Part shown: positions 1 through 64,000 of the stretch, piece after piece
Layout of the letters: the number at the start of each line of letters is the position of its first letter
How positions within the stretch are numbered: the stretch's first letter is position 1
Source of the DNA: Escherichia phage SKA64
Direction: 5' to 3' (one strand)
Length of the DNA stretch: 64,000 nucleotides
Sequence record: OM362897.1
Notes under the pieces: model-generated
The model's database searches: none
What the model saw: the letters and a program-made list of their open reading frames with translations, nothing else
Told to the model about the DNA's origin: nothing
Translations under genes and position numbers: made by a program

Positions 1-6960: not shown

Positions 6961-7284
6961 ATGAGATTTACAAGACAAGAGGTAGTTGTGCTGGACGAAG
7001 CAATGACAATGATCGTCTTTTACTATGAAGATATCTTCTGTGCAGCATATCATTTAAATGACATTCAGATTGAATGGCAGCAGATAGCATTCCTGTTGGA
7101 CAAGAGTAATCATTTGGATGGCTTTGAGTATTTGGAGTGGGATGGTGCAAAGGAAGTTAAAATTGTAGGGTTAAATCACGATCAGATTGTTGACATGCAA
7201 TGTAAGTTGTGTCATTATCAGTTCTCAAACAAAGTCAAACTCGAAAGGCAATTGGAGGTGGTTAAAGATGATAGCACTAATTAG
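6961..7284 (+). CDS. hypothetical protein (first gene of the plus-strand block)
   Basis: 107-aa ORF with RBS-like aggaggct upstream. Confidence 0.4.
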   Translation: MRFTRQEVVVLDEAMTMIVFYYEDIFCAAYHLNDIQIEWQQIAFLLDKSNHLDGFEYLEWDGAKEVKIVGLNHDQIVDMQCKLCHYQFSNKVKLERQLEVVKDDSTN

Positions 7285-8114
7285 TGAGAACCCAATCCTG
7301 GCAACAATTGTTCTGATTTTTGCCATGTGTGTGGTTCACGATGTTCTGGTAAGCTACTTTGACAACAAAGGAGGTAAGAAATGAAAGACGTTATTCAAAT
7401 GGTATTCCGTGTAACACTAGATGGTATACACGTTGTTAAAGGCACACAGAACTACACAGAAGCGAAAGAACACTTCTTAGAGTGGATTGATACATTGAAG
7501 ACACAAGATGTGTCCTACAGCCGTGTTACGCTTACTGGCGACCATACCCCAATCATGGAGTACGTAAAGAAATGAGCAACTATCCAATTACAGGCGTAAC
7601 CTATTCTTGTGTAGCAAAAGGTGGTTTATATACAGTAGTGGAATTTCCAAAACCTGCCGGAATATCTAAAGTGTTTGATCCTGTGGTTATCTATGAAGAT
7701 CTTAGAACAGGTCAACGTTACTGGAGATTTGTGAATGACTTTTTAGATCGTATGGAGGTAGTAAGTGGCGAAAACACCGAAGAAGTTATCAAAGCCAAAG
7801 AACGTTACTAAGAAACCGAAAAACGAGGTTCTCAAAGTAGCCAAATCAGTTCCTAAGAAAGATAAATTTGATACGGAGGCATTCGTCTTTGACACACCAA
7901 TCGAGAAGATTGAAGAAGCGTTGCAACGTCTTGAGGAGCAGGAGGCAGATCCAATGGCTGAACCACTCACGGCAGACCAAATTTATTGGTGGGGAATATG
8001 GACTTTGCAACTACCAGAAGCAAAAAGAAGAGGAATGACTTCAGTTCCTACTTGTGCAAAAGAAGCGGCTGTGTTAGGTTTGTATGAGAAATCTAAAAAG
8101 AGGAGCAAAAAGAA

Positions 8115-8396
8115 ATGATCAAGACTTTCCTGAAGTGTGTAAAAGCAACAGATAATGAGTGGTACTCTGGATTATTCACTGCTGGCAAGAAATACGAGAT
8201 CCTCAACGGGACAGGCAAGAAGTTTTCTCTCGTTGTAAACGATGAAGGCACGAAGCAAATGGTATTTGCTGAAAGTTCTGTTTATGGTATCTTTGAAGTA
8301 GTGCAAGAAGGCTCTCCAATGATTCTGGAGTATCATGGCACTAATAAACCATATACTGCTATGGATGTTATCAACAACAAGAGGAATGCAAAATGA
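8115..8396 (+). CDS. hypothetical protein
   Basis: 93-aa ORF, start overlaps the stop of the upstream ORF. Confidence 0.35.
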   Translation: MIKTFLKCVKATDNEWYSGLFTAGKKYEILNGTGKKFSLVVNDEGTKQMVFAESSVYGIFEVVQEGSPMILEYHGTNKPYTAMDVINNKRNAK

Positions 8397-8774
8397 TTTT
8401 ACTCTATTCCGGTAAGGCAAAATACATGCAAGGTGTTAAACGTGTAGAGGTTACTAAGACAGTAACAATCGGGAAATCTTTTATCGTTTATTATTTCCTT
8501 GTTAATGGGAAGGAGTATGCTGTAGCAAAGACCTTGGTTGATAAGGGTAAAACGTGGAAAGTGGAGGCACTATGATCCCTGTAGCTGGATGGGTGGTATT
8601 GGCAACACTTAATGGGAATGTTACTGTGGAGACTAAAACCATCTTCAAAGCACCAGAAGATTGCTATAACTCCTTGGTAACTTGGCCTCGTGATGAGGAT
8701 GATAAGGCAGAGTATCATTGTTTTTACATTGAGGGTAAGCCTGTAGAATTTGAGGTTAAAGTGAAGGAGGAAAA

Positions 8775-9245
8775 ATGAGAATTAAAGTAACTAAAGCTTA
8801 CGATGATAACCCGAAGTTTATCTCTTTGAATAAGAGTTATGGTGTCGAAAACGGCGATGAGTTCGAGGTTATCGATCTTTTTGAGGATCACGGGTATATT
8901 GTCAAAGCCCCAATCACAGAGCAGGCTATTATCATCTTACGTACAGAGGCTGTTGAGGTAGGTTCTGATGAACCTCAATATGAAAGCCCATACATGACAG
9001 AGTGGATTGTGGCTGTAGATGTTGGAGGCAGGGTTTCTGTATTGAAAGCTCCTAATCTCCATCCTAGTTTTACAGAGAACGGTTTGACAGCTTTGGATTA
9101 CGGGTTGCCAGAAGATGTTGAGAATACACCGCCAGGTATGTACCGTTGGATTTGCTCTTTCCATGAAGAGAAGGATTGGGAATCAGGGCTTGTAGATGAT
9201 TGGCATTTTGAAGTGGAGAGTTCTTTTTTAATCATGCCAGCTTAG
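8775..9245 (+). CDS. hypothetical protein
   Basis: 156-aa ORF with RBS GGAGG, tightly packed. Confidence 0.4.
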   Translation: MRIKVTKAYDDNPKFISLNKSYGVENGDEFEVIDLFEDHGYIVKAPITEQAIIILRTEAVEVGSDEPQYESPYMTEWIVAVDVGGRVSVLKAPNLHPSFTENGLTALDYGLPEDVENTPPGMYRWICSFHEEKDWESGLVDDWHFEVESSFLIMPA

Positions 9246-9255
9246 AGGAGGTTAT

Positions 9256-9864
9256 ATGAAACTTGTGCACGGTGTTGGTGTTAATGATGCAAACTATCCG
9301 ATCAGGGTGCAAGATAAGGTTACGGGGAAGAGAGTCATGTGTCCTTTCTATCTAACATGGTCAAATATGTTAGGCAGGTGCTACCTTAAAAATAAGAGAT
9401 TTGAAGCTTATACAATGGCAGAAGTTTGTGACGAATGGAAGATCTTCAGTAACTTCAAAAGCTGGATGGAAAAACAAGATTGGCGGGATAAATTTTTAGA
9501 TAAAGATATCCTCTTTGAAAATAATCTTATATACTGTCCAGAAGCGTGCATTTTTGTTCCTCGTGAAATAAACAATTTCATTGTAGCAAGGAAGCCACAA
9601 AGGGGAGAGTGTTTGATGGGAGTAAGAACAAAAGGTCCATCTTTTGCTGCCAATTGCAGAGATGGGATTAAGGATACTCTTGTTTACCTTGGAACCTTCC
9701 CTACACAGATTGAAGCACATATGAAATACTTAGAGTATAAACTACAACTTCTTAGAGACTTGATTAGAACCGTAGAAGATGATAGATTACTTTTAGGATT
9801 ACGAAGAATTGAAAATAAGATAATCTTAGCCTTATCTTCAAAAACACCAATAGAAAGTTTTTAG
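9256..9864 (+). CDS. AP2-domain DNA-binding protein, possible homing-endonuclease-associated
   Basis: Segment GVRTKGPSFAANCRDGIKDTLVYLGTFPTQIEAH looks like an AP2 domain of the kind found in phage HNH-AP2 endonucleases. No clear nuclease motif seen. Confidence 0.4.
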   Translation: MKLVHGVGVNDANYPIRVQDKVTGKRVMCPFYLTWSNMLGRCYLKNKRFEAYTMAEVCDEWKIFSNFKSWMEKQDWRDKFLDKDILFENNLIYCPEACIFVPREINNFIVARKPQRGECLMGVRTKGPSFAANCRDGIKDTLVYLGTFPTQIEAHMKYLEYKLQLLRDLIRTVEDDRLLLGLRRIENKIILALSSKTPIESF

Positions 9865-9872
9865 GGGGTTAT

Positions 9873-10217
9873 ATGAAAGTTTGGATAGATGATATGAGGA
9901 ACCCAGCCGACTACGGACAGGCAGATGCAATTTGGTTTAAAACGTCACAAGAAGCTATGGCGTTTCTCAATGATCCTGCTAAACTGTATCGAAGAGTAAC
10001 CGAGTGGTCCTTTGACAACGATTTGGGTGAAGATTCTGACCAAGATGGGTATGATGTTTTCCTGTGCTTGGAAGAACTTCTGGCGTTTGGTAAACCTTGC
10101 TTTGGTTCACCTACCATTTTCGTGCATACTTCTAATCCCGCCGCTGGGGATAAATTCATGCTTGCAAAAGAATCCATGCTGCGTTATGGTATTAAAATGA
10201 TTCGTGTGCACTATTAA
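9873..10217 (+). CDS. hypothetical protein
   Basis: 114-aa ORF in the operon-like array. Confidence 0.35.
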   Translation: MKVWIDDMRNPADYGQADAIWFKTSQEAMAFLNDPAKLYRRVTEWSFDNDLGEDSDQDGYDVFLCLEELLAFGKPCFGSPTIFVHTSNPAAGDKFMLAKESMLRYGIKMIRVHY

Positions 10218-10376
10218 GGAGAGAACATGCATCATTCGGTTTGGTCGGAACAAGAAGAGGACGAAGGTTATTTTATCTACCGAGAAGAAGAGGATTGGCC
10301 CGACACAAGTAATGATCTTTTACTTCCAGATACTAGTTTTATCGAGGATAACTTAAGAGAGGAGGATTAGGAAACA

Positions 10377-10733
10377 ATGAGTGGTATTGAAAACAATATT
10401 TGTTACCAACCTCTTACCTGGATGGGTGAGGGTCATTATGCGCAACGTGTTATCGTCTGTGCTGCAAATAAGTATATTTTGAATAATGGTGAAGAGTTAA
10501 TTATTCCTTGTGTTCGACATGCAAATCCTGTATTATCTGCACAATTGAACGTATTGAAAGAAGCAGGTGTTCTTGATAAAGTGCATTGTCTTCCAAACAA
10601 TCAAGGTTTTATTGATCAATACTACAATTGGTGGAGTCGTGAAGATGCATACATTATTGCAAAACACGCAGACCAGATTGACTACGAACGTAATGGTCAT
10701 GATCGTGACCTATTTAGCGAGGGATTATACTAA
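10377..10733 (+). CDS. hypothetical protein
   Basis: 118-aa ORF. Its stop overlaps the next gene's start. Confidence 0.35.
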   Translation: MSGIENNICYQPLTWMGEGHYAQRVIVCAANKYILNNGEELIIPCVRHANPVLSAQLNVLKEAGVLDKVHCLPNNQGFIDQYYNWWSREDAYIIAKHADQIDYERNGHDRDLFSEGLY

Positions 10734-11284
10734 TGTTTATTACAAGCGATTTGCATTTTATGCACAAACGTATACGAGAGTTTGCTCCTGAATATCGACC
10801 GTGGGAAGATATGGACCACATGACAGAAGCACTGATCGAAGCATGGAATAAATGCGCTACGAGTCCAGGTGTCAAGATGTGGCATTTGGGTGACTTCTGT
10901 TTCGGGACTGAAGAAGATACCCGTAAGATTGCTTCCCGCCTCCAAGGTGATATCACTTATTGTGTTGGGAACCATGATTACAGCAAACACCGAGAAGTGC
11001 TTGCAGAGTATGGAGAAGTGGTGTATTATGACGAAGTGAAATATCAGAAGCTGTTCTTCGTCTTAAGCCATTACCCTATGGCCTCCTGGAATAAGCAAGG
11101 TCGTGGATCAATCATGCTACACGGGCATTCCCACGGATCTTTCCCTGATGAAGCTTATGGTAAAATGTTAGATGTGGGTTGGGATGCACACGGAAAAATC
11201 TTACATTTTGATGAGATAATTTCTATGATGAGTAAACGAGATATCGTAACTGTAGACCATCACAAAATAATCAAAGGAGAGTAA
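10733..11284 (+). CDS. calcineurin-like metallophosphoesterase (candidate RNA 3'-phosphatase)
   Basis: Motifs SDLHF, GDF, GNHD, GHSH. Sits directly upstream of the RNA ligase and kinase genes. Confidence 0.6.
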   Translation: MFITSDLHFMHKRIREFAPEYRPWEDMDHMTEALIEAWNKCATSPGVKMWHLGDFCFGTEEDTRKIASRLQGDITYCVGNHDYSKHREVLAEYGEVVYYDEVKYQKLFFVLSHYPMASWNKQGRGSIMLHGHSHGSFPDEAYGKMLDVGWDAHGKILHFDEIISMMSKRDIVTVDHHKIIKGE

Positions 11285-11285
11285 T

Positions 11286-12218
11286 GTGGCTAAATTTAAT
11301 TGCGACGATTTAGTTGAAAAAGGTTTAGTTCATAAGAAAACATATAAAGAAGGAGAGTATTCTGGTCTATCTGTTCTTAAGTATAAGAACAAAGTTTTCT
11401 GGGATAACCTATGGAACATTGATTCTCGTCTTCTAGAATGTCGCGGAATCGTTGTTGACGCTGATGACAATGTTGTTATTTGGCCTTTCACTAAGATTTT
11501 TAATCGTTTTGAGAATGGCACAGATCTACCAGCGGATGAATTTGTAGATGTTGTTCGTAAAGTAAATGGTTTTATGGCCTCTGTAGGTGTATATAAAGGT
11601 CAACTTATCGTATCGACAACAGGAAGCCTTGAATCAGATTTTGCAAGTATTGCAAAGAATCGTATTGTTTCAGAGTGCGATGACATAGAACATTTCATCA
11701 AATGGACAGAGAGTGCAAAAGCAACTTTCCTTTTTGAAATCTGTGATCCTTCTGATCCGCATATTGTCGAAGAAGAACCAGGTGCATACTTAATTGGTGC
11801 CAGAATTCAAAATCCTGACGGGACAAGTTTTATGTTACCTGAAGGTGCTCTTGATGGAATTGCTTCTGTCACCAAATTTAAGCGTCCTGAAGTTCATCCA
11901 ATGGTTAAGTTTTCAGATGTTGTTGAAATGTCTAAACATTGTAAACACGAAGGGTTTGTAGTTCGTGAAACAAACTATCCGTTCAACTTACTTTTAAAAA
12001 TTAAATCACCACACTATCTTACTAAGAAGTTTCTTATGCGCGGTGGAGATAAAAAGTGGGATCTGATTTGGGATAATCCACAAAATGCCAAACAAATTGT
12101 TGACGAAGAATATTACGCTTTGTTAGAATGGATTCGAAATAACTTTACGAAGACTCAATGGGCTGCTTTAAATCAGCAAGAGCGACGTGAAAAAATCGAA
12201 AACTTCTTTGGAGGATAA
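11286..12218 (+). CDS. RNA ligase, T4 Rnl1-like
   Basis: LLECRGIVVDADDNVV, PFTKIFNRFEN and lysine motif VRKVNGF resemble T4 Rnl1 (from memory). GTG start. Confidence 0.6.
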   Translation: MAKFNCDDLVEKGLVHKKTYKEGEYSGLSVLKYKNKVFWDNLWNIDSRLLECRGIVVDADDNVVIWPFTKIFNRFENGTDLPADEFVDVVRKVNGFMASVGVYKGQLIVSTTGSLESDFASIAKNRIVSECDDIEHFIKWTESAKATFLFEICDPSDPHIVEEEPGAYLIGARIQNPDGTSFMLPEGALDGIASVTKFKRPEVHPMVKFSDVVEMSKHCKHEGFVVRETNYPFNLLLKIKSPHYLTKKFLMRGGDKKWDLIWDNPQNAKQIVDEEYYALLEWIRNNFTKTQWAALNQQERREKIENFFGG

Positions 12219-12623
12219 ATGAAACAACTTATCATTTTACGTGGCGTTTCAGGTGCTGGTAAATCTACGGTAGCAGAAATTATTTCTGAAGGTTATTGGC
12301 CTATCTGTGAGGCAGATCAATATCATTACACAGAAAGTGGTGTTTACGATTGGAAGCCAGAAAATGTAGGTAAAGCACACGCATGGTGTCAGAGTATTGT
12401 TCGTGATGCTATGGCATCTAATCTTAACAAGATTATTGTTTCTAACACTTCAACCACAGAGAAAGAACTTAAACCTTATTTAACTCTTGCTGAAGAGTTT
12501 GGTTATCAAGTTATCTCTTTAGTTGTTGAAAATAGGCACGGTAATGATTCAATTCACGAGGTTCCACAATATATTCGTGATCAGCAAGAGAAGCGTCTTC
12601 GTGGTTCACTTAAACTTCAATAA
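12219..12623 (+). CDS. P-loop polynucleotide kinase-like protein
   Basis: N-terminal Walker A ILRGVSGAGKST. Size and context match a 5'-kinase module of a Pnkp-type repair set. Confidence 0.55.
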   Translation: MKQLIILRGVSGAGKSTVAEIISEGYWPICEADQYHYTESGVYDWKPENVGKAHAWCQSIVRDAMASNLNKIIVSNTSTTEKELKPYLTLAEEFGYQVISLVVENRHGNDSIHEVPQYIRDQQEKRLRGSLKLQ

Positions 12624-12632
12624 GGAGAAATA

Positions 12633-12956
12633 ATGCAGATTTATACAGATGATCGTAAATATGAGACAATTTTAGATGAAGATACTGGACGAATTACCGT
12701 TCTCCGCCACGGTGAAGAGTGGCGTGATGAAACGGGAGATAATTACATCTTGTCTCTGATTCATCTTATTGAACAAATGCGCGATGATTACGCTGAACTC
12801 CATTATGAAAATGAGGCGAATAAAGTAAAATTTGAAAATGAGTTAGAAGAGAAAGAATCCGAAATGGTATATCTAAAAGAAGAGATCTCTCGTTTGGAGG
12901 AAGAGATTGATGCTCTTCAGGAAGAGATTTACGAACTCATTAAGGACGGATTATGA
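12633..12956 (+). CDS. hypothetical acidic coiled-coil protein
   Basis: 107-aa ORF rich in E/L heptad-like repeats. Confidence 0.35.
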   Translation: MQIYTDDRKYETILDEDTGRITVLRHGEEWRDETGDNYILSLIHLIEQMRDDYAELHYENEANKVKFENELEEKESEMVYLKEEISRLEEEIDALQEEIYELIKDGL

Positions 12957-13144
12957 AAAAAGATATCGTTGTTGTTGGTTGGCTGACTTGCCCTTGTGGT
13001 AGTAATGACATAACTGTAAACACAGAGGGTGATAAAAATTATTTATTCTACGGTGATAAAATCACTTGCAATACCTGCGGACGTGTTGGTATTATAGAAA
13101 CCGATGATTGCTGCGTTTTTGAATCTTGGGATGAAGATGAATGA
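12953..13144 (+). CDS. hypothetical zinc-ribbon protein
   Basis: 63-aa ORF with CPCG...CNTCG. Confidence 0.35.
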   Translation: MKKDIVVVGWLTCPCGSNDITVNTEGDKNYLFYGDKITCNTCGRVGIIETDDCCVFESWDEDE

Positions 13145-13349
13145 GTACTGCATTTTATGTTCGTAGTGGGGACGAGGATTTTCTAGCTACTTTTGATGAC
13201 GGTGATCTTGAAGATATGTATGAAGATATGTTTGACTATGCCAAAGGGCAAGGTTTCACAAGCATTGATTATATGTTGGCAACATCTACAACGTTACTCG
13301 ACGCAGATTTGGATGAAGTGTGTAACAGATTGAAAATTTCAGTTTTTAA

Positions 13350-14477
13350 ATGGGAGGACTAATGCAACAAACAAATCAAACGCTGTATGGTAAAGATTCA
13401 AAAGGAAAACTTAAACAGTGGACAGTGTATACAGATGGTGCAGTTGTTACTGTAGCTCATGGAAGGGTAGGTGGAAAAATCACAGAAAAATCTTATACAG
13501 CAGAAGCAAAAAACATTGGTCGTTCCAATGAAACAACACCGGAAGAACAAGCTGAACTTGAAGCTTTTGCCAAATGGACAAAACAGTTAAAGAATGGCTA
13601 TTATAAAACAAAAGAAGAAGCTGAAAACCATGTTCCTTCCACACCAATGAAATGCCAGGATTATAAAGATTATCCTGAAAGGGTTGTGTTCCCTGGTTAT
13701 GCACAATACAAACTGAACGGGTTACGTTCTATGATTAACATGAAAGGGGAGTGTTTATCAAAAGCTGGGGAAGTGTATAACCTGCCACCTCATTGGAAAG
13801 GTATTCCAAACTTTATTAGTGAAGTTGTTGGTCATCCTCTTGATGGTGAAGTGTTTGCTGGGTTAGGTGTCCTTAGTCTGCAACAAATTAACAGTGCCTG
13901 GAAGAAGCATAATGCAAATACACCTTTGCTGAATTATTACGTATATGATATTCCAGTTCCAGATCTACCGTTTGAAAAACGTGTTGATGTTCTTGCTGCT
14001 CTTAAGGCAGTAGTTGAAGATTATGGTCTTGACGAGCTTATTTGCGTAGTTCATACAGAGTATATTGAAAACCAAGAACAGTTTGATGCTTTCTATGAAA
14101 AAGCTTTACTTGAGAAAGCTGAAGGTGTAGTATATCGTAATGCTCACGGAGTTTACGAATTTGATAAACGTTCTTATGACGTTATTAAACGTAAGCCTCG
14201 CCACACCCTTGAAGTTAAAGTAACAAATTCAAAAAGTGATAAAAATGGTGATGGAGTGTTGACAGGTGAGATGGAAAATGGTAAAGTAGTCGAATTCTTA
14301 ATGCGTAAAGATGCTCATGAGACTATCAATTATCGTAAAGCAGAGAATGCTTCTACCTTGATTAATCAGTTCGTTGAAATAGAGTATGAAGAATTTTCAG
14401 ATGAAGGTATTCCAACAAAACCTGTTGGTGTTCGTATTCGAGAAATGATCCCAGGCACTTGGGAACCAGCAGAATAA
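13350..14477 (+). CDS. ATP-dependent DNA ligase (nucleotidyltransferase superfamily)
   Basis: Motif I-like KLNGLR, and a C-terminal GVVYRNAHGVYEFDKRSYDVIKRKP segment resembling T7-type ligase motif V (from memory). Confidence 0.55.
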   Translation: MGGLMQQTNQTLYGKDSKGKLKQWTVYTDGAVVTVAHGRVGGKITEKSYTAEAKNIGRSNETTPEEQAELEAFAKWTKQLKNGYYKTKEEAENHVPSTPMKCQDYKDYPERVVFPGYAQYKLNGLRSMINMKGECLSKAGEVYNLPPHWKGIPNFISEVVGHPLDGEVFAGLGVLSLQQINSAWKKHNANTPLLNYYVYDIPVPDLPFEKRVDVLAALKAVVEDYGLDELICVVHTEYIENQEQFDAFYEKALLEKAEGVVYRNAHGVYEFDKRSYDVIKRKPRHTLEVKVTNSKSDKNGDGVLTGEMENGKVVEFLMRKDAHETINYRKAENASTLINQFVEIEYEEFSDEGIPTKPVGVRIREMIPGTWEPAE

Positions 14478-14869
14478 GGAGGAAAAATGTTCTTAGCCAT
14501 TTTAATCGTTTTCAGTGTGCTTTCTTTTTATTGTATGAATGCTTCTGAAAACTTTCCTAAGAATTCAAAGAAAAGAACCATATGTGTTGCGATTGATTCA
14601 TGTATGTCTGGAGTTGGGTATGCGGTAGTTTCTTGTTTCTTAGCTTATCATTGTGCAAAATACCTGGAGGCATTTTTATGATAATTTTAGCAACAATTCT
14701 TATGATGTTGATAGCAATTGCTATTGTAATTCTGGCATCTTTTCCGGCGGATAAATGGTATTTCAATATTCCACGTATGCTTGTTTTCGGTTTCGCAGGA
14801 ATTTACATGGGTGAGACTGTAGTAAATATTAGCAACTTTCTAGAAAGCTATTTTAAATAAGGAGTTATA

Positions 14870-15595
14870 ATGATCGAGAATTTTTTTAAAGATATTAAAT
14901 TCGATATTGAATTTTTCAAAAATGCAGCAAAGCACGTAATTGATTGGAATGCCAAAGCACGAGGTGGTGAACAACCTGAATTCACTCAAGAGCTATTTAT
15001 GTCCCAAATCGGGTTCGTTCGTGAAGAGCTTAAAGAGTATGAAACAGCCGCGAAAGTAAACGATCATGTAGAACTCTTGGATGCAGCAGCGGATATTTTT
15101 GTAGTATCCAGTTATCTTACTTACATGTTCTTTGGTGAAGAACATACGATGAATTTCTTGGACTATGCTGTAGGCGATGTTTTTACTCCAACTGTGTATA
15201 CTGATTTTGATGCTTTGGAACAAACATTTACAGAGCCAGTTCAAATGGCACTAATGGCTGCTGGTATTATGCGTATGTCTCGTGACACTCTAATCCGTTC
15301 AAAATATCCAGAAAAGAAAGTTATTAAAGAGGTATTGAAAAGTAATGATTCCAAGTATCCAACTAAACAACAGTTGCTGAAAACTTGGAAAACTTCGGAT
15401 ATCGATTCAGCCATTGCACAAGAATGCGCTGCAATTGAAGAACGAAATGCCAATCGTCCAGAAGGGGCATACACTGGTGTTCATGCTGTTTATAATGAAA
15501 AACAGAAAGTATATGTGTTCTTTGATGATAAAGGTAAGATCATGAAACCATCGACCTTTGTCAAACCTAATATTGCAGGTATTATTAACAAGTAA
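14870..15595 (+). CDS. putative MazG-like nucleotide pyrophosphohydrolase
   Basis: Acidic pattern REELKEYE...LLDAAADIF in a helical context. Weak assignment. Confidence 0.3.
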   Translation: MIENFFKDIKFDIEFFKNAAKHVIDWNAKARGGEQPEFTQELFMSQIGFVREELKEYETAAKVNDHVELLDAAADIFVVSSYLTYMFFGEEHTMNFLDYAVGDVFTPTVYTDFDALEQTFTEPVQMALMAAGIMRMSRDTLIRSKYPEKKVIKEVLKSNDSKYPTKQQLLKTWKTSDIDSAIAQECAAIEERNANRPEGAYTGVHAVYNEKQKVYVFFDDKGKIMKPSTFVKPNIAGIINK

Positions 15596-15651
15596 TGTTG
15601 TAAGCCGCCCTTTATGGGCGGTAATGTGAGATGTATTAAATAGGAGGAAAC

Positions 15652-16530
15652 ATGTTTGTAAAATCTTTTAAATCCGCTCTGCCTATGGTTGTTGGTGACA
15701 ATGCTTCTGTAGCATCCCTTAACAGCATTACAGATATTCCTCTGGAATTTGTAACAGCAGAAGGCTCCCAGTCACACACTATCGGTCTTGTTCGTTTCGA
15801 AGATGACTCTAAATTTGTAAAAGAGTTTTCAGACCTTGAACTGCTTAATGTAGGTCAATCTGTGAAGAAGGTAGATAAAAAGAAAGTTAAACGTATTTTG
15901 AATGAACGTCTAGAAGAAATGCGTCAGGACATGGAGAGCGAAGGTAAAGAGTTTTATGTCGATAAAGAAGTAGTCAAAGCAATGAAGGAAGATATTGAAT
16001 TTGCACTATTGCCTGAAACAGAACCTGAAGATTTTTTTAACTATGTTGTCTTGGATAAAACTACGAATCTTCTTTATGTTCTTAATGGAAGTAAAAAGGT
16101 TGCAGAAGAGATTACTTCTTTCCTCCGTTCCGTTCTGGGGACTTTCCCTTCGGTAGGTTTTAGTGTGCATGAAGAAGCTATTGTAAAAGGTTTTGGTGAA
16201 TTGCTGGAGAATCACGAAGCAGATCGTATTACTCTCGGAAATTATATCAAAATGGAGGATAGCGAGGGCGTTGTTGTTTGGAGTAAAGAATCCCTATACG
16301 AGTCTAAAGCTGTCGAACTAAAAGAAGATGGTAAAGATGTTGTTGCAATCGGTCTTGAATATGACGGTGTTGTAGATTTTGTAGTGGATAAAGAGTTTAA
16401 ACTTTCTAAACTACGTTTTCCGAAATATTTTGCAGACGAAGAAGGTAGTATTGAAGCTTCGGTCCTTCTGTGCTTCAATGAGATTCGAGGTCTGATGGAA
16501 GATTTAACCAAAGCAACAATCCTTAAATAA
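15652..16530 (+). CDS. RdgC-like recombination-associated protein (tentative)
   Basis: About 290 aa. C-terminal DFVVDKEFKLSKLRF resembles the RdgC C-terminus recalled from E. coli. Confidence 0.4.
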   Translation: MFVKSFKSALPMVVGDNASVASLNSITDIPLEFVTAEGSQSHTIGLVRFEDDSKFVKEFSDLELLNVGQSVKKVDKKKVKRILNERLEEMRQDMESEGKEFYVDKEVVKAMKEDIEFALLPETEPEDFFNYVVLDKTTNLLYVLNGSKKVAEEITSFLRSVLGTFPSVGFSVHEEAIVKGFGELLENHEADRITLGNYIKMEDSEGVVVWSKESLYESKAVELKEDGKDVVAIGLEYDGVVDFVVDKEFKLSKLRFPKYFADEEGSIEASVLLCFNEIRGLMEDLTKATILK

Positions 16531-16534
16531 GTTC

Positions 16535-16563
16535 TTGACTTGCGGGATTAGTTATGATATTAT
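16535..16563 (+). promoter_or_regulatory. sigma70-like promoter
   Basis: TTGACT, 17-nt spacer, TATTAT. Followed by hairpin GCCTACCT...GGTAGGC-TTTTT at 16564-16592. Confidence 0.4.
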
Positions 16564-16602
16564 GCCTACCTACTTAATGAGGTAGGCTTTTTAGGAGGCG
16601 TT

Positions 16603-16812
16603 ATGAAAAAGATTCTGACAGTCGTTCTTTTAGCTTTTAGTTTCACAGTAGCAGCAGGTCAAATTACTTTAATCTTGTCTGATTCTGAAGTTAATGGCAA
16701 TACAAAATATTGCTACTATTCTAACGCTAACCAAGATGAAGTTATAGCAATCCCGAAAAGTCGTCAATGTCCGTATACTAAAACATTCTCAACAGAGGAT
16801 GACGATGAATAA
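16603..16812 (+). CDS. small secreted protein with signal peptide
   Basis: 69 aa, N-terminal MKKILTVVLLAFSFTVAAGQ, two Cys, acidic C-terminus. Confidence 0.45.
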   Translation: MKKILTVVLLAFSFTVAAGQITLILSDSEVNGNTKYCYYSNANQDEVIAIPKSRQCPYTKTFSTEDDDE

Positions 16813-17253
16813 TTAGGGGGAAATATTAGCGGTTATATTTTAATTAAACCTGAAGATCTTCATTTATATGTCAACGAAGAAACAATAGCTGCAATTGATT
16901 ATGATCAGATCGCTTTCCAAGCAGCGTCTGCATTAGAGAAAAGAACAATCATTGCGAAGCACATCCCTTCAGGTGCTCAAAAGGAATTTAAAAATAAGAC
17001 AGAGTTTTGGGGTAAAAGCAAGACTAAAATTGGAGGTTGGCTAGGAGATACAAATGCAGAAAGAGCCTCCAAAAACAAACGTCCCTTCACAAAGGAAGAG
17101 TTCGAAATCATTGATAAGCAATACCCGCCAGAAGATATCGGACACACCTTCCAAGCAGCTAAAACAAAAGTCTTAGGTATTCTAAAACATCTACGTTTAG
17201 AAAAATATTGCGGAGTTATTGGCGTAGGAAAAACTTTCAGACACGCCTTCAAA

Positions 17254-17943
17254 ATGCCTGTAGAATATAAATCTGAACGATTAGATATCAAACCACTTCA
17301 GCTTTCAGAAACCAAAGATTATCTTGTGGAGTTCCACAATGGTGATGTTGTTACTGTAATAGAAGCTGATGATGAGTTAGAGAAGTATGGTTTCCAAGGT
17401 TATAAAGATTATAAAAGGACGGGTAAATTTTCTTATATCGTAGTATCTATAGATAAAGATAGTTTACATACTCCTAGTATCCTTTTTAATTTCTACAAAG
17501 AGGATGGAGTATTTAAAAATCCAGATATAATTCTTATTGACGAGTCTATTGGCGATATATGGATCGTAGATAAAGGTAAAAAGAAAGAAGTTAAAGGTTG
17601 GGGCAGTTACTGGTTAGCATACCAGATGCTAATGGGAGATAAAACAGATAGTATCCGACCTTATCAAGATTTTGATATTAAGTTCGGAGATATTACTTGT
17701 TTTAATCTTCTTTCAGCTTGTAAAACTCAAGCAGAACTTTTCCAAACAGTTAAAGATACTTACTACTCATGGTTCCCAGATGGTGTTAATTTTACTTCTT
17801 GGGATGGAGAAGAAGTCCATATGACAACAGATGAATGGATAGAAACAATTTTCCAGTTGGTATACATGAAACGCTGGGATAATGACGATACAACATTTGA
17901 GAGTATGCTTCAGTCATACATCTCGCAACAGGAGGCAGAGTGA
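17254..17943 (+). CDS. T4 RNase H-like 5'-3' exonuclease (FEN family), ATG-delimited part only
   Basis: VIEADDE, IVVSIDKD and LMGDKTDSIRP match FEN/RNase H motifs. The conserved N-terminal region appears to be encoded upstream in the same frame (see findings). Confidence 0.55.
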   Translation: MPVEYKSERLDIKPLQLSETKDYLVEFHNGDVVTVIEADDELEKYGFQGYKDYKRTGKFSYIVVSIDKDSLHTPSILFNFYKEDGVFKNPDIILIDESIGDIWIVDKGKKKEVKGWGSYWLAYQMLMGDKTDSIRPYQDFDIKFGDITCFNLLSACKTQAELFQTVKDTYYSWFPDGVNFTSWDGEEVHMTTDEWIETIFQLVYMKRWDNDDTTFESMLQSYISQQEAE

Positions 17944-18899
17944 GCAGATTAACAGAAGAGCAGAAAGCAGATATCCTTAGTATGAGTGCAGAGGGTATGT
18001 CTTCTCGCAATATTGCAGCAATTGTTTTAGGTAGTCCAACAAGAAAAAGCACAGTGAACGATTTCCTTGCACGATTCGGAGCAAGTAAACAAGAGCCAGT
18101 TAAAAAGAAACAACCAGTTATTAAAATTATTGATGTTGAAACTGCACCAGAGATTGCATATACTTTCCGTCGATTCAAAGCCTTCATTTCTCCAGATCAA
18201 GTAATTCGTAGGGGTTATTTGTTATCTTACTCTTCTGCTGACCTGTATACTGGTGAAGTGGAAGGTAAGAACTTGTCTTCTTATCCTCTTTTTGATATTG
18301 ATCATACAGATGATTGGGAGCTTTGCCAAGATCTTTGGAACCTTCTGAATGAGGCAGATGTAGTTGTGGCACACAACGGATATAAGTTTGACCGTGCATA
18401 CATTAACCAACGATTTGCATATCACGATATGGCTCCTCCTTCTAATTATGTAGTTGTTGATACATTGAAGGCAGCTAAGAAACAATTTGCACTTCCTTCC
18501 AACTCCCTTAAAGAAATGGGAGCATATTTCGAAACAGAAAGTGAAAAACTGGATAACGAGGGGTTCCCTTTATGGAAAGCATGTTGTGAAGGTGATCGTG
18601 ATGCTTTTGAACGTATGCAGATTTACAATGATGGTGATGTTGTTTCACTCCGTGATTTGTATATGAAAATCCTTCCGTGGATTCCACAGCATCCTAACTT
18701 ATCCGCTTATTACCCAGATGAGAAGGTCCGTTGTTCTCGTTGTGGCAGTGATCACGTTCACGTCGTTACTGGTAAACAATACCACACTGCGGTAAGTTCT
18801 TTCGATATCATTCGTTGTGAATCTTGCGGCGGTTTGTCACGTAGTAGAGCAAACACCAGATCCAAGGATAAACGAGCAGCAACTATCATTGGAATCTAA
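17940..18899 (+). CDS. DEDD-family 3'-5' exonuclease with N-terminal HTH and C-terminal zinc ribbon
   Basis: IDVETA, VVAHNGYKFD and YNDGDVVSLRDLY exonuclease motifs, plus CSRCGS...CESCGG. Confidence 0.5.
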   Translation: MSRLTEEQKADILSMSAEGMSSRNIAAIVLGSPTRKSTVNDFLARFGASKQEPVKKKQPVIKIIDVETAPEIAYTFRRFKAFISPDQVIRRGYLLSYSSADLYTGEVEGKNLSSYPLFDIDHTDDWELCQDLWNLLNEADVVVAHNGYKFDRAYINQRFAYHDMAPPSNYVVVDTLKAAKKQFALPSNSLKEMGAYFETESEKLDNEGFPLWKACCEGDRDAFERMQIYNDGDVVSLRDLYMKILPWIPQHPNLSAYYPDEKVRCSRCGSDHVHVVTGKQYHTAVSSFDIIRCESCGGLSRSRANTRSKDKRAATIIGI

Positions 18900-18905
18900 T
18901 AATCA

Positions 18906-18930
18906 GGGAGCTTATTGCTCCCTTTTTTAT
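18906..18930 (+). terminator. rho-independent terminator
   Basis: GGGAGC-TTATT-GCTCCC followed by TTTTTT. Confidence 0.6.
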
Positions 18931-18958
18931 TGACAAAAATTTTATATTAGTGTATACT
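18930..18958 (+). promoter_or_regulatory. sigma70-like promoter
   Basis: TTGACA, 17-nt spacer, TATACT, just after the terminator. Confidence 0.5.
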
Positions 18959-19205
18959 CTGCTAACCACAATAAAAGGAGGAAATATGAGCATTACATTA
19001 ACAGGTAACGAAATTTTCGAACTGTTTGAAATGTTAGGTCTAAACTATACCATCGAGAAAGACCCAGATTTACTTGACGTTGAAATAACAATTCAAGAAG
19101 ATACAGCAATCTACAATGATGATGGTGATGTTATCTATCAAGGTAGGGTAGCTTATTATACAGACTACCCAGAAGAAGGCGCAGTAGGAATTCAGGAGGA
19201 AAATT

Positions 19206-19607
19206 ATGTCTAATGCTTTTGATAATCAGGTTGACGGTGATCACTACACAAAAATGGCAATGCAACCTATTGAACTAGCTTATTTGGTTGGTGGCACACC
19301 TTGTTTTTGCAAATTGGCAAAATACGCAACACGTATTAAAGGTGAACGTCAGATTAACCTAGATAAAGCTATTCATTGTATTGAACTAGAAAGAACTCTT
19401 ATGCAAAATAACACGTATATGGTTCGTGAAAATTATCCATCTATGACAAATGCAGCTAAACATGATCAAGCTATGCTTCTTATTGATTTCTTCACAAAAG
19501 ATCCTTTAGTACGAGTAGCACTGAAACACATGTATAACTCTTCTTATGTAGATGCAATCGAAGCTATTAAACAACTTAAGGAACGTATTAGTGGCGAGCA
19601 ATACTAA
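19206..19607 (+). CDS. hypothetical protein
   Basis: 133-aa ORF overlapping the upstream stop. Confidence 0.35.
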   Translation: MSNAFDNQVDGDHYTKMAMQPIELAYLVGGTPCFCKLAKYATRIKGERQINLDKAIHCIELERTLMQNNTYMVRENYPSMTNAAKHDQAMLLIDFFTKDPLVRVALKHMYNSSYVDAIEAIKQLKERISGEQY

Positions 19608-19774
19608 ACAATATGGAGCAGGAGAAGTTTATAAAATATTCAACCGAAAAGGTGATAAACTTTTACTAACTTTGACTATTCCAGAAACAATGTGCAAGGC
19701 GGGGTTAGACCGCCTTTTGTTTTTTAAACACAATATCCCACCAGGGGAATATACAGCTAAAAAGGTGAGCAATA

Positions 19775-20350
19775 TTGGCAGGTGAACCAAAAATAATGTG
19801 GGGTGAAGGAACACCCTGGAAAACACAAGCTGAATTTTATACTTATCTTAGGGGATGTTTTAGAAAAGCATGGATGAGACACCCTAATAAAATTAAGGTT
19901 ATCAATGCAAGGCGTTTTAAAGTTGATCGTGTAGATAAAGACGGCAATGTGATGATAGACAAGAAAACTGGAAAACCAAAACAAGTTTGGAATTGTGAGT
20001 GCGAAATATGTGGACACAGAGGAGGAATGAAAGACTTCCAAGTGGATCATATTCACGCAGCAAAACAACTTCAATGTTTTGAGGATATTCCCCTTTTTGT
20101 TTTCCGTTTGATCTATGTGAAAGAAGAAGATTTGCGAATGGTTTGTAAATTGTGCAACTCTATTCTTGCTTATGCAGACAAGCAAGGCATATCTTTTGAA
20201 GAGGCAAAAGCTGAAAAAGAAGCGATAGCTTTGTGTAGAGCTAAGAAAGATAAAGCGTGGCTGAAGAAGCGTAAAATAGAACCTGAAAGCACAGTAGCAA
20301 AACGCCGTAAACAAATAGTCAAAATCCTATTGCAGGAAATTGAAAGTTAG
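19775..20350 (+). CDS. HNH endonuclease
   Basis: CECEICG...QVDHIHA...CKLCNS: two Cys pairs bracketing a DH...N core. Confidence 0.5.
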   Translation: MAGEPKIMWGEGTPWKTQAEFYTYLRGCFRKAWMRHPNKIKVINARRFKVDRVDKDGNVMIDKKTGKPKQVWNCECEICGHRGGMKDFQVDHIHAAKQLQCFEDIPLFVFRLIYVKEEDLRMVCKLCNSILAYADKQGISFEEAKAEKEAIALCRAKKDKAWLKKRKIEPESTVAKRRKQIVKILLQEIES

Positions 20351-20386
20351 TATAAGATAACTATACTAAAAGAGAGAGGAGGTTTT

Positions 20387-20995
20387 ATGCAGATAGTATG
20401 TGATTGGGATTTAGTTGTGGCTCCATTAGATGTTGCTTGGTTAGAATGGTTGAATAAGATTAGTGGACTTGGTGTTAAGATAGACACATTCACAAAAAAT
20501 GCAGACTATGATCTTACCAACTACTTTCCTGGTTTCAGGGAGGAGTTCAATATAGATCCTTACGGATTTCTGGATAATCCTCATCTCTATGATACAATGG
20601 GTTTTGTTCCAGGTATGCCAGATTTCTTAAAGTATGTTTCAAGGAAAGGTAGCAATCTTTTGATCGCAAGTGTGACAAAAGGTGGTCACTTAAGTTCTAA
20701 ACATAAGCATGTTTTAAGAACATTAGATACGATTGATTTTAGCAAAGGATCTGGCAACGGCTTTTTTGCTACGAAAGAAAAATACTTATTGCCTTGTGAT
20801 ATAGCAATAGATGACAGGGCTGATAACCTACTATATTTTCCAGATGAAGTGGTTAAAATATATTTTAATACGCCTTATAAAGATAACCATCTAGAAGAAC
20901 TAAAGAAAAAACCAAATGTTGTGATCACAGGTTTAGAAGATCAGTGGCTAACATGTTTGGATGTTTTTAACACTTTGAACAATTTTAAAAACTAA
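20387..20995 (+). CDS. HAD-like hydrolase, possible 5'-deoxyribonucleotidase
   Basis: N-terminal IVCDWDLVVA fits HAD motif I (DxDxV). Weak assignment. Confidence 0.3.
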   Translation: MQIVCDWDLVVAPLDVAWLEWLNKISGLGVKIDTFTKNADYDLTNYFPGFREEFNIDPYGFLDNPHLYDTMGFVPGMPDFLKYVSRKGSNLLIASVTKGGHLSSKHKHVLRTLDTIDFSKGSGNGFFATKEKYLLPCDIAIDDRADNLLYFPDEVVKIYFNTPYKDNHLEELKKKPNVVITGLEDQWLTCLDVFNTLNNFKN

Positions 20996-21004
20996 GGAGA
21001 AAAA

Positions 21005-22003
21005 ATGACAAAACAGATTTCGGCTAGTATTATTGCGCATTCCATTACTGAAGACGGAAAAGAGATTGTAACTTTTGAACTAGAATATCCACGTATTATT
21101 CATTCAGAATTGATGACTCACCGCCTGTTCAGTCGTAATGCTGCTTCTAGCCGTGCTATACCTGTTAAAACACTGATTGAAATGGTGCGAAATCAACCTG
21201 CTCGTCCTTATCGTTTTGGGGCTAACCAACCTGGTATGCAGGATAAAGGTGTTGATCATGACGCTCTTATTGATGCAGGTTATACTGCTCAAGAGTGGTG
21301 GGATCTTGCCGCGCTTAGTGCAGCACGTTTTGCAGAAGAATTCTCTTTGGCAGGGTACCACAAACAAGTTGCAAACCGTCTTCTGGAACCTTTCCAACGA
21401 ATTAAAACAGTTCTGACAGCAACAGAATATGAAAATTTTTGGTGGCTACGTGATGACAAAGAAGCCGATCCTACTATCGAAGCTTTGGCTAAAGAGATGC
21501 ACAAAGAGTATGAAGGATCTACACCAGAAGTGCTGAAACCAGGGCAATGGCACACACCTTATGTAGACCATTTCTATGATAATATTGGTACAGAAGGTGA
21601 CGATCATTTTGTTTTTGGTGGATACTACGTTCAAGATGAATCTGGAGAAGTTGTTGTGCTTACTTTGGAAGAAGCCAAAGCTATTTCAGCTTCGTGTTGT
21701 GCACAGGTTAGCTATCGTCGTTTAAATGCAACTAAAGATAAAGCTTTAGATATCTATGGTCGCTTGCTGACTGGGCGCAAGGTTCATGCTTCTCCGTTTG
21801 AACATCAAGCCACTCCAATTCAAGAAACATGCGAACAATATGGAGAGAACTGTTTTGAAGATTTGTTTATCAATGCTCCTTGGGATTTTAACTCTTGGGA
21901 ACCAGGTATTACCCATGTAGATCGTAATGGTAAGTTTTGGTCTGGCAATTTCAAAGGCTGGATTCAACATCGTCAACTTTTAACAAATCATACTAAATGG
22001 TGA
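21005..22003 (+). CDS. thyX: flavin-dependent thymidylate synthase (ThyX-like)
   Basis: ELMTHRLFSRNAASSRAIP resembles the ThyX RHR-x7-S signature. ORF is longer than a typical ThyX. Confidence 0.55.
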   Translation: MTKQISASIIAHSITEDGKEIVTFELEYPRIIHSELMTHRLFSRNAASSRAIPVKTLIEMVRNQPARPYRFGANQPGMQDKGVDHDALIDAGYTAQEWWDLAALSAARFAEEFSLAGYHKQVANRLLEPFQRIKTVLTATEYENFWWLRDDKEADPTIEALAKEMHKEYEGSTPEVLKPGQWHTPYVDHFYDNIGTEGDDHFVFGGYYVQDESGEVVVLTLEEAKAISASCCAQVSYRRLNATKDKALDIYGRLLTGRKVHASPFEHQATPIQETCEQYGENCFEDLFINAPWDFNSWEPGITHVDRNGKFWSGNFKGWIQHRQLLTNHTKW

Positions 22004-22019
22004 TCTGTTTAAATAGTTA

Positions 22020-22047
22020 TTGACTTTAGTATTAGTTTTAGTATAAT
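22020..22047 (+). promoter_or_regulatory. sigma70-like promoter
   Basis: TTGACT, 16-17 nt spacer, TATAAT. Confidence 0.5.
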
Positions 22048-22068
22048 ATAGCACAATACTGGGAGGAG

Positions 22069-22512
22069 GTGAGTCCTCCCATTCAAAATGAAGGAGAAAA
22101 TATGTCATTAGTAAATACTACAACTTGGGCTACCGTAAGCATGTCTACTGTAATGTCTACCCCTATCTGGAAACTAGAATCAAATAAACACAATGGTAAT
22201 ATCCCACACGAGAAACAAAATGCTGTTATTAGAGCGTCGCTTGTAATGCTGGGTATGGCTGAAGATTCACACTATTCTGTTGAGCGTAATGTGAATATCC
22301 GAAGCAATAACGATAAGCGAGTAGTGTTTGCAAATACAACGCTTTTCACTTTCCCTGTTTCACCTAATTGTGGTTTTAAACGAATCTATCAAGAAAATGA
22401 TATTTTTCATTTTGGTGATGAAGAATTTACAGGTTGGGGTGCGTCACATATTAAGATGGATGATTTCGGTAACTCTTATGATCCTGCGAAAGCAGATGAT
22501 ACTAATCAATGA
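22069..22512 (+). CDS. hypothetical protein
   Basis: 147-aa ORF downstream of the promoter. Confidence 0.35.
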   Translation: MSPPIQNEGENMSLVNTTTWATVSMSTVMSTPIWKLESNKHNGNIPHEKQNAVIRASLVMLGMAEDSHYSVERNVNIRSNNDKRVVFANTTLFTFPVSPNCGFKRIYQENDIFHFGDEEFTGWGASHIKMDDFGNSYDPAKADDTNQ

Positions 22513-22779
22513 GAGGGACAATGACTGATAATAAATATGAAGGCTGTGAAATCGAAGTCTATTTTGATGAAACTGTTGGTTGTAATGTAACTGTAATTCT
22601 AGACACTTCAAAACGTTTATCTCCTAAAAGACAAGAAGCAGACCGTCGAGCAAAAGCAAAAGGGTTTGATGACATAACTCATTTTGAAGGTTTTCTATAT
22701 GCTAATGGACTTTTTAATGAAATGAAGTTCGGTTATGATGTAGATGTTTTGAATATGCATTAATAATAGGGAGGAGAAG

Positions 22780-25020
22780 TTGATTCGTTTTGTAACTAAA
22801 TCTAACGGTAAGACAGAGGAGTTTAATCCAGAAAAACTTCGCAAGTGGTCTGAATTTGCAGCAGGTAAACTAAACTGGTCTGAAATTGAATTAGAAGCTG
22901 TGAAGCGGTGTTATGACGGTGTGTCTACGCGTGATCTGCATAAAGCAATGATTGCAGCGTGTATTGACAAGAAAACACAAGCTTACAGTGATATGGCAGG
23001 AAGACTTCTTCTGGGTATGATTTACAAACAGGCTCATGGGGGATACCACAGTATCCCTTCACTGAATACCTTTTATCATGATATGGTAGAACGTGGACAT
23101 TGGGCTAAAATGGATTATACTGATGAAGAGATCAAAGAAATAGGTAAGATTGTAAAGCATAATAAAAATCTAACTTATGGTTATTCTGTTTTACGTCAGA
23201 TGGTAGATAAATATCTTATTCGAGATGCAGTAAACGATGTGGTGCATGAGTCTCCACAGTTTCTTTTCATTGGTATCGCAATGAAGGTTATGGAGATCCA
23301 ACCAAAAGAACGCCGTATAGAAGATATTAAAAAACTTTATACTTATGTTAGCGATCTTAAGATTAATCTGCCATCGCCGTATCTGACAACTCTACGAACT
23401 CCAATCAAAGGAAGTGCGTCTTGTTGTTTATTCCGTGCAGACGATACGGCAGAATCTTTAGCCATTGCTAATTACTTAGCTCATGAGTATACGTTGAATA
23501 ACGCAGGTATTGGTGTTAATCTTCAAACTCGTGCCACAGGTCAAGGTGTTAAGAATAATCGTATTATTCATGGTGGTCTTCTTCCGTATCTGAAATGGAT
23601 GGAAGATAGTGTTGGAGCTTCGAAGCAAGCAAGCCGTGGAGGTAGTGCTACAGTTACCTTTACCATACTTGAACCAGACTTCGACGATCTGATTCGACTG
23701 AAGAATCCAACAACACCTATAGATAAACGAGTAGACAAACTGGATTATTCTATTGTTGTTAACCGTTCGTTCTTGCGTCGAGCAGCAAAAAACGAAGATT
23801 GGATGTTAGTTAGTTGTGATGATGCTCCTGAACTTTATGAAGCTTTGTATAAAAGTGAAGAAGAGTTTGATGCAGTTTATGACAAAGTAAGCCGTCGTCG
23901 CATTAAGAAAAAATTTGTTAAGGCTCGTGATCTTCTGACAGAGATTATTGTTCAACGTGCAGAAACAGGACGTATTTACATGTTCTTTGCTGACAACGTT
24001 AACAACCATACACCTTTCCTGGATACGGTGTATCAATCAAACCTGTGTCAAGAGATCTTCTTACCAACTAAAGCTTTCCACAGTATGCCGGATCTCTTTA
24101 CTGGTGAGAATACAGAAGATCAAGAATTGGCTTTATGCTTCTTATCTTCTATTGTTGCTGGTCGTGTCTTACCTGAAGAATATGAGGATGTTGCATATTA
24201 CACTGTATTGACAATTGACAACGTTATTGAAACAATGGATTATCCATTTAAACATAACGAAATAACTGCTAAAGCACGTAGATCTATTGGTGTAGGCATT
24301 ACAAACTTAGCGCATTACTTGGCAAGTAATTTTGTAAATTATTCAGATGCTTATGCTAAAAAATTAATGCATGAACTTGCAGAACGTCATTACTTTTGGT
24401 TGGCAAAAGCCTCTCTGCGTCTGGCTAAGGAAAAAGGTAATGCGGAATGGATCGATAAGACCAAATGGCCTCAAGGTTGGCTACCAATTGACACTTATGC
24501 TAAAACAGTAGATAGTATCGGTAATTTTGATCTTAAAATGGATTGGGAAGGCTTACGTGCTGAAATCATTGAACAAGGTGGTATCCGTAACAGTGTCTTG
24601 GCTGCTATTGCACCTAATGAGTCCAGCAGTTTGGTAAGCAATACTACTAACTCTCTGTATCCTGTTCGTGATACTATTATGTATAAACAAAGTCAGAAAG
24701 GTAGTGTATTATTTATTGTCCCAGACTACGAAAAACTGAAGATGTTTTACCAGTCTGCCTGGGATACTCCGGCTAAAGATCTTGCAGAAATGTATGGTAT
24801 CTTTACCAAGTTTACGGACCAAGGGATTTCTTGTGATTCTTGGCTAGATTATTCTAAATTGGTAGGGGGACGTTTATCAGTTAAAGAAGAGATGAAATTT
24901 ATTTTGAACTTTGCTAGACTGGGTGGTAAGTCATTGTATTACCTTAATAGTAGAACAAAATCAGCAGATTCTTTAGCACAAGAAGATTCTGATGGTGGTT
25001 GTGAAGCTTGCAAGATGTGA
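22780..25020 (+). CDS. nrdA: ribonucleotide reductase class Ia alpha subunit
   Basis: 746 aa. N-terminal ATP-cone-like region, catalytic SNLCQEIFLP, C-terminal Cys pair CEAC. TTG start after gggaggag. Confidence 0.85.
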   Translation: MIRFVTKSNGKTEEFNPEKLRKWSEFAAGKLNWSEIELEAVKRCYDGVSTRDLHKAMIAACIDKKTQAYSDMAGRLLLGMIYKQAHGGYHSIPSLNTFYHDMVERGHWAKMDYTDEEIKEIGKIVKHNKNLTYGYSVLRQMVDKYLIRDAVNDVVHESPQFLFIGIAMKVMEIQPKERRIEDIKKLYTYVSDLKINLPSPYLTTLRTPIKGSASCCLFRADDTAESLAIANYLAHEYTLNNAGIGVNLQTRATGQGVKNNRIIHGGLLPYLKWMEDSVGASKQASRGGSATVTFTILEPDFDDLIRLKNPTTPIDKRVDKLDYSIVVNRSFLRRAAKNEDWMLVSCDDAPELYEALYKSEEEFDAVYDKVSRRRIKKKFVKARDLLTEIIVQRAETGRIYMFFADNVNNHTPFLDTVYQSNLCQEIFLPTKAFHSMPDLFTGENTEDQELALCFLSSIVAGRVLPEEYEDVAYYTVLTIDNVIETMDYPFKHNEITAKARRSIGVGITNLAHYLASNFVNYSDAYAKKLMHELAERHYFWLAKASLRLAKEKGNAEWIDKTKWPQGWLPIDTYAKTVDSIGNFDLKMDWEGLRAEIIEQGGIRNSVLAAIAPNESSSLVSNTTNSLYPVRDTIMYKQSQKGSVLFIVPDYEKLKMFYQSAWDTPAKDLAEMYGIFTKFTDQGISCDSWLDYSKLVGGRLSVKEEMKFILNFARLGGKSLYYLNSRTKSADSLAQEDSDGGCEACKM

Positions 25021-25028
25021 TGAAACTA

Positions 25029-25050
25029 GGGGCTTCGGCCCCTTTTTATT
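25029..25050 (+). terminator. rho-independent terminator
   Basis: GGGGC-TTCG-GCCCC followed by TTTTT. Confidence 0.6.
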
Positions 25051-25064
25051 GAGGAGAATTTTAA

Positions 25065-26150
25065 ATGGCAGCAATTAATTTACACAATGAAGTTTACAAA
25101 ACAGGAAAATATCCAGTATTTTTGGGGGAGCAATTAGGGATCTTTGATTCTGTTAACGTAACTTATCCAGAAATGCACAAACTCTACAAACTTCAAAAAG
25201 CACAAGATTGGGATGAAAACGAAGTTAATCTGGATCAGACACGTAAAGATTTCGTAGCTTGTTCTAAAAACAACTATGATGTTATGATTAAAAACTTATC
25301 GTTCCAATGGGAAAATGATTCTCTTGCAAAATCAATCATCACTTTGTTCTCTCCATTCTTGAGTAACAATGAAGCCTGTGCTATGATGATGAAGCAGAGT
25401 GAAATGGAAGTTCTCCATGCGTTAACGTATTCTGAAATAATCCGCCAATGTACTCCAGATCCAATTGAAGTCATCAATCAGATTATGGTTAATGATAAAA
25501 TTTTCAATCGTATGGGTATCATTGCTGATATCATGGGTCAGTTGGAAGAAGCTGGTCATAAGTATGCTCTAGGATTGATTGAAGCTAACGATGAACTTCG
25601 ATTGCTGATTCTTAAAGGGATGGTAGCCCTGATTGGATTAGAAGGTATTCAGTTTATATCTTCCTTCTCTGCTACTTTTGCTATGGCAGAACAACAACTG
25701 TTTGTTGGGGCTTGTAAACTGATCCAGAAAATTATGCTAGATGAAATCTTGCATGTTAAGATGGATTATGCTGTAATTGATGCATTGATGCATGACCCAA
25801 TTTGGCGTAAAATTTACGAAGACAATATTGAAGAGTTGACTTTGATCCTCGACACTGTTGTTGAACAAGAGGAACAGTGGTGTGACTACCTGTTTAGTGA
25901 AGGTCGTTTTATTGTAGGTCTTAACGCCGAATTGTCTAAACAGTGGGTTTATTTCAATGCTGCTCCTATTTATCGTCGATTGAAAATGAAAGCCAAGTTT
26001 AAAGCACCTAAACATAGTCCTTTAGCTTGGATGGAAAAATGGTTGAATCCTGATTTGATTCAGTCAGCAGCCCAAGAGATTCAGTTAACTAATTACAAAT
26101 TGAATTCAGCTAACAAAGATCTCTCTGATGATGAGGAGCTTGACTTCTAA
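25065..26150 (+). CDS. nrdB: ribonucleotide reductase beta subunit
   Basis: 361 aa. Iron-ligand region EMEVLHALTYSE and acidic C-terminal tail DDEELDF. Confidence 0.8.
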   Translation: MAAINLHNEVYKTGKYPVFLGEQLGIFDSVNVTYPEMHKLYKLQKAQDWDENEVNLDQTRKDFVACSKNNYDVMIKNLSFQWENDSLAKSIITLFSPFLSNNEACAMMMKQSEMEVLHALTYSEIIRQCTPDPIEVINQIMVNDKIFNRMGIIADIMGQLEEAGHKYALGLIEANDELRLLILKGMVALIGLEGIQFISSFSATFAMAEQQLFVGACKLIQKIMLDEILHVKMDYAVIDALMHDPIWRKIYEDNIEELTLILDTVVEQEEQWCDYLFSEGRFIVGLNAELSKQWVYFNAAPIYRRLKMKAKFKAPKHSPLAWMEKWLNPDLIQSAAQEIQLTNYKLNSANKDLSDDEELDF

Positions 26151-26654
26151 TGATTTTGAGATGTGTTGGTATAATCGACACATTCAAAGACGTTTTTGAT
26201 AAAGGGGCTTCTTATGAAGCCTCCGAAATGAAGAATGGTTTTTGTGATGTATTCGGTAAACGCCTGAAGAAAAACGGCGATCCTTGGCTAGGAGTTATGT
26301 CTTGTGGTCATATTATTGTAAATGGTGTTGCCAAGTTTGAAATAATTAAGGAGGAATAATGGCTGAAAAACTTATTTTTTGTCCTGTGTGCGGTGGGACT
26401 GGACAGATGGAAGTGGAAATTATGGTAACATTTCCTTGCCTGAATTGTCATGGTGAAGGACGAGTAGTAATCTTTGAAAAAGAAGGGTTGGAGGTAGAAG
26501 ATGGAGAGTGAAAAAGAGTATGTTCGCATTCCACGAGAATTAACAGATCACATTGCAGAAGCAATAGCTTTCGAAGCTAGATGTTGTGGAGGCATTGCTT
26601 ACGATATTTATGAAGCAATTATTAAAGCTGCTCAAGAAGAGGAGGAGATGAAAA

Positions 26655-26981
26655 ATGGGTATTGATATCGAATGGCGTATGTTACAGGGTGCACCTTTTA
26701 ATAAGTGGGAAGAGGCTGTAGGAGAAGATCCTAGAATTGAAGAAGAATTTGACGGAGATTTTAACTGGTTCTTACAAGAAGGTCTTGACTTAAGCCGCAT
26801 CTCTCCTTTCTACGATGCGGATGAGTCTTATTGCATATATGGCCTTGATTTAGAAGGCGGAGAAGGAAGCATAGCTGTAGATCTTGAGCAATTGAATGAG
26901 AATGCAAAAGAAGCCTATGCAAAGCTACTTGAAAAATATAACATTAAAACGGAAACTATTATTTCTCAACATGTTTGGTAA
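26655..26981 (+). CDS. hypothetical acidic protein
   Basis: 108-aa ORF just upstream of the rfb block. Confidence 0.35.
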   Translation: MGIDIEWRMLQGAPFNKWEEAVGEDPRIEEEFDGDFNWFLQEGLDLSRISPFYDADESYCIYGLDLEGGEGSIAVDLEQLNENAKEAYAKLLEKYNIKTETIISQHVW

Positions 26982-26990
26982 GGAGAACTG

Positions 26991-27983
26991 ATGCGCTATC
27001 TGGTAACAGGTGGTCTTGGTTTTATTGGGAGTGCCGTGGTGCGCTCTCTTTGTCAAGATCCCAATAACGAAGTTTTTGTCGTTGATAAGATGGGCTATGC
27101 AGCAGACATTGAGAATGTAGGCGATATCACTCACGTTAAACTAAGCATAACAGATTTGGCAAACGAAACCCAGGTCAAAAGTTTAGTAGTAGAGTGCAAT
27201 CCTGACTTCATCATTCACTTAGCGGCAGAAAGTCATGTGGATAATTCTATCAAGAATCCACGAGTTTTCATCGACTCCAATATTATTGGTACATACAATT
27301 TATTGGAAGCTGCAAGGCTCCTCCCAAAAAATAAACTGAAGATGTTCGTACACGTCTCCACAGACGAAGTGTACGGCGATATGGCAGACTCTGGCGTTCC
27401 CTTTACTGAAGAGACAGCTTATGCCCCTTCAAGCCCGTACAGCGCGTCTAAGGCAGCATCTGACCATCTTGTGAAAGCTTGGCACCGTACCTACGATTTG
27501 CCTGTTGTGATAACCAACTGCTCCAATAACTTTGGGCCTTATCAACATCCAGAAAAGCTGATCCCAAAAATCATCACAAGTATCTTGACGAATAAAGAGA
27601 TTCCGGTGTATGGTAAAGGCGATCAGGTGCGAGACTGGCTTTTTGTTGAGGATCATGCGCGAGCTATTCTTCAAGTGGCAACAGGTGGAGAACCAGGTCA
27701 AACGTATAATGTTGGAACACGTAATCCCAAAACCAATATGGAGATCATCTATATGGTTTGTGACTACATGGATGCTGTACATCCAGAGGCAGGAACCTAC
27801 CCTTCTTCCAACTTGATAACTTTTGTTGAAGATCGTAAAGGACATGACTTGCGTTATGAAATCAATCCTTCTAAAATAGAGTCTGAACTGGGTTGGAGTG
27901 CAAACTCTACATTTGAACAAGATCTCTACTCAACGATTGAATGGTACTTAAACAACCCTCAATGGTGGAGTGAGAAAATTTAA
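26991..27983 (+). CDS. rfbB: dTDP-glucose 4,6-dehydratase
   Basis: N-terminal [15 protein letters not shown] Rossmann motif; length and overall pattern as in RmlB. Confidence 0.85.
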
Positions 27984-27991
27984 GGAGGGTT

Positions 27992-28870
27992 ATGAAAGGT
28001 ATTATTTTGGCGGGAGGAAGTGGAACCCGCCTTCATCCAGTAACACGCAGTGTGAGCAAGCAATTACTCCCTGTGTATGACAAACCCATGATCTACTACC
28101 CTTTATCGGTATTGATGTTGGCTGACATTAAGGATATTTTAATAATCACCACACCAGGCGATCAGGAAGACTTTGAGTATCTTCTCGGAGATGGATCTAT
28201 GTTTGGGATAAAACTCACTTACGCAATCCAATCTGAGCCACGAGGTCTTGCTGACGCTTTCATCATCGGTAAAGATTTTATCGGAGAAGACTCTGTTGCT
28301 CTTATTTTAGGTGACAACCTATTCTTCGGACAAAGCTTTGGTAAACTACTGATTAACGCTAGTGAGATGGTAGATGTTTGGGGTGGAGCTTGTATCTTCG
28401 GGTATTTGGTGAAAGATCCTGAACGATTCGGTGTGGTTGAATTTGGGAGTAATCGTCAAGCTATTTCTATTGAAGAGAAACCTGAAAATCCTAAATCAGA
28501 TTATGCTGTCACAGGTTTGTATTTCTATGATAACTCTGTTATTCAACGTGCATTAGAAGTAACCCCTTCCGCGCGTGGAGAACTGGAGATCACTGATATC
28601 AATCGCAGCTACCTAGAAGACAGCAAGTTACAAGTGGAAGTTCTCGGACGAGGATTTACTTGGCTTGACACAGGAACACACGCCAGTCTGATGGAAGCTG
28701 GTCAATTCGTGCAGACTATTGAGAACCGTCAAGGATTGAAGATTGCGTGCCTGGAAGAAATTGCTTTCAAAAAAGGGTGGATTTCTTTAGAGACTTTGGT
28801 GTATCATGGAAACTCACTGAAGAAAACAGAGTACGGGCAATACCTACTCAAATTAGCGGAGAGAAAATGA
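27992..28870 (+). CDS. rfbA: glucose-1-phosphate thymidylyltransferase
   Basis: [18 protein letters not shown]...[16 protein letters not shown], a classic RmlA N-terminus. Confidence 0.85.
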
Positions 28871-29433
28871 AAGTAGAAAAAACAAAAATTGAAGGTGCGG
28901 TAATTATCGAACCAGACGTTTATAAAGATGATCGTGGTTTCTTTCTAGAAACATATAATGAACAAAAATACGAAGATATTATTGGTAGACAAACTTTCGT
29001 TCAAGATAACATGTCTAAATCAAACTTCGGTGTTTTGCGAGGAATGCACTTTCAAACAAATAACCCGCAAGGTAAGCTTGTTCGTTGTGTAAGTGGGGAA
29101 GTATTGGATTTCGCTGTAGATTTACGTAAAGATAGTCCAACTTACGGTGCTTGGGACGGTGTTGTTCTTCGTGCACGACACCATACGCAGTTTTGGCTTC
29201 CACCTGGTTTGGCACATGGTTTTATAGTTTTGAGTATGGATGCTATCTTTGAATACAAATGCACAACTCCATACGACCCTTCTAGTGAACAAAGTTTACG
29301 TTGGGATGATCCTGATATAGGGATCGATTGGGGCTTCGATATGATTTTTGATGAAGGTTTTAAACCTATTCTATCAACAAAAGATGCAATGGCTAAATCT
29401 TTTCAACAGTTACGTAGCGAGGGTGTATGCTAA
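28867..29433 (+). CDS. rfbC: dTDP-4-dehydrorhamnose 3,5-epimerase
   Basis: Cupin-type RmlC pattern. ATG at 28867 overlaps the rfbA stop (ATGA). The track ORF extends further upstream in the same frame. Confidence 0.8.
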
Positions 29434-30269
29434 CATATCTGGTATTGGGCGGTAATGGACAACTGGGACAAGCTTTACGTAAAGTGGCTCCTTCAAATGT
29501 ATCTTTAATTTATCCTAAAGAACGTGTAGATATTACAAATTTTGAAGCTGTGCGAAACGCTATTATTGAAGATTATGTAGATGGTGTTATTAATTGCGCC
29601 GCTTATACGGCTGTAGATAAAGCAGAACATGATTTTGCTACTGCTTTGGCTGTTAATGCGTATGGACCTGCAAATATTGCGGCAGTGTGCAGCAAACTTA
29701 AAATTGATTTTGTGCATATTTCTACAGACTATATTTTTAATTATTCTCATCCTATTTTTGAAGATACTACACCTAACCCAATAAACAATTATGGGTATAC
29801 GAAAGAACTTGGTGAAAAAATGGTGCGAGGAGTTAACCCAAATGCATATATTATTCGAACAGCCTCGGTATATAGCGAATTTGGAAATAACTTTCTAAAA
29901 ACCATGTTGTCTCGCTATAATGATGGACAACGTGATTTTATTATTGTTGCTGATCAGTTCTCTTGTCCAACATATGCTCCAGATTTAGCAGAAGCTATTT
30001 TTGAAGTATTAAAAACAGGTTGGTCAAGGTCTGTTAAGACTTACCATTTTGCAGGAAGCCATCTTATTTCTTGGGCGGAGTTTGCGGAAAAGATCTTGAC
30101 ACAGATGCCAGAACCTGTTAAGATATCGGCGGTATCAGCTTCAACCTATAATGCTCCAGCAGCACGTCCGGTGAAGTCACAACTAGTAACCAGTCACTAT
30201 CTTACAAAATCAGATTTAAATAAAGGTATTGAACAGTCTTTAGCAGTATTACTTAATAAGGAGAGGTAA
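29427..30269 (+). CDS. rfbD: dTDP-4-dehydrorhamnose reductase
   Basis: LVLGGNGQLGQAL N-terminus, about 280 aa. Completes the four-enzyme pathway. Confidence 0.75.
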   Translation: MLTYLVLGGNGQLGQALRKVAPSNVSLIYPKERVDITNFEAVRNAIIEDYVDGVINCAAYTAVDKAEHDFATALAVNAYGPANIAAVCSKLKIDFVHISTDYIFNYSHPIFEDTTPNPINNYGYTKELGEKMVRGVNPNAYIIRTASVYSEFGNNFLKTMLSRYNDGQRDFIIVADQFSCPTYAPDLAEAIFEVLKTGWSRSVKTYHFAGSHLISWAEFAEKILTQMPEPVKISAVSASTYNAPAARPVKSQLVTSHYLTKSDLNKGIEQSLAVLLNKER

Positions 30270-30529
30270 TGGAATTTGTAATTTTTGGTAAACCTAACTG
30301 TCAATTTTGTGAAATGTCAAAACAACTATTAACCATGCGCAATAAACAGTTTGAATATTTAAGTCTTGATCAAGACTATGATTTAGAATCAATGACTAAA
30401 ACAGTTGTTGATCTTACCGGAGTTCCTCCACGCACATTTCCACAAATTCTGTCCGAAGTGAACGGGGAGGTAACATACGTAGGCGGTTTTACCGAACTGC
30501 GTGATCTCATGGCTCAAATTGCGGAGTAA
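30269..30529 (+). CDS. glutaredoxin/NrdC-like redoxin
   Basis: CQFC active site, and VGGFTELRDL resembling the T4 NrdC C-terminus. Confidence 0.65.
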   Translation: MEFVIFGKPNCQFCEMSKQLLTMRNKQFEYLSLDQDYDLESMTKTVVDLTGVPPRTFPQILSEVNGEVTYVGGFTELRDLMAQIAE

Positions 30530-30691
30530 CAATTATGAAAAGTAAACAGAAACGTAAGATCTTTTCTCGTGCTTTGGCAAATGAGCTGAAGTCCAACATA
30601 AAGAAAACGAAACCAAAACGTGAAACTTCTCCAGAACATCTGTTGTTTAACGAGTTGGATCACGGAGTAGGAGACGACGAATAGGAAGTAA

Positions 30692-31192
30692 ATGGCTAAA
30701 GTAGTAGATGAGTTCGATATGCTACGAGTCGATGAAGGACTGAAGCTTACTGTTTATCAAGACCATCTTGGTTATTGGACAGTCGGCATAGGACACCTTC
30801 TGACTAAAATAAAAGATAAAGCAAAGGCTATTCAAATCTTAGATAATCTTCTTGGTCGTAAGACTAATGGAGTTATCACAGAAAAAGAAGCCCGTCAAAT
30901 CTTTGCTGACGATGTTGCAAAAGTGAAGAGAGACATAAAAAACAGTGCTATCTTATCACCAATCTATGATAAGGTTAGTGATACTCGTAAATTGGGAATA
31001 ATCAACATGGTTTTCCAGTTGGGGTTAAAAGGTGCTGAAGGGTTTCAAAATAGCTTGACTTTAATCAGCAATGCATATTATACTCAAGCAGGTAAAAACA
31101 TGCGTAAAAGCCGATGGTATAGCCAGACGCCAAACCGTGCTGAACGAGTAATTAAAGTTCTGACTTCTGGAACTTTAGATGCTTACAACTAA
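30692..31192 (+). CDS. e: T4-type lysozyme (GH24 endolysin)
   Basis: FDMLRVDEGLKLTVYQDHLGYWTVGIGHLLTK closely matches the T4 lysozyme N-terminus. Confidence 0.85.
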   Translation: MAKVVDEFDMLRVDEGLKLTVYQDHLGYWTVGIGHLLTKIKDKAKAIQILDNLLGRKTNGVITEKEARQIFADDVAKVKRDIKNSAILSPIYDKVSDTRKLGIINMVFQLGLKGAEGFQNSLTLISNAYYTQAGKNMRKSRWYSQTPNRAERVIKVLTSGTLDAYN

Positions 31193-31229
31193 TAAAGGGG
31201 CTTCGGCCCCTTCTAAAAGGAGTGCTACT

Positions 31230-31988
31230 ATGGGAAATAAAACCGCAGCTAAAACACAACGGCAGAAACTGGCTAATTCAGCAAAGATTGAAAGCCGTTA
31301 TGCAGCAAAAGCGGTAGGTAATGACGATTACCGTTTAGATGAATTTATGCCTGAAGGGGACCAAAATAAGATTGTTCAAAGCATGATTTGGAATGATCTG
31401 ACTGTTGTAAATGCTCCGGCAGGGACTGGTAAAACCTCTGTTGCTTTATGGAAAGCTTTGCAGATGCTTCGTTCAGGAGACTTCCGTAAACTACTTTTTA
31501 TCAAGAACCCTACTGAAGTCGGAGATGACCAGATTGGTTTCTTGTCTGGAGATAAAACAGATAAACTAGCAGCACACTATGAATCTACAAAACGTATTTT
31601 CCAGCAATTCATGACAGCCAACAAATTGGAAAACGATATTGGATCAGGTAAGATCGAATTGAATATTCCTAACTATTTGTTGGGGGCCACCCTGGATAAT
31701 ACAATCGTCATTATTGACGAAGCACAACTTATGTCAACAGAAACACTTAAACTTCTTATTGAACGTGCAGGTATTAATACGCATGTTATTGTATTAGGCG
31801 ATGTTCGCCAGACATATGCAATTAAAAAACGTAGCAATGGTCTGCATCAAATTTTGGAACTTTTATATCCAGAAAATGAAGAAGGTGTTCGTGAGCCAAT
31901 TGTAGATTTTATTGGATACGTTGAACTGACAACGGACGATAATAAACGTGGACGTTTGTCTAAACTGATTACTGAAGTGTTTATTTAA
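31230..31988 (+). CDS. phoH: PhoH-like ATPase
   Basis: Walker A VNAPAGTGKTSVAL. Start chosen at the in-frame ATG 31230 after a hairpin and RBS. Confidence 0.7.
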   Translation: MGNKTAAKTQRQKLANSAKIESRYAAKAVGNDDYRLDEFMPEGDQNKIVQSMIWNDLTVVNAPAGTGKTSVALWKALQMLRSGDFRKLLFIKNPTEVGDDQIGFLSGDKTDKLAAHYESTKRIFQQFMTANKLENDIGSGKIELNIPNYLLGATLDNTIVIIDEAQLMSTETLKLLIERAGINTHVIVLGDVRQTYAIKKRSNGLHQILELLYPENEEGVREPIVDFIGYVELTTDDNKRGRLSKLITEVFI

Positions 31989-32020
31989 TAACATGGCAGG
32001 GAAGCCATTTATAAGGAGGA

Positions 32021-32524
32021 TTGATGGGTGTAGCAACAATAGCTATCGGAAGAAGCGGTATAGATGAGTGCTATCAAACGGGACTCGTAAAACCTAACGA
32101 ATTTCGTCAAATTTGTGTAAACCATATTGAAAAAGAGATTGCTCTTACTTTAGAGAATATGACCCTCCGAGATAAGCTGGAAATGTTTAAATGTTGGTGT
32201 CTAGGAGAAGATTGGCTTTTAAACCATTTTCAAGAACTTTCTGATAGTAAAGAAAGCTTGTTTGATTGTATAATAGGAATAGCTGGCTCCGATCCTAGCC
32301 TTCTGCACATAACAGAAGAAGAGGCGAAGTTACTGTTCTTAAGTAATTTGTTTAATAAGAAAGCACTGCTTGTTCGTGATTGCAGTGATCTTCTTAATAA
32401 CCCGCTCGCAACGTCTGATCAAATTTTTGTTGACAAAGAGACACTACGTGCGATAGAATACATCTGCAAATATGTGAATGGCGGGAAAGCGGTTCTTAAA
32501 ACATTAACAGAGGAGGAAGAATAG
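32021..32524 (+). CDS. hypothetical protein
   Basis: 167-aa ORF immediately upstream of the HslV-like gene. Confidence 0.35.
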   Translation: MMGVATIAIGRSGIDECYQTGLVKPNEFRQICVNHIEKEIALTLENMTLRDKLEMFKCWCLGEDWLLNHFQELSDSKESLFDCIIGIAGSDPSLLHITEEEAKLLFLSNLFNKKALLVRDCSDLLNNPLATSDQIFVDKETLRAIEYICKYVNGGKAVLKTLTEEEE

Positions 32525-33216
32525 TGACGACAATTATTGCAACCAAAAATAAGATTTTGAGTGACGGTAAGGTAACTTTTGGTGGACGTGTAGATTCTAT
32601 TAATTTCAAAAAGGTCCGAAAAATTGGAGATTACCTTGTAGGTGGTGCTGGTCGTCTGACCTCCGTGCTTTCTTTCTTTCAATGGTTTGAACAAAATCTA
32701 CAGTGCGAAGCAGCACGTGATGCTGTCCCTGGTTTGATGATTCACTCTGATCCAGACAAAGAAGATGAAGAGTTTATTGCACTTGTTGTTCATCCAGACG
32801 GACGTATTTTCCTGCACGAGGGTAACAACCCAACACGTGCATATCCGATTGATGAAGAATATTATGCAGTAGGGAGTGGGTCAGACTTTGCTTTAGCTGC
32901 TCTTGATGCAGGGGCAACACCAGAACAGGCTATGGAAGTAGCTAAAAAGCGAGATGCTTTTTCTGGTGGTGAAACATTTATTGAAGAACAAGACGAGATT
33001 ATTGAATTAACAGACGATGATTTAGAAAACTTCTCCAAAGAAGAATTGATCAATCTTTTGAAATTCGGTAATCCCTACGGTGAAGAAGAACCTCGTAACG
33101 TGGCAGGTAACGAGGCGGATACTGAAGAAAAATCTGTTGCAGAAAACAACTTGACTTCTAAATCTGAAAATATTAATCTCGTAAATGTGGCGGATTTCGA
33201 AGGAACCGCTATTTAA
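32524..33216 (+). CDS. HslV-like proteasome-type peptidase (Ntn hydrolase) with acidic C-terminal extension
   Basis: MTTIIATKN... with Thr at position 2, FKKVRK, GGAG, AVGSGSDFALAA align with E. coli HslV as recalled. GTG start. Confidence 0.6.
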   Translation: MTTIIATKNKILSDGKVTFGGRVDSINFKKVRKIGDYLVGGAGRLTSVLSFFQWFEQNLQCEAARDAVPGLMIHSDPDKEDEEFIALVVHPDGRIFLHEGNNPTRAYPIDEEYYAVGSGSDFALAALDAGATPEQAMEVAKKRDAFSGGETFIEEQDEIIELTDDDLENFSKEELINLLKFGNPYGEEEPRNVAGNEADTEEKSVAENNLTSKSENINLVNVADFEGTAI

Positions 33217-33261
33217 CAAACTGCCCCTTCGGGGGCATTTCTTAAACATAGGAGATTAATA

Positions 33262-33696
33262 ATGTTACAAGTTCCTGCTAAGTTTGTTGAAGGCGCTATC
33301 CACTCTTACCGTCAAACATGTAAGAGGGCAAGAAACTGTTTAGATGGTCTGGTGGCAAAAACCTATACTGTTGAAAAGAAGAAACGTTGGTTTGGCAAAG
33401 ATGTTTACGAAGTTAATATTTTTGGTGAACATAAACTAAACCACGATACTCCTGAAAACATGTTAGAAATATTTCTAAGAGATGACAAAATATCTCCTAT
33501 GGATTACCAACTTTTAAAATTTTATGATTCTTCTTTGGCTATTGATAAGTTTGTTGAAGATATTCTGTCTAGAAAAACAGATAAAAACACTTATCCTCTA
33601 GAAGCTGATCAAATAGGATTATTAAACGAGATTTCATCCTTTAAAGAGTTGGATAATATTACAAAAGAGGAGATTTTAGATGGCATTAGATTATGA
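33262..33696 (+). CDS. hypothetical protein
   Basis: 144-aa ORF. Confidence 0.35.
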   Translation: MLQVPAKFVEGAIHSYRQTCKRARNCLDGLVAKTYTVEKKKRWFGKDVYEVNIFGEHKLNHDTPENMLEIFLRDDKISPMDYQLLKFYDSSLAIDKFVEDILSRKTDKNTYPLEADQIGLLNEISSFKELDNITKEEILDGIRL

Positions 33697-34189
33697 TCGC
33701 CCAACGAGCGATTATTATCCAACACCGCAAAAAGCAATCAATAGTTTGTTTAGTGTTATAGATTTCAAAAATCTAAAGGAAGAAGGTTGGGTTTTTGCAG
33801 AACCTTGCAGAGGTGAAGCTGAAGCGATTTATCGCCATTTTCCTGAAGGTTCAGAATATTGCGAACTTGAAGAAGGTAAAGATTATTTTAGTCATGAATG
33901 GGAAAATCGTCCCGACATTATAATCACAAATCCTCCATTTAAGTTAGCAATGGAGTTCTTGGAAAAGAGCTTAAAAGAGGCGGATGTTTGTATTTATCTT
34001 CTTCGGTTGGGCTTCTTGGAGTCAAAGAAACGACGAGAGTTCCATCAAAAGAATCCACCAACAAACCTTATAGTCCTTTCAGAACGGCCTTCGTTTGTTG
34101 CAGGTGGAACAGATAAGACAGCATACGCTTGGTATGTATACGACCCAAAGAATCGTTTGGGCCTCTCTCAACCATTTTATTTTGTTTAA
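33680..34189 (+). CDS. small N6-adenine DNA methyltransferase-like protein
   Basis: IITNPPF (motif IV) and N-terminal YYPTP. Confidence 0.5.
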   Translation: MALDYDRPTSDYYPTPQKAINSLFSVIDFKNLKEEGWVFAEPCRGEAEAIYRHFPEGSEYCELEEGKDYFSHEWENRPDIIITNPPFKLAMEFLEKSLKEADVCIYLLRLGFLESKKRREFHQKNPPTNLIVLSERPSFVAGGTDKTAYAWYVYDPKNRLGLSQPFYFV

Positions 34190-34877
34190 GGAGTGTGAAC
34201 TATGGGTAAACTAATTATGACAGTGGCTATTGATTTTGATGAAGTAGATGAAAGCCTCAACCTTTCACTTTCTACTGACGTAGATGGCGAAATGGATAAT
34301 ATTGAAGCAGCTACTGCTCTTTTCTTCAAAAAAGCCATTGAAGTTTATGCCGAACATGCTGCAAATCAGGCAGTAGATTACGGTGGTATCGTGCGAGCTT
34401 TAGTTCACTCTACCGAGGGCAATGACTGGGAAGATTAATGGCTTACAATTATTACTGCATTTATGCACATGAAAAGAAAAAAGGTGACACTGGGACTAAC
34501 GTTTATGCGGAGTCCGAATCTCATGCAAAAGAGATTGGTGCTATCCTTTTATCACGCTGGACTGGAAATAATTACAGTGCAGAAGATATGTTTGCAGAAG
34601 TGGATTCTAGAATCCAAGAAGACAACATAACAACTACGTGATATACTTATACTCCCTTTTCGGAGGGAGTATTTTAAGGAGGGATTATGCAGAGCGGAGA
34701 AGAACTTTTAGAGAAACAATTCTCAACGCGTCAACAAGCTTTAAGTTATATGGTTTTTCTAAGCAATCTTGATGTGAATGAGATACTTTTACGGCGCGAA
34801 GGTAATTTCTGGAGCGTTAAATATCATGCAACAAGGTCTGTAATCTACCTGGAAGAGGCGGAATTCTCTTTGGTAGA

Positions 34878-35468
34878 ATGATCCGAGGAGTAGTTATGCG
34901 TTCAACTTTCACTGGCAAAATAAATGCTGGTTTGATTTTTACAGCAGTAAGCATTCTTAGCAAAAAGTTTAAAGTTGTTAACTTACCTGTGTGTGTCGAT
35001 TTCGATCATGTTTTTGATCCTTCGAACCCCACTCGTTGCATAGTAAGGAGTAATGTTGAAAACCCAACAGAAAATCTTTTTTATGTAACAAAACCATCTC
35101 AAAGCATACTTAACCAGGTTGAGGCGAAATTGATACCTAACGGTAAATATTACTCCTTTTTACCTTGTAAGTCGGTTGAAGTAGAGAATAGCAATACTTT
35201 CGCTAATAACTTGTCTGTATTCGTTTTCTTTGTTTCACAGGAAGACGAAACAGATGAAATGGTAGCAACAGTGAGATCACTTTATGACTCTTTAGGGGTT
35301 GTTTATAGTCAACAAGTGTGCGAAAATAATAAAGCCTGTGTAGATTTCATTATCAACGGTATTTGTGTTTGTAGAGTAGAATCTTTTTGGCTGCACGATA
35401 CATATGTGACTGTAGCAGAGGTTATATCTGAACCAAGATTTAGTCATGCGGTTTCGTTAATAATTTGA
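34878..35468 (+). CDS. hypothetical protein
   Basis: 196-aa ORF. Confidence 0.35.
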   Translation: MIRGVVMRSTFTGKINAGLIFTAVSILSKKFKVVNLPVCVDFDHVFDPSNPTRCIVRSNVENPTENLFYVTKPSQSILNQVEAKLIPNGKYYSFLPCKSVEVENSNTFANNLSVFVFFVSQEDETDEMVATVRSLYDSLGVVYSQQVCENNKACVDFIINGICVCRVESFWLHDTYVTVAEVISEPRFSHAVSLII

Positions 35469-35478
35469 GGAGGAAGGA

Positions 35479-35808
35479 ATGGAAATTACTACAGAACAAG
35501 CCCTTATCGATGAGGGTCGTAAAATCTTAGAAAAGTATTTAGGGGAGATTCATAAAACCCCTGGCTATTTGGGTTGGAGAATTGTTGAAGCTGTAGATTT
35601 CCTTCCTCGTAACAGTAAAAACGTCGAAATGCGATCTCTTTTCTTATTAGTAAAGGTGGATGGGGATACGCCTTTTAAAGATGCCGCAGAACATATTGAA
35701 AAAGTTGAAGAGAAAGCTTATGCAGAATTTGCCGATCTTGTTTTAGAACAAGAGATTGAAGGAAAGGTGAATATTTTTATTTTCTTAGATTTTGAGGAGG
35801 ATAAGTGA
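35479..35808 (+). CDS. hypothetical protein
   Basis: 109-aa ORF with RBS ggaggaagg. Confidence 0.35.
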   Translation: MEITTEQALIDEGRKILEKYLGEIHKTPGYLGWRIVEAVDFLPRNSKNVEMRSLFLLVKVDGDTPFKDAAEHIEKVEEKAYAEFADLVLEQEIEGKVNIFIFLDFEEDK

Positions 35809-36548
35809 TCATACACAGAGAAATTACTGTTAAAAGCGATCAAGATCTTTTTATAATTGGAGATCTACACGGTTGTTATAATTTGTATGAAAAAGGAAAG
35901 GCAAAGTTAGGTATCCGAGATACAGATGTGGTTGTATCTCTAGGAGATCTTACTGACCGTGGAAAGCAAAACTTTCGTTGTGTTTTAGAATTTACTCGTA
36001 AACACAATCGCTACGCTATTCGTGGCAATCATGAAGACATGATGATTAAAGGTATGCTGGAAGGAGATCGTAGCTACTACGAGTGTTGGTATCAAAATGG
36101 AGGATATACGGTCTTTGAAGAATGTGGTGAAGAAGGAGCTACAGCCTTAGCAATGATGACAGAAGATTTACCTGTTGTTCTCATTGTTAACTACAGAGGC
36201 ATGAAACTTGCGTTTATTCATGGTGGGTATCCATCTTCTTTGGAATATCTCCCTGTAACAGATATTCCAGAATACATTTCGAAGATGACAAAAACACAGG
36301 AAAACCGTTTTGCTGAAGCACTTATGTGGGACAGAGATATGGTAGACTGTGCTAAAGAGGGAATGAAACTTCCTGTTGTGATGGGTGTGGATTATGTGTT
36401 TCATGGACACTCTTATGTAAAAACACCTATTATCAATGCGAATCGTGTTTATATGGATACTGGATCTGTGTTCAATAATAACTTAACATTTGCTTATTTC
36501 GATATGGACGGTGGTCTTCAATTTTATTCAACTCTTGAGGAGGATTAA
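35805..36548 (+). CDS. Ser/Thr protein phosphatase (lambda-PPase-like metallophosphoesterase)
   Basis: IIGDLHGC, GDLTDRG, GNHEDM motifs. Confidence 0.75.
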   Translation: MIIHREITVKSDQDLFIIGDLHGCYNLYEKGKAKLGIRDTDVVVSLGDLTDRGKQNFRCVLEFTRKHNRYAIRGNHEDMMIKGMLEGDRSYYECWYQNGGYTVFEECGEEGATALAMMTEDLPVVLIVNYRGMKLAFIHGGYPSSLEYLPVTDIPEYISKMTKTQENRFAEALMWDRDMVDCAKEGMKLPVVMGVDYVFHGHSYVKTPIINANRVYMDTGSVFNNNLTFAYFDMDGGLQFYSTLEED

Positions 36549-36863
36549 TGTATAAGATTACAATTATTCAAAGTGTAGGTAATATCCGTAAAGAAGTTAT
36601 CTTAGAAACAGAAGATGTTAATCTTGTTCGTGAGATTGTTCTTAAGGAAGATAACCTGCAAGCTGTAGAATCAGATGCACCGAATCTTATGGTGGATCAA
36701 GAATATTCTGAACTTCGTCGTATTTTTGAAGAGATTCAGAAGAAAGAAACACAACCGACCATAAAACCTTTTGGTCCTTATGATCCGAGCAATCCTAGCA
36801 GTCCTTGGATCATGAGAAATACGGAACCGTATACACCTTTTGAAATTACTTGTTGAGGTGATT

Positions 36864-37445
36864 ATGGCAGAACTGTTCTATACGGGAGTTGGAAGTAGAG
36901 ACATATCCGAAGAAGAGTGGGCTTTGATGGTAGGCATAGGGAAATGGCTTTCAAACCTTGGGTTTAAATTAAGGTCTGGGAAGGCAGAGGGTAGTGATTC
37001 TGCTTTTGAAACAGGTGTCCAAGAGTCTGAAAATCCTACTAACAAGGAGATTTATGTTCCTTGGGAAAATTTCAAAGGTAATCAGATTCCAGGGGATGTT
37101 ATTGTTCTTGCAAAACCAGATACAATGAACTATGCTATCTCTGTGCAATGGATCAAAGATGTTCACCCAGCCTATGAAAAGCTTAAGCAGGGTGCTAGAA
37201 AATTGCACCAACGTAATGTGCATCAAGTGTTAGGTAGAGATTTGGAGAATCCTGCTCCATCATGTTTCTTGTTGGCTTGTGCTAATACTGATAAACATGG
37301 AGATGCAAAAGGTGGAACAGCTACGGCTTGGAAGATAGCTAAAGCCAATAATGTTCCTTGTTTAAATATTCGTGGGAAAACAAAACAAGAGATTTACGAT
37401 TTTCTACGACCTTTGGTAATGAGGGCAATAACAAGTGATTCCTAG
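36864..37445 (+). CDS. DprA/Smf-like (SLOG-type) Rossmann-fold protein
   Basis: YTGVGSRDIS...LRSGKAEGSDSAFETG. ATG 36864 with RBS gaggtg; the track ORF begins at an upstream TTG. Confidence 0.4.
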   Translation: MAELFYTGVGSRDISEEEWALMVGIGKWLSNLGFKLRSGKAEGSDSAFETGVQESENPTNKEIYVPWENFKGNQIPGDVIVLAKPDTMNYAISVQWIKDVHPAYEKLKQGARKLHQRNVHQVLGRDLENPAPSCFLLACANTDKHGDAKGGTATAWKIAKANNVPCLNIRGKTKQEIYDFLRPLVMRAITSDS

Positions 37446-37947
37446 ACGTAAACGTGGTGAACAAAGAACAAACTTGGCAGAAATCTTAGATTACAACATG
37501 GTTAATGATGTGACAAAAGAAATTCTCCCTGTTGTAGAAGATATTCTTCGTAGAGGGTTACGATTCTGCTCGGATCGGGTGCATTTCATGTGGACACATA
37601 AAAGTGACTCCTCTTTGAATTTTTATCCTTTAGACTATACTCTGAACAATACGGAGATGAAAGATATCAACAAATATTTAATGGGATATAAAGATATAAC
37701 CGAAACTGTTCTTGGAGAATTGGCAGAAATCTTGGCTAATGATATCCTTAGAAATATTAATAAGGCTCTTGACAGAAGCCCAGCAGGAGTAGTAGTATCT
37801 TTTGCTGTGCCAGATATGGTTAAATATGAGTCTACAATACCTAATAAAGCTTATGCCTTTCTTCGGAGAGACGTTCGTGGAAATGTGTTGGAGATGGAGT
37901 CAAACTACAAGATTGAGGAGGTTTTATGGCAGAGTTCGGATCAGTAA
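37435..37947 (+). CDS. hypothetical protein
   Basis: 170-aa ORF. Confidence 0.35.
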   Translation: MIPRRKRGEQRTNLAEILDYNMVNDVTKEILPVVEDILRRGLRFCSDRVHFMWTHKSDSSLNFYPLDYTLNNTEMKDINKYLMGYKDITETVLGELAEILANDILRNINKALDRSPAGVVVSFAVPDMVKYESTIPNKAYAFLRRDVRGNVLEMESNYKIEEVLWQSSDQ

Positions 37948-38199
37948 CAAGTTTTGAAAGTAACTTCGTTACCGCTTGGGAAGCTTGGGATGAAATGGGT
38001 GTTGGGGAACTTTATTTTTACAATGTAACACTACGTCCAGAGTATGCTTACCTGGTACCAGAAGGAACAGTTCAAATTGGCATGTATTTGTCTTCTCAAG
38101 ACGGTGTTGTTCAATTTGAGTTTTATTCTAACACAACGGACAACGAATTTACATACCGCGCATTTCATGTCAACATGTCTTTAGGAGAGGAGAAATTTT

Positions 38200-38397
38200 A
38201 TGACGACCAAGTTTAAAACAGTAGAAGAAGCCGTAAAAGCAGCTTATGAGGCTTTAGCGGAAGCAGAACAGTTAGCAGACGAGACTGGTGAAGGTTTCAG
38301 TTTCTCCCCTGAATATGGGATGGGTGGTTATTATGATCCAGAAGATGAAAATGAGAATACTGGAACAAATTGGCATCCATCTTCTTTAAGTTGTTAA
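38200..38397 (+). CDS. hypothetical small acidic protein, C-terminal W-H-x-SS-x-x-C motif
   Basis: Ends ...GTNWHPSSLSC. Confidence 0.35.
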   Translation: MTTKFKTVEEAVKAAYEALAEAEQLADETGEGFSFSPEYGMGGYYDPEDENENTGTNWHPSSLSC

Positions 38398-38635
38398 TAG
38401 GAGGTAAAGTGGGAATCGAAGATATCAAAGGTTATAAACCGCATACCGATGACAAAATTGGTAAAGTGAATGCTATTAAAGATGCTGAAGTTCGATTAGG
38501 ATTAATCTTTGATGCTCTAATGTCTGAATTGTGGGCTGAACTGGATGATTGTGAAGATTTGGAAGAGTCTACCAATATATCCACCCGCCTTGACCAAATT
38601 TCAATAGCAAAGACTAAGTTGAAAGAAGCTTCTAT

Positions 38636-38896
38636 GTGGGCCTGTCGTTCCGTTTTCCAACCAGAGGAGAAATACTAATGAGTTATCGTAATGTTGAAGA
38701 ATTAACTGAAAAAGCCCAAGCTATTATGGCTTTGGTGGACGAACTTACAAAAGAAGCTGAAGATGCTGGTTTTGGTCTTAGTTTAGAAGATGACGCAATC
38801 TGTTTTGAAGATTGGCAATCCTCTTCTTGTTATGGTGAAGGTGATGATGGTTTCGTTGTTAATTCTCAAGGCGTTTGGCACAGTAGTAGCTGTTAA
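38636..38896 (+). CDS. hypothetical small acidic protein, C-terminal GVWHSSSC
   Basis: Ends ...QGVWHSSSC. Paralog-like with the next ORF. Confidence 0.35.
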   Translation: MGLSFRFPTRGEILMSYRNVEELTEKAQAIMALVDELTKEAEDAGFGLSLEDDAICFEDWQSSSCYGEGDDGFVVNSQGVWHSSSC

Positions 38897-38905
38897 GGAG
38901 AGATT

Positions 38906-39178
38906 GTGGAGTCTGAAGGTGAACTGCTGATAAAAAAGAAAGTTAAAGAGATGGAACAAGCACAAAGAAAGTTTCGTAAGGAAATTGAAGAACTTTGTGA
39001 ACAGTTTCAGGAACAAGCTTGGATAGGTGACTACGGTAACGGAGAAACTTATTACCCTACAGGAACGCCAGCCGCAGATCACTATATTGATTTCATTTGT
39101 GAAGATTATGGTGTAGAGTTGGATGAAAATGGTTTAACCACAAGAGGTGTTTGGATCTCTTCTTCCTCAATGTGTTAG
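38906..39178 (+). CDS. hypothetical small acidic protein, C-terminal GVWISSSSMC
   Basis: Ends ...RGVWISSSSMC. Followed by terminator and promoter. Confidence 0.35.
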   Translation: MESEGELLIKKKVKEMEQAQRKFRKEIEELCEQFQEQAWIGDYGNGETYYPTGTPAADHYIDFICEDYGVELDENGLTTRGVWISSSSMC

Positions 39179-39188
39179 TAAATAATAA

Positions 39189-39208
39189 CCCGCTTCGGCG
39201 GGTTTTTT
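39189..39208 (+). terminator. rho-independent terminator
   Basis: CCCGC-TTCG-GCGGG followed by TTTTTT. Confidence 0.6.
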
Positions 39209-39209
39209 A

Positions 39210-39238
39210 TTGACAGGAATCTGGAAGCCTGATAAACT
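39210..39238 (+). promoter_or_regulatory. sigma70-like promoter
   Basis: TTGACA, 17-nt spacer, TAAACT. Confidence 0.45.
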
Positions 39239-39268
39239 TAACCTATCAACCAATAGAGGAGAAATATT

Positions 39269-40210
39269 ATGGTGTTAATTGGTAGCCGTGCATTACAAAT
39301 TCATGCTATGGACATGGGAAAAGACTTGTATCGCCCTTGTGTAGATTTAGATTACCTGTGTACAGAACAAGAGTGGGAAGAATTATCAAAAATGTTCTCT
39401 CAAGACGAGTTTGTTGAACTTGTAGAACGTAAAGGGAGCAAAGGCCATGTCAAAATGATAGCTGGTGCACATTTGGAATACGATATTGCTTCTCAAGGAG
39501 ATAGCACAGAAGCTTTGATTAGTTATTGTGAAGATTCTGATGATGTTCGTCGAACTTACGCTGGACATGTTGTTGCTCCTTTAGATGTGCTCTACCTTCT
39601 TAAAATGAGTCATCGTTTTAAAAAGGATAGTCCTCACTTCTTTAAAACTATGAAAGATATTCATTTCATGCGGTCACTGGGCGCAAAGATCCCAGAAAAT
39701 CTTAAGAGTATTTATGAGTTGCGTGAGAAAGAAACATACACTTACTCTCATCCGAACTTAAACGTAAAAAGTAAAGAGTTCTTTAAAGGTGACGAGGTTC
39801 CGTATGTTTATGATCATGATTCTATCCATGAAGCAATCGCGTTAATGGATGCTCCAGCATATAAATCTTATATGAAAGATGGAAGTGAAGTTATGACCAG
39901 CAAAGAAAAGTTTTTTGCTCAACCAAAACATGTGCGGCTGTTAGGTGTTTATGAAGAAGCGTGTGTTTTGGCTTTGGAACGTTCACAAATTCCTTTCGGT
40001 GAAGAGATCGGAGGTCCAACCCCTAAGCAAAGTTTTATAATGGCTTTATCTAAAGTCTGCACATCCATCACTAGTGGTTGGTTTAGGGAATATGCTTGGG
40101 AAAACTTTTATGTTGTTATTAAGCTATATGAAAACATGGGCGAAAACGACTATGTTGAACGTTTTAAAGCTAATCAACATGTAGTAAAGCCTTTTGAAGG
40201 AGGTTATTAA
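39269..40210 (+). CDS. hypothetical protein
   Basis: 313-aa ORF. Confidence 0.4.
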   Translation: MVLIGSRALQIHAMDMGKDLYRPCVDLDYLCTEQEWEELSKMFSQDEFVELVERKGSKGHVKMIAGAHLEYDIASQGDSTEALISYCEDSDDVRRTYAGHVVAPLDVLYLLKMSHRFKKDSPHFFKTMKDIHFMRSLGAKIPENLKSIYELREKETYTYSHPNLNVKSKEFFKGDEVPYVYDHDSIHEAIALMDAPAYKSYMKDGSEVMTSKEKFFAQPKHVRLLGVYEEACVLALERSQIPFGEEIGGPTPKQSFIMALSKVCTSITSGWFREYAWENFYVVIKLYENMGENDYVERFKANQHVVKPFEGGY

Positions 40211-40607
40211 TATGTGTGGATATCTTTCAGAAAGTTATTTCAAAGTGACGCATGAGGATTTAGAAAAAGCACGATTGAAACTGACAGCTATTATTGAATA
40301 CTCTAATACTGTTGAACACAGATTAAAGACTACTAAAGTATCTGTTCCTTGTTGGTTAGGTTTACGGCATAAAATAATGTCTCAACATGACCATGTTGTT
40401 CGAGAGATGCATGGTTGGTGTTGGTTTCACGATGTGGCTCTGCATTTTGGTTATATTACAGAAGAAGAGCATAGATTCTGTGAACTAACATATCGTATTC
40501 CAACCCTTCACGATTTAGATTTGTGGAAGAAAGCAAACGAGATTTTTCTTACAGAAAGTGATTGGCGTAAAGTTATGGCTTGTCTTGAATGGAGGGGTAA
40601 TGAGTAA
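40194..40607 (+). CDS. hypothetical protein
   Basis: 137-aa ORF. Confidence 0.35.
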   Translation: MKEVINMCGYLSESYFKVTHEDLEKARLKLTAIIEYSNTVEHRLKTTKVSVPCWLGLRHKIMSQHDHVVREMHGWCWFHDVALHFGYITEEEHRFCELTYRIPTLHDLDLWKKANEIFLTESDWRKVMACLEWRGNE

Positions 40608-41283
40608 AACAGTTTTGTCTATGTTTGACGGATCTGGGATCATGGTGTTACGTTATGCCGAAGCAGGTCACAAGTGTTTTTGTGTAAACGCTGATGAAGG
40701 GGATCACGGTAAATACGAGGTTAGGATGGAGCACCCAAACATAACCTATGTGAATGCCTGGATAGATTCTACATTCAACCCTGAAGATCATGGGATACCT
40801 AAACCCGATATTATTTTTGGATTTCCACCTTGTACTATGTTAGCAGGTAGTGGTAGCAAACACGAACGTAGCACAGAGGAATTAGATGAAGCTTTAGCTA
40901 ATATTCGTGTAGTGGAAGCTTTGGGTAACAAATATAATGTTCCTTGGATGATTGAGAACCCAGTAGGTAAACTTTCAACCTTATGGCGTAAACCCGATTT
41001 TTACTTTGATCCTTATGAATATGGTGGGTATTTGTTTGAAGAGGAAGGAAGCTTTCATCCTAAAATGCCTACCCGTGATGGGTATACAAAGAAAACTTGT
41101 ATTTGGCACGGCAATGGTTTTGTTCAACCAGTGAAGAAACCAGTAGATCATATAGGCTGCTTCTGGGGTTGGAAAAGCTTAGGTGGAGCTAGTGCAAAAA
41201 CAAAACAACTTAGATCCCTAACCGCACGTGGTTTTGCTCGTGCCGTGTTTTTGTCTAACAATCTTCTAGATAAGGAGAAATAA
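40600..41283 (+). CDS. DNA cytosine-C5 methyltransferase-like protein (compact)
   Basis: LSMFDGSG (motif I-like), GFPPCT (PC motif), WMIENPVG (ENV-like). ATG 40600 after ggagggg. Confidence 0.45.
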   Translation: MSKTVLSMFDGSGIMVLRYAEAGHKCFCVNADEGDHGKYEVRMEHPNITYVNAWIDSTFNPEDHGIPKPDIIFGFPPCTMLAGSGSKHERSTEELDEALANIRVVEALGNKYNVPWMIENPVGKLSTLWRKPDFYFDPYEYGGYLFEEEGSFHPKMPTRDGYTKKTCIWHGNGFVQPVKKPVDHIGCFWGWKSLGGASAKTKQLRSLTARGFARAVFLSNNLLDKEK

Positions 41284-41933
41284 TGTCAAATTCAAAACCA
41301 GTAGTTGCTTATCAAGTAGATCGTAATGATGGTGAAGGAAGTGTTGTTATTTTCAGTACACACGGTCTTGAGGCTCGTCGAAAAGGTGCATATCGTTTAG
41401 AATGTGAGTTTGAAGACTGCACAAGCCACCGTGTGAAACAATTCGATCAATATGCTGATAAAGGCTTCGTCCCTATCAAAGCCTTACTGGAAGATGGTTG
41501 GTGGGTATATTCTGCTTTTGATGGTGTTAGACTCGACGAACCTGTAGGAGGTCTTGAGGCAGATTTTGACGAATGCGAAGATGGCTTGTATATTGAAGAG
41601 GATCTTGTATTTTCCCTTGACGAGAAAAGCGTGTGGAAGAACTGGGAAGAAATGGAACGTCACGCGCATTTTATCAACAATGCTTTGATTCGTAAAGCTT
41701 GGTTTATGGAGGCGGTGAAGGTAGCGTATCCGCAGTTCACCTTTACAGAGGTTTGGGGCGGTCCACACCACATCACCCATACAGCATTTTTCGACTTCCC
41801 TGGTTCACGTTACAAAGGTAATATAATGTGGGACTGGGATGAGAATAAAGTACCATCTGTTAAAGACTTTCGTTGTTATGTTTGCCAAGGCGATCAAGAA
41901 GCCCTTGACAAATACCTACAAAGTCTGGTATAG
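41283..41933 (+). CDS. hypothetical protein
   Basis: 216-aa ORF. Confidence 0.35.
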   Translation: MSNSKPVVAYQVDRNDGEGSVVIFSTHGLEARRKGAYRLECEFEDCTSHRVKQFDQYADKGFVPIKALLEDGWWVYSAFDGVRLDEPVGGLEADFDECEDGLYIEEDLVFSLDEKSVWKNWEEMERHAHFINNALIRKAWFMEAVKVAYPQFTFTEVWGGPHHITHTAFFDFPGSRYKGNIMWDWDENKVPSVKDFRCYVCQGDQEALDKYLQSLV

Positions 41934-41949
41934 TGCCAGCATCTGAACA

Positions 41950-41979
41950 AAGCCTCCTGTTTCAGGGGGCTTTTCTTTT
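41950..41979 (+). terminator. rho-independent terminator
   Basis: AGCCTCCTG-TTTC-AGGGGGCT followed by a T-rich run. Confidence 0.55.
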
Positions 41980-42483
41980 ATGGGAGGAAATATGTTTCAA
42001 GTAGAAATTCATGTGCACAACAGTTGTTCAAATTGCGAGACTTGTGGTTACAATAGTTCAACCATGATCACTATTAGCGGAGACTTAGGAGATGCCAAGT
42101 TTGGCGAAGTCGCAAGCTGCTTCAGCGGAGAGGATGCAGATTGGCATGATATTGCACACTGGTTGGTGAGCAAACTAAAAGAAAAAGAGAAACCATTTCC
42201 TACTCTGCTTGATCGTTCTCTTGTGGAAGATGCAGGTAAAGCATATGCAGACTATGCGTATGCAGACGGGAAATATTTGGAAGATGATAAGGCTAACCAT
42301 TTGCTTTATGTTTACTATGAAGCTGAATCTGCCTACGATAATTATTACAGCATGTCCAACATTCTACGTTTGTTTGCGGAGTTTGATATTTACTTTGAAG
42401 TGAGTTATTCTCAAGACGAAGTGTACGATTTGGATGACGAAGATTATGATGATTATGAGGAGGAAGAATGCCAAGACGATTAA
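41980..42483 (+). CDS. hypothetical acidic protein with CxxC pair
   Basis: 167-aa ORF, CSNCETCG near the N-terminus, very acidic C-terminus. Confidence 0.35.
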   Translation: MGGNMFQVEIHVHNSCSNCETCGYNSSTMITISGDLGDAKFGEVASCFSGEDADWHDIAHWLVSKLKEKEKPFPTLLDRSLVEDAGKAYADYAYADGKYLEDDKANHLLYVYYEAESAYDNYYSMSNILRLFAEFDIYFEVSYSQDEVYDLDDEDYDDYEEEECQDD

Positions 42484-43268
42484 TAGTGATCAGCGGCGCG
42501 GGTCTAAGCGCCGATAGCGGTGTACGTACTTTCCGCACTGACACAGAAAGTGGCAAAGCTTTGTGGGATGAATACGACCTTTCTGAAGTGTGCGACATTT
42601 TCAACTTCCGTGCTGGATACCAACAAGAACAGTGTGTTCCTGGGGCTGTTGGCGGATTAGATGCAGAGGGATACAACCTCTACCGTAAAACTCATGACTT
42701 CTACAATAAACGTCGCGTAGAGATGGATAGTGTAACTCCTAACGCTGCGCATTACCAGATCGCGGAATGGTTCCAAGAGTACGGCTGTGATCGTGTTATC
42801 AACATCACGACAAACGTAGATGATCTTCTGGAACAAGCAGGTGTTGTTCATGAAGATGTTCTACATGTTCACGGCTTCCTGCCTGAAGTGATCGTAGACA
42901 ATAGAATCATCAAAGATGTTGGCTATGCTGCTATCGATGTGGATGATTACAAGTATGTGAAGCCCAATGTAGTGTTCTTTGGGGAGACTGCCCCATTGTA
43001 TAACGATATGTACCACATCTTAGACGGCTTGACGGCTCAAGATATGGTGATTGTAGTGGGTTGCTCTAATCAAGTTATCAATTTTAACTGGGAGCTTTTT
43101 CCTGCTCTTAACATCGGAACAAAAATGGTTGTAGTTAACCCTGGAGTTAATTACGAAGAAACACTTCTCTATGAAGATCGTGGAGTTTTTGTTTACCGAG
43201 AAAAAGCTGCAACAGCCTTCAGCAATGAAGGTTTCATTAAAATGGTCGAAGACCACTTAAACAAATAA
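42468..43268 (+). CDS. Sir2-like (sirtuin family) NAD-dependent protein
   Basis: ISGAGLSADSGVRTFR near the N-terminus resembles the sirtuin NAD-binding signature. Confidence 0.55.
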   Translation: MPRRLIVISGAGLSADSGVRTFRTDTESGKALWDEYDLSEVCDIFNFRAGYQQEQCVPGAVGGLDAEGYNLYRKTHDFYNKRRVEMDSVTPNAAHYQIAEWFQEYGCDRVINITTNVDDLLEQAGVVHEDVLHVHGFLPEVIVDNRIIKDVGYAAIDVDDYKYVKPNVVFFGETAPLYNDMYHILDGLTAQDMVIVVGCSNQVINFNWELFPALNIGTKMVVVNPGVNYEETLLYEDRGVFVYREKAATAFSNEGFIKMVEDHLNK

Positions 43269-43277
43269 ACCACTCAA

Positions 43278-43300
43278 GGGGCTTCGGCCCCTTTCTTATT
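43278..43300 (+). terminator. rho-independent terminator
   Basis: GGGGC-TTCG-GCCCC followed by TTTCTTATT. Confidence 0.55.
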
Positions 43301-43311
43301 AGGAGAATAAA

Positions 43312-43584
43312 ATGACTGAAGAAATCCGTGATTACTACCTTGCACATTACGTTTACTACTTTGCCAATGCTACACAAAAAGGGGAAGGTAATCTTTACTT
43401 GGCAACAGGGCATGGAACAGGCGTTAGGAAATCAAATATTGATAACGCCTTGGCTCAAGTGGCTGCTGGGCTAGAAGATAAACTTCAAACACCTGTAGTT
43501 GTAGTGATGCAAAACATAAGTTACCTAGCAAGCTGTACTGAAACCGAATTTAACGCGTCTGAAACGCAATCTAACGAAGAATAA
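43312..43584 (+). CDS. hypothetical protein (last gene of the plus-strand block)
   Basis: 90-aa ORF followed by a strong terminator. Confidence 0.35.
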   Translation: MTEEIRDYYLAHYVYYFANATQKGEGNLYLATGHGTGVRKSNIDNALAQVAAGLEDKLQTPVVVVMQNISYLASCTETEFNASETQSNEE

Positions 43585-43587
43585 AAC

Positions 43588-43619
43588 AAAGGCACCCAAG
43601 TGGGTGCCTTTTCTATTTT
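43588..43619 (+). terminator. rho-independent terminator at the convergence point
   Basis: AAAGGCACCC-AAGT-GGGTGCCTTT followed by TCTATTTT. Strand switch occurs here. Confidence 0.6.
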
Positions 43620-43975
43620 AGAGCGTCTCTGTTCGATTTAGGTGGGTTCTAGCTTACTTGTGCAGTGCTCTCTCGTATAACTCAATGATCAATTCATCCT
43701 CTACTGTAATACGCGCCATTTGATCCGTCTTGAGTATTGTTGGTTGGTAGTGGTGCATTTCACTATTGATACTACAATCCCATTCGTCATAACCTAAATA
43801 CTCTCCTACATGGACCTTAACCATAAAGGGAAACGGGTTATCTACCAAAAATGCCATACAACCTTCTTCGATTTTATTTAACACACGACCTCCTATTGCT
43901 ACAGATATGAAAAAACCCGCCGAAGCGGGTTCTATTGCTACGATAGGATCACTATCCTATAGTATTGTTTCTGTG

Positions 43976-44257
43976 TCAAGCCTTAGCGTAGAAAAACTTC
44001 TCATATTCAGATTTTGTTACGATTGTGGGGCAACCTTTTGTTCCATCCTCGATAACAGGGGCTTCTACCATTCTGGTGTTGAATAAGCAATAAGTTCCAC
44101 GCATGTAAATACCCAGTTTTGTTTCTACGATGTGCTCTTTACTTACGCTTGAAAACTTAATCTCACCATCGGAGTCTCTTATAGCAATAAGCGCATGTTC
44201 GGGCCAATCTTTTCCTTTTGCTCCTAAAGCATTATACAATTCTTGAACGAGTTCCAT
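43976..44257 (-). CDS. hypothetical protein
   Basis: 93-aa ORF. Confidence 0.3.
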   Translation of the reverse strand: MELVQELYNALGAKGKDWPEHALIAIRDSDGEIKFSSVSKEHIVETKLGIYMRGTYCLFNTRMVEAPVIEDGTKGCPTIVTKSEYEKFFYAKA

Positions 44258-44606
44258 ATGACCTCCTTATTAAATAACAAATTTTTCTTCTTCTGGCTTA
44301 TCGTAATCTGGAGAATAAACATGTGCGGGATTAAAACCTTTAAAATTTCCGCGACCTTTACGTGGACAGTTGAATGTGCGAGCTTGATGATCCCCAAAAG
44401 ATTTCCCACAATGCATACATTTAAAATCAGTGCGTTTAGTCATGCCATATCTCCTTTTAAAAGGCTGCACCTATTGAAGATGCAGCTTTGATAGATTATT
44501 TAGATGAGTCTAAAATGTCTTTTACTTTTGCCGTGATAACGTCTTGATATTTGTTAATAAGATAGCCTACAACTACACCTACGATAAATGAAACCATTAT
44601 TTCTCC

Positions 44607-45215
44607 TTATTTAAGTGGTGAGAGAACAATCTCTCGGTTTTTTAAGAACCAAAGCATGTCATCTTGATCATAGTCTGATCCCTCTGTAGTAGAATTTTTG
44701 ATAGAATCAAAAAACCAACGAGGTATACCAAAACAACTTCCAGATGACTGCATGTCTTTCTGCGACATTTTAAATGTGATTGGAAAATCACAATTATCAA
44801 TCTCTCGTATATCTGCTGAAGATAAGATTGTAACTTCAACCAGTTCGTCGTTAGATGTAGTATCGTTGTCTTCCTGAATAATGTCAAATGCTTTTTGCAC
44901 ATCTTTTGCATCTAATGTTAAACCTGTGGCTTTCTGAAAAGCCGAAACAAAAATTAGAGCTTCTTCAGAGCAAGGGGCTTCCAGCAAATGAGCCATAATA
45001 GGTGACAAGCAAATGTTAAGATCTTTGTCATACCAACGAACAATCCACACAGGCGTTGCTCCGTTTTGTTTGTCACGAGCCAAAATTGTAACGTGCTGAC
45101 CTTCTTCTGGTATATGATACAAACCAGAAAAACCAGGGCCTGTAGTAGATTTTTTGACACGTGCTACGTGTCCCACTTCTAAAGGATCTTTACCATCCCA
45201 AATCTTCTCTTCCAT
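44607..45215 (-). CDS. hypothetical protein
   Basis: 202-aa ORF. Confidence 0.4.
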   Translation of the reverse strand: MEEKIWDGKDPLEVGHVARVKKSTTGPGFSGLYHIPEEGQHVTILARDKQNGATPVWIVRWYDKDLNICLSPIMAHLLEAPCSEEALIFVSAFQKATGLTLDAKDVQKAFDIIQEDNDTTSNDELVEVTILSSADIREIDNCDFPITFKMSQKDMQSSGSCFGIPRWFFDSIKNSTTEGSDYDQDDMLWFLKNREIVLSPLK

Positions 45216-45647
45216 ATAACCTCCTAAATAACATCTTTGAAATAGTGAATCACTTCAATATTATGGTACAAAGTGCTTCGCTCTTTTGTGTACTCTGTTT
45301 TAGTAACAAACACTTTTGCAATACCGTACTTATGTGCTGGTAGGTTTGGATTGGTTTGCATAATTTCTTTCACTACACTTATAGTTTCGTGCTCGGATTC
45401 CCAATAAGTGAAGTAACCCTCACTATCAACGATTAAAGACTCGTTTTCAAGATCTACAAAACAGAAAAATATTGACGGATGGCTCATTCTTTTTCTTCAA
45501 CCTTCCTCAAAGCTTTTTGATCGAATATAGCGTGTTGCAACTCGCCGTTTTCATCAAACCAAGTTACTTTACAAGATTCACCATAACTTTCTATTACTGT
45601 CATTTGTTTGTTTGCACCTTTAAGACAAACCACATCACCTACTTGCA

Positions 45648-46097
45648 TCATGATTGAGTTCCTTTTTGTTTTTCAATAGCTGCACGAATTTCTGCTAAAG
45701 GCTCTGCTACCAGATCTTCAACTTCTTGGATTTGTTCATTCATTACGTCACGAACCATTTGAATCCGCTCTTCAAGGGAAACAGCAAGTTCATCTGCATA
45801 AGCCATATTAAGAACGTGGTAGAAATTTTCTTGTGCACTTAAAGCACCAGATAACAAATAATCCTGATCTTCCTCTGGTAAAAGCATGTGTTGCTCATAT
45901 TCAGCAAAAGTGTTTTTGTTAATCTCAAGCAAAGCACCCATCATAACATCATACTGATAATCTTTATGACCAGGGTTGTTTAAAATAACATCTTCAAAGA
46001 TATTAAGAAGAATCTTAGTAACAAAAGCATTGTTTTCGGCACCTTCCATCTGACGGATTACCGTGATTACTTCTTTTTCTTTAGCGTTTTGGCTCAT
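45648..46097 (-). CDS. hypothetical protein
   Basis: 149-aa ORF. Confidence 0.35.
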   Translation of the reverse strand: MSQNAKEKEVITVIRQMEGAENNAFVTKILLNIFEDVILNNPGHKDYQYDVMMGALLEINKNTFAEYEQHMLLPEEDQDYLLSGALSAQENFYHVLNMAYADELAVSLEERIQMVRDVMNEQIQEVEDLVAEPLAEIRAAIEKQKGTQS

Positions 46098-47291
46098 AGT
46101 GTTTCTCCTCTGATTCTATTTGGATATAACCTGTGGTTTTGCACGGGTTACACTCGTAAATTTGACCTACATCCGCCATAACATATCCTGCACCACCACA
46201 ATAGGGGCAAGACATAGGAGGACAAGGTATGGACGTAGTGATTGTTACGACATTATCAATTTTCAACATTTTCGCCATTATTACCATTCCGCTATTAACG
46301 TCAAACCAAGTGCATCGTTAAAACGCTCAACATTTGAGTATAGGTATGGAGGGGTTATTTGCTCTAAAATTTGTGCTGCTTCCACTTGGTGCTCTATGTT
46401 TTGAGAAGTTCGGGCATAAACTAAGACACCCATTTTATTCAAAATAAAAACAGAATCAGACCCATCCAGCTTATCAACGGCTGCATACATTTTAGTCATA
46501 TCTTCTCCTGGATTACCATTCAGCAACAAGACTAGGATTCATAGCAAAAGCTTTGAAAGTTGTTATATCATGACTAACATTAAAACTAACACCTTTTACT
46601 TTCTCTAGTATTTGAACTTTCGTCTCTCCGTCCCACGGTAGGATGATAACACCATCTTCTGTGATCAACCACCAATGGTTCTCTCCATCTCGTGAATCTT
46701 TTGCTTTGTATAGAAAATTGGAACTCATTCTTCCTCCTGTTCGGTATTATTCACTTGTGAGACACAATGTAACACAAGCTTTGTGAGTTTGTCAAGGATC
46801 TAATTACATTCTACAGAAGAAGAGGGTTAATAACTATAGGAATAGTCTTACTATAGGTGCAATACTAGTTAAGAGTTAGATTGATAGGTAAGATTTATCT
46901 TAAACAGATAATTGATAGGTGAATCAGCATTGACTTTTTCAAAAAAATATGGTACCCTAAACATATGTTTACGAGCGATAGCGAGTAGTAGATTTCTATA
47001 TAATAATGTTTCATGTTACTCACGATAGTGAGGTATGAAACGTAAGTGAAGGTAGATAAACTATGATCATCTATCTACCATCTATTAATCAATATAGATC
47101 TAATGTTAGACTAACAGTTATCCAACAAACAATAGCAGTCCATATAACAAGTAATGATCTACAAACTACATCCCATTCAAATACATTGTATGTTAACCAT
47201 TCTCCCATCACAACAGAAGAACCCAACCAACATCCAACAACAACTATAATCCAATAAAAGAATCCTACAGTAGAGTATACAGCAAAAGCTT

Positions 47292-47711
47292 TTAACATCT
47301 TTCCTCCAGAAGTTGTTCAACAGTTTGACGAGTATGATTGTCCCAGTAAACCTTAGTGAAGTCAAGAGTTCCTTGTTCGTTTCTCTTAGTTTCGAAGAAG
47401 TATCCACCTTCTCTTTCTACTCTGTCTCTAATGTGCTCTATGAGATGCTTTTTACAAGGCGCTGATAAACAATAGTCATACTCCCCACGAAGCAATGCTA
47501 TAGCTGCAAGTCTGTTATCCCCAACTTGAGATATTGTCCAAGAAAGCATACTACCTTCTATACCTAAAGGTGTTTGTTTAATTGAATATCCACCATACCG
47601 ACTGATAGAAATTATGGCAAGTGGTTCTCCTGTTAGAGATCTTCCTAATGCACCTTCTGTTGGACTTCCTTCAACAATACGTTTGAAAAAAGCTTTGATC
47701 TTACCTAACAT
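47292..47711 (-). CDS. hypothetical protein
   Basis: 139-aa ORF. Confidence 0.35.
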   Translation of the reverse strand: MLGKIKAFFKRIVEGSPTEGALGRSLTGEPLAIISISRYGGYSIKQTPLGIEGSMLSWTISQVGDNRLAAIALLRGEYDYCLSAPCKKHLIEHIRDRVEREGGYFFETKRNEQGTLDFTKVYWDNHTRQTVEQLLEERC

Positions 47712-48045
47712 AAGTCCCCCTTAAAAATTTACTTGTTTAAAGTATCTCTTACTTGTTCTGCTTGACGTTTAGTAATAAAAGTCCCAACCGAAACGTTAAA
47801 CTCATTGACTACAGAGAACGATCCATCACGGTTCTCACGAATATTAAACAATTTCTTACTCATTTCTACCTCCTTCAATGCTTTGTGCCGTACCATCCCA
47901 AGCCATTAGAATGTTTTCCAATAGTTCACGAGGCTCTTTAAACCAAACTTCCATTTCATCAAGAATCTCGTCCGTGTCGTAAGTATAACCTGGAACACCA
48001 AGTTCACATTTCTTAAGATAGCTTTCTAACCAGCGGTGATAATTC

Positions 48046-48432
48046 TTAACCCCATTCATACTGTGCTACCTTTTCTTTTACCCAATCTACACGATCTTTA
48101 TCATAATGTTGAGTGCCAAGGAAAAGACCATTGTGGAAACTTTCCTCACCGAAAGGATAAATTAGATCTAAACCATCTTCTTCAAACAACATTTTTAATC
48201 TGTTTGATGTAGATTTCTTAGTTTCTGAATTGTAGTTTGTGGTTATAAGCCAATCTTCCAAACAACGACACAAGCCTTGACGAGAATCCCAAGGAAAAAC
48301 ACAATCTCCGACAGGAGCTTGTTCCGCCCATTTCAACCAACCTTTAAAAAAGTTATACAATATGTAGTCTTCAGTGTAATACATTAGCGCCTCCTTTACA
48401 TATACAATAACACCCCGCAGAACGGGGTGCAA
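48046..48432 (-). CDS. hypothetical protein, paralog family A member
   Basis: Shares W...GLC-x-CL...YPF...R-x-x-WV pattern with five other ORFs in the block. Confidence 0.4.
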   Translation of the reverse strand: MHPVLRGVIVYVKEALMYYTEDYILYNFFKGWLKWAEQAPVGDCVFPWDSRQGLCRCLEDWLITTNYNSETKKSTSNRLKMLFEEDGLDLIYPFGEESFHNGLFLGTQHYDKDRVDWVKEKVAQYEWG

Positions 48433-48435
48433 CTG

Positions 48436-49047
48436 TTATTTAATCTGTTTGAAAATTTCGTTTGGAACAGTACCGTTTAAAATACCTTCTACGATCTCCT
48501 GTGCAGACGTGTAAGAGAGTCCAAAAGAAGCTACGCCTAAAATTGCCTCCTTCAAAGGATCTGGCAGGGGTTCAAAGTTACCTGCAACAAAGCCACCTGC
48601 ACAAGCAGCGCCTTCATCATCCCAGAAAACAACTGCTACATCGTTACCATGCGAAGTCGTGCGATGTGCAATAACTTCAACTTCGGTGCCTTCTTTAGGA
48701 ACAGAATAAGAACTGTCCCAAGAATATCTTTCCAAATCAGGAACAAAGATAACCTTTTCACCTACTGGCGGCAGTTCACAACGATAATACCAAGAATTTT
48801 TTTCGTTCATTGTTTTATTTTCCTCCACGTCTTCAAAAGTAACGATCCAATCGTAGCCGTAAGAAAACGGATATTTTAGATCTAAAGAATAAGTTTGACC
48901 CAGATCGTCCTCAACAAGAACCATCCTATCAAAGTTTGCGATGTTAGGATTATGTTTAATGACAGGGTATGTTTCCCCTACAGTAAATTGTCCCAAATGG
49001 TAAAGTTCATCTCTCCAAGTAATTTGGATATGAGTGCATTGAATCAT
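48436..49047 (-). CDS. hypothetical protein
   Basis: 203-aa ORF. Confidence 0.4.
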   Translation of the reverse strand: MIQCTHIQITWRDELYHLGQFTVGETYPVIKHNPNIANFDRMVLVEDDLGQTYSLDLKYPFSYGYDWIVTFEDVEENKTMNEKNSWYYRCELPPVGEKVIFVPDLERYSWDSSYSVPKEGTEVEVIAHRTTSHGNDVAVVFWDDEGAACAGGFVAGNFEPLPDPLKEAILGVASFGLSYTSAQEIVEGILNGTVPNEIFKQIK

Positions 49048-49323
49048 AAAATCACCCCCAAGAAATATTTATATATCTTACAATGTTTGCACTGTCTAAA
49101 GCCATGTTTGCACCACACCCACGCTCGCGCCAGTAACTAACAATACCTTCACAGATACTCTCTTGTATCTTCTTATCACTTGGCATTTCTAGTATAAGAT
49201 TTGGGTTATGGATGTTTATGTTATAATATCCTTCCTCTGCGGCTTGAGCTACCAATTTACTTACTTTTTCAAAGTACGGGGAATTAGTGGCATCTGCTAT
49301 TGTTTTTAAGGTTTGTCTATCCA

Positions 49324-49722
49324 TTATTCTGCCTCATCATAGAAGAAATCCAACTCTTGTTCCAGTTGTTTAACTCGATCCTTAACCCACTGTACACGTT
49401 TTTCATTAAACATGCAACGTTTTTCCTTACACTCTTGCTCAAAAGATTTTGCTGTGTTAAATGGGAAAGTTGTATCTAAGCCAGCGTTTTCAAAACTGGC
49501 TAATTGCATACCATAAACAGAATATGCTAAAGAATGCTCGGCCCGAAATTCATCACTTATATACATACGTAGACCTCGGCATAAGCCAACATCAGCGTAA
49601 CCACTTTCTCTTGGAAAGAGACGGAGGTGTTCTAACCAATTATTATAGAAATCTAAAAGAATCCTCTTACACTTCAAATCGATTGTCATAAAAAGTTTCT
49701 CCTTCATCGAACAAGTTGGCAA
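49324..49722 (-). CDS. hypothetical protein, paralog family A member
   Basis: FYNNWL...GLCRGL...AGLD..FPFN...RVQWVKDRV. Confidence 0.4.
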   Translation of the reverse strand: MPTCSMKEKLFMTIDLKCKRILLDFYNNWLEHLRLFPRESGYADVGLCRGLRMYISDEFRAEHSLAYSVYGMQLASFENAGLDTTFPFNTAKSFEQECKEKRCMFNEKRVQWVKDRVKQLEQELDFFYDEAE

Positions 49723-50089
49723 GATTGTTCACGGCAATCTGGGTGGAAAGAAGACAACTGTTTGCAGACACATAAGCACGAGCTATTTTGTAAACATAGG
49801 CTTTCGTATTACAATTGTCTAGGATCGGAAGACTTTCGTCGATAGCATCTATAACACTAAACATCACATCTAAAACTTTAATGGTGAGTGTTGTATTTGT
49901 ATCTTCGTAACCTTTTTCAATCCGACCTGAATAGAAAGCATAGTCCTCAACAGTTCGTCGTTTAAACTGGCGCATAAAATCGGAACCATCTGTAGCAGAA
50001 TTGAACAAATTTTCAAAAAATACGTCCCATCCGGCAAAAAGGGCTGACAGCATGATTAAGTGATCTACAGATTCATTTTCTTGTTTCAT
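49667..50089 (-). CDS. hypothetical protein
   Basis: 140-aa ORF. Confidence 0.35.
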   Translation of the reverse strand: MKQENESVDHLIMLSALFAGWDVFFENLFNSATDGSDFMRQFKRRTVEDYAFYSGRIEKGYEDTNTTLTIKVLDVMFSVIDAIDESLPILDNCNTKAYVYKIARAYVSANSCLLSTQIAVNNLANLFDEGETFYDNRFEV

Positions 50090-50097
50090 ATCCTCTC

Positions 50098-50775
50098 CTA
50101 TTTAATGTTCAGTCTGGCACACAAACGAGAAACAGTTTTAGCATCCCATTTACCACCACGTGCTGTTGCTATTTTCTTACTATTGAATTTTTCAGCAATA
50201 GTTTTGTAAGGTGTATTTAAATCTCTAAGGATCTCCAAGCGTTCACGGAATGTCTCTGCAAAAGCGTCTGCTTTAACAGAGTTGTATTCCATTTTTCCTT
50301 TTCTACGTGCAGCGGCAGTTTTAGGATTAGCACTGCCTAATAAAACACCTTTGCTTTTTGCTACAGCAAGACCCTTTTTAATACGATCAGCAATACCTCT
50401 AACTTCTTGTTCAGCCAGAACAGACAGAAGCTGTATAACCATTTTATCTGCGTCTGGCATAATGGCTATCTTAACATCGATCATTTCTAGAAGAGTTGCT
50501 ACGGAGGCGTTATTACGACCCAAGCGGTCAACTTTAGCTACCAATAAAGTTGCTCCGGTAGCTTTACACATTTCAACCGCTTTAACCAGTTCCTTACGTT
50601 GCTTCCAATCGCCCTTACCCGAATAGTATTCAGAAAATTGACCAATAACTTCCGCATCAGGCACAGAGTCTAAGAAGTAACGGATATCATTCTCTTGGCT
50701 CTCCATACCATATTGTGCCTCACCTTTTTTCTGTTTAGAAAGACGACTGTAAACAACAAACTTTTTCATAACCAC
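50098..50775 (-). CDS. small serine recombinase (resolvase/invertase family)
   Basis: VVYSRLS (catalytic Ser region), LLVAKVDRLGRN, LLSVLAEQEVRGIADRIKKGL, C-terminal HTH-like region. 225 aa. Confidence 0.65.
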   Translation of the reverse strand: MVMKKFVVYSRLSKQKKGEAQYGMESQENDIRYFLDSVPDAEVIGQFSEYYSGKGDWKQRKELVKAVEMCKATGATLLVAKVDRLGRNNASVATLLEMIDVKIAIMPDADKMVIQLLSVLAEQEVRGIADRIKKGLAVAKSKGVLLGSANPKTAAARRKGKMEYNSVKADAFAETFRERLEILRDLNTPYKTIAEKFNSKKIATARGGKWDAKTVSRLCARLNIK

Positions 50776-51052
50776 TCCTAAACCATTGCTGTATTCTCAC
50801 TTTACAAAACGAATAAACACTTGTCAAGGTATTTATTATTTACAGCCATTCTACTCTTAAGCAGTATTCCTCGACATGTTGTTTACGCTTGTTTTTGTCT
50901 ATGTAAGTGTATTCAACAAATGTCCCAAGATAGTCCTTGTCTACAGTGTGTGGGCTATTGATTGGACATTTAGTACGACAAACCCGTTGCCACTGACGAA
51001 GAATTACGGCTTTGTTTTTAGGATCAAATGGATGAGGGTAATGTACCTTCAT

Positions 51053-51376
51053 TCACGCCCCCTGTTTTAGTCGAAAAATATTTTGAATAACTAGAGATGT
51101 ATAGTTATCACCTAGTCCCATAAGTTCTACTTCCAAGTTTCTAATATCTTCCACCGTAGGAGGATATGTTGGTAAAAATGCTTGAGCATTGCCAGATCCA
51201 ACCTCATTGCTGTAAGCAGTTGTAAAATTGTAAGATACAAAACATGAAACACCTTTTTGTCGGTACCCGATTAATCGACGAATACACCAGATAAGAGCTA
51301 AACCTATGAGAACACCTCCTAAACCAGCTAACAAGAAGGATAAGTTCATAATAGCTTCGTTAACAACTGCTTGCAT
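51053..51376 (-). CDS. hypothetical membrane protein
   Basis: 107-aa ORF with hydrophobic N-terminal segment NLSFLLAGLGGVLIGLALIW. Confidence 0.35.
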   Translation of the reverse strand: MQAVVNEAIMNLSFLLAGLGGVLIGLALIWCIRRLIGYRQKGVSCFVSYNFTTAYSNEVGSGNAQAFLPTYPPTVEDIRNLEVELMGLGDNYTSLVIQNIFRLKQGA

Positions 51377-51696
51377 TCTTTTCTCCTTAGTTATGTAAAC
51401 CCAAATGCGCTACAACTTCCCTACGATAAGATAACTGCATAGCGATTTTATAGCCAGGATGAAAACCATTTACATCAATGTCATCAAACCAAACCTCAAA
51501 CGAACCGTGCTTAAGGGTCATTAAGTTGATATACCATTCGATAGTATAATGATCGTTAGCAATACCTTCGATGTAAAACTCTCGGCAACAATGAGATAAA
51601 TCTTCACTTGTTTCACGTTTCCAGTCTTTGATAGCACCCTTCTCTTTAGCTTTATTCAGAATGTGGATCAGGTCTTCAACTTGCATATTCTCTCCT

Positions 51697-52251
51697 TTAG
51701 TTCCAACTAATAATGATGTGTTTGATAATCCCAAAAACACTGTGCTCTGCGGTTGCCAATGTTACATCCAAACCTTTTGCACGTAGCATTGTAGCTACAA
51801 CATTTGCCCCTCTTTTCTGCTCACTTATCTGTTCATAAGAAGAAGGGTTATTGCACAAACCAAAACTGGAAGGTTCAAAGTATTTTTCAAACTTCCCTTG
51901 TTCCGCACAATCTTCAATCTCTAATAGAACGGCGTCTACCATTTCAGTAAAATGGGAATTTGCTTGCAGTGCTTTATTACGCAGTTTATCACGTAAACTT
52001 CCCGTAGATTCTTCCTGCTCTTCTGTCTGTCCATCTTCACAGAAAGGATGAAGTTCAGCCCAGTCCCAAGCATCTCCTTCTAAAGCAAATGGAGTGTTGT
52101 AATTGAAGAAAGTGCAGCGCGGATATTCCCCGTTGAAAGAATCTTTCAGCAGAATATATTTCTTACCGTTTGCATGGAAGAGTTCTCCTTTGATAACCTT
52201 ACCTACAAGGATATCACTGTTAGTGGAACGGGTGCAAATAAATTTTTTCAT
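51697..52251 (-). CDS. hypothetical protein
   Basis: 184-aa ORF. Confidence 0.35.
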   Translation of the reverse strand: MKKFICTRSTNSDILVGKVIKGELFHANGKKYILLKDSFNGEYPRCTFFNYNTPFALEGDAWDWAELHPFCEDGQTEEQEESTGSLRDKLRNKALQANSHFTEMVDAVLLEIEDCAEQGKFEKYFEPSSFGLCNNPSSYEQISEQKRGANVVATMLRAKGLDVTLATAEHSVFGIIKHIIISWN

Positions 52252-52758
52252 GATTTTCTCCTCTTTGTTTCGATGAGATGATTATGACAAAGACAGATCC
52301 TTCTGTCAACTATTTATTTCCATTCCCCTTGGTGTTCTTTGATCTCATAAGAGTAGTATTCGAACATGCTCATACAAACCACACCAGACATTTCTAAACA
52401 AAGAGGTTTACTATTATAAAAGGCACTTATCATTCTTCCAGCTTTATCTGCTGACTCTTTAGTATCACATCCGCAAACTGTTCTCACCCAAGGATTAGGG
52501 CCATCATACTTAAGACGCACAATCCACATGATCATTCTTCCATCTCAAACCATTCAGGGAACACTTTGCGGAAGACCCGCGTGTTTTCTAAGAGAAATTC
52601 CAACTCTTTTTCCAAATCTGCGTTCCAACCGTTTATTTTAACACGGATTGCCAATGCACTTGCACGGCGACTCAATTCTTGACAGATTGGATCACGCAGA
52701 ACTATTGAGTCATAAAACTGACAAACAGCCTCAAGTTCATACCAGTTATAATCTGACA

Positions 52759-53085
52759 TTATTCATCCTCCTCTGCAATACGATCTCTTACCCAATTAAT
52801 CCTGTCCACGTTCAGGTGACATACCTCTGCATCTGATTCTAAGACATATGCATCGTAGTTCTCATTGAAAGGGAGTGCTTGACTCAACCCTTTATAGTGG
52901 AACTGCGCGTGCATTTCATCTGATAAGGTCGTTATAATGGGGTTGTAATTGCCTCTGTGCACATAGTCGAATAAGTTGGCACACAAACCGCAATCCCGCC
53001 GAAAAGGTTTACCATCAGGAGCACCAACATCAATCCATGCTAGATAAATTTTATAAAACTCTATCAACCTTGCGCTTGTTTTCAT
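52759..53085 (-). CDS. hypothetical protein, paralog family A member
   Basis: FYKIYLAW...CGLCANL...KGLSQALPFN...RINWVRDRI. Confidence 0.4.
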   Translation of the reverse strand: MKTSARLIEFYKIYLAWIDVGAPDGKPFRRDCGLCANLFDYVHRGNYNPIITTLSDEMHAQFHYKGLSQALPFNENYDAYVLESDAEVCHLNVDRINWVRDRIAEEDE

Positions 53086-53582
53086 TTAGCCACCTCGTTA
53101 GTTTTTCTTGCTCTTTGTTTGCGCGTTCTAAGCTTCTGAACTTTAAACAGAGGGAACGAGAATCCCTACCCATGCACAAGCTTTCATCTAAGCTGTGCTC
53201 CCCAACCAACCAAAGAGAGTATGTTTGAACATCTAACCCATAGTTTCTGTCTTTCCATAATCTCACCCCAAGAACATCAAAAGGAGCTTCCGTGACTAAA
53301 GAAAGAAACCGATCTTTATTCATATTACACCACCTTACTCACGTTGATAATGTATGTATACCATACATAAAATAAATGTCAAGGCTTATCGACACAGATA
53401 GTTGTAACGATCTGCTTTATCCTCTGCTTCAGCAAAGTCAGCAATCAAGGAAGTTTTAAGTTCTTCCAACTCTTTCACCCAAGAGTCGTAATCGTCCTGT
53501 GTTTCTCCAATAGTTTGGAGAAAACAATCGTCGTAGCCAATAGACATGGCTAACTCGATAATACGTTCCAGTTTTTCTTCCA

Positions 53583-54065
53583 TCACTTCTCTCCTTCTAC
53601 AGACTTCTGTTTAACATAAAAGTAAGCACCACGGGCAAGATACAAATCATGTTCAATATCGCTCACAGGAAAACCATCTGGATTTTTAAAACCATCTTCT
53701 ACAGCCAAAATGAGAGATCGTAAACTGATAGCTAACAACTCCATTTGATCTTGTAGTTTTCTATTTTCTGCGTAAAGGTTTTTGCATTTTTGTTCTGCAT
53801 TTTTCCATTGTTCTAATGCATGATCATAGCGGTGCATAAGAATAGCTTTTTCTTGTTCACGCTTAAAAGTTTCTTCGCAAATGAAACCTGTGCCTAAACC
53901 AGTTTCTTCGTCTTTGACAAACACTTCAACAAAATCTTTAGACATATTATCTCCTATTTGCTTTCGGATACTCCCAACCCTCTGGGAGATCTTCTTTACA
54001 CATCCACTCAAAAGGCCAGCGACAATAACTGTGCCACTTTCCATTGAGATACAAACAATCTTCAT
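53583..54065 (-). CDS. hypothetical protein
   Basis: 160-aa ORF with a charged helical C-terminal half. Confidence 0.35.
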   Translation of the reverse strand: MKIVCISMESGTVIVAGLLSGCVKKISQRVGSIRKQIGDNMSKDFVEVFVKDEETGLGTGFICEETFKREQEKAILMHRYDHALEQWKNAEQKCKNLYAENRKLQDQMELLAISLRSLILAVEDGFKNPDGFPVSDIEHDLYLARGAYFYVKQKSVEGEK

Positions 54066-54214
54066 CTATTGGTCCACAAGGGTTGATAACTACAACACAC
54101 CCTTTTGCTCGCCAATATTGAACTATTTCAGGGTAAAAACAAGAAACGTCGGTCCACTCCCAAATACGTTCATCATTCAAACGGTATGCTGCTGGCAATG
54201 TCTCTTTCATATTA

Positions 54215-54661
54215 TTAAACCTCTGTCAAAGAGAAACGCCAATCCTTACTACTACCTACGCCAAGGAAGATATAGTCTCCGGTACTAACGGAAATACGCC
54301 AAGCGGGAATCCAATCAGGAATCTCTGGCTTATGGCTGTAACCATAACGATCACCATCCGAGTCTGTTGCAATATAATTAACAAATTCAGGAACATCTAA
54401 AGTTTCACCTTGATACTCTACACGCTTGAAGCCATCTTCCACTTCTTTCTCACCTTCTACCAGACAAGCAAGAAGTTTGATGTGAGGGCAAGTGAAATCT
54501 TGTCCTGGATAACGTGAACGGATATCGGTTAACAATGCGATCACAGCATCCGATAACTCTTTATAATCCTCATATCTTACAAATGTGCCTTCTGTCGGAT
54601 CATCAGGACACAAACGCCAAGCATCGTTGCAGTTTACAGCATAATGTCTCACTTTAGTCAT
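54215..54661 (-). CDS. hypothetical protein
   Basis: 148-aa ORF. Confidence 0.35.
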   Translation of the reverse strand: MTKVRHYAVNCNDAWRLCPDDPTEGTFVRYEDYKELSDAVIALLTDIRSRYPGQDFTCPHIKLLACLVEGEKEVEDGFKRVEYQGETLDVPEFVNYIATDSDGDRYGYSHKPEIPDWIPAWRISVSTGDYIFLGVGSSKDWRFSLTEV

Positions 54662-54670
54662 AAATCCCCC

Positions 54671-55069
54671 TTATCGTTGCGTACAATCAGCTTCTAGAGT
54701 AAGAACATTCGTTATTGTTTTATCATTTTTTAGAAATGCAAACCAAGCTAAAGTGTCTCGATACTCTGTGCGCATCATCACAACTTCAGTAGTGCCAATA
54801 AACTGTTGTGAACCGTACATAGCACTACCATCTTTACTTTTTTCTCCTGTGTGTTGCAGAATGCCACTCATCAAAGCACCACCTGAATTTTTAAGGATAA
54901 AGGAGTTATCTTTATTAATGACAACAGAAGCCATTTTCTTAGGACCAGAAATAACTTCACCTTTCAGATTTTTAACAACCACATCTGACACACACTCATA
55001 AACTTGAGACGCATTTGCTGTTCCAAGTGATGCAATGAGTAACAATAAACCTACGATGATCTTTTTCAT
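54671..55069 (-). CDS. hypothetical secreted protein with signal peptide
   Basis: MKKIIVGLLLLIASLGTANAS N-terminus. Confidence 0.4.
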   Translation of the reverse strand: MKKIIVGLLLLIASLGTANASQVYECVSDVVVKNLKGEVISGPKKMASVVINKDNSFILKNSGGALMSGILQHTGEKSKDGSAMYGSQQFIGTTEVVMMRTEYRDTLAWFAFLKNDKTITNVLTLEADCTQR

Positions 55070-55373
55070 ATAAACTCTCCTCTTTATTTACCCGACGCGC
55101 CCCTGTTGGGCGGAAAGGGTTGTACGCAAAATTTTTAGCTCCAATCGTCGGGTGTCCCGACTCCTTACGCTTTTAATGTTTTAACAGAATGACAAGCTTT
55201 GCAAACCATAACCGGAACAAGTTCGTCTCCACTATCCGCATAAATCACTGTTTTCTTCATTCTGCCACCACATGAACAATACTCTGTATGATCCACTGGA
55301 ATATTAAATATTCCGTAATCACTTTCATACTGTTTCTTACATATGGACACTGCTTTTGTAAAACAAGACATAC

Positions 55374-55595
55374 CTACTCCGAAAGAACATTCACTTCATC
55401 AGAGAAAAATACGTAATCACAACCTTCCCAAACATCTTCTTCAAACCACTCCCATCCCTCAACTTTGGACATTTCTTCTATCGTAACAAAGAATGTTGTC
55501 ATGTCATCGCTAACAAGATGTGCTTCAACAACAAAAGGAATCTGAACATTCTCAAAACCAACATAACCCAATACATCACAAACTCTAATTTTCAT
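55374..55595 (-). CDS. hypothetical protein, paralog family B member
   Basis: MKIRV...EGWEWFEEDVWEGCDYVFF, paralogous to 58970-59200. Confidence 0.35.
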   Translation of the reverse strand: MKIRVCDVLGYVGFENVQIPFVVEAHLVSDDMTTFFVTIEEMSKVEGWEWFEEDVWEGCDYVFFSDEVNVLSE

Positions 55596-55990
55596 ATTAT
55601 GCTCCTTTGTAGATTATGTTGGTGCGTTCACACTCTGCTACCAGCAAGCGATTAGCAATGTTATCCATAGGAACATTAATCTCTACACTCCAGGCATTGA
55701 TACACACTTCTTCAATCTTTGCTCCCAACATTTGTGCGATCAGGGCAACAGCCCCAGCATATTCAAGTTTAATCTCAATTACCATTTTGCACCTCAAGGT
55801 TATTTATCTTGCTTGTATCTTACAAGGCGATCACACTCTAGGTCAAGAAATTTCTCCGCATTTCGTTCATGTTTGAGCACAATACATTGTTCTTTCCAGT
55901 CTGTAGCTCTTTGCTGCGCTGCTCCTGGGTCAAAATCCCAAAGCCATGCCGCGAAAAGAACAACCATAACAATCACTAAGAAACTAAACA

Positions 55991-56305
55991 CTATTGGCAT
56001 TGCACATCCTCCTGTGTAGCATGGTCTTTTACCCATTTTATACGGGCAGCATTCAAATGCAATAGCCCGTTTCTTTGTGCAAAATCATATTTAAACCAGT
56101 CTCCGTCATCAAACGGGTATTCTTCAGACAATCCTGCCTCACGGAATTGCATTTGCATTTCATAATTTAGATCATCATAACCTCCAGTCCAAAGGTAGAG
56201 GCAACTACATAATCCTTTATCATGCCAGAAAGGATTATTATCTGGAGCACCAGCTAACAGCCAGTTATGATATGCTTGATAAAATTCTTTAAGTTCTTCT
56301 GACAT
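55991..56305 (-). CDS. hypothetical protein, paralog family A member
   Basis: FYQAYHNWL...KGLCSCL...AGLSEEYPFD...RIKWVKDH. Confidence 0.4.
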   Translation of the reverse strand: MSEELKEFYQAYHNWLLAGAPDNNPFWHDKGLCSCLYLWTGGYDDLNYEMQMQFREAGLSEEYPFDDGDWFKYDFAQRNGLLHLNAARIKWVKDHATQEDVQCQ

Positions 56306-57357
56306 TTAACCTCCTGTGTACAGGGTTGAAAGATACACAGCAAAAGCATTCTCGGCTGTTTTCACCTCCTCTTCAAGATCTTCACGCTCTGCTGGCGTTA
56401 ATGCATTCCGCACAGCAGCGTCTGCTTCTCGGATTTTTCTTACTAAACGTGAAACATCTTTCAATTGTTGAAAAGTAGCCATAATCTTTCTCCTGTTTTA
56501 GTGAGTATCACGCCATTCGGCAATCTCTTCGGCTAAACGATCACAAGAATCGAAAGCCACTTTACCTTTAGTCTGATTTTCATATCGCACTTCCTTCAAT
56601 GCGAGTAATGCATTCACCAGATTATCAACACCTTGATCATCCAGTGCGATAACATCGAAGTTAAACCCTGTGTCAGTTGGGACTTTACGTTTTATGGTGT
56701 AATAGTCCCCTTCATGACGTTCAACATACACGTATGGGTAACTGCTGTTCGGATCATGTTTTACGCGAATAGATGTTTTCATGTTTTGTTCTCCTCTTTA
56801 GTCAAACCAGTTGTATTCAGAAGGGTAACGAGCGTAGTTTGGCTTATACCCCAACCTTTTCATCTTAACAGACATACGAGTGAAGCCAAAGGTTGTTTTG
56901 CCCTTAGACATAAACTTCTTCCCGCTCTTCATTGGCTTCTTAGGGTTTTTGATCGTCTGGTGTAACGCTCGCGCAAGCCACAAAGTGTATGCGCTCGGCA
57001 CTTGATTAACTTTCATCTTGTTACCTTTCATCATTTCACCTCGGACCAATCAATAGTGATCCACTCGTATGCCCCGTTCAGATCCATTTCTTTATAAACA
57101 ATAAGCCCACGCTCACGAAGAATTGCTACTGCTTCATCCATCCACTTCACCTGATTGTAGATCTGCTCTGGGTGGGTGGGAGAATTATTCAGACCAAAAT
57201 CAGATGGCGTGAAATTTCTTGAAGAGTTTCCCGCTCGTGCTTCAGCAAAACATGTCTCGATCACTTCTTCAACAGGGAAGTTGAAGGAAGCTTCTTTTGC
57301 AATACGGCGTAACTGTTCGGTCAGATTCATCTTATTCTCCTTTCGTTGTGCGAAACA

Positions 57358-57861
57358 TTATAACAGATCTAATGCTTTCAACTCTTCTTTCAATGATTCA
57401 GGCAGGTCACATTCAATGTCAATCAGAGATAACAAGTGACCAACAATGCCTTCCAGATGTTGATACTCACTATAACTTATAAATTCAGAATTGTAAACAG
57501 AAACATCCTTAGTTTCTTTCACAACTTCCCCCGCAGACACGCACATAAAAAAGTTACGCTCTCCGCGAGCTAACAATATCTCCCAACTCCTGAACGGATA
57601 CTGTCCAGCTTCAATAATATCCCCGCTGTCCAATAAAGTCAATGAGCAAACAGACCCTGATTCACTAACATCCTCGACGCGGAAACAAGACCCTTCAATC
57701 AAAGCTGCCATTTTGAAATTTTCATCAGAGATCATAGAGAAAGCTTCACAGGCAGCTTTACTTTTGAAACAATAAACAGCATTAACTTTAAACATAACAT
57801 TCCCCTTTTTAAACAAAAGATACGCCGATGGTAGCAACAACCAAACGTTTATAAACTTCAA
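57358..57861 (-). CDS. hypothetical protein
   Basis: 167-aa ORF. Confidence 0.35.
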   Translation of the reverse strand: MKFINVWLLLPSAYLLFKKGNVMFKVNAVYCFKSKAACEAFSMISDENFKMAALIEGSCFRVEDVSESGSVCSLTLLDSGDIIEAGQYPFRSWEILLARGERNFFMCVSAGEVVKETKDVSVYNSEFISYSEYQHLEGIVGHLLSLIDIECDLPESLKEELKALDLL

Positions 57862-58267
57862 CCTCTTCTGTAGGATTAGACATTTTATGCTCTGCTGCCT
57901 CTTTCAAAGCTTCTTCATAACTTTCAAATCCAGAAATACAGGTGTCATCAGTCATTACAACATACCACTCTTCTTTTGTTGTATCAACAGGTTCTTCTTG
58001 TGGTTTTCCACGACCACCACGAACACCACCGTCAACAAAATAATCTATATGAGCAGAATTGATTATGTAACGATCCCCATCACCAGCAGTGATAATACCG
58101 TCTCTCATACCTATTACAACCATTGACAAGATATTACCATTTGCATCAGTGCTCAACACCTCGAAAAAATTCTCTCCAATGATAGCAGCAATACTGTTAT
58201 CAAAGGTAGAATATAATCGCATATAATCCTCATCCTGGAAACGGTAGACATGACCTTCTTTAAACAT
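57809..58267 (-). CDS. hypothetical protein
   Basis: 152-aa ORF. Confidence 0.35.
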   Translation of the reverse strand: MFKEGHVYRFQDEDYMRLYSTFDNSIAAIIGENFFEVLSTDANGNILSMVVIGMRDGIITAGDGDRYIINSAHIDYFVDGGVRGGRGKPQEEPVDTTKEEWYVVMTDDTCISGFESYEEALKEAAEHKMSNPTEEVEVYKRLVVATIGVSFV

Positions 58268-58721
58268 TGTTCTCTCCTCCTAACTCATCATACCATTTCA
58301 AAGCGTCTTTTGGAAGCATACCAAAATCTTCTTTTAGTTCTTTTTCAATCTCTTCTTGCATTTCCATCAGCGTTTTCAGTTGACGGACTTTTTTGTGCAT
58401 AGCCACATTCCTTTCATTAAGGTTTGTCACTACATTATTTGCACGACTCGGTGGAAATGACAAAGGTTTCACGGGAAGATAATCTTCGATATTATCTAGT
58501 GCGTTACGAAAATTATGATCCAAGAAACGCACATCTACACGATTGTAATCGGCAGCTACAACAGTGAACACTTTAAACGGCACATTGGATAAAGTATGTT
58601 GCACATAGACAGTACCCATATTGCCTTCAATTTTACTATTAACTTCCAGCAAACCTGTATGAGCACTAACATAATCGTGAACACATTGCACATAAGCTGC
58701 CAGTATAGTGAATTGTCTCAT
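58260..58721 (-). CDS. hypothetical protein
   Basis: 153-aa ORF. Confidence 0.35.
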   Translation of the reverse strand: MRQFTILAAYVQCVHDYVSAHTGLLEVNSKIEGNMGTVYVQHTLSNVPFKVFTVVAADYNRVDVRFLDHNFRNALDNIEDYLPVKPLSFPPSRANNVVTNLNERNVAMHKKVRQLKTLMEMQEEIEKELKEDFGMLPKDALKWYDELGGENNV

Positions 58722-58969
58722 TTTCTACCTCCCCATAATGCTAACATTTTATTGAAAATGGAAACGCGTCGTGCGCGAGATGCCATATCATAATTCATTC
58801 TTTCCGTCCCTGCAAGAAATTGATCTACTGTAATCAACGCTTTTGTCTTCTCTTTCAGAGTTTGCATATTCATCCATTCACATTCAGAGTACCAATTATC
58901 GAAATACAAACTATCAAGAAGATCCATTGCTGCTTCGTTCTGCTGTGGTGTGATCATTGCACACTACCT

Positions 58970-59200
58970 TTAATAGACAATGTTATATTCGTGAGGAAAG
59001 AAAACATAATCTTCCCCTTCTCGTGCATCTATCTCGTCCCAAAACCATTCCTGCACTTCCATCATCTTCGAGAATCGCACATGAGCAAGCCCACTGTATT
59101 CCACCGTAGCTTCCAGCACAAGTGGAAATTTTGCATGTGCCAATCCTTTATAACCACCATCATTCTCAATACGAATTTTCATGCGTTTCATATTATGCAT
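58970..59200 (-). CDS. hypothetical protein, paralog family B member
   Basis: MKIRI...VQEWFWDEIDAREGEDYVFF, paralogous to 55374-55595. Confidence 0.35.
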   Translation of the reverse strand: MHNMKRMKIRIENDGGYKGLAHAKFPLVLEATVEYSGLAHVRFSKMMEVQEWFWDEIDAREGEDYVFFPHEYNIVY

Positions 59201-59461
59201 CCTTCAAACCCTTAATAAAGTAACGACCAACCGGATTCCCTCGGAAGTATTCGTTAATGAAATCGATAACACACGTTTCACTGCCTGTCACAACGGACGG
59301 TGCGAAGTTTCGGAACTGCACGAGTACACGACTTGCGTTAGCAAGGGTGTGCACACGATCAGTGTTAGCTAAATACAAGGATACAGTTTTCATATTTGAC
59401 ATTTCAATCTCCTCATTGGCTATCTGTTATGCGCGGTATGCAAACCACTATACAGACATTT

Positions 59462-59830
59462 TTATTCAATGCAAGCATTATTTGCATCTTCAATTCTGTC
59501 TTTCACCCATTGAAGACGTAACGTGTTGGTATGACACGCCAAGTTTATACACTCTGAAAGGTAATCCATGCAATCTGCATTGAACGGAAGATTGTAGTCC
59601 AGCCCTGCACATGTAAATTGTTTCCTCATTTCATATTTCAAGCGGTCCAACAAACTATCCCGCCATCTTCTATCTTCTTCTCTAGTTGTCTCACCAACAA
59701 AATCATTTACATAATCTACCAGACAACCACATAAGCCACTCGTTGTGCGATTCATTGCAGGATAGTTGGCAATCCATGCTTTATAGAAGCGAAGCAATGT
59801 TGCACTGCTCAACGGAATACTATTTGTCAT
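59462..59830 (-). CDS. hypothetical protein, paralog family A member
   Basis: FYKAWIANY...SGLCGCL...AGLDYNLPFN...RLQWVKDRI. Confidence 0.4.
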   Translation of the reverse strand: MTNSIPLSSATLLRFYKAWIANYPAMNRTTSGLCGCLVDYVNDFVGETTREEDRRWRDSLLDRLKYEMRKQFTCAGLDYNLPFNADCMDYLSECINLACHTNTLRLQWVKDRIEDANNACIE

Positions 59831-60164
59831 TTTTCTCTCCTTCGTAATCTTGAATTCTATCTAGCACCCATTGTATACGATGTTTGTTTTTATGGCAAAT
59901 ATGTTTTTTATGTTCGAAGGTGTATTCTTCATAACCACCTTCATTAAACGGGAAATTGTAATCCAATCCTGCACCAATAAACTGTGATTTCATCTCCTGT
60001 TGTAGACGAGGTAACAGTTCATCAGGATATGTTCCCTCTACATACTTAATCAAACATATACACAAGCCACTCGTTGTGTGACCTTCTACCTCACCAGCAA
60101 GCCAAGCTTTGTAAAACTTCATTAGACGTAAACTACTCAACGGAACATTTTTACTCTCTTGCAT
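59820..60164 (-). CDS. hypothetical protein, paralog family A member
   Basis: FYKAWLAGE...SGLCICL...AGLDYNFPFN...RIQWVLDRI. Tandem with 59462-59830. Confidence 0.4.
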   Translation of the reverse strand: MQESKNVPLSSLRLMKFYKAWLAGEVEGHTTSGLCICLIKYVEGTYPDELLPRLQQEMKSQFIGAGLDYNFPFNEGGYEEYTFEHKKHICHKNKHRIQWVLDRIQDYEGEKNDK

Positions 60165-61727
60165 GATAATCTCCTCTCATCGTTAGCCATCTTTCATGGC
60201 AATCATCAATCACCAACATCATACGATCAATCTTAGGGAATTACAATCGAATTATCATAGGGGATTCCTATCAATTATCCCATATATACCGATTATTTTT
60301 GACACCCCACTCTTGTATAAAAAGTAACCCAAAATATCTACGGGGAGAGATTATTTCGGGACACCCTGTTTCATGGCAATCATGGCAAGAATATCTAATA
60401 GAATCAATATCATATGGCAAAAATCATGGCGCATACGTAAGAAGTGCTTAACGCGAATTTTCGGGCCGTCAGGTCCACGCAGCGACAATTCCCAAATATC
60501 ATGAGAATGAGAATAATTATCATTCGTATTCAATGACTTATGCAAGGCTTATGCCAACGTAGCGACAAGGTGGGCCACTTGATTATAAATCACACAAACA
60601 CTTATTTATCAATGGTTTGGCAACCTCATCATATGACGGAACAATGTCAACTGATCCCGCTCATGACAAGCAGACTATTATTTATATGAGAATGATTATT
60701 ATTTAAACGTTTATTAGCATAAAAACTAAAATAAATCAAGAATTTTCTGATTTTATTTACGTTTAAGAGAAGATGCTCAACATATCGCTACGCGATAGTA
60801 TTCGCCCCCGAAAGATTAGCCTTTATTTTCTTGTATGTTTATACGCTATGTGCACACTATGCAACCTGTCGCTATTCGCTCATGTTGCTACGTGCTAATA
60901 CTTCACCGTGCTAATGATCTTTGAGCGATAGCGATTATTTCATCTTGTAATTACCACAATGATTATTGTTATTGCGCTAATGTTATGATCTTGGTAATTA
61001 CATATAATGCTAATAATAAGCCAGCGCAATAAGTGTAAGCGTATTACGCTTGCAATTATTGCAAGCTACGCAGTAACAAGAAATAACCATCACCGATGGT
61101 TATGATTGTTGGGGTGTAGTTGGCTTATTATTAGCTCGCTATGTGTCCGGCATAGCGTGCTAATGATGACTCTGTGAATGATTCGTTTTGTAATGATTTC
61201 ATTTAGTCACTATTATGGCAATAGTTATTATTTTAATGGTTTCGTTTGTTATTGTTCGTTAGTTGGTTGTTTTGTCGTGTTATCGTTATCTTGCTTAGTA
61301 TTCATCATGGTTTGATTGTTTGTTGTTATCAATCATCTTGCTATTATTCCTTTGATTATGATTAGTTTGCTTATTGTTTTATGTTGTTTGTTGGTTAGTT
61401 GTTGCGAACTATTATCAACATTATAGTTATGCACTTATATTGCATAGATAAACATGGATAGATGATAATGGTTATCATTGCACTAGAAAGGAGGTAAAAG
61501 GGTGTTTTTGATGGTTTGTTGTTGGTTGTTGATCGATTTTAACCGCTTTAAATGGCTCTCTAACAGCCTGTTACCCTGGGAGGTATGGTTATTCATTTAA
61601 TGGTTGATTAGCTCGATACCGCGATCTATTCAGTTTTGTTCTGTGTCGGTTTTTCATAGGCGGAATCTATCAACATTATTCAGGCAAAAAGAAAGGGCGC
61701 TTAGTGCGCCCCTTGTTTTGTTGTCAA
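60165..61727. repeat. about 1.5-kb non-coding region with short repeats, palindromes and a GT-skewed tract
   Basis: No ORF of 60 aa or more except one doubtful 64-aa ORF. Repeats TTTCATGGCAATCAT (x2), GTGCTAATGAT (x2), GCGATAG-like motifs; palindromes at 61037-61064; GT-rich 61200-61440. Confidence 0.5.
61693..61714 (-). terminator. hairpin terminator candidate downstream of 61728-62147
   Basis: GGGCGC-TTAGT-GCGCCC flanked by A/T runs. Same sequence recurs at 62260-62276. Confidence 0.45.
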
Positions 61728-62147
61728 TTATAACGCTTCATAGATTGAGTAGATCCGGTTCGCCAGGTCATTACGAAAGCGGAATTTTTCATCACGTTTA
61801 ATCATCAGATCCTTAAAACCGCATTCTTTCAAGGCTTCATTAACTTTACTGCGGCATACTTTCATATTGTCCTGCGCGTCACCAATAAACTTATTGCTAT
61901 GATGCATTGCTTTGATCTCTTCCTCTAATACCAGGGCAACTACACGGACCGGATCAAGCTGATATGCGGTAACATCCATGCGGCATTGTAAACGGCTTTT
62001 AACATCGTTTACCGGATATACTGCAACCTCTTCCCCGTCAACGTTCACGATAACCAATTTACCATCGATTTCGAAGCCTTTGGCGGCGCTACCGTGACAA
62101 AAAGCGTTATCGAAGGAGTAAGCTGGATTATTTGATTTAATGTTCAT
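61728..62147 (-). CDS. hypothetical protein (GC-richer module)
   Basis: 139-aa ORF. Visibly higher G+C than the rest of the window. Confidence 0.4.
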   Translation of the reverse strand: MNIKSNNPAYSFDNAFCHGSAAKGFEIDGKLVIVNVDGEEVAVYPVNDVKSRLQCRMDVTAYQLDPVRVVALVLEEEIKAMHHSNKFIGDAQDNMKVCRSKVNEALKECGFKDLMIKRDEKFRFRNDLANRIYSIYEAL

Positions 62148-62257
62148 GATGTTGTCCTTTGTTTCGTTTCGTTGTTTGCTGCCAGTGAGTTAAATATAAT
62201 ATAACGCCGATCCCCTGTCAATAGGGGATAGCGCATTATTTACATTTCTTTACGTTA

Positions 62258-62279
62258 AAGGGCGCTTAGTGCGCCCCTT
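62258..62279 (-). terminator. hairpin terminator candidate downstream of 62288-62655
   Basis: Second copy of GGGCGC-TTAGT-GCGCCC, directly after the gene's stop. Confidence 0.45.
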
Positions 62280-62287
62280 GTATAATC

Positions 62288-62655
62288 TTACTTTGTGCGG
62301 TTGTGAACGTTATCGCGTTCAACCATCAAGGCAAGGCGGATCAGTTGATCAGTTGTATCGCGTAAATTGTCGGGCCATGTTTTACTGTTCCAGCTATCCA
62401 TGTTTGATTGTATATAGGTTTCAATGGCTTGATCCATATTATCAAACAAGTTTTCCTCCAGGCTCTCGGCTGTTTCACACTGGAAAGCATTAGCGACACT
62501 ATTAATCAATAAGCAAGCCAGTAAATCAGCATTACGCCAATTTTTACGGATAGTTTCATCTTCCAGATAAGCTACCAAATTAATATTTGCGCCAGTGGTT
62601 GACGTTGCGATCACTTCTTGCGCTTTTTCAACTGCTTTAATTGCCGATTTGCTCA
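62288..62655 (-). CDS. hypothetical protein (GC-richer module)
   Basis: Start chosen at ATG 62655 (MSKSAIKAV...) with upstream aagaggaaaag RBS-like. The track ORF extends to 62734 through the promoter-like region. Confidence 0.4.
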
Positions 62656-63538
62656 TCTTCTTTTCCTCTTTGTGGGCTTGCTGTATTGCTCGCCCTACGT
62701 GATAAATAATAATAGAAAGGTGATCCGGTGTCAATAGGTAGAATTGTAAAGATTCGATAGTTTATCTCTTTGATGTTTTGTTGTTTGATAGGTGTTAGCT
62801 ATCAATATATAGCGGGGTCGTCCGGTGATTACCTCCCCCGTTGCCAGTGCCGCCCGTTGAATAAGCATAACAAAAAACAGGACAAAAGCAAGCCCTGTTT
62901 TTGTAAAGATTAGATGATTTGCATATCCTCCACGATAATTTCTAATTTCCAAACAAGATGATCTAAGCTCCCTGATAAAAATGATTCCGATACATAACCG
63001 CCATCGGACACCGTAGCAAGGATCTCGCCATTTGCTTGCTCTTTGATTTGAACATCCAGGCGGTTAGCCTTTGCTTTGTTCAGGACGGCGATCAGGCGGT
63101 TAGCTGTAGTCATGGTGTTTTCCTTCCAGTTGTGAGCGGCACCATTGCCGCCCTACGTGATACATCTTACACTATCAGATACATTGTGCAAGCTATTTTA
63201 GATCTCGTCACCTATATAATCAGATCTGTTCTTCTCTGTCATACGTTTAAACAATTCTTGCATATGGCTGATAGCTTGCAATGTGTCTTCTTCCAGGCTT
63301 GAATCGAGATAATCAGGATCATTCTTTACCTTGCTATGGTTGTGATACCGCAACGCTGCTAATACCTTTCTAACTTGTTCTGCATTCATTTTTATTACTC
63401 CTTAAAACCAGGTGCCAACCGTTTCCAATAGGTCACTGACTACCAGAACAACATTGATTAGCACATATTTAATCAGGAAGGGGATAAGCGCCAGCGTCGC
63501 TACTATGATCCCCATTGTGATGATTACCTTTCTCATCG

Positions 63539-63823
63539 TTAGCGGTTTACGTAAGCTTTACCGTTTACGGTCATCGGTATGGCTTCAAGGTCTGGATCTT
63601 CCTTAAGGTCGCGTGCAAGCTCACCGCACCGGACACCCTCGAATCCGTGGTATTCTGTTTCCCCGTCCTTAAAAGTTTTAGCGGCAAGGCATAGGCGATA
63701 ATTAACACCGATCCGGTTTACTGCGTTGATATCGGTTAACGTGATCGATTCCGGCAAATCGTTAGCCATGACAGGCGCGTTAATACCAACAACCAGGGCA
63801 ACTACTGCGATCATCTTTTTCAT
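63539..63823 (-). CDS. hypothetical secreted protein with signal peptide
   Basis: MKKMIAVVALVVGINAPVMA N-terminus, 94 aa. Confidence 0.4.
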   Translation of the reverse strand: MKKMIAVVALVVGINAPVMANDLPESITLTDINAVNRIGVNYRLCLAAKTFKDGETEYHGFEGVRCGELARDLKEDPDLEAIPMTVNGKAYVNR

Positions 63824-64000
63824 GTGTCTATCCTCTTCCTATTGCGTTTAATGGGGCGTTATTGATTGATGTTATGATGAAAGTTATTTTCTTCAACGGC
63901 TTTTAAAATAAAGGCTGTTACCGCTTTCGTGTCTACTTGTTCGAACGTATCAGAATAAGCCCAATAATGATCATCCCCTACTTTCGGCGGGTAAACCTGG

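Follow-up and report, generated by a model that had tools for sequence, protein, structure and literature searches.

A recently acquired IPA-HNH/AP2-type homing-endonuclease-like gene and an unrelated core HNH nuclease in Escherichia phage SKA64

By comparing a 64,000-nucleotide stretch of Escherichia phage SKA64 (OM362897.1; hereafter the window) with related phages, we show that two genes previously described together have different histories. Gene A (9256..9864, + strand, 202 aa) is a recently acquired mobile, homing-endonuclease-like gene that is missing from every catalogued relative. Gene B (19775..20350, + strand, 191 aa) belongs to the vertically inherited core of Stephanstirmvirinae-type phages. 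The joint reading that we consider probable is that gene A is a mobile gene of the IPA-HNH class entering a backbone like that of phage Mt1B1_P17, and that gene B is an unrelated, non-mobile core nuclease. A preliminary description of the window had presented both as likely selfish elements among replication genes, a view that stands for gene A, which is polymorphic and moves with its flanks, but not for gene B, which is a core gene at a fixed position.

The window comes from a Phapecoctavirus (a phAPEC8-like myophage of the Stephanstirmvirinae), and 128 phage records match its region 8000-21000, with identities of 97-99% for the closest ones. Both open reading frames were found where the preliminary description had placed them, gene A starting with ATG and gene B with TTG, inside a long + strand block of early/middle genes; every feature located below lies on this strand. 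One part of the block is an RNA-repair-like set (cREC_REC, a T4_Y16D-like gene, a metallophosphatase, an Rnl1-type RNA ligase, and a PNK-like ATPase); also present are a DNA ligase, a MazG-like pyrophosphohydrolase, an RdgC-like protein, two exonucleases, an NT5C-like nucleotidase, ThyX, and RNR, and the same description was right that nucleic-acid metabolism genes surround both ORFs. The paper reporting SKA64 contains no discussion of gene A or gene B (PMC10282059). In GenBank, the product of gene A is found at 100% identity as a 'putative DNA binding protein' of this phage.

Gene A belongs to an already known class (IPA-HNH/AP2), and the comparative evidence for its recent mobility is unusually clean. 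Its DNA is carried by none of the approximately 128 related phage records, and no record in a collection of 50,697 phages covers it to 80% or more; the best DNA matches, in Pectobacterium, Yersinia, and Vibrio phages, reach 23-38% coverage at ~69% identity. Alignment with genomes that lack it leaves a single gap of 617 bp, an exact single-gene insertion between the DUF8046 gene and cREC_REC (PF20274; 9873..10217; Pfam E 1.7e-16). This junction is uninterrupted in 63 of the 65 catalogued records that have it, and gene A is present in none of them; in Schickermooser and 10C3_SA_NWU, 10 bp separate the two genes that flank the site. The presence/absence polymorphism that the preliminary description had suggested looking for is thus real in the case of gene A.

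Junction alignments against empty-site genomes show that the insert is bounded on both sides by a 12-bp exact direct repeat, GGTTATATGAAA, which holds the end of a Shine-Dalgarno sequence (RBS end), a spacer, and ATG AAA. The left copy lies at the start of gene A (9250..9261) and the right copy at the start of cREC_REC (9867..9878), and the repeat is single-copy in empty-site genomes. With a copy at each end of the insert, translation start signals are kept for gene A and for cREC_REC alike. At least 14 contigs from metagenomes or run assemblies encode an identical gene A protein, every time between the DUF8046 gene and cREC_REC, and the constancy of this junction indicates a circulating minority allele and not an assembly artefact.

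Gene A did not travel alone: the gene and flanking DNA were co-transferred between unrelated phage backbones. The window matches Mt1B1_P17, which has no gene A, at 99.5% identity on both sides of a break, up to 9258 on the left and between ~10011 and ~10530 on the right, and the segment foreign to this backbone consists of gene A and ~138 bp of cREC_REC, ~755 bp in all. By allele comparison, this 5' portion of cREC_REC (9873..10010) is a co-converted flank that arrived with gene A, being only ~67% identical to the Mt1B1_P17-type allele and 85-92% identical to the sequence of a distant, gene-bearing phage (L003, a 139-kb contig). Directly upstream of cREC_REC, L003 carries an 89%-identical homologue of gene A, and two contigs of ~143 kb (L005 and L006) carry a 50% homologue in the same place; the left neighbour of the homologue is an RNA ligase in all three. 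cREC_REC is the right neighbour of the gene A lineage in three diverged phage groups and is likely its target gene.

The patch common to L003 and the window spans ~960 bp (9210-10165) at 86% nucleotide identity. Along it, identity runs at ~78-96% (84-92% for the most part) between 9250 and ~10050; across the 3' part of cREC_REC it falls to 58-72%, and beyond this it is lost. The adjoining proteins of the two phages are 47.5% (RNA ligase) and 28% (DNA ligase) identical. What the two have in common is the gene, ~140-180 bp of cREC_REC, and a 46-bp DUF8046 relic, the 45-bp intergenic spacer of L003 being a remnant of the 3' end of the DUF8046 gene found in the window. Synonymous divergence between the window and L003 is roughly equal in gene A (dS 0.51) and in the co-transferred 5' part of cREC_REC (dS 0.49). 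Gene A and ~140 bp of its neighbour have moved between phages that are otherwise 28-48% identical in protein, a clean natural case in which a mobile gene of nuclease type lies precisely where genetic exchange has its boundary. The exchange took place inside the RNA-repair module of a phage genus that is used in therapy and biocontrol work.

Phapecoctaviruses without gene A have two very different alleles of the cREC_REC start, a Schickermooser/phAPEC8 type and a Mt1B1_P17 type. Because the 5' region is mosaic even among these gene A-less phages, some of the exchange at cREC_REC could be ordinary recombination. Two sequence patches that first looked linked to gene A were rejected on the same comparison. 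The candidate target or immunity patch at 10025-10037 (GGTGAAGATTCT, encoding 'LGEDS', versus GGTATGGAGTCA, encoding 'LGMES') has the same allele in the gene A-less Mt1B1_P17 haplotype; the cleavage or target site of gene A was not located. A cluster of SNPs on the left flank (9008-9101), considered as a co-conversion tract, reflects only the difference between the Schickermooser and Mt1B1 backbones, the window being 100% identical to Mt1B1_P17 there.

The preliminary description had assigned 9256-9864 to an AP2-type DNA-binding segment. The AP2 fold is upheld, but it covers residues ~118-172 (9607..9771), a three-stranded sheet on a helix, and not the whole ORF. Since the single protein sequence has no match in Pfam even at E≤1 and does not reach the gathering threshold of AP2 (PF00847), this membership rests on the family profile and the fold. 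Pfam AP2 is matched by 12 of 29 homologues (best E 1.3e-5), the family profile matches plant AP2 domains in the PDB (WRI1, E 9.6e-6; AtERF1, E 0.012), and AP2 domains (ERF1, WRI1) are the only specific structural matches of the AF2 model of gene A (mean pLDDT 93.5). Plant AP2/ERF factors and CasPR anti-CRISPRs use this fold for sequence-specific DNA recognition, as is predicted for gene A.

The remainder of the protein relates it to a described class of mobile genes. The N-terminal domain (residues 1-116; 9256..9603), for which the AF2 model predicts a β-hairpin, four helices, and then a β-β-α unit, is 41% identical over 81 aa to Gp59 of phage ICP1 (BLASTP, E 2e-17), and the two proteins have in common the motifs WxxMLxRCY and LDKDI...N..YCPE.C..VP..IN. 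Gp59 is a founding member of the IPA-HNH class of homing endonuclease genes (HEGs), to which ICP1 Gp115/116 and Gp209 also belong and which combines a divergent HNH-like domain, missed by Pfam HNH_3, with a C-terminal AP2 domain (Barth et al., 2023; PMC10448857). The class is enriched in Barbaviruses and Flaumdraviruses, and Vibrio, Rheinheimera, and Pseudomonas KIL-like lineages are listed as rich in it (PMC10448857). Our own searches agree with this distribution. Gene A matches phrog_953 (E 7e-68), and tblastn with its N-terminal domain detects 2,512 places in 1,459 phage records, including 115 Rheinheimera phage records, Pseudomonas KIL2 (six copies), ICP1, Barbaviruses, and KIL-like phages. 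Vibrio, Rheinheimera, and Pseudomonas KIL-like phages carry more than one copy of such a gene, and distant relatives occupy unrelated sites in other phages. Closer to the window, a sister phage (L013) has a 39% paralogue with its junction at about window position 8064-8096, and a more distant AP2 ORF lies between the pyrophosphohydrolase and RdgC-like genes of the sister phage 10C3_SA_NWU (L002). Within the window, tblastn with gene A, this last ORF, ICP1 gp59, and canonical HNH_3 returned gene A itself only.

The family of gene A has multiple copies at variable sites and was described before as one of homing endonuclease genes, so that the preliminary description is upheld in reading gene A as homing-endonuclease-like, and the behaviour of the gene fits that of an active selfish gene. 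Purifying selection acts on both of its domains, dN/dS against the L003 copy being 0.11 in each. Like the IPA-HNH genes, gene A has an N-terminal domain homologous to Gp59 and invisible to Pfam HNH_3, a C-terminal AP2 domain, a free-standing organization, multiple copies in some lineages, and a position beside genes of replication and nucleotide metabolism, at points where genetic exchange begins or ends. It differs from them in lacking the ~85-residue N-terminal extension of Gp59, in being tied to cREC_REC in an RNA-repair module and not to a polymerase, RNR, or terminase gene, and in residing in a Phapecoctavirus coliphage, a lineage that is not highlighted in the published survey (PMC10448857).

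The homing reading of gene A is weakest on catalysis. A nuclease motif in gene A had been taken for granted in the preliminary description, and we found neither a conserved histidine nor a profile or fold link to HNH. The β-β-α unit (residues 79-109; 9490..9582), which conservation in the family alignment marks as the putative catalytic centre, carries the invariant residues D82-K83-D84, N90, Y93, C98, and N106, with D82-K83-D84 present in 121 of 121 family members and N106 in 120 of 121. The same 121 sequences contain no conserved histidine and no histidine-rich column in the N-terminal domain, and the position of the catalytic histidine, at the end of β-strand 1, is occupied by the invariant D82-K83-D84. 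A histidine at this position was sought in the weakest members, from Bacillus, Salmonella, Acinetobacter, and Tenacibaculum phages, all of which keep [LI]DKD. As D-K-D is invariant family-wide, the missing histidine is ancestral to the family and not a sign of decay, and the fact that the whole IPA family is without the HNH histidine is the interesting point.

Profile and structure searches gave no help in placing the domain. Pfam, NCBIfam, and PADLOC detect no nuclease domain in gene A (the latter two gave no useful matches for the gene A or the gene B protein), HNH_3 is matched neither by the gene A protein nor by any of 29 homologues at E≤1, and the structure search found no fold link to HNH. 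ICP1 Gp59 is likewise without a Pfam match, and the canonical gp80 does match. We built a canonical HNH_3 alignment of 32 sequences from ICP1 gp80 homologues, with the invariant pattern N-H-x-D...N...N, and hhalign of the gene A family against it returned a probability of 0.15-0.35% and an E of 0.17-0.38, both from shallow alignments. The HMM-HMM link between the IPA class and HNH_3 (PMC10448857) was thus not reproduced, which weakens that claim but does not disprove it. Our literature search found no published biochemistry or assay for the IPA-HNH class. We infer a nuclease activity for gene A from the behaviour of its family and from the conservation pattern. It is conceivable, though we think it unlikely, that the IPA domain is not a His-Me finger nuclease, and that it either performs an undescribed chemistry on a β-β-α scaffold or mobilises itself independently of a nuclease, for example through tight binding by AP2, which would stall replication and provoke recombination where it binds. 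SKA64 and its many gene A-less sister phages would offer a practical system for asking whether and how IPA proteins cut DNA.

Free-standing homing genes of other phages suggest how gene A could spread. The Seg and Mob genes of T4 sit between genes and not in an intron, are presumed to cut in or near an adjacent conserved gene, and spread by recombinational repair with co-conversion of the flanks. Gene A is likewise intergenic, would be presumed to cut in or near the adjoining conserved gene, and has co-converted flanks, but the T4 enzymes are GIY-YIG or HNH proteins with a zinc-finger tail, and cleavage is experimental for them and inferred for gene A. A second comparison is with the canonical HNH(HNN)-AP2 homing endonucleases (Magnani et al., 2004). 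These enzymes (His-Me finger group 2, I-HmuI/HNH_3 type, as in Xp10, OP1, and Xop411; PMC2248197) resemble gene A in joining a nuclease-type N-terminal domain to a C-terminal AP2 domain, and they resemble its family in being dispersed and variable in location with degenerate copies. What sets them apart is that their catalytic Asp/His and DNR/NLRE/EN boxes are intact, whereas the gene A family has D-K-D, no histidine, and no significant profile similarity to them.

Our reading is that a Mt1B1_P17-like Phapecoctavirus backbone acquired gene A as a cassette of 617 bp, along with the ~138-bp 5' end of cREC_REC. During co-infection, the AP2 domain would recognise a sequence in or near the cREC_REC start of genomes without gene A, and the N-terminal domain would nick or cut close to the sequence bound by AP2. 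Phage recombination would then repair the break from the gene A-bearing genome, copying the gene and flanking DNA.

Gene B was called an HNH nuclease in the preliminary description, and this call is sound. Its HNH core (residues ~70-137; 19982..20185) carries an intact zinc-finger motif in conserved columns, C76xxC79, D91-H92, and C124xxC127-N128, and the family motif reads CxxC...D91-H92...CxxC-N/H. C76 and H92 are invariant even at a mean column identity of 26%, and C79, D91, C127, and position 128 are at least 90% conserved, position 128 being N in this clade and H elsewhere. The single sequence stays below Pfam thresholds (HNH, E 0.027, 15.0 bits versus a cut-off of 21.4; Endonuclease_7, E 0.033). 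At the family level, HNH (PF01844) is matched at E≤0.01 by 19 of 39 diverse members (best E 1.5e-7); 1 of the 39 matches Endonuclease_7 (PF02945). Gene B also matches phrog_1985, 'HNH endonuclease' (E 6.8e-66), and phrog_2914 (E 9e-6). A sequence search of the PDB gave only weak zinc-finger/HNH matches, and the AF2 model (mean pLDDT 93.8) has T4 endonuclease VII, GVE2 HNH, Cap5, McrA, and Gme HNH as its best matches. T4 endonuclease VII likewise ends its motif in CxxC-N. With the zinc-finger HNH nucleases (PF01844; T4 endonuclease VII, 1e7d; GVE2 HNH, 5h0o; McrA), gene B has in common the CxxC...D-H...CxxC-N/H β-β-α-metal core, and it differs in what is added to this core, conserved helices on the N-terminal side (residues 1-69) and, on the C-terminal side, a helical region that gives SAP-motif-like matches. 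Unlike packaging-associated HNH proteins, it does not lie beside terminase genes.

The preliminary description went on to propose that gene B, too, is a mobile homing endonuclease, and here we found no sign of mobility. Gene B is present in 132 of 133 matching records, and together with its upstream neighbour and the NT5C-like gene it makes up a three-gene block that stays collinear in 126 of 135. This block extends to other genera at 75% (phiWec-type), 70% (phi92/Justusliebigvirus), and 66% (Klebsiella phages) nucleotide identity, and 11 nt at the TTG start of gene B are shared with the upstream ORF, an arrangement also annotated in relatives. Because its position is kept across relatives, the outcome that the preliminary description itself had named as speaking against its proposal, gene B is not a polymorphic selfish element. 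An exhaustive profile search collected 1,345 cluster representatives of the family, 162 of them at E≤1e-30, most of them full-length at ~180-200 aa. Gene B most likely works in phage DNA metabolism, where it could act on branched DNA or recombination intermediates, help packaging, or perform other housekeeping cleavage. The same contrast is on record for Xanthomonas phages, whose AP2-type genes are dispersed and whose CxxC HNH genes are single-copy and keep a constant genomic position (Lee et al., 2007; PMC2248197).

Several other explanations deserve to be weighed against this reading. Gene A might be a nuclease-free, sequence-specific DNA binder (a transcriptional regulator, a repressor, or an anti-defence protein) similar to CasPR/CapR-type proteins and spread by ordinary recombination, whether homologous or illegitimate, at a mosaic hot spot. 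The GenBank label, the mosaicism of the cREC_REC 5' region in phages without gene A, and the use of AP2 domains as nuclease-free silencers in phage CasPRs (bioRxiv 10.64898/2026.02.23.707548) would all suit such a protein. However, CasPRs combine AP2 with a Cys-rich CapR domain and belong to acr loci of Bacillota prophages (bioRxiv 10.64898/2026.02.23.707548), whereas gene A has no CapR-type Cys4 module and combines AP2 with an IPA domain in a mobile insertion. A DNA binder would also leave aside the strong constraint on the N-terminal domain, whose acidic/Lys/Asn set is invariant across phages of Proteobacteria, Bacillota, and Bacteroidota, the multiple copies, variable sites, and decaying copies of the family, which are typical of homing endonuclease genes, and the retention of the same target-gene neighbour in three diverged lineages. 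We regard this explanation as unlikely but worth taking seriously, and a dead, decaying HEG remnant, non-functional and immobile, as scarcely credible. The ORF of gene A is intact at the family length of ~190-215 aa, both domains have the low dN/dS given above, D-K-D is unchanged throughout the family, and the identical gene is in circulation, with at least 14 independent samples carrying it. Copies that have truly decayed are unlike it: in Tenacibaculum phage PTm5 and ICP1 gp115/116, for example, the ORFs are split. The lack of a canonical catalytic histidine and of AP2 and HNH matches above Pfam thresholds is what a remnant would have in its favour.

The remaining alternative concerns gene B, which might itself be a homing endonuclease gene that swept to fixation in an ancestor of the Stephanstirmvirinae and was retained at one site. 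We hold this to be very unlikely, even though the gene B ORF is small, free-standing, and of HNH type and lies among replication genes, enzymes with endonuclease VII/HNH motifs can be homing endonucleases (F-CphI, cited in PMC10448857), and phi92-like phages carry a thymidine kinase gene within the matched block, adjoining the HNH gene. Gene B is nearly universal and stays collinear between genera that are 66-75% identical in nucleotide sequence, it has diverged in step with its neighbours, and its 5' end overlaps the preceding gene. No module for sequence-specific DNA binding (AP2, NUMOD, or zinc-finger tail) has been added to it, its full-length architecture is conserved in the 162 cluster representatives at E≤1e-30, and its catalytic residues have been kept over a long vertical descent, whereas a fixed HEG without empty targets would be expected to decay. 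For annotation, our reading of the two genes implies that gene A calls for a label other than plain "DNA binding protein" and that an HNH motif alone does not make gene B a homing endonuclease.

Two minor observations concern the sequence of gene A and its surroundings. A promoter and terminator scan around the gene gave counts at chance level, with no sign of a promoter of its own. Its GC content is 36%, versus 42-43% in its neighbours, a value that is inside the range of the genome and not decisive.

Phapecoctaviruses carry AP2-type insertions at sites other than that of gene A, the AP2-domain, homing-endonuclease-like gene of the window. The gene A-less relative vB_EcoM_10C3_SA_NWU (L002) encodes an extra AP2-domain ORF of 161 aa (L002:8145-8630; Pfam AP2, E 7.9e-7), which is flanked by pyrophosphohydrolase and RdgC-like genes, shares 28% identity with gene A and bears a variant motif, 'LDRVN'. 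The window lacks this ORF, so that its empty site at ~15595-15652 marks another polymorphic position for AP2-type insertions, the second in the genus. SNP density relative to vB_EcoM_10C3_SA_NWU is higher across window positions 15400-15800.

A third insertion site of the gene A family lies at window ~8064-8096, which is empty in comparison with the metagenomic Phapecoctavirus contig L013. This contig contains both gene A and a 201-aa paralogue (L013:1795-2400) with 39% identity to gene A, the same LDKD motif and a Pfam AP2 domain, placed between genes of 117 aa and 93 aa and overlapping each of them. In Tenacibaculum phage PTm5, a family member adjoining a helicase gene is annotated as two ORFs (L019:105-871), the first with the N-domain helices and the second with LDKD and AP2; this split copy is apparently frameshifted and decaying.

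The 5' end of cREC_REC is a mosaic hot spot directly adjoining the gene A insertion site. Comparison of alleles over window 9873-10010 and the homologous region of L022 shows that, in gene A-less phages, the first ~150 bp of cREC_REC occur as two strongly divergent alleles, one of the Schickermooser/phAPEC8 type and the other of the Mt1B1_P17 type. Identity of the Mt1B1 type is ~67%; it contains two small insertions and encodes an N-terminus similar to that of the distant L005 lineage.

Further differences lie downstream. A block of ~450 bp (10533-10980), which runs from the 3' end of the T4_Y16D-like gene into the 5' end of the metallophosphatase gene, shows ~11% divergence, or about 65 SNPs, against each of Schickermooser, 10C3_SA_NWU and Mt1B1_P17, while its flanks are 98-99% identical; it is a separate recombination patch. 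Immediately 3' of cREC_REC, a 47-aa ORF (10227-10370) forms a small presence/absence polymorphism, being missing in L012 and L015, otherwise ~99% identical contigs, and kept in other contigs. At ~12939, where a 107-aa coiled-coil ORF (12633-12956) joins the following ORF, the window has 16 bases fewer than both Schickermooser and 10C3_SA_NWU.

Window positions 9873-12623 hold an RNA-repair-like module comprising cREC_REC, the T4_Y16D-like gene, the metallophosphatase, an Rnl1-type RNA ligase and a PNK-like AAA_33 ATPase. This same set occurs in a different arrangement in the distant phages L003, L005 and L006, where it includes a SIR2-domain gene adjoining cREC_REC. On a larger scale, GC skew changes sign at window ~6900-7000 and ~43000, coinciding with switches in transcription direction, and the + strand gene block between these flips includes both gene A and gene B, the zinc-finger HNH nuclease gene.

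Follow-up and report, generated by a model that had tools for sequence, protein, structure and literature searches.

What do the three consecutive genes at 10733-12623 of Escherichia phage SKA64 do together? The preliminary description read them as a calcineurin-type phosphoesterase, an Rnl1-like RNA ligase and a P-loop kinase that heal and seal RNAs cut by anticodon nucleases. Within the window, i.e., the whole 64,000-nt stretch of DNA analysed, these coordinates are exact and the domains match, with three plus-strand open reading frames (ORFs) at 10733-11284 (183 aa), 11286-12218 (310 aa, GTG start) and 12219-12623 (134 aa). The profile searches proposed at that stage score above cut-off in each case (Metallophos PF00149, RNA_lig_T4_1 PF09511 and AAA_33), and the ECRGI, K-x-N-G and Walker A motifs are all present in the ORF sequences at the residues given below. 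Because the ORFs are long, the profile matches strong and the homologues counted in hundreds, the pattern is, judged from these searches, not due to chance. The window is 95-98% identical to phAPEC8, ESCO13 and Schickermooser (genus Phapecoctavirus), and the trio already carries the GenBank labels putative phosphoesterase, RNA ligase and polynucleotide kinase.

Organisation of the locus

The three genes had been described as overlapping, which their stop and start positions contradict: none overlaps another and the trio abuts instead, the metallophosphoesterase (MPE) stop at 11282-11284 being followed by the ligase GTG at 11286, and the ligase stop at 12216-12218 by the kinase ATG at 12219. 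Each cassette gene is preceded by a Shine-Dalgarno sequence of its own (AGGAGAG for the GTG start of the ligase), and the sole overlap is a TAATG that joins an upstream 118-aa ORF to the MPE gene.

The surrounding gene block is one of nucleic-acid metabolism and encodes an ATP-dependent DNA ligase (13350-14477, 0.7 kb downstream), a MazG-like pyrophosphatase, exonucleases and ribonucleotide reductase. A candidate sigma-70-like promoter at 7190..7218 (plus strand; TTGACA-17-CATTAT with an upstream TG, 10/12 matches, by consensus match only) heads the long plus-strand block to which the cassette belongs; this region is no richer in promoter-like sites than shuffled sequence, so the evidence for this one is weak. 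The transcription unit likely ends at the strongest downstream intrinsic-terminator-like hairpin (16564..16587, plus strand; 8-bp stem with 5 G-C pairs, then a T run), and in Schickermooser a terminator is annotated after the same gene, a ~290-aa CDS following the MazG-like gene. The sole other plus-strand terminator-like match near the trio, at 10863-10891 inside the MPE ORF, is weak, with a tail that barely satisfies the T-run rule, and no convincing terminator was found among the three genes.

The RNA ligase and the kinase

The middle gene (11286..12218, plus strand) encodes a 310-aa ATP-dependent RNA ligase, the proposed sealing enzyme. It matches RNA_lig_T4_1 (PF09511) over residues 51-244 with 56.4 bits (gathering score 28.3; 5e-15) and phrog_562, the T4-type 'RNA ligase and tail fiber protein attachment catalyst', at 3e-70, and its profile (A1) retrieves T4 Rnl1 (2c5u) with an E-value of 1.3e-10. 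ECRGI corresponds to residues 51-55 (nt 11436-11450) and KVNG to residues 92-95 (nt 11559-11570), with K92-V-N-G95 aligned to T4 Rnl1 K99-E-D-G102. Residues R53, K70, F72, E151, E222-G223, K238 and K240, all invariant in 24 homologues, align to T4 R54, K75, F77, E159, E227-G228, K240 and K242. The nucleophile lysine and eight other T4-essential residues are thus conserved, where we take the essential residues from published mutagenesis of T4 Rnl1 to be R54, K75, F77, G102, E159, E227, G228, K240 and K242. Lys119, likewise essential in T4 Rnl1, is replaced by Thr112, and the threonine is invariant in the phage family ('STTG' vs 'KSKG'). By these matches the protein is assigned to the Rnl1 family, and it is predicted to seal 3'-OH/5'-PO4 RNA.

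T4 Rnl1 can be aligned as far as motif V (query 240, T4 249); 66 residues follow Tyr244, which is aligned to T4 Tyr246, and beyond motif V the profile alignment detected no similarity to T4 Rnl1. As far as the alignment can tell, the ligase is therefore a short form without the C-terminal domain (~120 aa) of T4 Rnl1. This all-helical domain, residues ~255-374, confers tRNA specificity on the T4 enzyme, so that tRNA specificity is not to be assumed for the ligase described here.

The third gene (12219..12623, plus strand) encodes a 134-aa P-loop protein, a putative mini polynucleotide 5'-kinase proposed to heal 5'-OH ends, whose ORF ends after the kinase fold. It scores 40.5 bits against AAA_33 (cut-off 27) and matches phrog_2071 and phrog_505 'polynucleotide kinase'. 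The Walker A motif GVSGAGKS spans residues 9-16 (nt 12243-12266), and Asp33 aligns to the general base of T4 Pnk, Asp35; both Asp33 and the P-loop are invariant in 27 homologues. The top PDB matches of its profile (A2) are Pnkp1 (4xrp, 1e-7), T4 Pnk (1ly1/1ltq), a Mucorales RNA 5'-OH kinase (9d8a) and the C. thermocellum Pnkp kinase (4gp7). In line with this, the best 15 PDB matches of its AlphaFold model (pLDDT 90.9) in Foldseek all belong to the C. thermocellum Pnkp kinase or to T4 Pnk; their query-normalised TM-scores are 0.72-0.79 (0.75-0.79 for the best matches), and gluconate and adenylate kinases rank below them at 0.49-0.66. By profile and predicted fold, the protein is thus closest to polynucleotide 5'-kinases. 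Some substrate-contacting positions differ: T4 Pnk Arg38 corresponds to a nearly invariant His36 and, in the profile alignment, Asp85 to an invariant Asn76. In the lid, where the loop alignment contains an indel, invariant Arg106 is aligned to T4 Arg122 and no arginine to Arg126, near whose position the invariant His107 and His113 are found.

The metallophosphoesterase and the genes upstream

The 183-aa protein encoded at 10733..11284 (plus strand) was correctly taken for a calcineurin-type phosphoesterase rather than a HAD phosphatase: it scores 25.4 bits against PF00149 (cut-off 21.5), and a domain scan found no HAD domain in the cassette. It also matches phrog_547 'phosphoesterase' at 9e-56, and its profile (A3) retrieves PDB 1xm7, of the aq_1665/COG4186 family, at 1e-22. 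The canonical motifs are complete (SDLH, LGD, GNHD, SHYP and GHSHG); the five metal-binding motifs D6-x-H8, G53-D54, G79-N80-H81, H113 and G131-H132-x-H134 are invariant, as are the dinuclear-metal residues D6, H8, D54, N80, H81, H113, H132 and H134 among 22 homologues of 29-64% identity; these residues form a complete metal site. The same profile gave no match at E <= 0.1 to the C. thermocellum Pnkp phosphatase (4j6o) or lambda phosphatase (1g5b), and we rejected an assignment to the lambda-phosphatase type of bacterial Pnkp; the protein belongs to the uncharacterised aq_1665/COG4186 family.

From its gene context, we propose that the MPE heals 3' ends as a 2',3'-cyclic phosphodiesterase and/or 3'-phosphatase. 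Enzymes of the MPE superfamily are capable of end healing by 2',3'-cyclic phosphodiesterase and phosphomonoesterase activity; C. thermocellum Pnkp and lambda phosphatase are demonstrated examples (PMC2190708). In the limited collection of literature searched, we found no published biochemistry for the enzymes of the trio or for any aq_1665/COG4186 MPE.

A further candidate for 3'-end chemistry, missed by the preliminary description, is encoded at 9873-10217 (plus strand): a 114-aa cREC protein with a divergent receiver fold and a predicted role in cyclic-phosphate processing. It scores 61.1 bits against cREC_REC (PF20274; cut-off 27), and each of its residues D6, D7, D48, D50, H85 and N88 is retained by at least 85% of 24 homologues. 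Operonic ties of cREC to RNA ligases have been reported, with its catalysis predicted only (Iyer et al. 2021, PMC7824862). Searching with phmmer, we found a homologue in 10 of 80 ligase loci; it lies between ligase and kinase in L010-L014 and L020, from sister genera, and directly adjoins the ligase in these and in L022, while here it is three genes upstream. The cassette thus probably extends upstream to cREC as an accessory 3'-end-healing component. Just upstream of cREC, an HNH endonuclease is inserted in the window, which sets it apart from the annotated copies in related phages.

Two small plus-strand ORFs separate cREC from the MPE gene. The first, at 10227..10370 in the ORF list, encodes an acidic 47-aa protein without a family match, annotated as hypothetical in relatives and with a homologue in 1 of the 80 ligase loci; its membership in the module is doubtful. 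The second, at 10377..10733, encodes the 118-aa protein (phrog_839; PF26092 in the protein table), whose translation is coupled to that of the MPE; no structural match was found for it, and it is possibly an accessory component.

Linkage across viruses and cells

The three proteins belong to recognised families with intact catalytic motifs, are tightly packed for translation and recur together, or fused, across distant lineages. Among 80 IMG/VR loci with a relative of the ligase (41-88% identity), 60 carry all three genes, in the order MPE-ligase-kinase in 36, kinase-ligase-MPE in 22 and others in 2, and the ligase stands alone in only one, at a contig end. The MPE gene lies within 6 kb of the ligase gene in 66/80 loci, on the same strand in all but L022, and in many the gap between them is just 5-30 bp. 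Kinase and ligase are fused in 12 further viral loci, and homologous kinase and MPE pairs adjoin another RNA ligase family (PF09414) in about 20 more. By tblastn, the ligase has matches in at least 731 isolated phage genomes, including those of tractable E. coli and Pseudomonas phages. On the other hand, the MPE family is broader than the module, with an Rnl1-like ligase nearby in only 32 of 80 MPE-anchored loci.

The association reaches into cells. The split trio is also found in Cardiobacteriaceae metagenome-assembled genomes, and the closest relative of the phage ligase in cells is part of a single 712-aa kinase-MPE-Rnl1 polypeptide of Leptolyngbyaceae that adjoins RtcB. The MPE domain of this Leptolyngbya fusion is of a different MPE family, matching both the C. 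thermocellum Pnkp phosphatase and lambda phosphatase, and the fusion scores only 181 bits against the bacter_Pnkp model (cut-off 750). The three genes are thus strongly linked across very divergent phages and some bacteria.

Comparison with known repair systems

The cassette resembles T4 Pnkp plus Rnl1 in being phage-encoded, in its ligase family (PF09511/phrog_562, with catalytic residues aligned), in a 5'-kinase fold close to that of T4 Pnk (see the query-normalised TM-scores of 0.75-0.79 above) and in the logic of combining kinase, 3'-phosphoesterase and ligase. However, T4 joins kinase and phosphatase in one protein, the phosphatase being a DxDxT/HAD acylphosphatase (PMC3592404), whereas here a separate 134-aa kinase accompanies a binuclear-metal MPE. 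Compared with T4 Rnl1 (374 aa), the ligase is shorter by 64 residues and lacks the C-terminal tRNA-specificity domain; its motif I reads KxNG rather than KxDG, and Lys119 is replaced by Thr. cREC comes as an additional gene, and the non-adjacent pseT and rnlA of T4 contrast with one abutting cassette.

Bacterial Pnkp-Hen1 (Clostridium thermocellum, Anabaena) shares the three classes of activity, including a metallophosphoesterase for 3' ends, and the kinase domain of C. thermocellum Pnkp is the top structural match of our kinase model. It differs in being a single protein of ~850 aa with a ligase that requires Hen1 and is not of the Rnl1 type, and with an MPE of lambda-phosphatase type. The statement that the modules are split as in bacterial Pnkp-type systems is therefore only loosely right: the genes are indeed separate here, as three ORFs with their own stop codons and ribosome-binding sites, but bacterial Pnkp (TIGR04075) is a single polypeptide. 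We found no Hen1-like methyltransferase in the scanned flanking ORFs, nor among the genes annotated in relatives within 6 kb on either side. A gene for the ligase separate from that of the end-healing enzyme is found in the split Pnkp1-Rnl-Hen1 system, as in Capnocytophaga gingivalis (4xrp), where, unlike here, a T4-like, HAD-type phosphatase is fused to the kinase and Hen1 is needed, leaving a 2'-O-methylated repair junction (PMC4411300). In the PDB, no sequence matches the phage kinase profile better than the kinase domain of Pnkp1 (E 1e-7).

Fungal and plant Trl1 also have a ligase of the Rnl1-type superfamily, presumably with the same KxNG motif I as the phage ligase, but they employ a 2H cyclic phosphodiesterase, keep a 2'-phosphate at the junction and depend on Tpt1. 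The phage ligase profile did not retrieve Trl1 ligase structures at E <= 1, and neither a 2H nor a Tpt1/KptA gene was noted in the cassette. The split tRNA splicing enzymes of Mucorales include stand-alone RNA 5'-OH kinases (9d8a, 9drz), which are among the kinase-profile matches (PMC11571804).

The module is real and widespread, but of a kind for which predictions and annotations in related phages already exist. The same three genes, without substantive differences, occur in Stephanstirmvirinae, Vequintavirinae and Pakpunavirus, e.g., as gp113-115 in Schickermooser, gp196-198 in the BASEL phage Bas59, where in a different order kinase and MPE are divergent from the ligase, and gp25-30 in Pseudomonas phage K8; in the searchable literature we found no experimental characterisation of these copies.

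Proposed function

The heal-and-seal logic of T4 Pnkp plus Rnl1, to which the cassette had first been compared, is borne out by the T4 Rnl1 alignment, by the profile and fold matches of the kinase, and by the co-occurrence of the genes, whether in two orders or fused. We estimate a probability of roughly 0.7 that the trio is a split heal-and-seal RNA repair pathway, with cREC probably helping, that restores phage translation after nuclease cuts. Metal-independent ribonucleases of the host or of competitors would cut tRNA or other RNA, leaving 2',3'-cyclic-phosphate and 5'-OH ends; candidates are the anticodon nucleases PrrC and RloC, toxins of the colicin E5/D type and Cas13-type collateral cleavage. 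The MPE, possibly with cREC, would open and remove the cyclic or 3' phosphate, producing a 3'-OH, the 134-aa kinase would transfer a phosphate from NTP to the 5'-OH, and the Rnl1-type ligase, adenylylated on Lys92, would activate the 5'-phosphate as AppRNA and join the ends, by which translation would be restored for the phage. The substrate would be RNA rather than DNA, and tRNA in particular, and counter-defence against anticodon nucleases is a plausible role. To our knowledge, T4 Pnkp plus Rnl1 is the only experimentally understood phage heal-and-seal system. That it reverses cleavage by PrrC is established (summarised in PMC4411300).

A counter-defence role had been suggested from co-occurrence with a large tRNA cluster. 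The cluster exists, with 11 tRNAs at 3579-5501 (10 by ARAGORN, the 11th added by Rfam), but the link is circumstantial, since it lies 5.2 kb away on the opposite strand; among 43 related viral loci, only 14 have a tRNA within 6 kb and 29 have none nearby. Replacement of tRNAs is a known evasion of tRNA-targeting defences (PMC10264068). The tRNA-cleaving retron Eco2 still defends against Stephanstirmvirinae (PMC12916289), so that any protection by the cassette is not universal.

These 29 loci are also compatible with a heal-and-seal pathway that serves the RNA metabolism of the phage itself, in repairing collateral damage by endoribonucleases that the phage encodes or activates, in the maturation or recycling of tRNA or mRNA, or in RNA circularisation. 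The biochemical inference would be the same, the sequence gives no hint that a host nuclease makes the breaks, and the module sits within a block of nucleic-acid metabolism genes. We nevertheless regard this as unlikely: the T4 precedent exists to undo PrrC cleavage, and we know of no host RNA-processing enzyme that produces cyclic-phosphate and 5'-OH ends requiring such a toolkit. Elsewhere, moreover, the module adjoins genes for NAD+ salvage and Macro proteins, which Iyer et al. (PMC7824862) assign to counter-defence.

The DNA ligase of the same block, a homologue of which lies within 6 kb in 34 (phmmer) or 44 (iterative search) of the 80 ligase loci, raises the prospect that kinase and MPE mainly heal DNA ends, i.e., nicks with 5'-OH and 3'-phosphate, for this neighbour, with the Rnl1-like enzyme secondary or acting on DNA/RNA hybrids. 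DNA is also a substrate of T4 Pnkp and of the C. thermocellum Pnkp kinase, and the top fold matches include T4 Pnk with single-stranded DNA (1rrc, 1rpz) and the bacterial kinase with GDP and DNA (4mde). The MPE also matches the ligase-associated PdeM family (TIGR04123), but weakly (E 0.004), its 16 bits being far under the cut-off of 150. About half of the loci have no nearby DNA ligase; the fusions in 12 loci join the kinase to the RNA ligase, not to a DNA ligase; the cyanobacterial three-domain fusion, with its Rnl1-type ligase, adjoins RtcB; and pairs of kinase and MPE without an Rnl1-like ligase adjoin another RNA ligase family, all of which makes a primary role in DNA repair quite improbable.

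That MPE and cREC instead degrade cyclic-nucleotide or ADP-ribose-derived immune signals (anti-CBASS, anti-Thoeris, anti-type III CRISPR), with ligase and kinase merely co-located in an anti-defence island, seems highly improbable: cyclic ADP-ribose or 2',3'-cyclic nucleotides have been proposed as possible substrates of cREC and calcineurin-like phosphodiesterases are among the candidate signal degraders (Iyer et al., PMC7824862), the NAPRTase/Nampt, Prs and Macro neighbours in other phages would fit, and the MPE family often occurs without any ligase, yet the MPE is fixed beside the ligase in two independent orders with gaps of 5-30 bp in many loci, pairs within the aq_1665/COG4186 family specifically with a polynucleotide-kinase homologue, and has a counterpart, from another MPE family, between kinase and ligase in the cyanobacterial fusion.

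Returning to split RNA repair, we tentatively raise a broader possibility, which we think somewhat unlikely as a whole: ligase, mini-kinase, aq_1665-type MPE and cREC may constitute a widespread, modular and experimentally unstudied phage RNA-repair toolkit with possibly new 3'-end chemistry, for which the 118-aa protein might be a specificity or regulatory factor. If so, MPE and/or cREC would be new RNA 2',3'-cyclic phosphodiesterases, perhaps leaving a 2'-phosphate for removal by host KptA, and the cassette could set the sensitivity of these phages to a growing number of defences that cleave tRNA and other RNA, among them PrrC, RloC, Cas13, HEPN toxins and colicin-type nucleases.

Three abutting genes of a putative RNA repair module

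Escherichia phage SKA64, which belongs to Phapecoctavirus, a genus of the Stephanstirmvirinae, carries three consecutive open reading frames (ORFs) on the + strand between positions 10733 and 12623, as the preliminary description had proposed. They encode a metallophosphoesterase (MPE; 183 aa, 10733-11284, with its stop codon at 11282-11284), an Rnl1-type RNA ligase (310 aa, 11286-12218, with a GTG start at 11286 after AGGAGAG and a stop codon at 12216-12218) and a P-loop kinase (134 aa, 12219-12623, with an ATG at 12219 after GGAGG). The genes had been described as overlapping, but they abut, and the sole true overlap is a TAATG shared by the MPE gene and the 118-aa ORF upstream of it (10377-10733). 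The region 9800-13000 is found at 95-98% identity in phages ECO340P2, Schickermooser, phAPEC8_ev052, ESCO5, ESCO13 and about 50 other Escherichia phages.

The cassette sits within a long run of + strand genes. In a search for an internal promoter that would isolate the trio, promoter-like sites occurred no more often than after shuffling of the sequence, the best upstream one being a sequence match at 7190; nor did we find a convincing isolating terminator inside the cassette, where the sole terminator-like match among the three genes is weak and lies within the MPE ORF. The + strand has its strongest terminator-like hairpin downstream of the cassette, at 16564-16587, after the same gene that is followed by an annotated terminator in Schickermooser. 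The same block encodes an ATP-dependent DNA ligase (13350-14477, +; phrog_114, 2e-74), 0.7 kb downstream of the cassette, and a MazG-like nucleotide pyrophosphohydrolase (14870-15595, +), which are separated from the trio by three small ORFs for a 107-aa coiled-coil, a 63-aa Cys-rich and a 73-aa acidic protein. Upstream, between a 156-aa ORF and the gene of a receiver-fold (cREC) domain protein, an HNH homing-endonuclease-like gene (9256-9864, +; phrog_953, 7e-68) represents an insertion that is missing at the same site in Schickermooser and ESCO5; related loci carry similar HNH genes at other positions.

Family membership and active sites

The ligase had been recognised by its ECRGI and K-x-N-G motifs as Rnl1-like, and this assignment holds: it matches RNA_lig_T4_1 (PF09511) with 56.4 bits, against a cut-off of 28.3, and phrog_562, the T4-type 'RNA ligase and tail fiber protein attachment catalyst', with an E-value of 3e-70. 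A single-sequence phmmer search against PDB sequences gave no match, and a 24-sequence profile was necessary to reach T4 Rnl1 (2c5u, E 1.3e-10), to which residues 48-240 align. Across this region, R53 (in ECRGI), K70 and F72, K92-V-N-G95, E151, E222-G223, and K238 and K240 correspond to R54, K75 and F77, K99-E-D-G102, E159, E227-G228, and K240 and K242 of T4 Rnl1, respectively, and all are invariant in the family, whereas T4 Lys119 is replaced by an invariant threonine, Thr112. Tyr244 aligns to T4 Tyr246 and, because the protein ends only 66 residues further on, the phage ligase lacks the approximately 120-residue C-terminal domain that gives T4 Rnl1 its tRNA specificity. Such ligases are widespread, and a tblastn search matched the phage ligase to 731 genomes of isolated phages.

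The Walker-A kinase of the preliminary description likewise has an invariant P-loop and matches both AAA_33 and phrog_505 ('polynucleotide kinase'). The best PDB sequence match of its 27-sequence profile is Pnkp1 of the Pnkp1-Rnl-Hen1 complex (4xrp, 1e-7), and other best matches include T4 Pnk (1ly1, 1ltq), the Clostridium thermocellum Pnkp kinase domain (4gp7 and related entries) and the Mucorales tRNA-splicing RNA 5'-OH kinases (9d8a, 9drz; PMC11571804). In line with this, C. thermocellum Pnkp kinase and T4 Pnk account for all of the top 15 structural matches of its AlphaFold model (pLDDT 90.9; query-normalised TM-scores, 0.72-0.79), and gluconate, adenylate and shikimate kinases rank below. 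The general base D33 (T4 D35) is invariant and a single lid arginine (R106) aligns to T4 Pnk, while T4 Arg38 and Asp85 are replaced by His36 and Asn76.

The MPE matches Pfam Metallophos with 25.4 bits (cut-off 21.5) and phrog_547 with 9e-56, and its metal ligands (D6, H8, D54, N80, H81, H113, H132 and H134) are all invariant in an alignment of 22 homologues at 29-64% identity. Among solved structures, its profile matches only aq_1665, an uncharacterised protein of Aquifex (1xm7, E 1e-22), and neither C. thermocellum Pnkp nor lambda phosphatase, ruling out an MPE of that type. A scan against NCBIfam returned only a far sub-threshold match to PdeM. GenBank notes place relatives of the MPE in COG4186, a family for which we found no biochemical paper in the literature searched.

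Genomic linkage of the trio

We searched the flanks of 80 IMG/VR loci with a relative of the ligase (41-88% identity) with profiles of the three proteins. The order MPE-ligase-kinase is the most common (36 loci), followed by kinase-ligase-MPE (22), with one locus each for ligase-MPE-kinase and for a kinase and MPE divergent from the ligase; the complete trio is therefore found in 60 of the 80. The remaining loci have a kinase-ligase fusion in one ORF and no MPE nearby (12), ligase and MPE only (6), an unfused kinase and ligase (1), or a ligase alone at a contig end (1). The same three genes are also found in Bas59, a phage of the BASEL collection, with kinase and MPE divergent from the ligase, and, as a split kinase-ligase-MPE trio, in Cardiobacteriaceae metagenome-assembled genomes.

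The kinase-ligase fusion is confirmed by Pfam, with AAA_33 followed by RNA_lig_T4_1 in L060:5569-6834. This protein and those of 11 similar loci of uncultured phages (L057-L076) have about 420-430 aa and no MPE within 6 kb; the L060 locus also holds GIY-YIG/HNH-like genes and a DNA ligase. In Leptolyngbyaceae, a single 712-aa protein combines AAA_33, Metallophos and RNA_lig_T4_1, in this order, and its gene adjoins RtcB. The kinase domain and the phosphatase domain, a lambda-phosphatase-type MPE, both belong to the C. thermocellum Pnkp type, and the Rnl1-type ligase domain shares 32% identity with the phage ligase. This trifunctional protein is encoded at L104:3768-5906 on the chromosome of Leptolyngbya sp. 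PCC 7375 and at about 25 similar cyanobacterial loci (L090-L121), and it scores only 181 bits on TIGR04075 (cut-off 750), being built like Pnkp except for its ligase domain. Its gene also neighbours those for a Pol-beta nucleotidyltransferase and DUF29; the flank shows no Hen1.

In reverse searches, an Rnl1-like ligase lies within 6 kb in 32 of 80 MPE-anchored and 26 of 79 kinase-anchored loci, and, taken as a whole, the MPE family extends beyond RNA repair. About 20 further kinase-anchored loci have a PF09414-type RNA ligase in place of the Rnl1-type one (the seed, L225, by Pfam and the rest by jackhmmer), and the end-healing pair of kinase and MPE thus behaves as a portable unit, which partners with RNA ligases of different kinds. 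The PF09414-type ligase at L225:6647-7780, beside a homologous kinase and MPE pair, has an N-terminal PHA02142 OB-fold domain.

Possible accessory genes

Three genes upstream of the ligase, the cREC domain protein (9873-10217; PF20274, 61 bits) has conserved acidic pocket residues. A phmmer search finds homologues at 10 of the 80 ligase loci, and in sister lineages (L010-L014, L020) the cREC gene lies between those of the ligase and kinase. The cREC domain has been predicted to process 2',3'-cyclic phosphates, its operonic links to RNA ligases have been noted, and the general idea that calcineurin-like phosphatases and cREC act with phage RNA ligases is already published (Iyer et al., 2021; PMC7824862). 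The other small ORFs are ruled out as core parts of the module, with homologues at 3 (118-aa ORF), 1 (47-aa ORF) and 2 (downstream 107-aa coiled-coil ORF) of the 80 ligase loci. The 118-aa protein (phrog_839) is a rare companion, translationally coupled to the MPE, whose confident structural model has no match among solved structures.

Proposed mechanism and biological role

Heal-and-seal RNA repair is the most likely mechanism of the trio. Metal-independent ribonucleases leave RNA with 2',3'-cyclic-phosphate and 5'-OH ends. The MPE, possibly together with cREC, would restore a hydroxyl at the 3' end, the kinase would add a phosphate at the 5' end, and the ligase would seal the break via Lys92-AMP and AppRNA intermediates. 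The healing of 2',3'-cyclic phosphates by an MPE has precedents in C. thermocellum Pnkp and lambda phosphatase (PMC2190708). The cassette would work like T4 Pnkp plus Rnl1, as proposed earlier, and like bacterial Pnkp, but has the architecture of neither: its kinase stands alone, its ligase is a short Rnl1, its MPE belongs to a different family from that of bacterial Pnkp, and it has no Hen1.

Immune effectors that cleave tRNA and other RNAs now count among the major classes of antiviral defence in bacteria, and T4 Pnkp/Rnl1 is, to our knowledge, the sole phage repair countermeasure understood in any depth. Our analysis establishes the protein families, the integrity of the active sites and the linkage of the genes. 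The identity of the substrate, the chemistry of the MPE and cREC, and the biological purpose of the module are what we infer here, and for the last the precedent is T4 Pnkp/Rnl1 acting against PrrC (summarised in PMC4411300). Context in favour of this reading is provided by the 11 tRNA genes of the phage and by the location of the module, in other phages, beside NAD+ salvage and Macro genes. Caution comes from a ligase without the T4 tRNA-specificity domain, from the nearby DNA ligase gene, from the presence of tRNAs near only about one third of related loci, and from the restriction of Stephanstirmvirinae by the tRNA-cleaving retron Eco2 (PMC12916289). Genes for NAPRTase/Nampt, ribose-phosphate pyrophosphokinase, Macro and HD-domain phosphohydrolase proteins directly adjoin the module in L003/L004, L005 and L282 (Pseudomonas phage K8 gp21-30), a neighbourhood that looks like counter-defence.

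GenBank records of close and distant relatives already name the three products 'putative phosphoesterase', 'RNA ligase' and 'polynucleotide kinase', and, as it stands, our analysis confirms and refines existing annotation and reveals no new principle. In the literature searched, we found no experimental work on the trio, and nothing specific on Phapecoctavirus and RNA ligase or on Vequintavirinae/rV5 with RNA ligase, kinase or phosphoesterase. The value of the trio is modest and mainly practical, as a common putative repair kit in tractable phages, for which Bas59, which infects E. coli K-12, would be an easy test system. If our reading is true, a differently built heal-and-seal kit, which combines a separate mini-kinase and a truncated Rnl1 with an MPE of an uncharacterised family and, optionally, cREC, would be common in large myoviruses whose hosts include Escherichia, Klebsiella, Pseudomonas and Vibrio, and would provide a first function for the aq_1665/COG4186 phosphoesterase family and possibly also for cREC.

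tRNA genes of the phage and its relatives

The tRNA cluster that the preliminary description linked to the cassette is present in the phage, but such genes do not always accompany the module: of 43 related viral loci, 14 carry a tRNA within 6 kb and 9 carry at least three. The eleventh tRNA of SKA64 (4720-4804, -) was missed by ARAGORN and is detected by Rfam RF00005 with 39 bits; its anticodon loop, CUGUAAA, corresponds to tRNA-Tyr(GUA), its variable arm is long, and it ends in A73-CCA. The annotations of relatives likewise list only 10 tRNAs. The tRNA called Asn(GUU) (4625-4710, -) has 86 nt, an extra arm of about 15 nt and G73, a class II-shaped body that is unusual for tRNA-Asn, although its anticodon arm hardly differs from the one in E. 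coli tRNA-Asn. ARAGORN also places a tmRNA-like gene and suppressor-type tRNAs, with CUA and UUA anticodons, close to the module of some uncultured phages (L040:11576-11651, L085:10734-10806, L045:9183-9255 and L060:12177-12579).

Follow-up and report, generated by a model that had tools for sequence, protein, structure and literature searches.

Where does the gene for the predicted FEN-type 5' nuclease of Escherichia phage SKA64 begin? The window studied here, 64,000 nt of record OM362897.1, comes from a phAPEC8-like Phapecoctavirus (Stephanstirmvirinae), and the region of the gene is 99-100% identical to 64 phage records of this genus. An earlier note on this DNA had observed that the frame of the ORF at 17254-17943 remains open over the 147 codons at 16813-17253, back to the TAA at 16810-16812, and that none of these codons is ATG, GTG or TTG. 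We re-derived the coordinates and repeated the codon check, and both observations hold: the ATG at 17254 is the first canonical start, and 17943 is the last position of the stop codon. The stretch also reads as had been described, with GGGGG at 16816-16820, AAAT at 16821-16824 and then an in-frame ATT at 16825-16827. Its translation includes ...EDLHLYVNEETIAAIDYDQIAFQAASAL, and the preceding ORF (16603-16812) shares the nuclease frame in the window.

In the neighbouring genes ATG, GTG and TTG account for 5.2% of the codons (63/1214). At that frequency, the probability of finding 143 successive codons without any of them is about 5e-4. Two six-frame scans of the 64-kb window revealed no other start-less or near-cognate-started gene. 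Thus, the nuclease was the sole plausible gene with at least 35 start-less codons at its 5' end, and its frame was the only one in which a near-cognate codon with a strong Shine-Dalgarno (SD) sequence, defined here as -8 kcal/mol or lower, precedes the first canonical start by 10 codons or more.

Most public annotations start the gene at the ATG (17254..17256, plus strand), which corresponds to the internal Met144 codon of the gene proposed below. The records inspected carry a 229-aa 'putative exonuclease' from this ATG, and the approximately 440 nt before it are either blank or occupied by ORFs of 30-40 aa. Among the 60 Phapecoctavirus records listed, 40 have no feature over the N-terminal stretch, 13 have a spurious 'hypothetical protein' (so that this part is blank or filled with a spurious ORF in 53/60), 5 are unannotated and 2 have an exonuclease. 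The small 'hypothetical proteins' are almost certainly spurious; such fillers, in other frames, are found in L002 at 2055-2177 (phAPEC8_00121) and in L054 at 653-745 and 755-877 (WPEC4). The two exonuclease annotations are those of phage ESCO13 and its RefSeq copy (KX552041.2 / NC_047770.1), where an identical 372-aa CDS begins at the same ATT and is accompanied by an RBS feature. In an exact-sequence look-up, the 372-aa protein starting M-SGYILIK... was found as AQM50955.1 / YP_009786567.1. Note that the ESCO13 entry is a database annotation only, the ATT start being absent from the ESCO13 genome announcement. UniRef100 merges sub-fragments into one cluster, and the UniRef100 cluster (n=12) was therefore not taken as 12 full-length annotations.

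The problem is not confined to one genus. In four Justusliebigvirus records (L004, L081, L082 and L083, corresponding to phages ECGD1, ESCO8, inny and J-01), the annotated gene starts 28 codons beyond the conserved ATT, at a GTG within the coding sequence. This GTG sits inside the DYDQ-V motif, and the annotated protein loses D25 and D27. Among the relatives, the position of the first canonical in-frame codon varies from codon 10 to codon 148, and since it wanders, the protein lengths proposed by gene callers are scattered. We also observed that records named as Campylobacter, Acinetobacter, Klebsiella or 'Dompiswa' phages share 99-100% identity with E. coli Phapecoctavirus in this region; judged on this identity, their host labels may be unreliable.

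Our results demonstrate that the 143 codons from the ATT at 16825 to the ATG are real coding sequence, which is conserved and forms part of the fold. In support of this, pN in the N-terminal part was 0.09-0.34 and pS was 0.63-0.90 when the gene was compared with 16 relatives reaching down to 50% identity; the C-terminal part gave similar values, and the synonymous sites of the N-terminal part were saturated in this comparison. The nuclease frame stays open in every relative examined. Moreover, tblastn with the extended frame matched about 1200 phage records, of which about 900 cover at least 80% of the query, annotated full-length genes included. The alignment of this frame with homologues annotated at full length, for example those of rV5-like, Certrevirus, PAK_P5-like and ICP1 phages, runs from one end to the other. 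The Felixounavirus homologues are full length too (346 aa), with a more divergent N-terminus.

The earlier note had also proposed that the codons for the conserved N-terminus of the nuclease precede the first canonical start, and the profile search, the conserved columns, the structural model and the alignments of the relatives all bear this out. The profile of phrog_107 ('exonuclease') covers residues 10-367 of the extended translation with an E value of 1.4e-55, and it is matched by the N-terminal part by itself with an E value of 5e-7. Counted from the ATT, the gene has 372 codons plus TGA (16825..17943, plus strand), and its N-terminal 143 codons (16825..17253, plus strand) encode beta1 with D25 and D27, alpha1 with E38, an inserted subdomain and R139. 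In an alignment of 45 sequences, D25 and R139 are invariant, and D27, E38 and K113 are nearly so; all of these residues lie upstream of Met144. The Met144 column itself is occupied by L, T, M, A or S across the 45 homologues, and by M or L within the clade. The AlphaFold2 model built from the same alignment had a pLDDT of 96.1 and a pTM of 0.90, and residues 1-10 averaged 88.

The predicted model adopts a PIN-like alpha/beta fold that can be superposed on solved FEN-family nucleases. In the structure-comparison table, it scored 15.9 with a plastid 5'-3' exonuclease, 14.5 with the FEN of M. smegmatis, 13.9 with E. coli ExoIX, 13.6 with the T5 exonuclease and 13.2 with T4 RNase H. Foldseek, for which the best matches were T5 FEN and ExoIX, agrees with this table. 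D25, E180, D182, D183, D210, D212, D272 and D275 are invariant across the 45 homologues, and the EADD, DKD and GDxxD motifs align with those of Taq and T4 RNase H. From its sequence and its modelled structure, the product is predicted to be a FEN-type 5' nuclease.

In sequence, however, the protein is very divergent from the T5 D15 flap endonuclease and T4 RNase H. Sequence searches with it gave no match in Pfam, NCBIfam or PDB, and a profile search of PDB gave just a marginal match to the Taq 5' nuclease (E 0.086). With T4 RNase H, hhalign aligned the central part only (E 7e-4, probability 27%) and not the N-terminal motif with which the earlier note had compared the N-terminus. The Pfam family PF02739 (5_3_exonuc_N) leaves the window protein unmatched and is matched by 15 of the 45 homologues, with E values down to 1.7e-6 and scores of 24-28 bits, which are below the curated cut-off of 34.3 bits. 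These matches span residues ~85-200, and Met144 falls inside that region; the 229-aa product would therefore lack beta1, alpha1 and the invariant N-terminal acidic residues. Thus, the suggestion that the ATG-delimited ORF is missing part of the nuclease domain proved correct.

Two other features separate the protein from the classical FENs. After beta1/alpha1 it has an inserted subdomain of ~55-70 aa (residues 37-100), and at the position aligned with the metal-binding Asp of the known enzymes (T4 D71, Taq D67) it has a nearly invariant Gly133. D25, from its place at the end of beta1, is probably the counterpart of T4 D19 and T5 D26, and the near-invariant D27 and E38 of the N-terminal part might compensate for Gly133.

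How, then, is this N-terminus translated? The proposed initiation codon, ATT (AUU; 16825..16827, plus strand), follows by 3 nt the 9-mer SD UUAGGGGGA (16813..16821, plus strand), whose duplex with the 3' end of the 16S rRNA was calculated at -9.3 kcal/mol. Neighbouring genes started by ATG and GTG show the same SD geometry, with values of -10.2 to -10.3 kcal/mol. The corresponding value for the ATG at 17254 was 0, and at the other in-frame ATH codons the SD is absent or misplaced. The RNA around the start (fold of 16770-16880, z = -0.43) was no more structured than shuffled controls, and for this reason we propose no structural switch.

We gathered the homologous regions from phage records, IMG/VR contigs, metagenome contigs and contigs encoding database homologues, and obtained 26 distinct start contexts from relatives with 100% to ~50% protein identity (the offset of L078 was set by hand). 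Scans of viral contigs with two divergent clade members added no new lineages. The codon located 2-4 nt after the SD duplex was ATT in 11 contexts, ATC in 9, ATA in 5 and CTG in 1; ATG, GTG or TTG occupied this position in none of the 26. Of the 21 contexts scored, 20 had a predicted SD of -9.3 to -12.6 kcal/mol; the exception was L044, which was scored one codon off and has only a weak AGGA-type SD. Hence, a weak codon class (AUU, AUC, AUA or CUG) is kept at the start across the whole Stephanstirmvirinae-like clade.

Note that ATT, ATC and ATA are synonymous Ile codons, and their interchange would be equally expected at an internal Ile codon. Since this interchange alone proves nothing, the case for a start codon rests on the adjacent stops, the SD, the starts of the outgroups and the single CTG, a codon that is rare in the gene that bears it (2 of the 27 Leu codons). 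The ATC of three contexts (L015, L030 and L032) comes immediately after a TAA in the same frame, so in these the protein cannot start further upstream. The in-frame 'residues' before the codon vary (LGGN, IGGN, EDN, KGGS and others), a variation that would be expected of an SD constrained at the nucleotide level, and protein conservation (ISGYILIKPEDL, ISKFETISLEDL) starts at the near-cognate codon itself. In all, an SD lies at a functional distance from this codon, and no canonical start able to encode the conserved N-terminus is present.

The more distant relatives mark the same position with canonical codons. At 47% identity, the homologous codon of L079 is a TTG, and a TAG in the same frame directly precedes it. 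Relatives at or below 42% identity (Vequintavirinae and others) have ATG, TTG or GTG there, and in the relatives at or below 47% identity the homologous TTG, ATG or GTG stands directly after an SD. In alignment A1, 27 of the 45 N-terminal Met residues fall in the column of Ile1 of the window protein. In this the window protein differs from the annotated homologues in T4-like phages and more distant relatives, which use canonical start codons. Of the three explanations offered in the earlier note, initiation at the ATT at 16825 is thus the one that the comparative data support, through the SD and the 26 start contexts.

From these comparisons, translation most likely starts at the ATT at 16825, with AUU as the codon actually used; the first residue would presumably be fMet. 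An additional short product starting at Met144 may be made as well. In the literature we found no proteomics, ribosome profiling or toeprint data for any member of the clade, and no description of the ATT start codon or of expression data for these phages.

The surroundings of the gene are organised as follows (all on the plus strand unless stated otherwise). A 69-aa ORF (16603..16812), which matches phrog_4641 with an E value of 7e-27, precedes the nuclease, its TAA lying 12 nt before the ATT. Its N-terminus, MKKILTVVLLAFSFTVAAG, resembles a signal peptide, its tail is acidic (DDDE), and two Cys look conserved in the C-terminal segments of the relatives. Almost all members of the clade have this ORF immediately ahead of the nuclease gene, and its stop precedes the near-cognate start by 8-16 nt. 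In L077 (ENA ERZ1524533 NODE_1, ~363-376; 57% identity) the upstream gene encodes instead an N6/N4 DNA methyltransferase, whose TAG lies in the SD, 8 nt before the ATT. Because this TAG is still inside the SD, the stop-SD-ATT layout persists although another gene lies upstream.

Upstream of the three-gene block, a consensus scan revealed a promoter-like, sigma-70-like TTGACT-17-TATTAT with an upstream TG (16535-16563). It adjoins a terminator-like hairpin (16564-16587), annotated as a terminator in ASO2A, and a transcript from the promoter-like site would begin inside or at this hairpin. The hairpin may terminate the rdgC-like gene, may act as a stem-loop that stabilises the 5' end of the next operon, or may do both. 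Downstream, the ORF list and the annotations place a gene for a DnaQ-like 3'-5' exonuclease (17940..18899) with an SD of -10.3 kcal/mol and a GTG start that overlaps the nuclease stop (GTGA, 17940-17943). A terminator-like site from the consensus scan (18905-18923, no strand assigned) follows it. The small ORF, the nuclease and the 3'-5' exonuclease thus look like a tightly coupled translational unit ending at 18905-18923.

This layout gives some weight to the idea of termination-reinitiation, in which the AUU would serve chiefly or exclusively ribosomes that have just translated the upstream ORF, whose stop is 12 nt away. We regard this as a real, if minority, possibility. In 21/21 scored contexts the near-cognate start follows the upstream stop by 8-16 nt, the stop often being inside the SD (UGAAUAGGAGG), and the methyltransferase gene of L077 likewise ends 8 nt before its ATT. 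Furthermore, in reporters with closely spaced cistrons, including one with the infC-like arrangement UAA GGU AUU, about half of the initiation at the second cistron was due to reinitiating ribosomes (PMC3592434). However, a strong SD at canonical spacing suffices for de novo 30S binding, and the co-occurrence with the upstream ORF could reflect mere shared ancestry. With reinitiation, synthesis of the nuclease would be stoichiometrically coupled to that of the upstream ORF. The idea is a variant of the main reading and is compatible with independent initiation as well.

A start at another non-canonical codon slightly downstream, such as the ATT at 16837, the ATT at 16843 or the ATA at 16885, is very unlikely. 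In-frame near-cognate codons do exist there, and the SD ends 15 nt before the ATT at 16837, but none of the three has an SD at a working distance. Moreover, ATH is not kept at 16837, 16843 or 16885 in the group with 50% identity, whose sequence is ISKFETISLEDL; residues 5-14 are confidently modelled within the fold, and the start codons of the outgroups align with 16825.

Slightly less credible still is that translation truly begins at the ATG at 17254 alone, and that the 143 codons before it are the decaying remnant of a truncated gene or pseudogene. Most of the public records seen are annotated in this way, but the ATG has no SD and Met144 is not conserved. The low pN relative to pS in relatives down to 50% identity, together with a frame that is open in every one of them, argues against decay, and the 229-aa product would begin inside the PF02739 region and would have neither beta1 nor D25, D27, E38 and R139.

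Read-through of the TAA at 16810-12, the second explanation of the earlier note, would fuse the upstream 69-aa protein with the nuclease, and we give it hardly any credence. The two ORFs do share one frame in the window, and a 444-aa 'fusion' protein, P0005, exists in the database. However, the upstream ORF is out of frame in 7/21 scored contexts, three contexts have two in-frame stops, and in L077 the upstream gene is the methyltransferase, with its TAG inside the SD. The N-terminus of the upstream protein, which from its sequence looks like a signal peptide, would also speak against such a fusion. As for P0005 (L023 1501-2835, Logan contig SRR30397360_28145), we rejected it as an artefact in which the gene caller read the junction TAG as Gln, probably encouraged by the start-less gap. 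Finally, the loss of a canonical start codon through an error of sequencing or assembly, which has nothing in its favour beyond the oddity itself, can be dismissed for practical purposes, since the same sequence is present in 64 independently sequenced phage records and several metagenomes and the non-canonical start recurs in 26 divergent contexts; error and pseudogene were the remaining explanation of the earlier note, and the recurrence of the sequence and the low pN go against both.

Taken as a whole, the reading that we consider highly probable is that the locus encodes a 372-residue FEN-type 5' nuclease, translated at a low level from a start codon of the AUU class placed on a strong SD. 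In this mechanism, the SD would place the AUU at 16825 in the ribosomal P site, where initiator fMet-tRNA would read it inefficiently, by analogy with infC and pcnB. The combination of a strong SD with a weak start codon would then keep the output of a potentially harmful nuclease low, and initiation at the AUU would perhaps be aided by ribosomes that terminate 8-16 nt upstream. We infer that low expression, limiting a harmful nuclease, would be the purpose of the arrangement.

AUU initiation has precedents in E. coli, where infC and pcnB are the only confirmed AUU-started genes (bioRxiv 10.1101/063800); the same two are cited as AUU-started by Osterman et al., in whose reporters the output from AUU was 6-8 times below that from AUG or GUG (PMC3592434). 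According to Hecht et al. (bioRxiv 10.1101/063800), AUU, AUC, AUA and CUG form the near-cognate class that initiates in E. coli at 1-2% of AUG, and the four start codons seen in our clade are exactly this class. As occurs with infC and pcnB, the nuclease gene has a near-cognate AUU behind an SD; in those genes the inefficient codon limits expression, and the unusual start is conserved among orthologues (PMC3592434; 10.1101/063800). As in infC (UAA GGU AUU), moreover, a few nucleotides separate the start from the stop of the gene before it (PMC3592434). In contrast to both, this is a phage nuclease gene, and within the clade its start codon varies between AUU, AUC, AUA and CUG. The autoregulatory logic of infC is not evident here, because the product is not IF3.

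To turn the weak start into ATG, one base change would be enough. Since no canonical start is present in any of the 26 contexts despite saturated synonymous divergence, the comparison argues that the weakness of the start is itself under selection. A more elaborate version, which we think rather improbable, is that the weak start is a selected sensor, in which the SD, the AUU-class codon and the terminating ribosome would together tie the nuclease to initiation fidelity (the IF3-to-ribosome ratio) or to translation of the upstream gene for a putative secreted protein. If this were true, the output of the FEN would change during infection, and the phage would possess a viral equivalent of the AUU control of infC, maintained throughout a phage subfamily.

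Initiation at near-cognate codons is an established mechanism, and the ATT is already annotated in one public record, that of ESCO13. In the literature we found no paper on a weak start-codon class kept for a nuclease gene throughout a subfamily, nor on the scale of the mis-annotation. This scale has practical consequences. Most of the annotated public Phapecoctavirus records seen give a nuclease that is 143 residues short; the one given in the four Justusliebigvirus records checked is 28 residues short and has lost the predicted first catalytic-site Asp. The gap that is left has led some pipelines to fill it with spurious small ORFs and one to recode a TAG as Gln, and function prediction, structure prediction and pangenome clustering inherit the truncation error.

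For the biology of these phages, the start remains within a four-codon near-cognate class although protein identity falls to ~50% and synonymous sites are saturated. At the level of sequence, this conservation is clean comparative evidence for selected weak initiation, and it offers a tractable phage system for the study of control at the level of the start codon.

Follow-up and report, generated by a model that had tools for sequence, protein, structure and literature searches.

The 64,000-nucleotide window analyzed here, the whole stretch of DNA from Escherichia phage SKA64 (OM362897.1), carries four intact plus-strand open reading frames in a row at 26991-30269, as a first-pass annotation had reported. 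They are rmlB (rfbB, 26991..27983), encoding a dTDP-glucose 4,6-dehydratase of 330 aa; rmlA (rfbA, 27992..28870), encoding a glucose-1-phosphate thymidylyltransferase of 292 aa; rmlC (rfbC, 28867..29433), which overlaps the rmlA stop by 4 nt and encodes a dTDP-4-dehydrorhamnose 3,5-epimerase of 188 aa; and rmlD (rfbD, 29427..30269), which overlaps rmlC by 7 nt, encodes a dTDP-4-dehydrorhamnose reductase of 280 aa, and ends in a stop codon that overlaps the start of the glutaredoxin gene. The clear family signatures attributed to all four genes held up, with each product scoring above its curated NCBIfam equivalog cut-off and Pfam in agreement. RmlB scored 430 bits against a cut-off of 365 (TIGR01181), RmlA 469 against 361 (TIGR01207), RmlC 225 against 156 (TIGR01221), and RmlD 238 against 224 (TIGR01214), the last a narrow margin. 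The RmlB translation contains STDEVYG and YSASK, the TDE and YxxxK catalytic motifs of extended SDR 4,6-dehydratases, and residues 8-14 of RmlA (GGSGTRL) form the nucleotide-binding motif GGxGTRL. RmlC is a cupin-fold 3,5-epimerase equivalog by both TIGR01221 and alignment of its residues 3-178 to the Salmonella RmlC structure 1dzr (E 1e-56), including the RGxHFQ, GKLVRC, and YK segments, while RmlD matched the RmlD structure 3sc6 (E 7e-44) with STDYIF and YGYTK, which hold its STDY and YxxxK motifs, aligned.

With four of four enzymes intact, the phage appears to encode a complete and functional pathway to dTDP-L-rhamnose, as first proposed. RmlA would convert glucose-1-phosphate and dTTP to dTDP-glucose, which RmlB would convert to dTDP-4-keto-6-deoxyglucose; 3,5-epimerization of this intermediate by RmlC and reduction of the product by RmlD would then yield dTDP-beta-L-rhamnose. 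The genes are under purifying selection, with pN/pS values, from only 3-4 genomes, of 0.076 for rmlB, 0.069 for rmlA, 0.033 for rmlC, and 0.23 for rmlD.

The rml genes lie downstream of nrdAB (22780-26150), from which they are separated by four small plus-strand ORFs (69, 50, 54, and 108 aa; 26150..26981). Only the 50-aa ORF had any match, a sub-threshold one of the CxxC zinc-ribbon or DnaJ-like type. The glutaredoxin gene (grx, 30269..30529, plus strand; PF00462, 38 bits) follows rmlD, as annotated, and its product is probably the reductant partner of NrdAB. It marks the downstream boundary of the rml insertion: in Klebsiella phage FBKp34, grx directly follows nrdB, and in PVP-SE1 the two are gp139 (nrdB) and gp141 (grx), according to notes in the phi92 record. 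The small ORFs are thus part of the material separating nrdB from grx. A T4-type lysozyme gene (30692-31192; PF00959, 43 bits) comes next, after a short gap in which relatives have a 49-aa ORF. It had been called the endolysin; the lysozyme is there, but its standing as the sole endolysin is uncertain because phAPEC8 annotates a second, gp067, elsewhere. A GC-rich hairpin with a T-run after nrdA (25028..25043, plus strand) is the last terminator-like site upstream of rml, and the next hairpin of comparable strength occurs only at 31194-31213. Since no comparably strong hairpin intervenes, nrdB, the small ORFs, rmlBACD, grx, and the lysozyme gene plausibly form one transcription unit, and the rml pathway would be expressed together with the nucleotide-metabolism genes nrdAB and grx.

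The window belongs to the genus Phapecoctavirus and shares 99% identity with the Escherichia phages EP57, tuntematon, and phAPEC8. The whole block shares 98-99% nucleotide identity with phAPEC8 (gp166-gp169), tuntematon, EP57, and ESCO5, with the gene order unchanged, nrdB and the small ORFs again preceding it, and grx and the lysozyme gene following it, and there is essentially no difference between the phAPEC8 operon and that of the window, which represents another isolate of this species group. Although put forward as noteworthy, the operon is therefore a known one: its four enzymes are already annotated in phAPEC8, other Phapecoctavirus phages, and phi92, in dozens of GenBank records, and the pathway has been discussed as 'peculiar' (Olsen et al. 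2020; PMC7552041). The cassette is kept in one slot in Phapecoctavirus, Justusliebigvirus (phi92), Citrobacter phage Tr1, and Klebsiella phage KP13-26, with rmlCD conserved across genera at 54-62% identity. The phi92 genes (gp067-gp064) have the same order, slot, and accompanying glycosyltransferase cluster as those of the window's group, but their products are only 54-71% identical to those of the window, while the upstream NrdA and NrdB are 84-87% identical. Bacterial rmlBACD or rfb clusters for O-antigen and LPS (e.g., in Pseudomonas, Marinomonas, and Dickeya) share the four enzyme families, and 14 of 80 sampled loci have the B-A-C-D order of the phage. Their products are only 47-53% (RmlB), 62-69% (RmlA), 47-56% (RmlC), and 30-40% (RmlD) identical to those of the window. 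Unlike these clusters, the phage cassette has no adjoining glycosyltransferase, flippase, or polymerase gene, and it is embedded in a nucleotide-metabolism operon.

The block had also been described as visibly more GC-rich than its surroundings, suggesting a bacterial donor. With a GC content of 0.404, in a window of 0.386 overall, the block is equaled or exceeded by 9% of segments of the same size. GC is raised only in rmlB (0.428) and rmlA (0.424), which rank 6th and 8th among 94 ORFs (z ~1.5), while rmlC (0.379) and rmlD (0.368) are average or lower, with GC3 values (0.25 and 0.22) among the lowest in the window. Identities to phi92 are 71% for RmlA, 63% for RmlB, 62% for RmlC, and 54% for RmlD. 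The best bacterial identities, taken from the best 80 loci of a GTDB scan seeded with RmlA and hence from a biased sample, are 60-69%, at most 53%, at most 56%, and at most 41%, respectively, such that in this sample all four proteins are closer to phi92 than to any bacterial match. Given the weak GC excess and these closer phage proteins, a recent bacterial donor is not borne out. In phiWec179, from a divergent Phapecoctavirus lineage, RmlB and RmlA are 95-97% identical to those of the window (RmlB 95%, compared to 63% in phi92), while RmlC and RmlD are only 64-66% identical. GC3 of rmlBA is 0.38-0.40 in the window versus 0.22-0.23 in phi92, and the small GC rise fits the codon composition of phiWec179. 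Because phiWec179 shares both this composition and the high identity confined to RmlBA, the rise points to exchange between phage lineages rather than to a bacterial donor.

Natural variants also divide the locus into two parts. All 70 Phapecoctavirus records contain rmlCD and 47 contain rmlBA; in the phAPEC8 clade, ~23 of 64 records (about a third) show a clean loss of rmlBA, with rmlA removed together with rmlB and rmlCD kept intact. The same loss with retention of rmlCD was reported for ESCO37 (PMC10269720). The left breakpoint (26976..26990, plus strand; TAAGGAGAACTG) covers the stop of the upstream ORF and the rmlB Shine-Dalgarno sequence, and the right breakpoint (28853..28866, plus strand) lies in the rmlC Shine-Dalgarno region within the 3' end of rmlA. 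The deletion joins at Shine-Dalgarno microhomology, GGAGA: the window reads GGTAAGGAGA followed by ACTGATG at the left breakpoint and GCGGAGAG followed by AAAATG before rmlC, and phage anhysbys reads GGTAAGGAGAGAAAATG at the junction, where the upstream ORF is followed 9 nt on by the rmlC start. Among 5426 complete E. coli genomes, every one contains rfbB/rfbA- or rffG/rffH-like DNA, and 2605 (about half) contain rfbD/rfbC-like DNA. This modular loss pattern and the host gene frequencies are new points of this analysis. We conclude that rmlBA is the accessory, exchangeable half of the locus and rmlCD its retained core. RmlBA would be an optional booster because RffG/RffH-type enzymes in every E. 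coli could supply the intermediate, whereas rmlCD would be indispensable because only about half of the strains have rmlD and rmlC. The pathway would thereby free the phage from its host's ability to make rhamnose, which predicts that rmlCD matters only on E. coli strains without rfbC/rfbD.

The statement that no glycosyltransferase was recognized is true of the window but misleading for the genome as a whole, because relatives carry four such genes ~70 kb away. Every close relative has this four-gene cluster ~70 kb from rml, which falls outside the window. In phAPEC8 it comprises gp071-gp074, adjoining the primase and polymerase (PolA) genes, where gp071 and gp072 are two small proteins and gp073 and gp074 are GT-B/GT4-like paralogues. 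All four matched PHROG glycosyltransferase families (E 1e-79 to 1e-149), and gp071 is a predicted glycosyltransferase from such family matches only. Structure models place gp072 confidently in the GT-A fold, with a resemblance to protein O-glycosyltransferases such as pp-GalNAc-T, and gp073 in a GT-B/GT4-like fold (pLDDT 94), with best matches that include lipid-linked or glycolipid GT4 enzymes (PglA-type, PimA/PimB, WaaG, and WbnH); these searches indicate fold class, not donor or acceptor specificity. Hydrophobic or transmembrane segments were absent from gp070-gp075 of phAPEC8, and gp071-gp074 are thus soluble phage-encoded glycosyltransferases, as in the Che8-type system discussed below.

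The cluster occurs in the same 70 Phapecoctavirus records as rmlCD, and in 127 Stephanstirmvirinae records at at least 80% coverage. The whole FBKp34 genome contains no rml genes, gp071, or gp072, and retains gp073 only as an N-terminally truncated remnant. In KP13-26, rmlCD occurs alongside gp071 and gp073, a combination that now defines a minimal core, and metagenomic relatives have a 4,6-dehydratase-like SDR gene within the glycosyltransferase module. The link between the rml pathway and this cluster, and their joint absence from FBKp34, are new here and give the earlier puzzle a defined partner gene set, gp071-gp074. Because the co-distribution is largely that of one lineage, with one clear correlated loss (FBKp34), it should be interpreted with caution as independent evidence. 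Rhamnosyl transfer by a retaining mechanism, the usual one for GT4-type enzymes, would be atypical, and this counts against use of dTDP-rhamnose by gp073 and gp074. Nevertheless, we infer that the phage glycosyltransferases use dTDP-rhamnose.

Three roles had been proposed for the pathway: glycosylation of virion proteins, modification of host surface polysaccharide, and sugar modification of DNA. By gene context, the first is the best supported. We propose that a functional, phage-maintained rml pathway feeds dTDP-rhamnose to the soluble glycosyltransferases gp071-gp074, with a virion protein as the most plausible acceptor, a reading to which we assign a probability of about one half. The acceptors would probably be virion components, which would be coated with a rhamnose-containing glycan in the manner of Che8-type mycobacteriophages. 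In a P. alliivorans prophage, the gp071/072/073 module immediately follows the major capsid gene, and in IMG/VR contigs and prophages of P. silvicola and Serratia it just precedes the genes for terminase, portal, and capsid. That temperate phages keep the module next to capsid or terminase genes is a new observation. Residues 26-155 of gp072 also showed weak homology (25-28% identity, E down to 5e-7) to glycosyltransferases of ~339 Mycobacterium phage records; the homologue in phage Wee, of cluster F, is gp104, the large enzyme of a glycosyltransferase cassette, gp104-gp108. A passage of PMC11256854 citing Freeman 2023 reports that the capsids of cluster F mycobacteriophages (Che8) are glycosylated. 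Both systems use soluble phage glycosyltransferases, but the mycobacteriophage cassette lacks its own sugar-nucleotide pathway, whereas rml genes are present here, and a capsid glycan is reported for Che8 but only predicted for Stephanstirmvirinae. Several observations count against a rhamnosylated virion. Ser/Thr-rich tails of the mycobacteriophage type were absent from the phAPEC8 capsid, decoration, tail-tube, and sheath proteins, the temperate phages have no rml genes within 10 kb of the module, and in the large myoviruses both modules lie among DNA-metabolism rather than structural genes. The P. alliivorans capsid protein adjoining the module ends in SSSTT.

An unlikely but better surviving alternative is that the glycosyltransferases remodel the host envelope, building or capping an undecaprenyl- or LPS-linked rhamnose glycan during infection and thereby blocking superinfection, keeping progeny from adsorbing to debris, or sequestering the lipid carrier. 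Bacteria use rml genes for O-antigen and LPS synthesis, the fold matches of gp073 include the lipid-linked enzymes named above, and RmlC and RmlD would, from established pathway knowledge, divert the ECA precursor dTDP-4-keto-6-deoxyglucose. The many tail fibers of these phages recognize surface glycans (PMC8594841). Yet phAPEC8 has no annotated initiating phosphoglycosyltransferase, flippase, polymerase, ligase, or Gtr-type component, and gp070-gp075 include none of the membrane-embedded proteins typical of Gtr, Oac, or Wzy systems. In temperate phages the module sits within capsid and terminase clusters, not at moron or immunity positions. The window's group consists of virulent phages, which have little time to renew an envelope.

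We consider it improbable that the target is a non-virion one, such as a host protein or small molecule modified for takeover or anti-defense, or that the genes manipulate dTDP-sugar and dTTP pools without a dedicated acceptor. The rml genes do lie among early or middle genes beside nucleotide metabolism, gp072 resembles pp-GalNAc-T-type protein O-glycosyltransferases, and a Burkholderia gp073 homologue adjoins an intimin/invasin-like adhesin, indicating that the family can associate with non-virion proteins. However, no candidate target was identified and the capsid-adjacent context is less well explained, while pure pool manipulation accounts for neither the retention of rmlCD upon rmlBA loss nor the joint loss of rml and glycosyltransferase genes in FBKp34.

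Sugar hypermodification of DNA, in which phage glycosyltransferases place dTDP-rhamnose on a modified base to evade host nucleases (hypothesized by Olsen et al. 2020), is the least supported of the three earlier roles and less probable still. The rml genes sit within a nucleotide-metabolism block (thyX, nrdAB, and grx), the glycosyltransferase cluster adjoins primase and PolA, and the phage encodes a MazG-like pyrophosphohydrolase, an NT5C nucleotidase, and a divergent ThyX. Two sub-threshold matches of gp072 point the same way, a short one to Pfam TAGT (19.5 bits versus a cut-off of 27.5) and one over only 39 aa to the PHROG beta-glucosyl-HMC alpha-glucosyltransferase (E 8e-6). An analogy to T4 DNA glucosylation, in which alpha-gt and beta-gt act on 5-hydroxymethylcytosine, has been proposed (PMC7552041), and the GT-B enzymes and nucleotide-metabolism context are alike. 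Unlike T4, no hydroxymethylase or dCTPase is evident, and in fold gp073 matches generic GT4 enzymes at least as well as it does T4 glucosyltransferases. No ThyA-type dCMP/dUMP hydroxymethylase or TET/JBP is annotated in the complete phAPEC8 record or appeared in a few Pfam scans, the thymidylate synthase being ThyX (PF02511, 33 bits). Notes in that record describe ThyX, MazG, and NT5C as common to rV5 and PVP-SE1 and give no such similarity for the rml and glycosyltransferase genes; the phage also encodes Dam- and Dcm-type methyltransferases, which act on ordinary bases, and the temperate phages carry the glycosyltransferase module in head-gene clusters. Moreover, Vequintavirinae and phi92-like relatives, phi92-like phages that carry both modules among them, are described as 'exceptionally susceptible' to restriction-modification despite their 'putative dTDP glycosylation machinery' (PMC8594841); EmilieFrey has both modules and PaulScherrer has rmlCD. 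Because these relatives are restriction-sensitive, a virion protein is favored over DNA as the acceptor.

That the rml genes are dispensable passengers that contribute nothing to the phage life cycle is very improbable: roughly one in three records of the clade lacks rmlBA, FBKp34 has neither rml nor an intact glycosyltransferase module, and the laboratory host K-12 has its own rml genes, but the low pN/pS (0.03-0.23, 3-4 genomes), the presence of rmlCD in 70 of 70 Phapecoctavirus records and across genera, and the tight overlaps with all frames intact argue against it.

Extending the virion-protein reading, we tentatively suggest that Stephanstirmvirinae (the phAPEC8 and phi92 groups) put an all-phage-made rhamnose glycan on their virions using RmlCD, with or without RmlBA, and gp071-gp074, and that gp071/072/073 is a widespread, unrecognized virion-glycosylation cassette in temperate phages of Pseudomonas, Serratia, and other proteobacteria. 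If so, phages of Gram-negative bacteria would have their first example of a self-sufficient system for virion glycosylation. A related case is the self-encoded glycosylation of chlorovirus PBCV-1 and mimivirus, which includes rhamnose synthesis and the capsid glycosyltransferase A64R; these are eukaryotic giant viruses that use UDP-rhamnose chemistry, and they share no sequence homology with the phage system beyond a common fold. Therapeutic cocktails include phAPEC8- and phi92-like phages, whose host ranges are very broad. Virion self-glycosylation in these phages would alter their stability and pharmacokinetics as well as their immune recognition by antibodies, effects that have been reported for mycobacteriophages. 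Natural knock-outs are available in the strains without rmlBA and in FBKp34, which has neither rml genes nor an intact glycosyltransferase module.

The four consecutive + strand ORFs at 26991-30269 that the first-pass annotation had read as a dTDP-L-rhamnose block were called accurately. All are intact, and each scored above the curated equivalog cut-off of its matching NCBIfam model, with rmlB (26991-27983) reaching 430 bits on TIGR01181 (cut-off 365), rmlA (27992-28870) 469 bits on TIGR01207 (361), rmlC (28867-29433) 225 bits on TIGR01221 (156), and rmlD (29427-30269) 238 bits on TIGR01214 (224). Pfam assignments were consistent, and the translations carry the motifs STDE and YSASK (RmlB), GGSGTRL (RmlA), and STDYIF and YGYTK (RmlD). 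RmlC could be aligned from end to end with the Salmonella RmlC structure (1dzr), and RmlD aligned with the solved Bacillus anthracis RmlD (3sc6). The genes overlap by 4 nt (rmlA/rmlC) and 7 nt (rmlC/rmlD), and the rmlD stop overlaps the start of a glutaredoxin gene (grx, 30269-30529), while thyX, nrdA (22780-25020), nrdB (25065-26150), and four small ORFs lie upstream. In a consensus scan, strong GC-rich hairpins occurred only at 25028-25043, following nrdA, and at 31194-31213, following the T4-type lysozyme gene downstream of grx, positions from which we infer that the rml genes probably share one transcription unit with nrdB and grx.

The rml block is 98-99% identical to approximately 45 complete Phapecoctavirus genomes, including EP57, tuntematon, nieznany, phAPEC8, and ESCO5, whose records already annotate the four genes under the same names. 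Olsen et al. 2020 (PMC7552041) termed the pathway 'peculiar' and proposed that hydroxymethylated bases are rhamnosylated; the observation of the operon is therefore not new. The same authors stated that the pathway is complete in all phapecoctaviruses, contrary to our finding that two of their five phapecoctavirus isolates, anhysbys and nepoznato, lack the complete pathway. Our literature search found no paper that explains what the phage rml pathway does. Added here are a two-module structure of the locus, an explanation of that structure from host gene content, its connection to one defined glycosyltransferase module, and the testable hypothesis that virions are glycosylated.

The first-pass annotation also described the block as visibly more GC-rich than its surroundings and took this to indicate a bacterial donor, neither of which was borne out. 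GC content of the block was 0.404 compared to 0.386 for the window, with 9% of equal-length windows at least as GC-rich. Raised values were confined to rmlB (0.428) and rmlA (0.424; z ~1.5), while rmlC and rmlD had average GC and ranked 86th and 91st of 94 ORFs in GC3 (0.25 and 0.22, both very low). A compositional or codon anomaly of the whole block was thus rejected, since the elevation in rmlBA is slight and third codon positions of rmlCD are rich in A and T. The most GC-rich ORF of the window, at 63539-63823 on the - strand (0.484, z = 3.6), is a far stronger outlier than the rml genes.

Potential donors were sought with an RmlA-seeded scan of one genome per GTDB species, which returned 80 loci and is biased towards those sharing exact 8-mers with the RmlA query. 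The best bacterial RmlA matches in these loci were 60-69% identical and scattered over many phyla. Gene order B-A-C-D was found in 14 loci, all from gamma- or beta-proteobacteria, with identities of 47-53% (B), 62-69% (A), 47-56% (C), and 30-40% (D). No locus exceeded 69% for RmlA or 41% for RmlD, so no recent bacterial donor can be named. In contrast, the Rml proteins of phi92, a Justusliebigvirus with all four genes, were closer to those of the window (B 63, A 71, C 62, D 54%), and in this biased sample the closest relatives of phage Rml proteins are other phage Rml proteins.

Comparison of phage records revealed that the locus behaves as two halves. Megablast detected rmlCD in 70 phage records, with full-length matches at ≥95% identity in 64 of them, and rmlBA in only 47 (41 at ≥95%, and six of a divergent phiWec type). 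Approximately 23 of the 64 phAPEC8-clade records have lost rmlB and rmlA with rmlC and rmlD intact, as in anhysbys, nepoznato, Mt1B1_P17, ZCKP1, ESCO37, ETEC-TG, and SF1-1; ESCO37 has been reported likewise (PMC10269720). The Klebsiella phage KP13-26 also carries rmlCD only, in an unchanged slot. The window reads GGTAAGGAGA followed by ACTGATG before rmlB, and GCGGAGAG followed by AAAATG before rmlC, while the anhysbys junction reads GGTAAGGAGAGAAAATG, so that the two Shine-Dalgarno sequences are cleanly fused. The deletion ends map to 26976-26990 and 28853-28866 of the window and to 2300-2350 of the anhysbys locus (L006), with GGAGA microhomology. In these genomes, recombination between the two Shine-Dalgarno regions has removed rmlBA precisely, leaving rmlC correctly spaced after the upstream ORF.

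The enterobacterial common antigen pathway, through RffH and RffG, yields dTDP-4-keto-6-deoxyglucose, the substrate of RmlC. DNA resembling rfbB/rfbA or rffG/rffH was found in all 5426 of 5426 complete E. coli genomes, whereas rfbD/rfbC-like DNA was detected in at least 2605 (48%, a lower bound at blastn sensitivity). A broad-host-range phage needing dTDP-L-rhamnose could therefore count on every host for the first two steps, but could not count on every host for the last two. This fit between loss pattern and host genes argues that selection acts on the end product, rather than on an intermediate or through a pool effect.

The rmlBA half has also moved between phage lineages. Between the window and the divergent Phapecoctavirus phiWec179, amino-acid identity is 95% for RmlB and 97% for RmlA but only 64% for RmlC and 66% for RmlD, with 89% for NrdB and 86% for PhoH in the flanks (rmlBA compared between window 26991-28870 and phiWec179 locus L100, 2567-4446). 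Synonymous difference was lower in rmlB (0.46) and rmlA (0.38) than in nrdB (0.74) and phoH (0.79). GC3 of the window's rmlBA (0.40 and 0.38) resembled that of phiWec179 genes in this region (0.34-0.46), unlike that of its own neighbours (0.22-0.34). By these sequence comparisons, the locus is a mosaic, and the slight GC rise of rmlBA reflects this exchange among phages.

The earlier remark that no glycosyltransferase could be recognized holds for the 64-kb window, which contains no homologue of phAPEC8 gp071-gp074, but not for the genome as a whole. The phAPEC8 RefSeq record annotates these four genes consecutively as glycosyltransferases at 109.6-112.8 kb, approximately 70 kb from the rml genes, with an endolysin gene on one side and primase/helicase on the other. 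Pfam support was marginal (gp074 scored 25.2 bits on Glyco_trans_1_2, cut-off 25), while the PHROG families were unambiguous. Many gp073 homologues pass PF13524 or PF13692, and the predicted gp073 structure (pLDDT 94) has a GT-B/GT4-like fold. Direct matching of gp071, gp072, and gp073 sequences to solved structures gave nothing useful. The assignment of gp071 as a putative glycosyltransferase is based on its PHROG hits, on a D-x-D motif that is conserved, and on its homology to such an enzyme from a Cellulophaga phage.

At 97-100% nucleotide identity, the cluster occurs in the same 70 Phapecoctavirus records as rmlCD, and at the protein level (≥80% coverage) in 127 Stephanstirmvirinae records, phi92 group included. 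Because this co-distribution mostly reflects a single lineage, it is not strong alone. Three further observations add weight to the suggestion that the rml genes work together with the gp071/gp072/gp073 module. First, rml homologues are missing throughout the complete genome of another member of Stephanstirmvirinae, the Klebsiella phage FBKp34, in which grx comes directly after nrdB; gp071 and gp072 are absent as well, and gp073 persists only as an N-terminally truncated remnant. Second, KP13-26 retains a minimal set of rmlCD, gp070, gp071, one gp073-type gene, and gp075. Third, metagenomic relatives of these myoviruses carry a 4,6-dehydratase-like SDR gene between their gp071 and gp072 homologues (L089, 2667-3737; L099, 4400-5464; L113, 8622-9683). 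Its product is approximately 30% identical to RmlB and scored 171 bits on TIGR01181, below the cut-off, which may point to another 6-deoxy-sugar donor in these relatives. Within 10 kb of the module, IMG/VR contigs contained no rml genes, only this dehydratase-like gene in three related contigs.

The triad, or a pair from it, is a mobile module in temperate prophages of Pseudomonas and Serratia (L097, 5863-8942; L091, 9357-10960; L092, 5589-7670), where it directly adjoins capsid or terminase genes. In a Pseudomonas alliivorans prophage, gp071/072/073 homologues in the same order directly follow the major capsid gene, upstream of head-tail and tail genes, and the adjacent capsid protein ends in ...TSSSTT. 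In a P. silvicola prophage and related IMG/VR contigs, a gp072/gp073 pair immediately precedes the terminase, portal, and capsid genes, and the triad lies between the lysis cassette and terminase in a Serratia prophage. In Burkholderia dolosa (L098, 3025-8440), a 411-aa gp073 homologue adjoins, downstream, an intimin/invasin-type inverse autotransporter adhesin and a 571-aa Ig-like-rich protein, an arrangement that suggests adhesin glycosylation outside a phage context. In addition, gp072 is homologous to a glycosyltransferase of approximately 339 Mycobacterium phage records (25-28% identity, E down to 5e-7), the match in phage Wee falling in a terminal glycosyltransferase cassette. For cluster F phages such as Che8, glycans on capsid proteins are reported (PMC11256854, citing Freeman et al. 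2023). Together, the capsid and terminase contexts and the mycobacteriophage homology favor a protein as the acceptor, probably one of the virion. Two observations speak against this reading: phAPEC8 head, decoration, tube, and sheath proteins showed no Ser/Thr-rich acceptor tails, with FBKp34, which is without the glycosyltransferases, as comparison, and in large myoviruses both rml genes and module sit among replication and nucleotide genes. Virion glycosylation by the rml pathway and module is put forward as a hypothesis.

It is possible that the phage glycosyltransferases instead remodel the host envelope, as lipid-linked enzymes are among the GT4 neighbours of the predicted fold; however, no membrane or export components are annotated, and gp070-gp075 have no transmembrane segments. 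For rhamnosylation of phage DNA, support is limited to the genomic position of the genes and to short matches of gp072, all below threshold, to families of DNA glycosyltransferases. It is contradicted by the finding of Maffei et al. 2021 (PMC8594841) that phi92-like phages, for which they mention a 'putative dTDP glycosylation machinery', are exceptionally sensitive to restriction-modification systems despite it; in that sensitive set, EmilieFrey carries both modules and PaulScherrer carries rmlCD. Moreover, the phAPEC8 record annotates no hydroxymethylase or TET gene, and the phage encodes Dam- and Dcm-type methyltransferases. That the rml genes are mere passengers is contradicted by their conservation and by purifying selection on all four within the genus, where pN/pS from only 3-4 genomes was 0.076 (rmlB), 0.069 (rmlA), 0.033 (rmlC), and 0.23 (rmlD), compared to 0.026 for both nrdA and nrdB.

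Several other features of the window were recorded. The gene called an endolysin by the first-pass annotation does encode a T4-type lysozyme (30692-31192), but this may not be the lysis enzyme, since phAPEC8 has a second annotated endolysin, gp067 (similar to those of PVP-SE1 and rV5), adjoining the glycosyltransferase cluster, and a homologue of the window lysozyme is named 'baseplate hub + tail lysozyme' in one RefSeq record. Gene blocks are separated by GC-rich hairpins of near-identical sequence (GGGGC-TTCG-GCCCC type), at 25028-25043 behind nrdA, at 31194-31213 behind the lysozyme gene, and at 33222-33237 behind an HslV-like gene; these are likely terminators or RNA-processing sites punctuating a long + strand operon. 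The HslV/proteasome beta-subunit-like protein (32524-33216; 230 aa; PF00227, 25.6 bits) bears an acidic extension at its C terminus, and the protein is conserved in KP13-26 and in phi92, where it is named 'putative 20S proteasome'. A 50-aa ORF at 26359-26511 with two CxxC pairs matched the DnaJ CXXCXGXG zinc-finger and Anti-TRAP families below threshold; in the phi92 record, a small ORF of the matching region (gp070) is labelled 'putative DnaJ chaperone'. Ten tRNA genes (Met x2, Ile, Pro, Gln, Gly, Thr, Asn, Ser, Arg) lie on the - strand at 3579-5501, equivalent to the annotated phAPEC8 tRNA block. Lastly, E. coli Phapecoctavirus or Justusliebigvirus genomes are matched at 97-98% identity by records under the names Campylobacter phage (B15, A145, and C3), Acinetobacter phage (vB_AbaM_ABPW7), and Dompiswa phage (TSP7_1); probably these host labels are mistaken, or contaminating enterobacteria were the source of the phages.

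Follow-up and report, generated by a model that had tools for sequence, protein, structure and literature searches.

A long-form PPH-type N-terminal-threonine peptidase gene in a Phapecoctavirus genome: sequence features, genomic context and candidate modes of action

The gene at positions 32524-33216 (+ strand) of the 64,000-nucleotide stretch of Escherichia phage SKA64 analysed here (OM362897.1; hereafter the window) encodes a protein of 230 amino acids plus stop which, judged from profile searches and a predicted structure, is a genuine N-terminal-threonine hydrolase of the proteasome/HslV fold. Its sequence and model agree with the PPH clade described by Fuchs et al. (2021, PMC8665760). 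The peptidase is most likely ATPase-independent, and of the three options raised in a preliminary description of this DNA (pairing with host HslU/ClpY, acting alone, or acting as a dominant-negative inhibitor) acting alone is the best supported. The overall reading towards which we lean, with slightly more confidence than doubt, is that of a catalytically competent, ATPase-independent N-terminal-threonine peptidase of the proteasome/HslV fold that forms a ring-shaped homo-oligomer and carries a regulatory or recruiting appendage.

The window belongs to a Phapecoctavirus and is 99.7% identical to phAPEC8, where the gene corresponds to gp175; the protein is 99.6% identical to the product of an NC_020079 coding sequence annotated as 'peptidase HslV family'. 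The coordinates of the open reading frame had been given exactly in the preliminary description. As read from the sequence, the start codon is GTG and not ATG (product: fMet-Thr-Thr-Ile-Ile-Ala-Thr-Lys-Asn), and it is preceded at a distance of 8 nt by a Shine-Dalgarno motif, AGGAGG, at 32510-32515 (+), likewise a direct sequence reading. The TAG stop codon of the upstream gene gp174 (32522-32524) shares one base with this GTG. The threonine that had been noted directly after the initiator is present, and M-T-T stands at the true start, without a propeptide, in almost all of about 80 diverse homologues from viral contigs. The HslV-like blocks quoted earlier were all found, as FKKVRKIG, VGGAGR and YYAVGSGSDFALAALDAGAT.

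Membership in the proteasome family, for which an HMM search and a structure prediction had been proposed as checks, was supported by both. The Pfam model PF00227 (Proteasome) matched with 25.6 bits (E=1.1e-5), above its gathering score of 22.4, and the PHROG 1040 profile ('peptidase HslV family') matched across residues 1-229 with E=1.6e-63, a similarity well above chance. A phmmer search of PDB sequences returned the HslV of T. maritima (1m4y, E=4.9e-9) and 12 further HslV entries. The AlphaFold2 model of the peptidase (mean pLDDT 83) has the alpha-beta-beta-alpha sandwich of Ntn hydrolases, and its best Foldseek matches in the PDB were HslV, in top position, BPH and 20S beta subunits, at a probability of 1.00 and with E about 1e-10; TM scores normalised to the target were 0.64-0.69.

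The catalytic Ntn core comprises residues 1-155 (32524-32988, +) and is modelled with pLDDT >90 over most of its length. It contains the long helix H1 as well as H3 and H4; at the position of helix H2 of HslV the AlphaFold2 monomer model and the alignment place a loop (residues 68-84) with no predicted helix. Thr2, Asp14, Lys30, Gly43 and Gly117-Ser118-Gly119 (numbering with Met) were invariant in the aligned 48 homologues; Thr2, Asp14, Lys30, Gly43 (the oxyanion Gly) and Ser118 align with HslV Thr1, Asp17, Lys33, Gly48 and Ser124. The catalytic residues are intact, and a replacement of the catalytic Thr, named earlier as an observation that would speak against the assignment, did not occur. 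Substitution rates against an 86%-identical orthologue (pN 0.06 vs pS 0.76; dN/dS about 0.1) indicate that the core is under strong purifying selection.

Within the fold, the protein is set apart from HslV itself. It scored 31.4 bits (cut-off 157.75) and 32.2 bits (cut-off 137) with the NCBIfam HslV equivalog models (TIGR03692 / NF003964), so far below the cut-offs that it is not an HslV orthologue, and an identification as true HslV could not be upheld. The inter-subunit pocket of HslV that receives the C-terminal tail of HslU includes Phe54, Phe57, Ala79, Lys80 and Gln114, of which Ala79 and Lys80 lie on helix H2 (PMC6429459). According to the alignment and the monomer model, Gln114 is changed to Leu in the peptidase. 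There is also no counterpart to HslV Arg86, which we take to be a further HslU-tail pocket residue on H2. HslV Lys28, presumably the partner of the C-terminal carboxylate of HslU, is replaced by Ser in the peptidase, with Ser, Gln, Asp, Thr or Asn among its homologues. Residues on the H1 side of the pocket are kept (HslV Phe57, Phe60 and Glu61 correspond to peptidase Phe51, Phe54 and Glu55, and Arg35 is also conserved), so that some kind of HslU-tail docking is possible. Canonical HslU docking is disfavoured by alignment and model, because H2 is missing and both Gln114 and Lys28 are replaced.

These observations bear on the first of the options raised earlier, namely that the peptidase hijacks host HslU (ClpY), with HslU hexamers docking on the phage rings, feeding them substrates and thereby redirecting the ATP-dependent proteolysis of the host. 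HslU is present in the E. coli host, the closest solved relatives of the peptidase are HslV proteins, and the conserved H1-side pocket would agree with such a use. Isolated HslV is moreover a very poor peptidase until it is switched on by HslU or the HslU C-terminal peptide (PMC6429459), so that a homologue working without such help may likewise depend on an activator. Against this stand the absence from the model of H2 with Ala79, Lys80 and Arg86, the changes at Gln114 and Lys28, the low HslV HMM scores, and the acidic appendage of 75 residues per subunit, which could hinder docking. We therefore regard pairing with host HslU as improbable.

The dominant-negative option fares considerably worse. 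As a decoy the peptidase would co-assemble with host HslV or titrate HslU and so stabilise proteins that the phage needs; its acidic tail could, speculatively, serve as a competitive pseudo-substrate. An inert decoy would, however, require neither invariant catalytic residues nor a core so strongly purified by selection. The identity to HslV of about 25% and the missing interface helix make mixed rings with HslV unlikely, and such co-assembly is what a dominant-negative effect presupposes; the HslU-pocket residues are only partly conserved. Taken together, inhibition of host HslVU is highly unlikely.

The statement in the preliminary description that no AAA+ unfoldase gene is adjacent in the window held true. 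A tblastn search of the window with the phAPEC8 AAA ATPase gp014 found nothing, no AAA+ gene is annotated in the part of phAPEC8 that aligns with the window (the larger part of the latter), and the one window-specific stretch examined, 10733-12956, encodes none. An hslU operon partner was neither present in the window nor adjacent in about 80 related loci. No AAA+ family recurred beside PPH genes when the neighbouring genes of about 80 loci were grouped into 101 clusters, a result which speaks for linked genes only and not for an unlinked or a host partner. The genome-wide scan for an AAA+ partner that had been suggested yielded one candidate, gp014, which is the sole AAA ATPase of phAPEC8 (139005-140144 of that record, outside the window), and this candidate did not co-occur with the PPH family.

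If gp014 were the missing unfoldase, it would form a two-component phage protease with the peptidase. It matches the Pfam AAA model PF00004 above the cut-off (E=8.7e-7), has weak PDB matches to ATPases of the Cdc48, VAT, Rix7 and Afg2 type, the clade that partners archaeal 20S proteasomes, and is present in peptidase-bearing genomes of Phapecoctavirus and Justusliebigvirus. In the phAPEC8 record, however, a distance of about 105 kb separates the two genes, and the gp014 family (phrog_2376, 394 phage records) is common in Firmicutes phages, namely those of Enterococcus, Bacillus, Staphylococcus, Lactobacillus and Lactococcus, none of which are among the 233 PPH-encoding records; conversely, the PPH-bearing phages of Vibrio, Caulobacter and Rhizobium are absent from the leading organism groups of the gp014 family. 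Further weak similarities link gp014 to helicase loaders and clamp loaders, and a CapR-domain endonuclease is encoded next to it; the C-terminus of gp014 (…LGSVF) is neither an HbYX nor an HslU-type tail. The two distributions do not support gp014 as a partner, and we consider this pairing very unlikely.

The preliminary description had also reported an acidic C-terminal extension of about 60 amino acids. Its acidity was confirmed (net charge -15), whereas its length was slightly underestimated, as it spans residues 156-230 (about 75 amino acids). The extension can be divided into (i) a two-helix hairpin, residues 156-184 (32989-33075, +), recognised from a conserved motif and the AlphaFold2 model, and (ii) an acidic tail, residues 185-230 (33076-33213, +), with a net charge of -8 that is predicted to be disordered (pLDDT 44-60). 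The hairpin helices (residues 164-169 and 172-181) are modelled with pLDDT 87-89. Their motif, (L/I)T-x-E-x-L-x-x-F-(S/T)(K/R)E(E/Q)L(L/I)-x-L(L/M)-x-x-G, was found in 92 distinct sequences of the long form, which came from metagenomes and from phages of enterobacteria, Vibrio and Aeromonas, and a pN of 0.085 vs a pS of 0.85 in the comparison with locus L007 points to strong purifying selection on the hairpin. The segment S/T-K/R-E-E/Q-L-L/I-x-L/F/Y-L/I/M-x-G of the hairpin reads EELVRYIFG in some members; this form resembles the C-terminal activating peptide of HslU, EDLSRFIL. The tail evolves nearly neutrally in sequence (dN/dS 0.6-1.1) and retains its acidity, with a net charge of -4 or lower over the first 30 residues past the hairpin in 87 of the 92 members. 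In relatives from Vibrio and Aeromonas phages and from metagenomes the acidic tail is lengthened by a further C-terminal domain, for which Pfam gave a sub-threshold SAP match only (E=0.16). This long-form architecture, in which the core is followed by the hairpin and the acidic disordered tail (and in other phages by a further domain), as delineated from alignments and models, is an addition of the present analysis.

A second addition is the translationally coupled upstream gene, gp174 (phrog_14834; 32024-32524, +; 166 amino acids), which lies directly upstream with its stop overlapping the peptidase start by 1 nt. It matches PHROG 14834 (E=2.5e-103) and no Pfam model; its AlphaFold2 model is all-alpha (pLDDT 90) and has no significant fold match. 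In every locus whose peptidase shows 47% identity or more, a gp174 homologue directly precedes the peptidase gene; in locus L023 the distance is 1.8 kb. The genes upstream of the peptidase in Vibrio and Aeromonas phages showed no significant homology to gp174 (hhalign probability 1.4% and 0.2%). Aeromonas phage 2L372D carries two adjacent HslV-family genes, from which arose the idea that gp174 is a divergent second proteasome-like subunit; this was rejected, as hhalign against the PPH family and BLASTP against the Aeromonas paralogue gave nothing and the model is all-alpha. From its position gp174 might be a candidate partner, regulator or substrate adaptor of the peptidase.

Two genes upstream of the peptidase lies a PhoH-like P-loop ATPase gene (31230-31988, +; Pfam PhoH, E=1e-36), whose product is the nearest P-loop protein to the peptidase and is helicase-like, not an AAA+ unfoldase. 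The order lysozyme, PhoH, gp174, PPH is kept in 20 or more loci, and PhoH is also found upstream in Vibrio and Aeromonas phages; in phages of Caulobacter and Rhizobium, the neighbourhoods of the short PPH genes lack it. PhoH was not adopted as a functional partner, given its helicase-like nature, its absence beside short PPH genes and a synteny that common ancestry of the phages can explain. Directly downstream of the peptidase is gp176 (phrog_15078; 33262-33696, +; 144 amino acids), which is syntenic in Stephanstirmvirinae-like contigs and had no family match other than its own PHROG. In the sequence of phage VEcB the module around the peptidase gene shows an apparent deletion of 1.13 kb.

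Two putative transcription signals were identified by consensus scan only. A GC-rich, terminator-like hairpin (TGCCCC-TTCG-GGGGCA followed by TTTCTT; 33222-33243, +) begins 6 nt past the peptidase stop and may, as a putative terminator, mark the end of the transcription unit. A sigma-70-like site (TTGACA-18-TAGAAT, 11 of 12 matches; 32430-32459, +) is situated within the 3'-terminal part of gp174, 65 nt ahead of the peptidase gene; since the region holds 26 such sites vs 19.5 expected from shuffled sequences, this site is weak evidence.

More widely, the peptidase gene is surrounded by lysozyme, PhoH, nucleotide-sugar, ribonucleotide reductase and methyltransferase genes, with the head genes on the opposite strand (phAPEC8 map). 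Because it lies among genes of nucleotide metabolism and host takeover rather than head genes, the peptidase probably acts inside the infected cell. A role as virion or prohead maturation protease could be considered in view of the short PPH genes of some other phages, which in a Pfam tally are no more than three genes away from a portal, terminase or capsid gene. In the present genome this location and strand argue against it, as does the head module, which already has its own XkdF/S78_2-type prohead protease adjoining the portal gene (Pfam E=1.4e-11; phrog_3017); we deem such a role extremely unlikely.

In the preferred reading, that of an ATPase-independent peptidase acting alone, host methionine aminopeptidase would remove the initiator Met and, there being no propeptide, expose Thr1. 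In mature numbering, its catalytic partners would be Asp13, Lys29, the oxyanion Gly42 and Ser117, an arrangement shared with HslV and 20S beta subunits. Going by the examples of HslV and BPH, the peptidase would form a ring-shaped homo-oligomer enclosing the active sites. In the absence of a dedicated AAA+ unfoldase, peptides and unfolded or disordered proteins would be cut rather than folded ones. The C-terminal hairpin and acidic disordered tail, present in six or more copies per ring, would constitute the regulatory or recruiting appendage.

A more specific version of this scheme, which we put forward tentatively and think rather unlikely as a whole, is that the long-form PPH is a self-activating phage mini-proteasome. 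Acting in cis or in trans, the hairpin would bind in the inter-subunit groove vacated by H2 and replace the allosteric switch provided by HslU; the acidic tail (in Vibrio and Aeromonas phages together with a SAP/HeH-like end domain) would recruit host proteins that are basic or associated with nucleic acids, to be degraded independently of ATP in the course of takeover, and the coupled gp174 would be an adaptor or inhibitor.

The catalytic Thr might instead serve a specialised Ntn enzyme, either a transpeptidase or ligase like the connectase of archaea or an amidase whose substrate is one particular molecule of the host or the phage. The proteasome-like superfamily does include a characterised ligase, connectase, and Fuchs et al. 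expect that an assembly into stacked rings will not be compatible with some of the new homologues (PMC8665760). The loss of H2 and the gain of an appendage suggest a quaternary structure unlike that of HslV, and the conserved, translationally coupled gp174 without a fold match would also suit such an enzyme. On the other hand, the closest relatives in sequence and fold (HslV, BPH, 20S beta) are all self-compartmentalising peptidases, and neither similarity to connectase-specific features nor a substrate candidate was found. This alternative to an ATPase-independent peptidase thus seems quite improbable.

Peptidases of the proteasome type normally depend on an unfoldase or activator to be of any use, and a partnerless phage version raises the question of how it is switched on and what it cuts during infection. 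This question has already been posed in the literature (PPH, 2021), and both RefSeq and PHROGs already carry a label for the gene; the present finding is therefore a correct re-discovery and not new. The novelty implied by the preliminary description accordingly falls away, the phAPEC8 gene being 'peptidase HslV family' in RefSeq and the phage clade without an ATPase partner being PPH (Fuchs et al., 2021, PMC8665760). Searchable literature yielded no functional or biochemical work on phage HslV/PPH. The practical value lies in the occurrence of the gene in easily grown E. coli phages, namely the phAPEC8 group and the phi92-like Justusliebigvirus group (some isolates of which are propagated on E. 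coli K-12), and in an architecture that offers testable constructs (core, conserved hairpin, acidic tail, coupled gp174). Should the hairpin prove to be a built-in activator, it would represent a new mode of regulating a proteasome-fold enzyme.

Among the known systems, HslV (ClpQ) shares with the peptidase the fold, the catalytic residues and the exposure of Thr1 by simple Met removal, and it provides the best PDB matches in sequence and structure. HslV proper is a dodecamer of two stacked hexameric rings. The peptidase differs in its identity of about 25%, the absence of H2 and of an hslU neighbour, the loss of part of the HslU-tail pocket, and its 75-residue C-terminal appendage. BPH (PDB 5ovs) is likewise a stand-alone proteasome-like peptidase without a known ATPase partner and was among the top fold matches, and PPH radiates from BPH in the cluster map of Fuchs et al. 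(PMC8665760). Unlike the peptidase, BPH keeps H2, and it forms a heptameric double ring; TM scores normalised to the query were 0.42-0.45 to BPH vs 0.52-0.53 to HslV. RPC (representative WP_140207863) resembles PPH in lacking H2 and has extra C-terminal sequence; the peptidase carries a C-terminal extension and may or may not belong to this cluster. RPC is listed only in Proteobacteria and not in phages (PMC8665760, Table 1), whereas the long form was seen only on phage contigs; a scan of 185,579 species genomes with two peptide patterns returned a single 425-bp, contaminant-like contig.

PPH itself (representative WP_042125023.1) was described as a compact homologue of about 140 residues without helix H2, encoded in tailed phages or prophage remnants and with no partner named (Fuchs et al., 2021, PMC8665760). 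Relatives of the peptidase are encoded in 233 phage records and 153 IMG/VR stretches. Of 4068 cluster representatives with E<=1e-10, about 59 (E<=1e-30) make up the long-form subgroup. The peptidase is encoded in a tailed-phage genome, has a compact core (residues 1-155) without H2 and with Thr1, Asp17 and Lys33 (HslV numbering), lacks a propeptide, matches the PHROG 1040 profile and, like PPH, has no described associated ATPase. In phages of Caulobacter and Rhizobium, proteins of about 140 amino acids are homologous to its core, at 32-35% identity and with E values between 1e-6 and 1e-10. The peptidase differs from these in its length of 230 amino acids, to which the conserved two-helix hairpin and the acidic, predicted disordered tail contribute.

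The ORF at 32524-33216 (plus strand, 230 codons and a stop) corresponds to gp175 of phage phAPEC8 (NC_020079, whose gene numbers are used here; protein YP_007348462), and the 6 kb around it had 99.7% identity to phAPEC8 and to dozens of other Phapecoctavirus (Stephanstirmvirinae) genomes. The product is named 'peptidase HslV family' in RefSeq, and 'ATP-dependent protease subunit HslV', 'putative proteasome component' or '20S proteasome' by other depositors. Relatives were detected by tblastn in 233 phage records (phages of Escherichia, Vibrio, Caulobacter, Aeromonas, Klebsiella, Rhizobium, Shewanella and others), and an exhaustive search with a profile against 1.84 billion representative proteins gave 9801 matches at E<=1e-3, of which 4068 reached E<=1e-10 and 59 reached E<=1e-30. 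Fuchs et al. (2021; PMC8665760) described a phage proteasome-homologue clade (PPH) and a cluster related to it, RPC, which bears a C-terminal extension; no functional study of PPH- or RPC-type proteins was found in the searchable literature. Both gene and family had already been annotated and published, and the recognition of a phage HslV-like peptidase in the preliminary description was an ordinary, correct re-identification. The present analysis adds negative evidence on partners, a PPH-like rather than HslV character, and a hairpin and acidic-tail architecture together with a coupled upstream gene.

The resemblance to the proteasome/HslV family is real. All sequence blocks quoted in the preliminary description were present in the product, and the HMM search proposed there gave 25.6 bits for the Pfam Proteasome model PF00227 (gathering score 22.4). 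PHROG 1040 ('peptidase HslV family') covered the protein end to end (E=1.6e-63), and a phmmer search of PDB sequences matched thirteen HslV entries, with that of Thermotoga maritima at the top (E=4.9e-9). The AlphaFold2 model, built with 48 homologues, had a mean pLDDT of 83 and values >90 across most of the core, and its top Foldseek matches in the PDB were HslV (3ty6, 6kui, 1m4y), archaeal and eukaryotic 20S beta subunits and BPH, all with E values of about 1e-10 and a probability of 1.00.

Thr2, Asp14, Lys30, Gly43 and Gly117-Ser118-Gly119 were invariant in alignments of 26 and of 48 homologues, the catalytic Thr among them; these positions aligned with Thr1, Asp17, Lys33, Gly48 (oxyanion hole) and Ser124 of E. 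coli HslV. Among about 80 diverse homologues from IMG/VR contigs M-T-T stood at the true start almost without exception; the peptidase therefore lacks a propeptide, and loss of the initiator Met would by itself free the nucleophile. The core had a pN of 0.06 and a pS of 0.76 against orthologues, with a dN/dS of about 0.1 where it could be estimated. Conservation and substitution rates indicate an enzyme under selection, neither a decaying nor a decoy copy, and a role as decoy of host HslVU is accordingly rated as highly unlikely by us; a specialised non-proteolytic Ntn activity appears improbable.

One record departs from this pattern. Escherichia phage VEcB (NC_052663.1, 21495-22298; locus L089:1501-2304) has a 267-aa fusion ORF, still named 'peptidase HslV family' in RefSeq, in which a 1.13-kb in-frame deletion joins the N-terminal half of PhoH (residues 1-113) to the peptidase from about residue 66 onward, its C-terminal half. 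The deleted stretch covers the C-terminal half of PhoH, the gp174 homologue and the peptidase's catalytic Thr, Asp and Lys. In the remaining 54 matching records, closest relatives included, every match listed aligned in two pieces, which is consistent with an intact 2.93-kb module. The fusion represents either a natural knockout that is still viable or an error of assembly; a real deletion would mean that the phage can do without the module in the laboratory.

The peptidase gene starts with GTG, its product opening fMet-Thr-Thr-Ile-Ile-Ala-Thr, and an AGGAGG Shine-Dalgarno sequence (32510-32515, plus strand) lies 8 nt upstream. The gene directly 5' of it, gp174 (phrog_14834; 32024-32524, plus strand), ends in a TAG (32522-32524) whose final base is shared with the GTG, and the two genes are on this account translationally coupled. 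Consensus matching alone placed a sigma-70-like site inside the 3' end of gp174, and a GC-rich hairpin with a T-rich run behind it at 33222-33243, 6 nt past the peptidase stop. A gp174 homologue stood directly 5' of the peptidase gene in every locus whose peptidase shared 47% identity or more, and in one locus of a more divergent peptidase it lay 1.8 kb upstream. The model of gp174 was all-alpha and confident (pLDDT 90), Cys16, Cys120, Arg118 and Asp122 were invariant in its alignment, and neither fold nor family searches returned a significant match. Coupling and synteny suggest that gp174 could be an adaptor, inhibitor or substrate. It is unrelated to the peptidase, profile comparison having given no match.

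With regard to an ATPase partner, the preliminary description had noted no adjacent AAA+ unfoldase gene, and none is encoded in the 64-kb window, most of which aligns with the phAPEC8 annotation, where none is listed. The one window-specific insertion examined encodes an RNA-repair set and no unfoldase. The whole phAPEC8 genome has a single AAA-family ATPase, gp014 (Pfam AAA, E=8.7e-7; phrog_2376), about 105 kb from the peptidase gene in the record and adjoining a CapR-domain endonuclease gene. A partnership of the peptidase with gp014 is quite improbable, as co-occurrence does not support it: the gp014 family was found in 394 phage records, besides E. coli phages mostly of Enterococcus, Bacillus, Staphylococcus, Lactobacillus and Lactococcus phages, all lacking a PPH, and the Vibrio, Caulobacter and Rhizobium phages with a PPH were absent from its leading match groups. 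Among 101 non-redundant proteins encoded within three genes of about 80 PPH loci, Pfam searches revealed no recurrent AAA+ family, the commonest families being portal, lysozyme, PhoH and terminase. A PhoH-like P-loop ATPase gene lies two genes upstream of the peptidase and is syntenic with long-form PPH genes (core, hairpin and acidic tail) in enterobacterial, Vibrio and Aeromonas phages; short PPH genes in phages of Caulobacter and Rhizobium have no such neighbour, and common descent probably explains the shared gene order. Of the modes of action put forward initially, action of the peptidase on its own is the best supported.

Several other features were recorded. In phAPEC8 the 379-aa AAA-family ATPase gp014, whose family is widely distributed among large phages of Firmicutes, is followed by gp013, a 394-aa protein that carries a treble-clef zinc finger and four CapR homology domains (L087:35406-37805, outside the window). 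A stretch of about 2.3 kb in the window (approximately 10919-13210) has no counterpart at that position in phAPEC8. A calcineurin-like metallophosphatase (10733-11284), a T4 Rnl1-type RNA ligase (11286-12218; Pfam E=5e-15) and a small P-loop kinase (12219-12623; AAA_33), all on the plus strand, look like an RNA/tRNA repair set of the kind used by phages against anticodon nucleases. Eleven tRNA genes (3582-5501, minus strand; Rfam tRNA, 39-72 bits) lie just downstream of the terminase large subunit gene (4-2076, minus strand). A 1.5-kb early-region stretch between a predicted terminator and gp245 (L090:5512-7022 of the phAPEC8 record, about 60150-61700 in the window) has no annotated gene in RefSeq.

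The C-terminal hairpin and acidic-tail architecture is not spelled out in the readable literature. Residues 156-184 were predicted to contain two short helices (164-169 and 172-181; pLDDT 87-89) with the motif (L/I)T-x-E-x-L-x-x-F-(S/T)(K/R)E(E/Q)L(L/I)-x-L(L/M)-x-x-G, which is shared by 92 distinct long-form sequences of widely differing phages and evolves under purifying selection. Residues 185-230 were predicted to be disordered; their sequence drifts almost neutrally (dN/dS 0.6-1.1) and acidity is kept, with a net charge of -8 here and of -4 or lower over the first 30 tail residues in 87 of the 92 members. At the end of some longer relatives (those of Vibrio and Aeromonas phages and several metagenomic ones) two-helix motifs resembling SAP/HeH were recognised by eye (Pfam SAP sub-threshold, E=0.16), and others carry Cys-rich segments. 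The former, resembling DNA-binding motifs, were seen in L003:4001-4834, L002:4001-4885, L023, L024, L029 and proteins P0072-P0079 (for example EDLKMYADLLGVKFPHNIGQDTLAQKL), the latter in P0061-P0063 and L046. The long form reads as a core, hairpin, acidic linker and optional end domain, a layout suggestive of tethered recruitment or regulation. The hairpin of some members reads EELVRYIFG, resembling the HslU activating peptide EDLSRFIL; that of phAPEC8 (EELINLLKFG) is less similar, and the motif is internal, not C-terminal, so that the likeness is a lead toward a built-in activator and not evidence for one. Some phages have two tandem PPH paralogues (L002:3432-3983 and 4001-4885 in Aeromonas phage 2L372D; L081/L082:6001-6564 and 6561-7124), which hints at hetero-oligomeric phage proteasome-like particles; the upstream Aeromonas paralogue keeps Thr1, Asp and Lys and has G-C-G where others have G-S-G.

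With slightly better than even confidence, we regard the protein as an intracellular, ring-forming, ATPase-independent Thr peptidase that acts on peptides and unfolded or disordered proteins during infection, its appendage controlling access or recruiting targets. An intracellular role is favoured because the gene shares a plus-strand block with those for lysozyme, PhoH, glutaredoxin, dTDP-sugar enzymes, ribonucleotide reductase, thymidylate synthase, methyltransferases and a phosphatase, and because a separate XkdF/S78_2-type protease is encoded next to the portal gene in the phAPEC8 head module, which also makes a role in prohead maturation extremely unlikely. In that module gp117 (L086:11611-12087; 66487-66966 of the phAPEC8 record, outside the window), directly after the portal gene, is annotated as 'DNA methyltransferase'. 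Its matches are to Pfam Peptidase_S78_2 (E=1.4e-11), the XkdF-type serine protease of phages, and to phrog_3017, 'head maturation protease', and it is probably a mis-named prohead protease. Several unrelated IMG/VR contigs (among L030-L085) carry short PPH genes (about 140-180 aa) no more than three genes away from a portal, terminase or capsid gene, and in those phages the PPH could have a morphogenetic role; one PPH neighbour was a homologue of the anti-CBASS protein Acb1.

Compared with HslV itself, the protein fell far short of the curated HslV equivalog models (31-32 bits versus cut-offs of 137 and 158). The peptidase model has a long helix H1 (45-67), then a loop of low confidence (68-84) in the place of HslV helix H2, and then H3 and H4. 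In HslUV structures Lys28 and Arg86 of HslV are part of the pocket for the HslU tail, and Lys28 is replaced by a variable Ser, Gln, Asp, Thr or Asn in the phage family. The HslV inter-subunit pocket for the activating C-terminal tail of HslU includes Phe54, Phe57, Ala79, Lys80 and Gln114 (PMC6429459). Phe57 is kept in the phage protein and Phe54 conservatively replaced by Leu, whereas Gln114 is replaced by Leu and the H2 pocket residues have no counterpart. Because pocket residues are replaced and those of H2 missing, canonical docking of host HslU appears unlikely from the monomer model and the alignment, and use of host HslU by the peptidase is, in our estimate, doubtful. The H1-loop-H3-H4 layout agrees instead with that of PPH and RPC as described by Fuchs et al. 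(PMC8665760).
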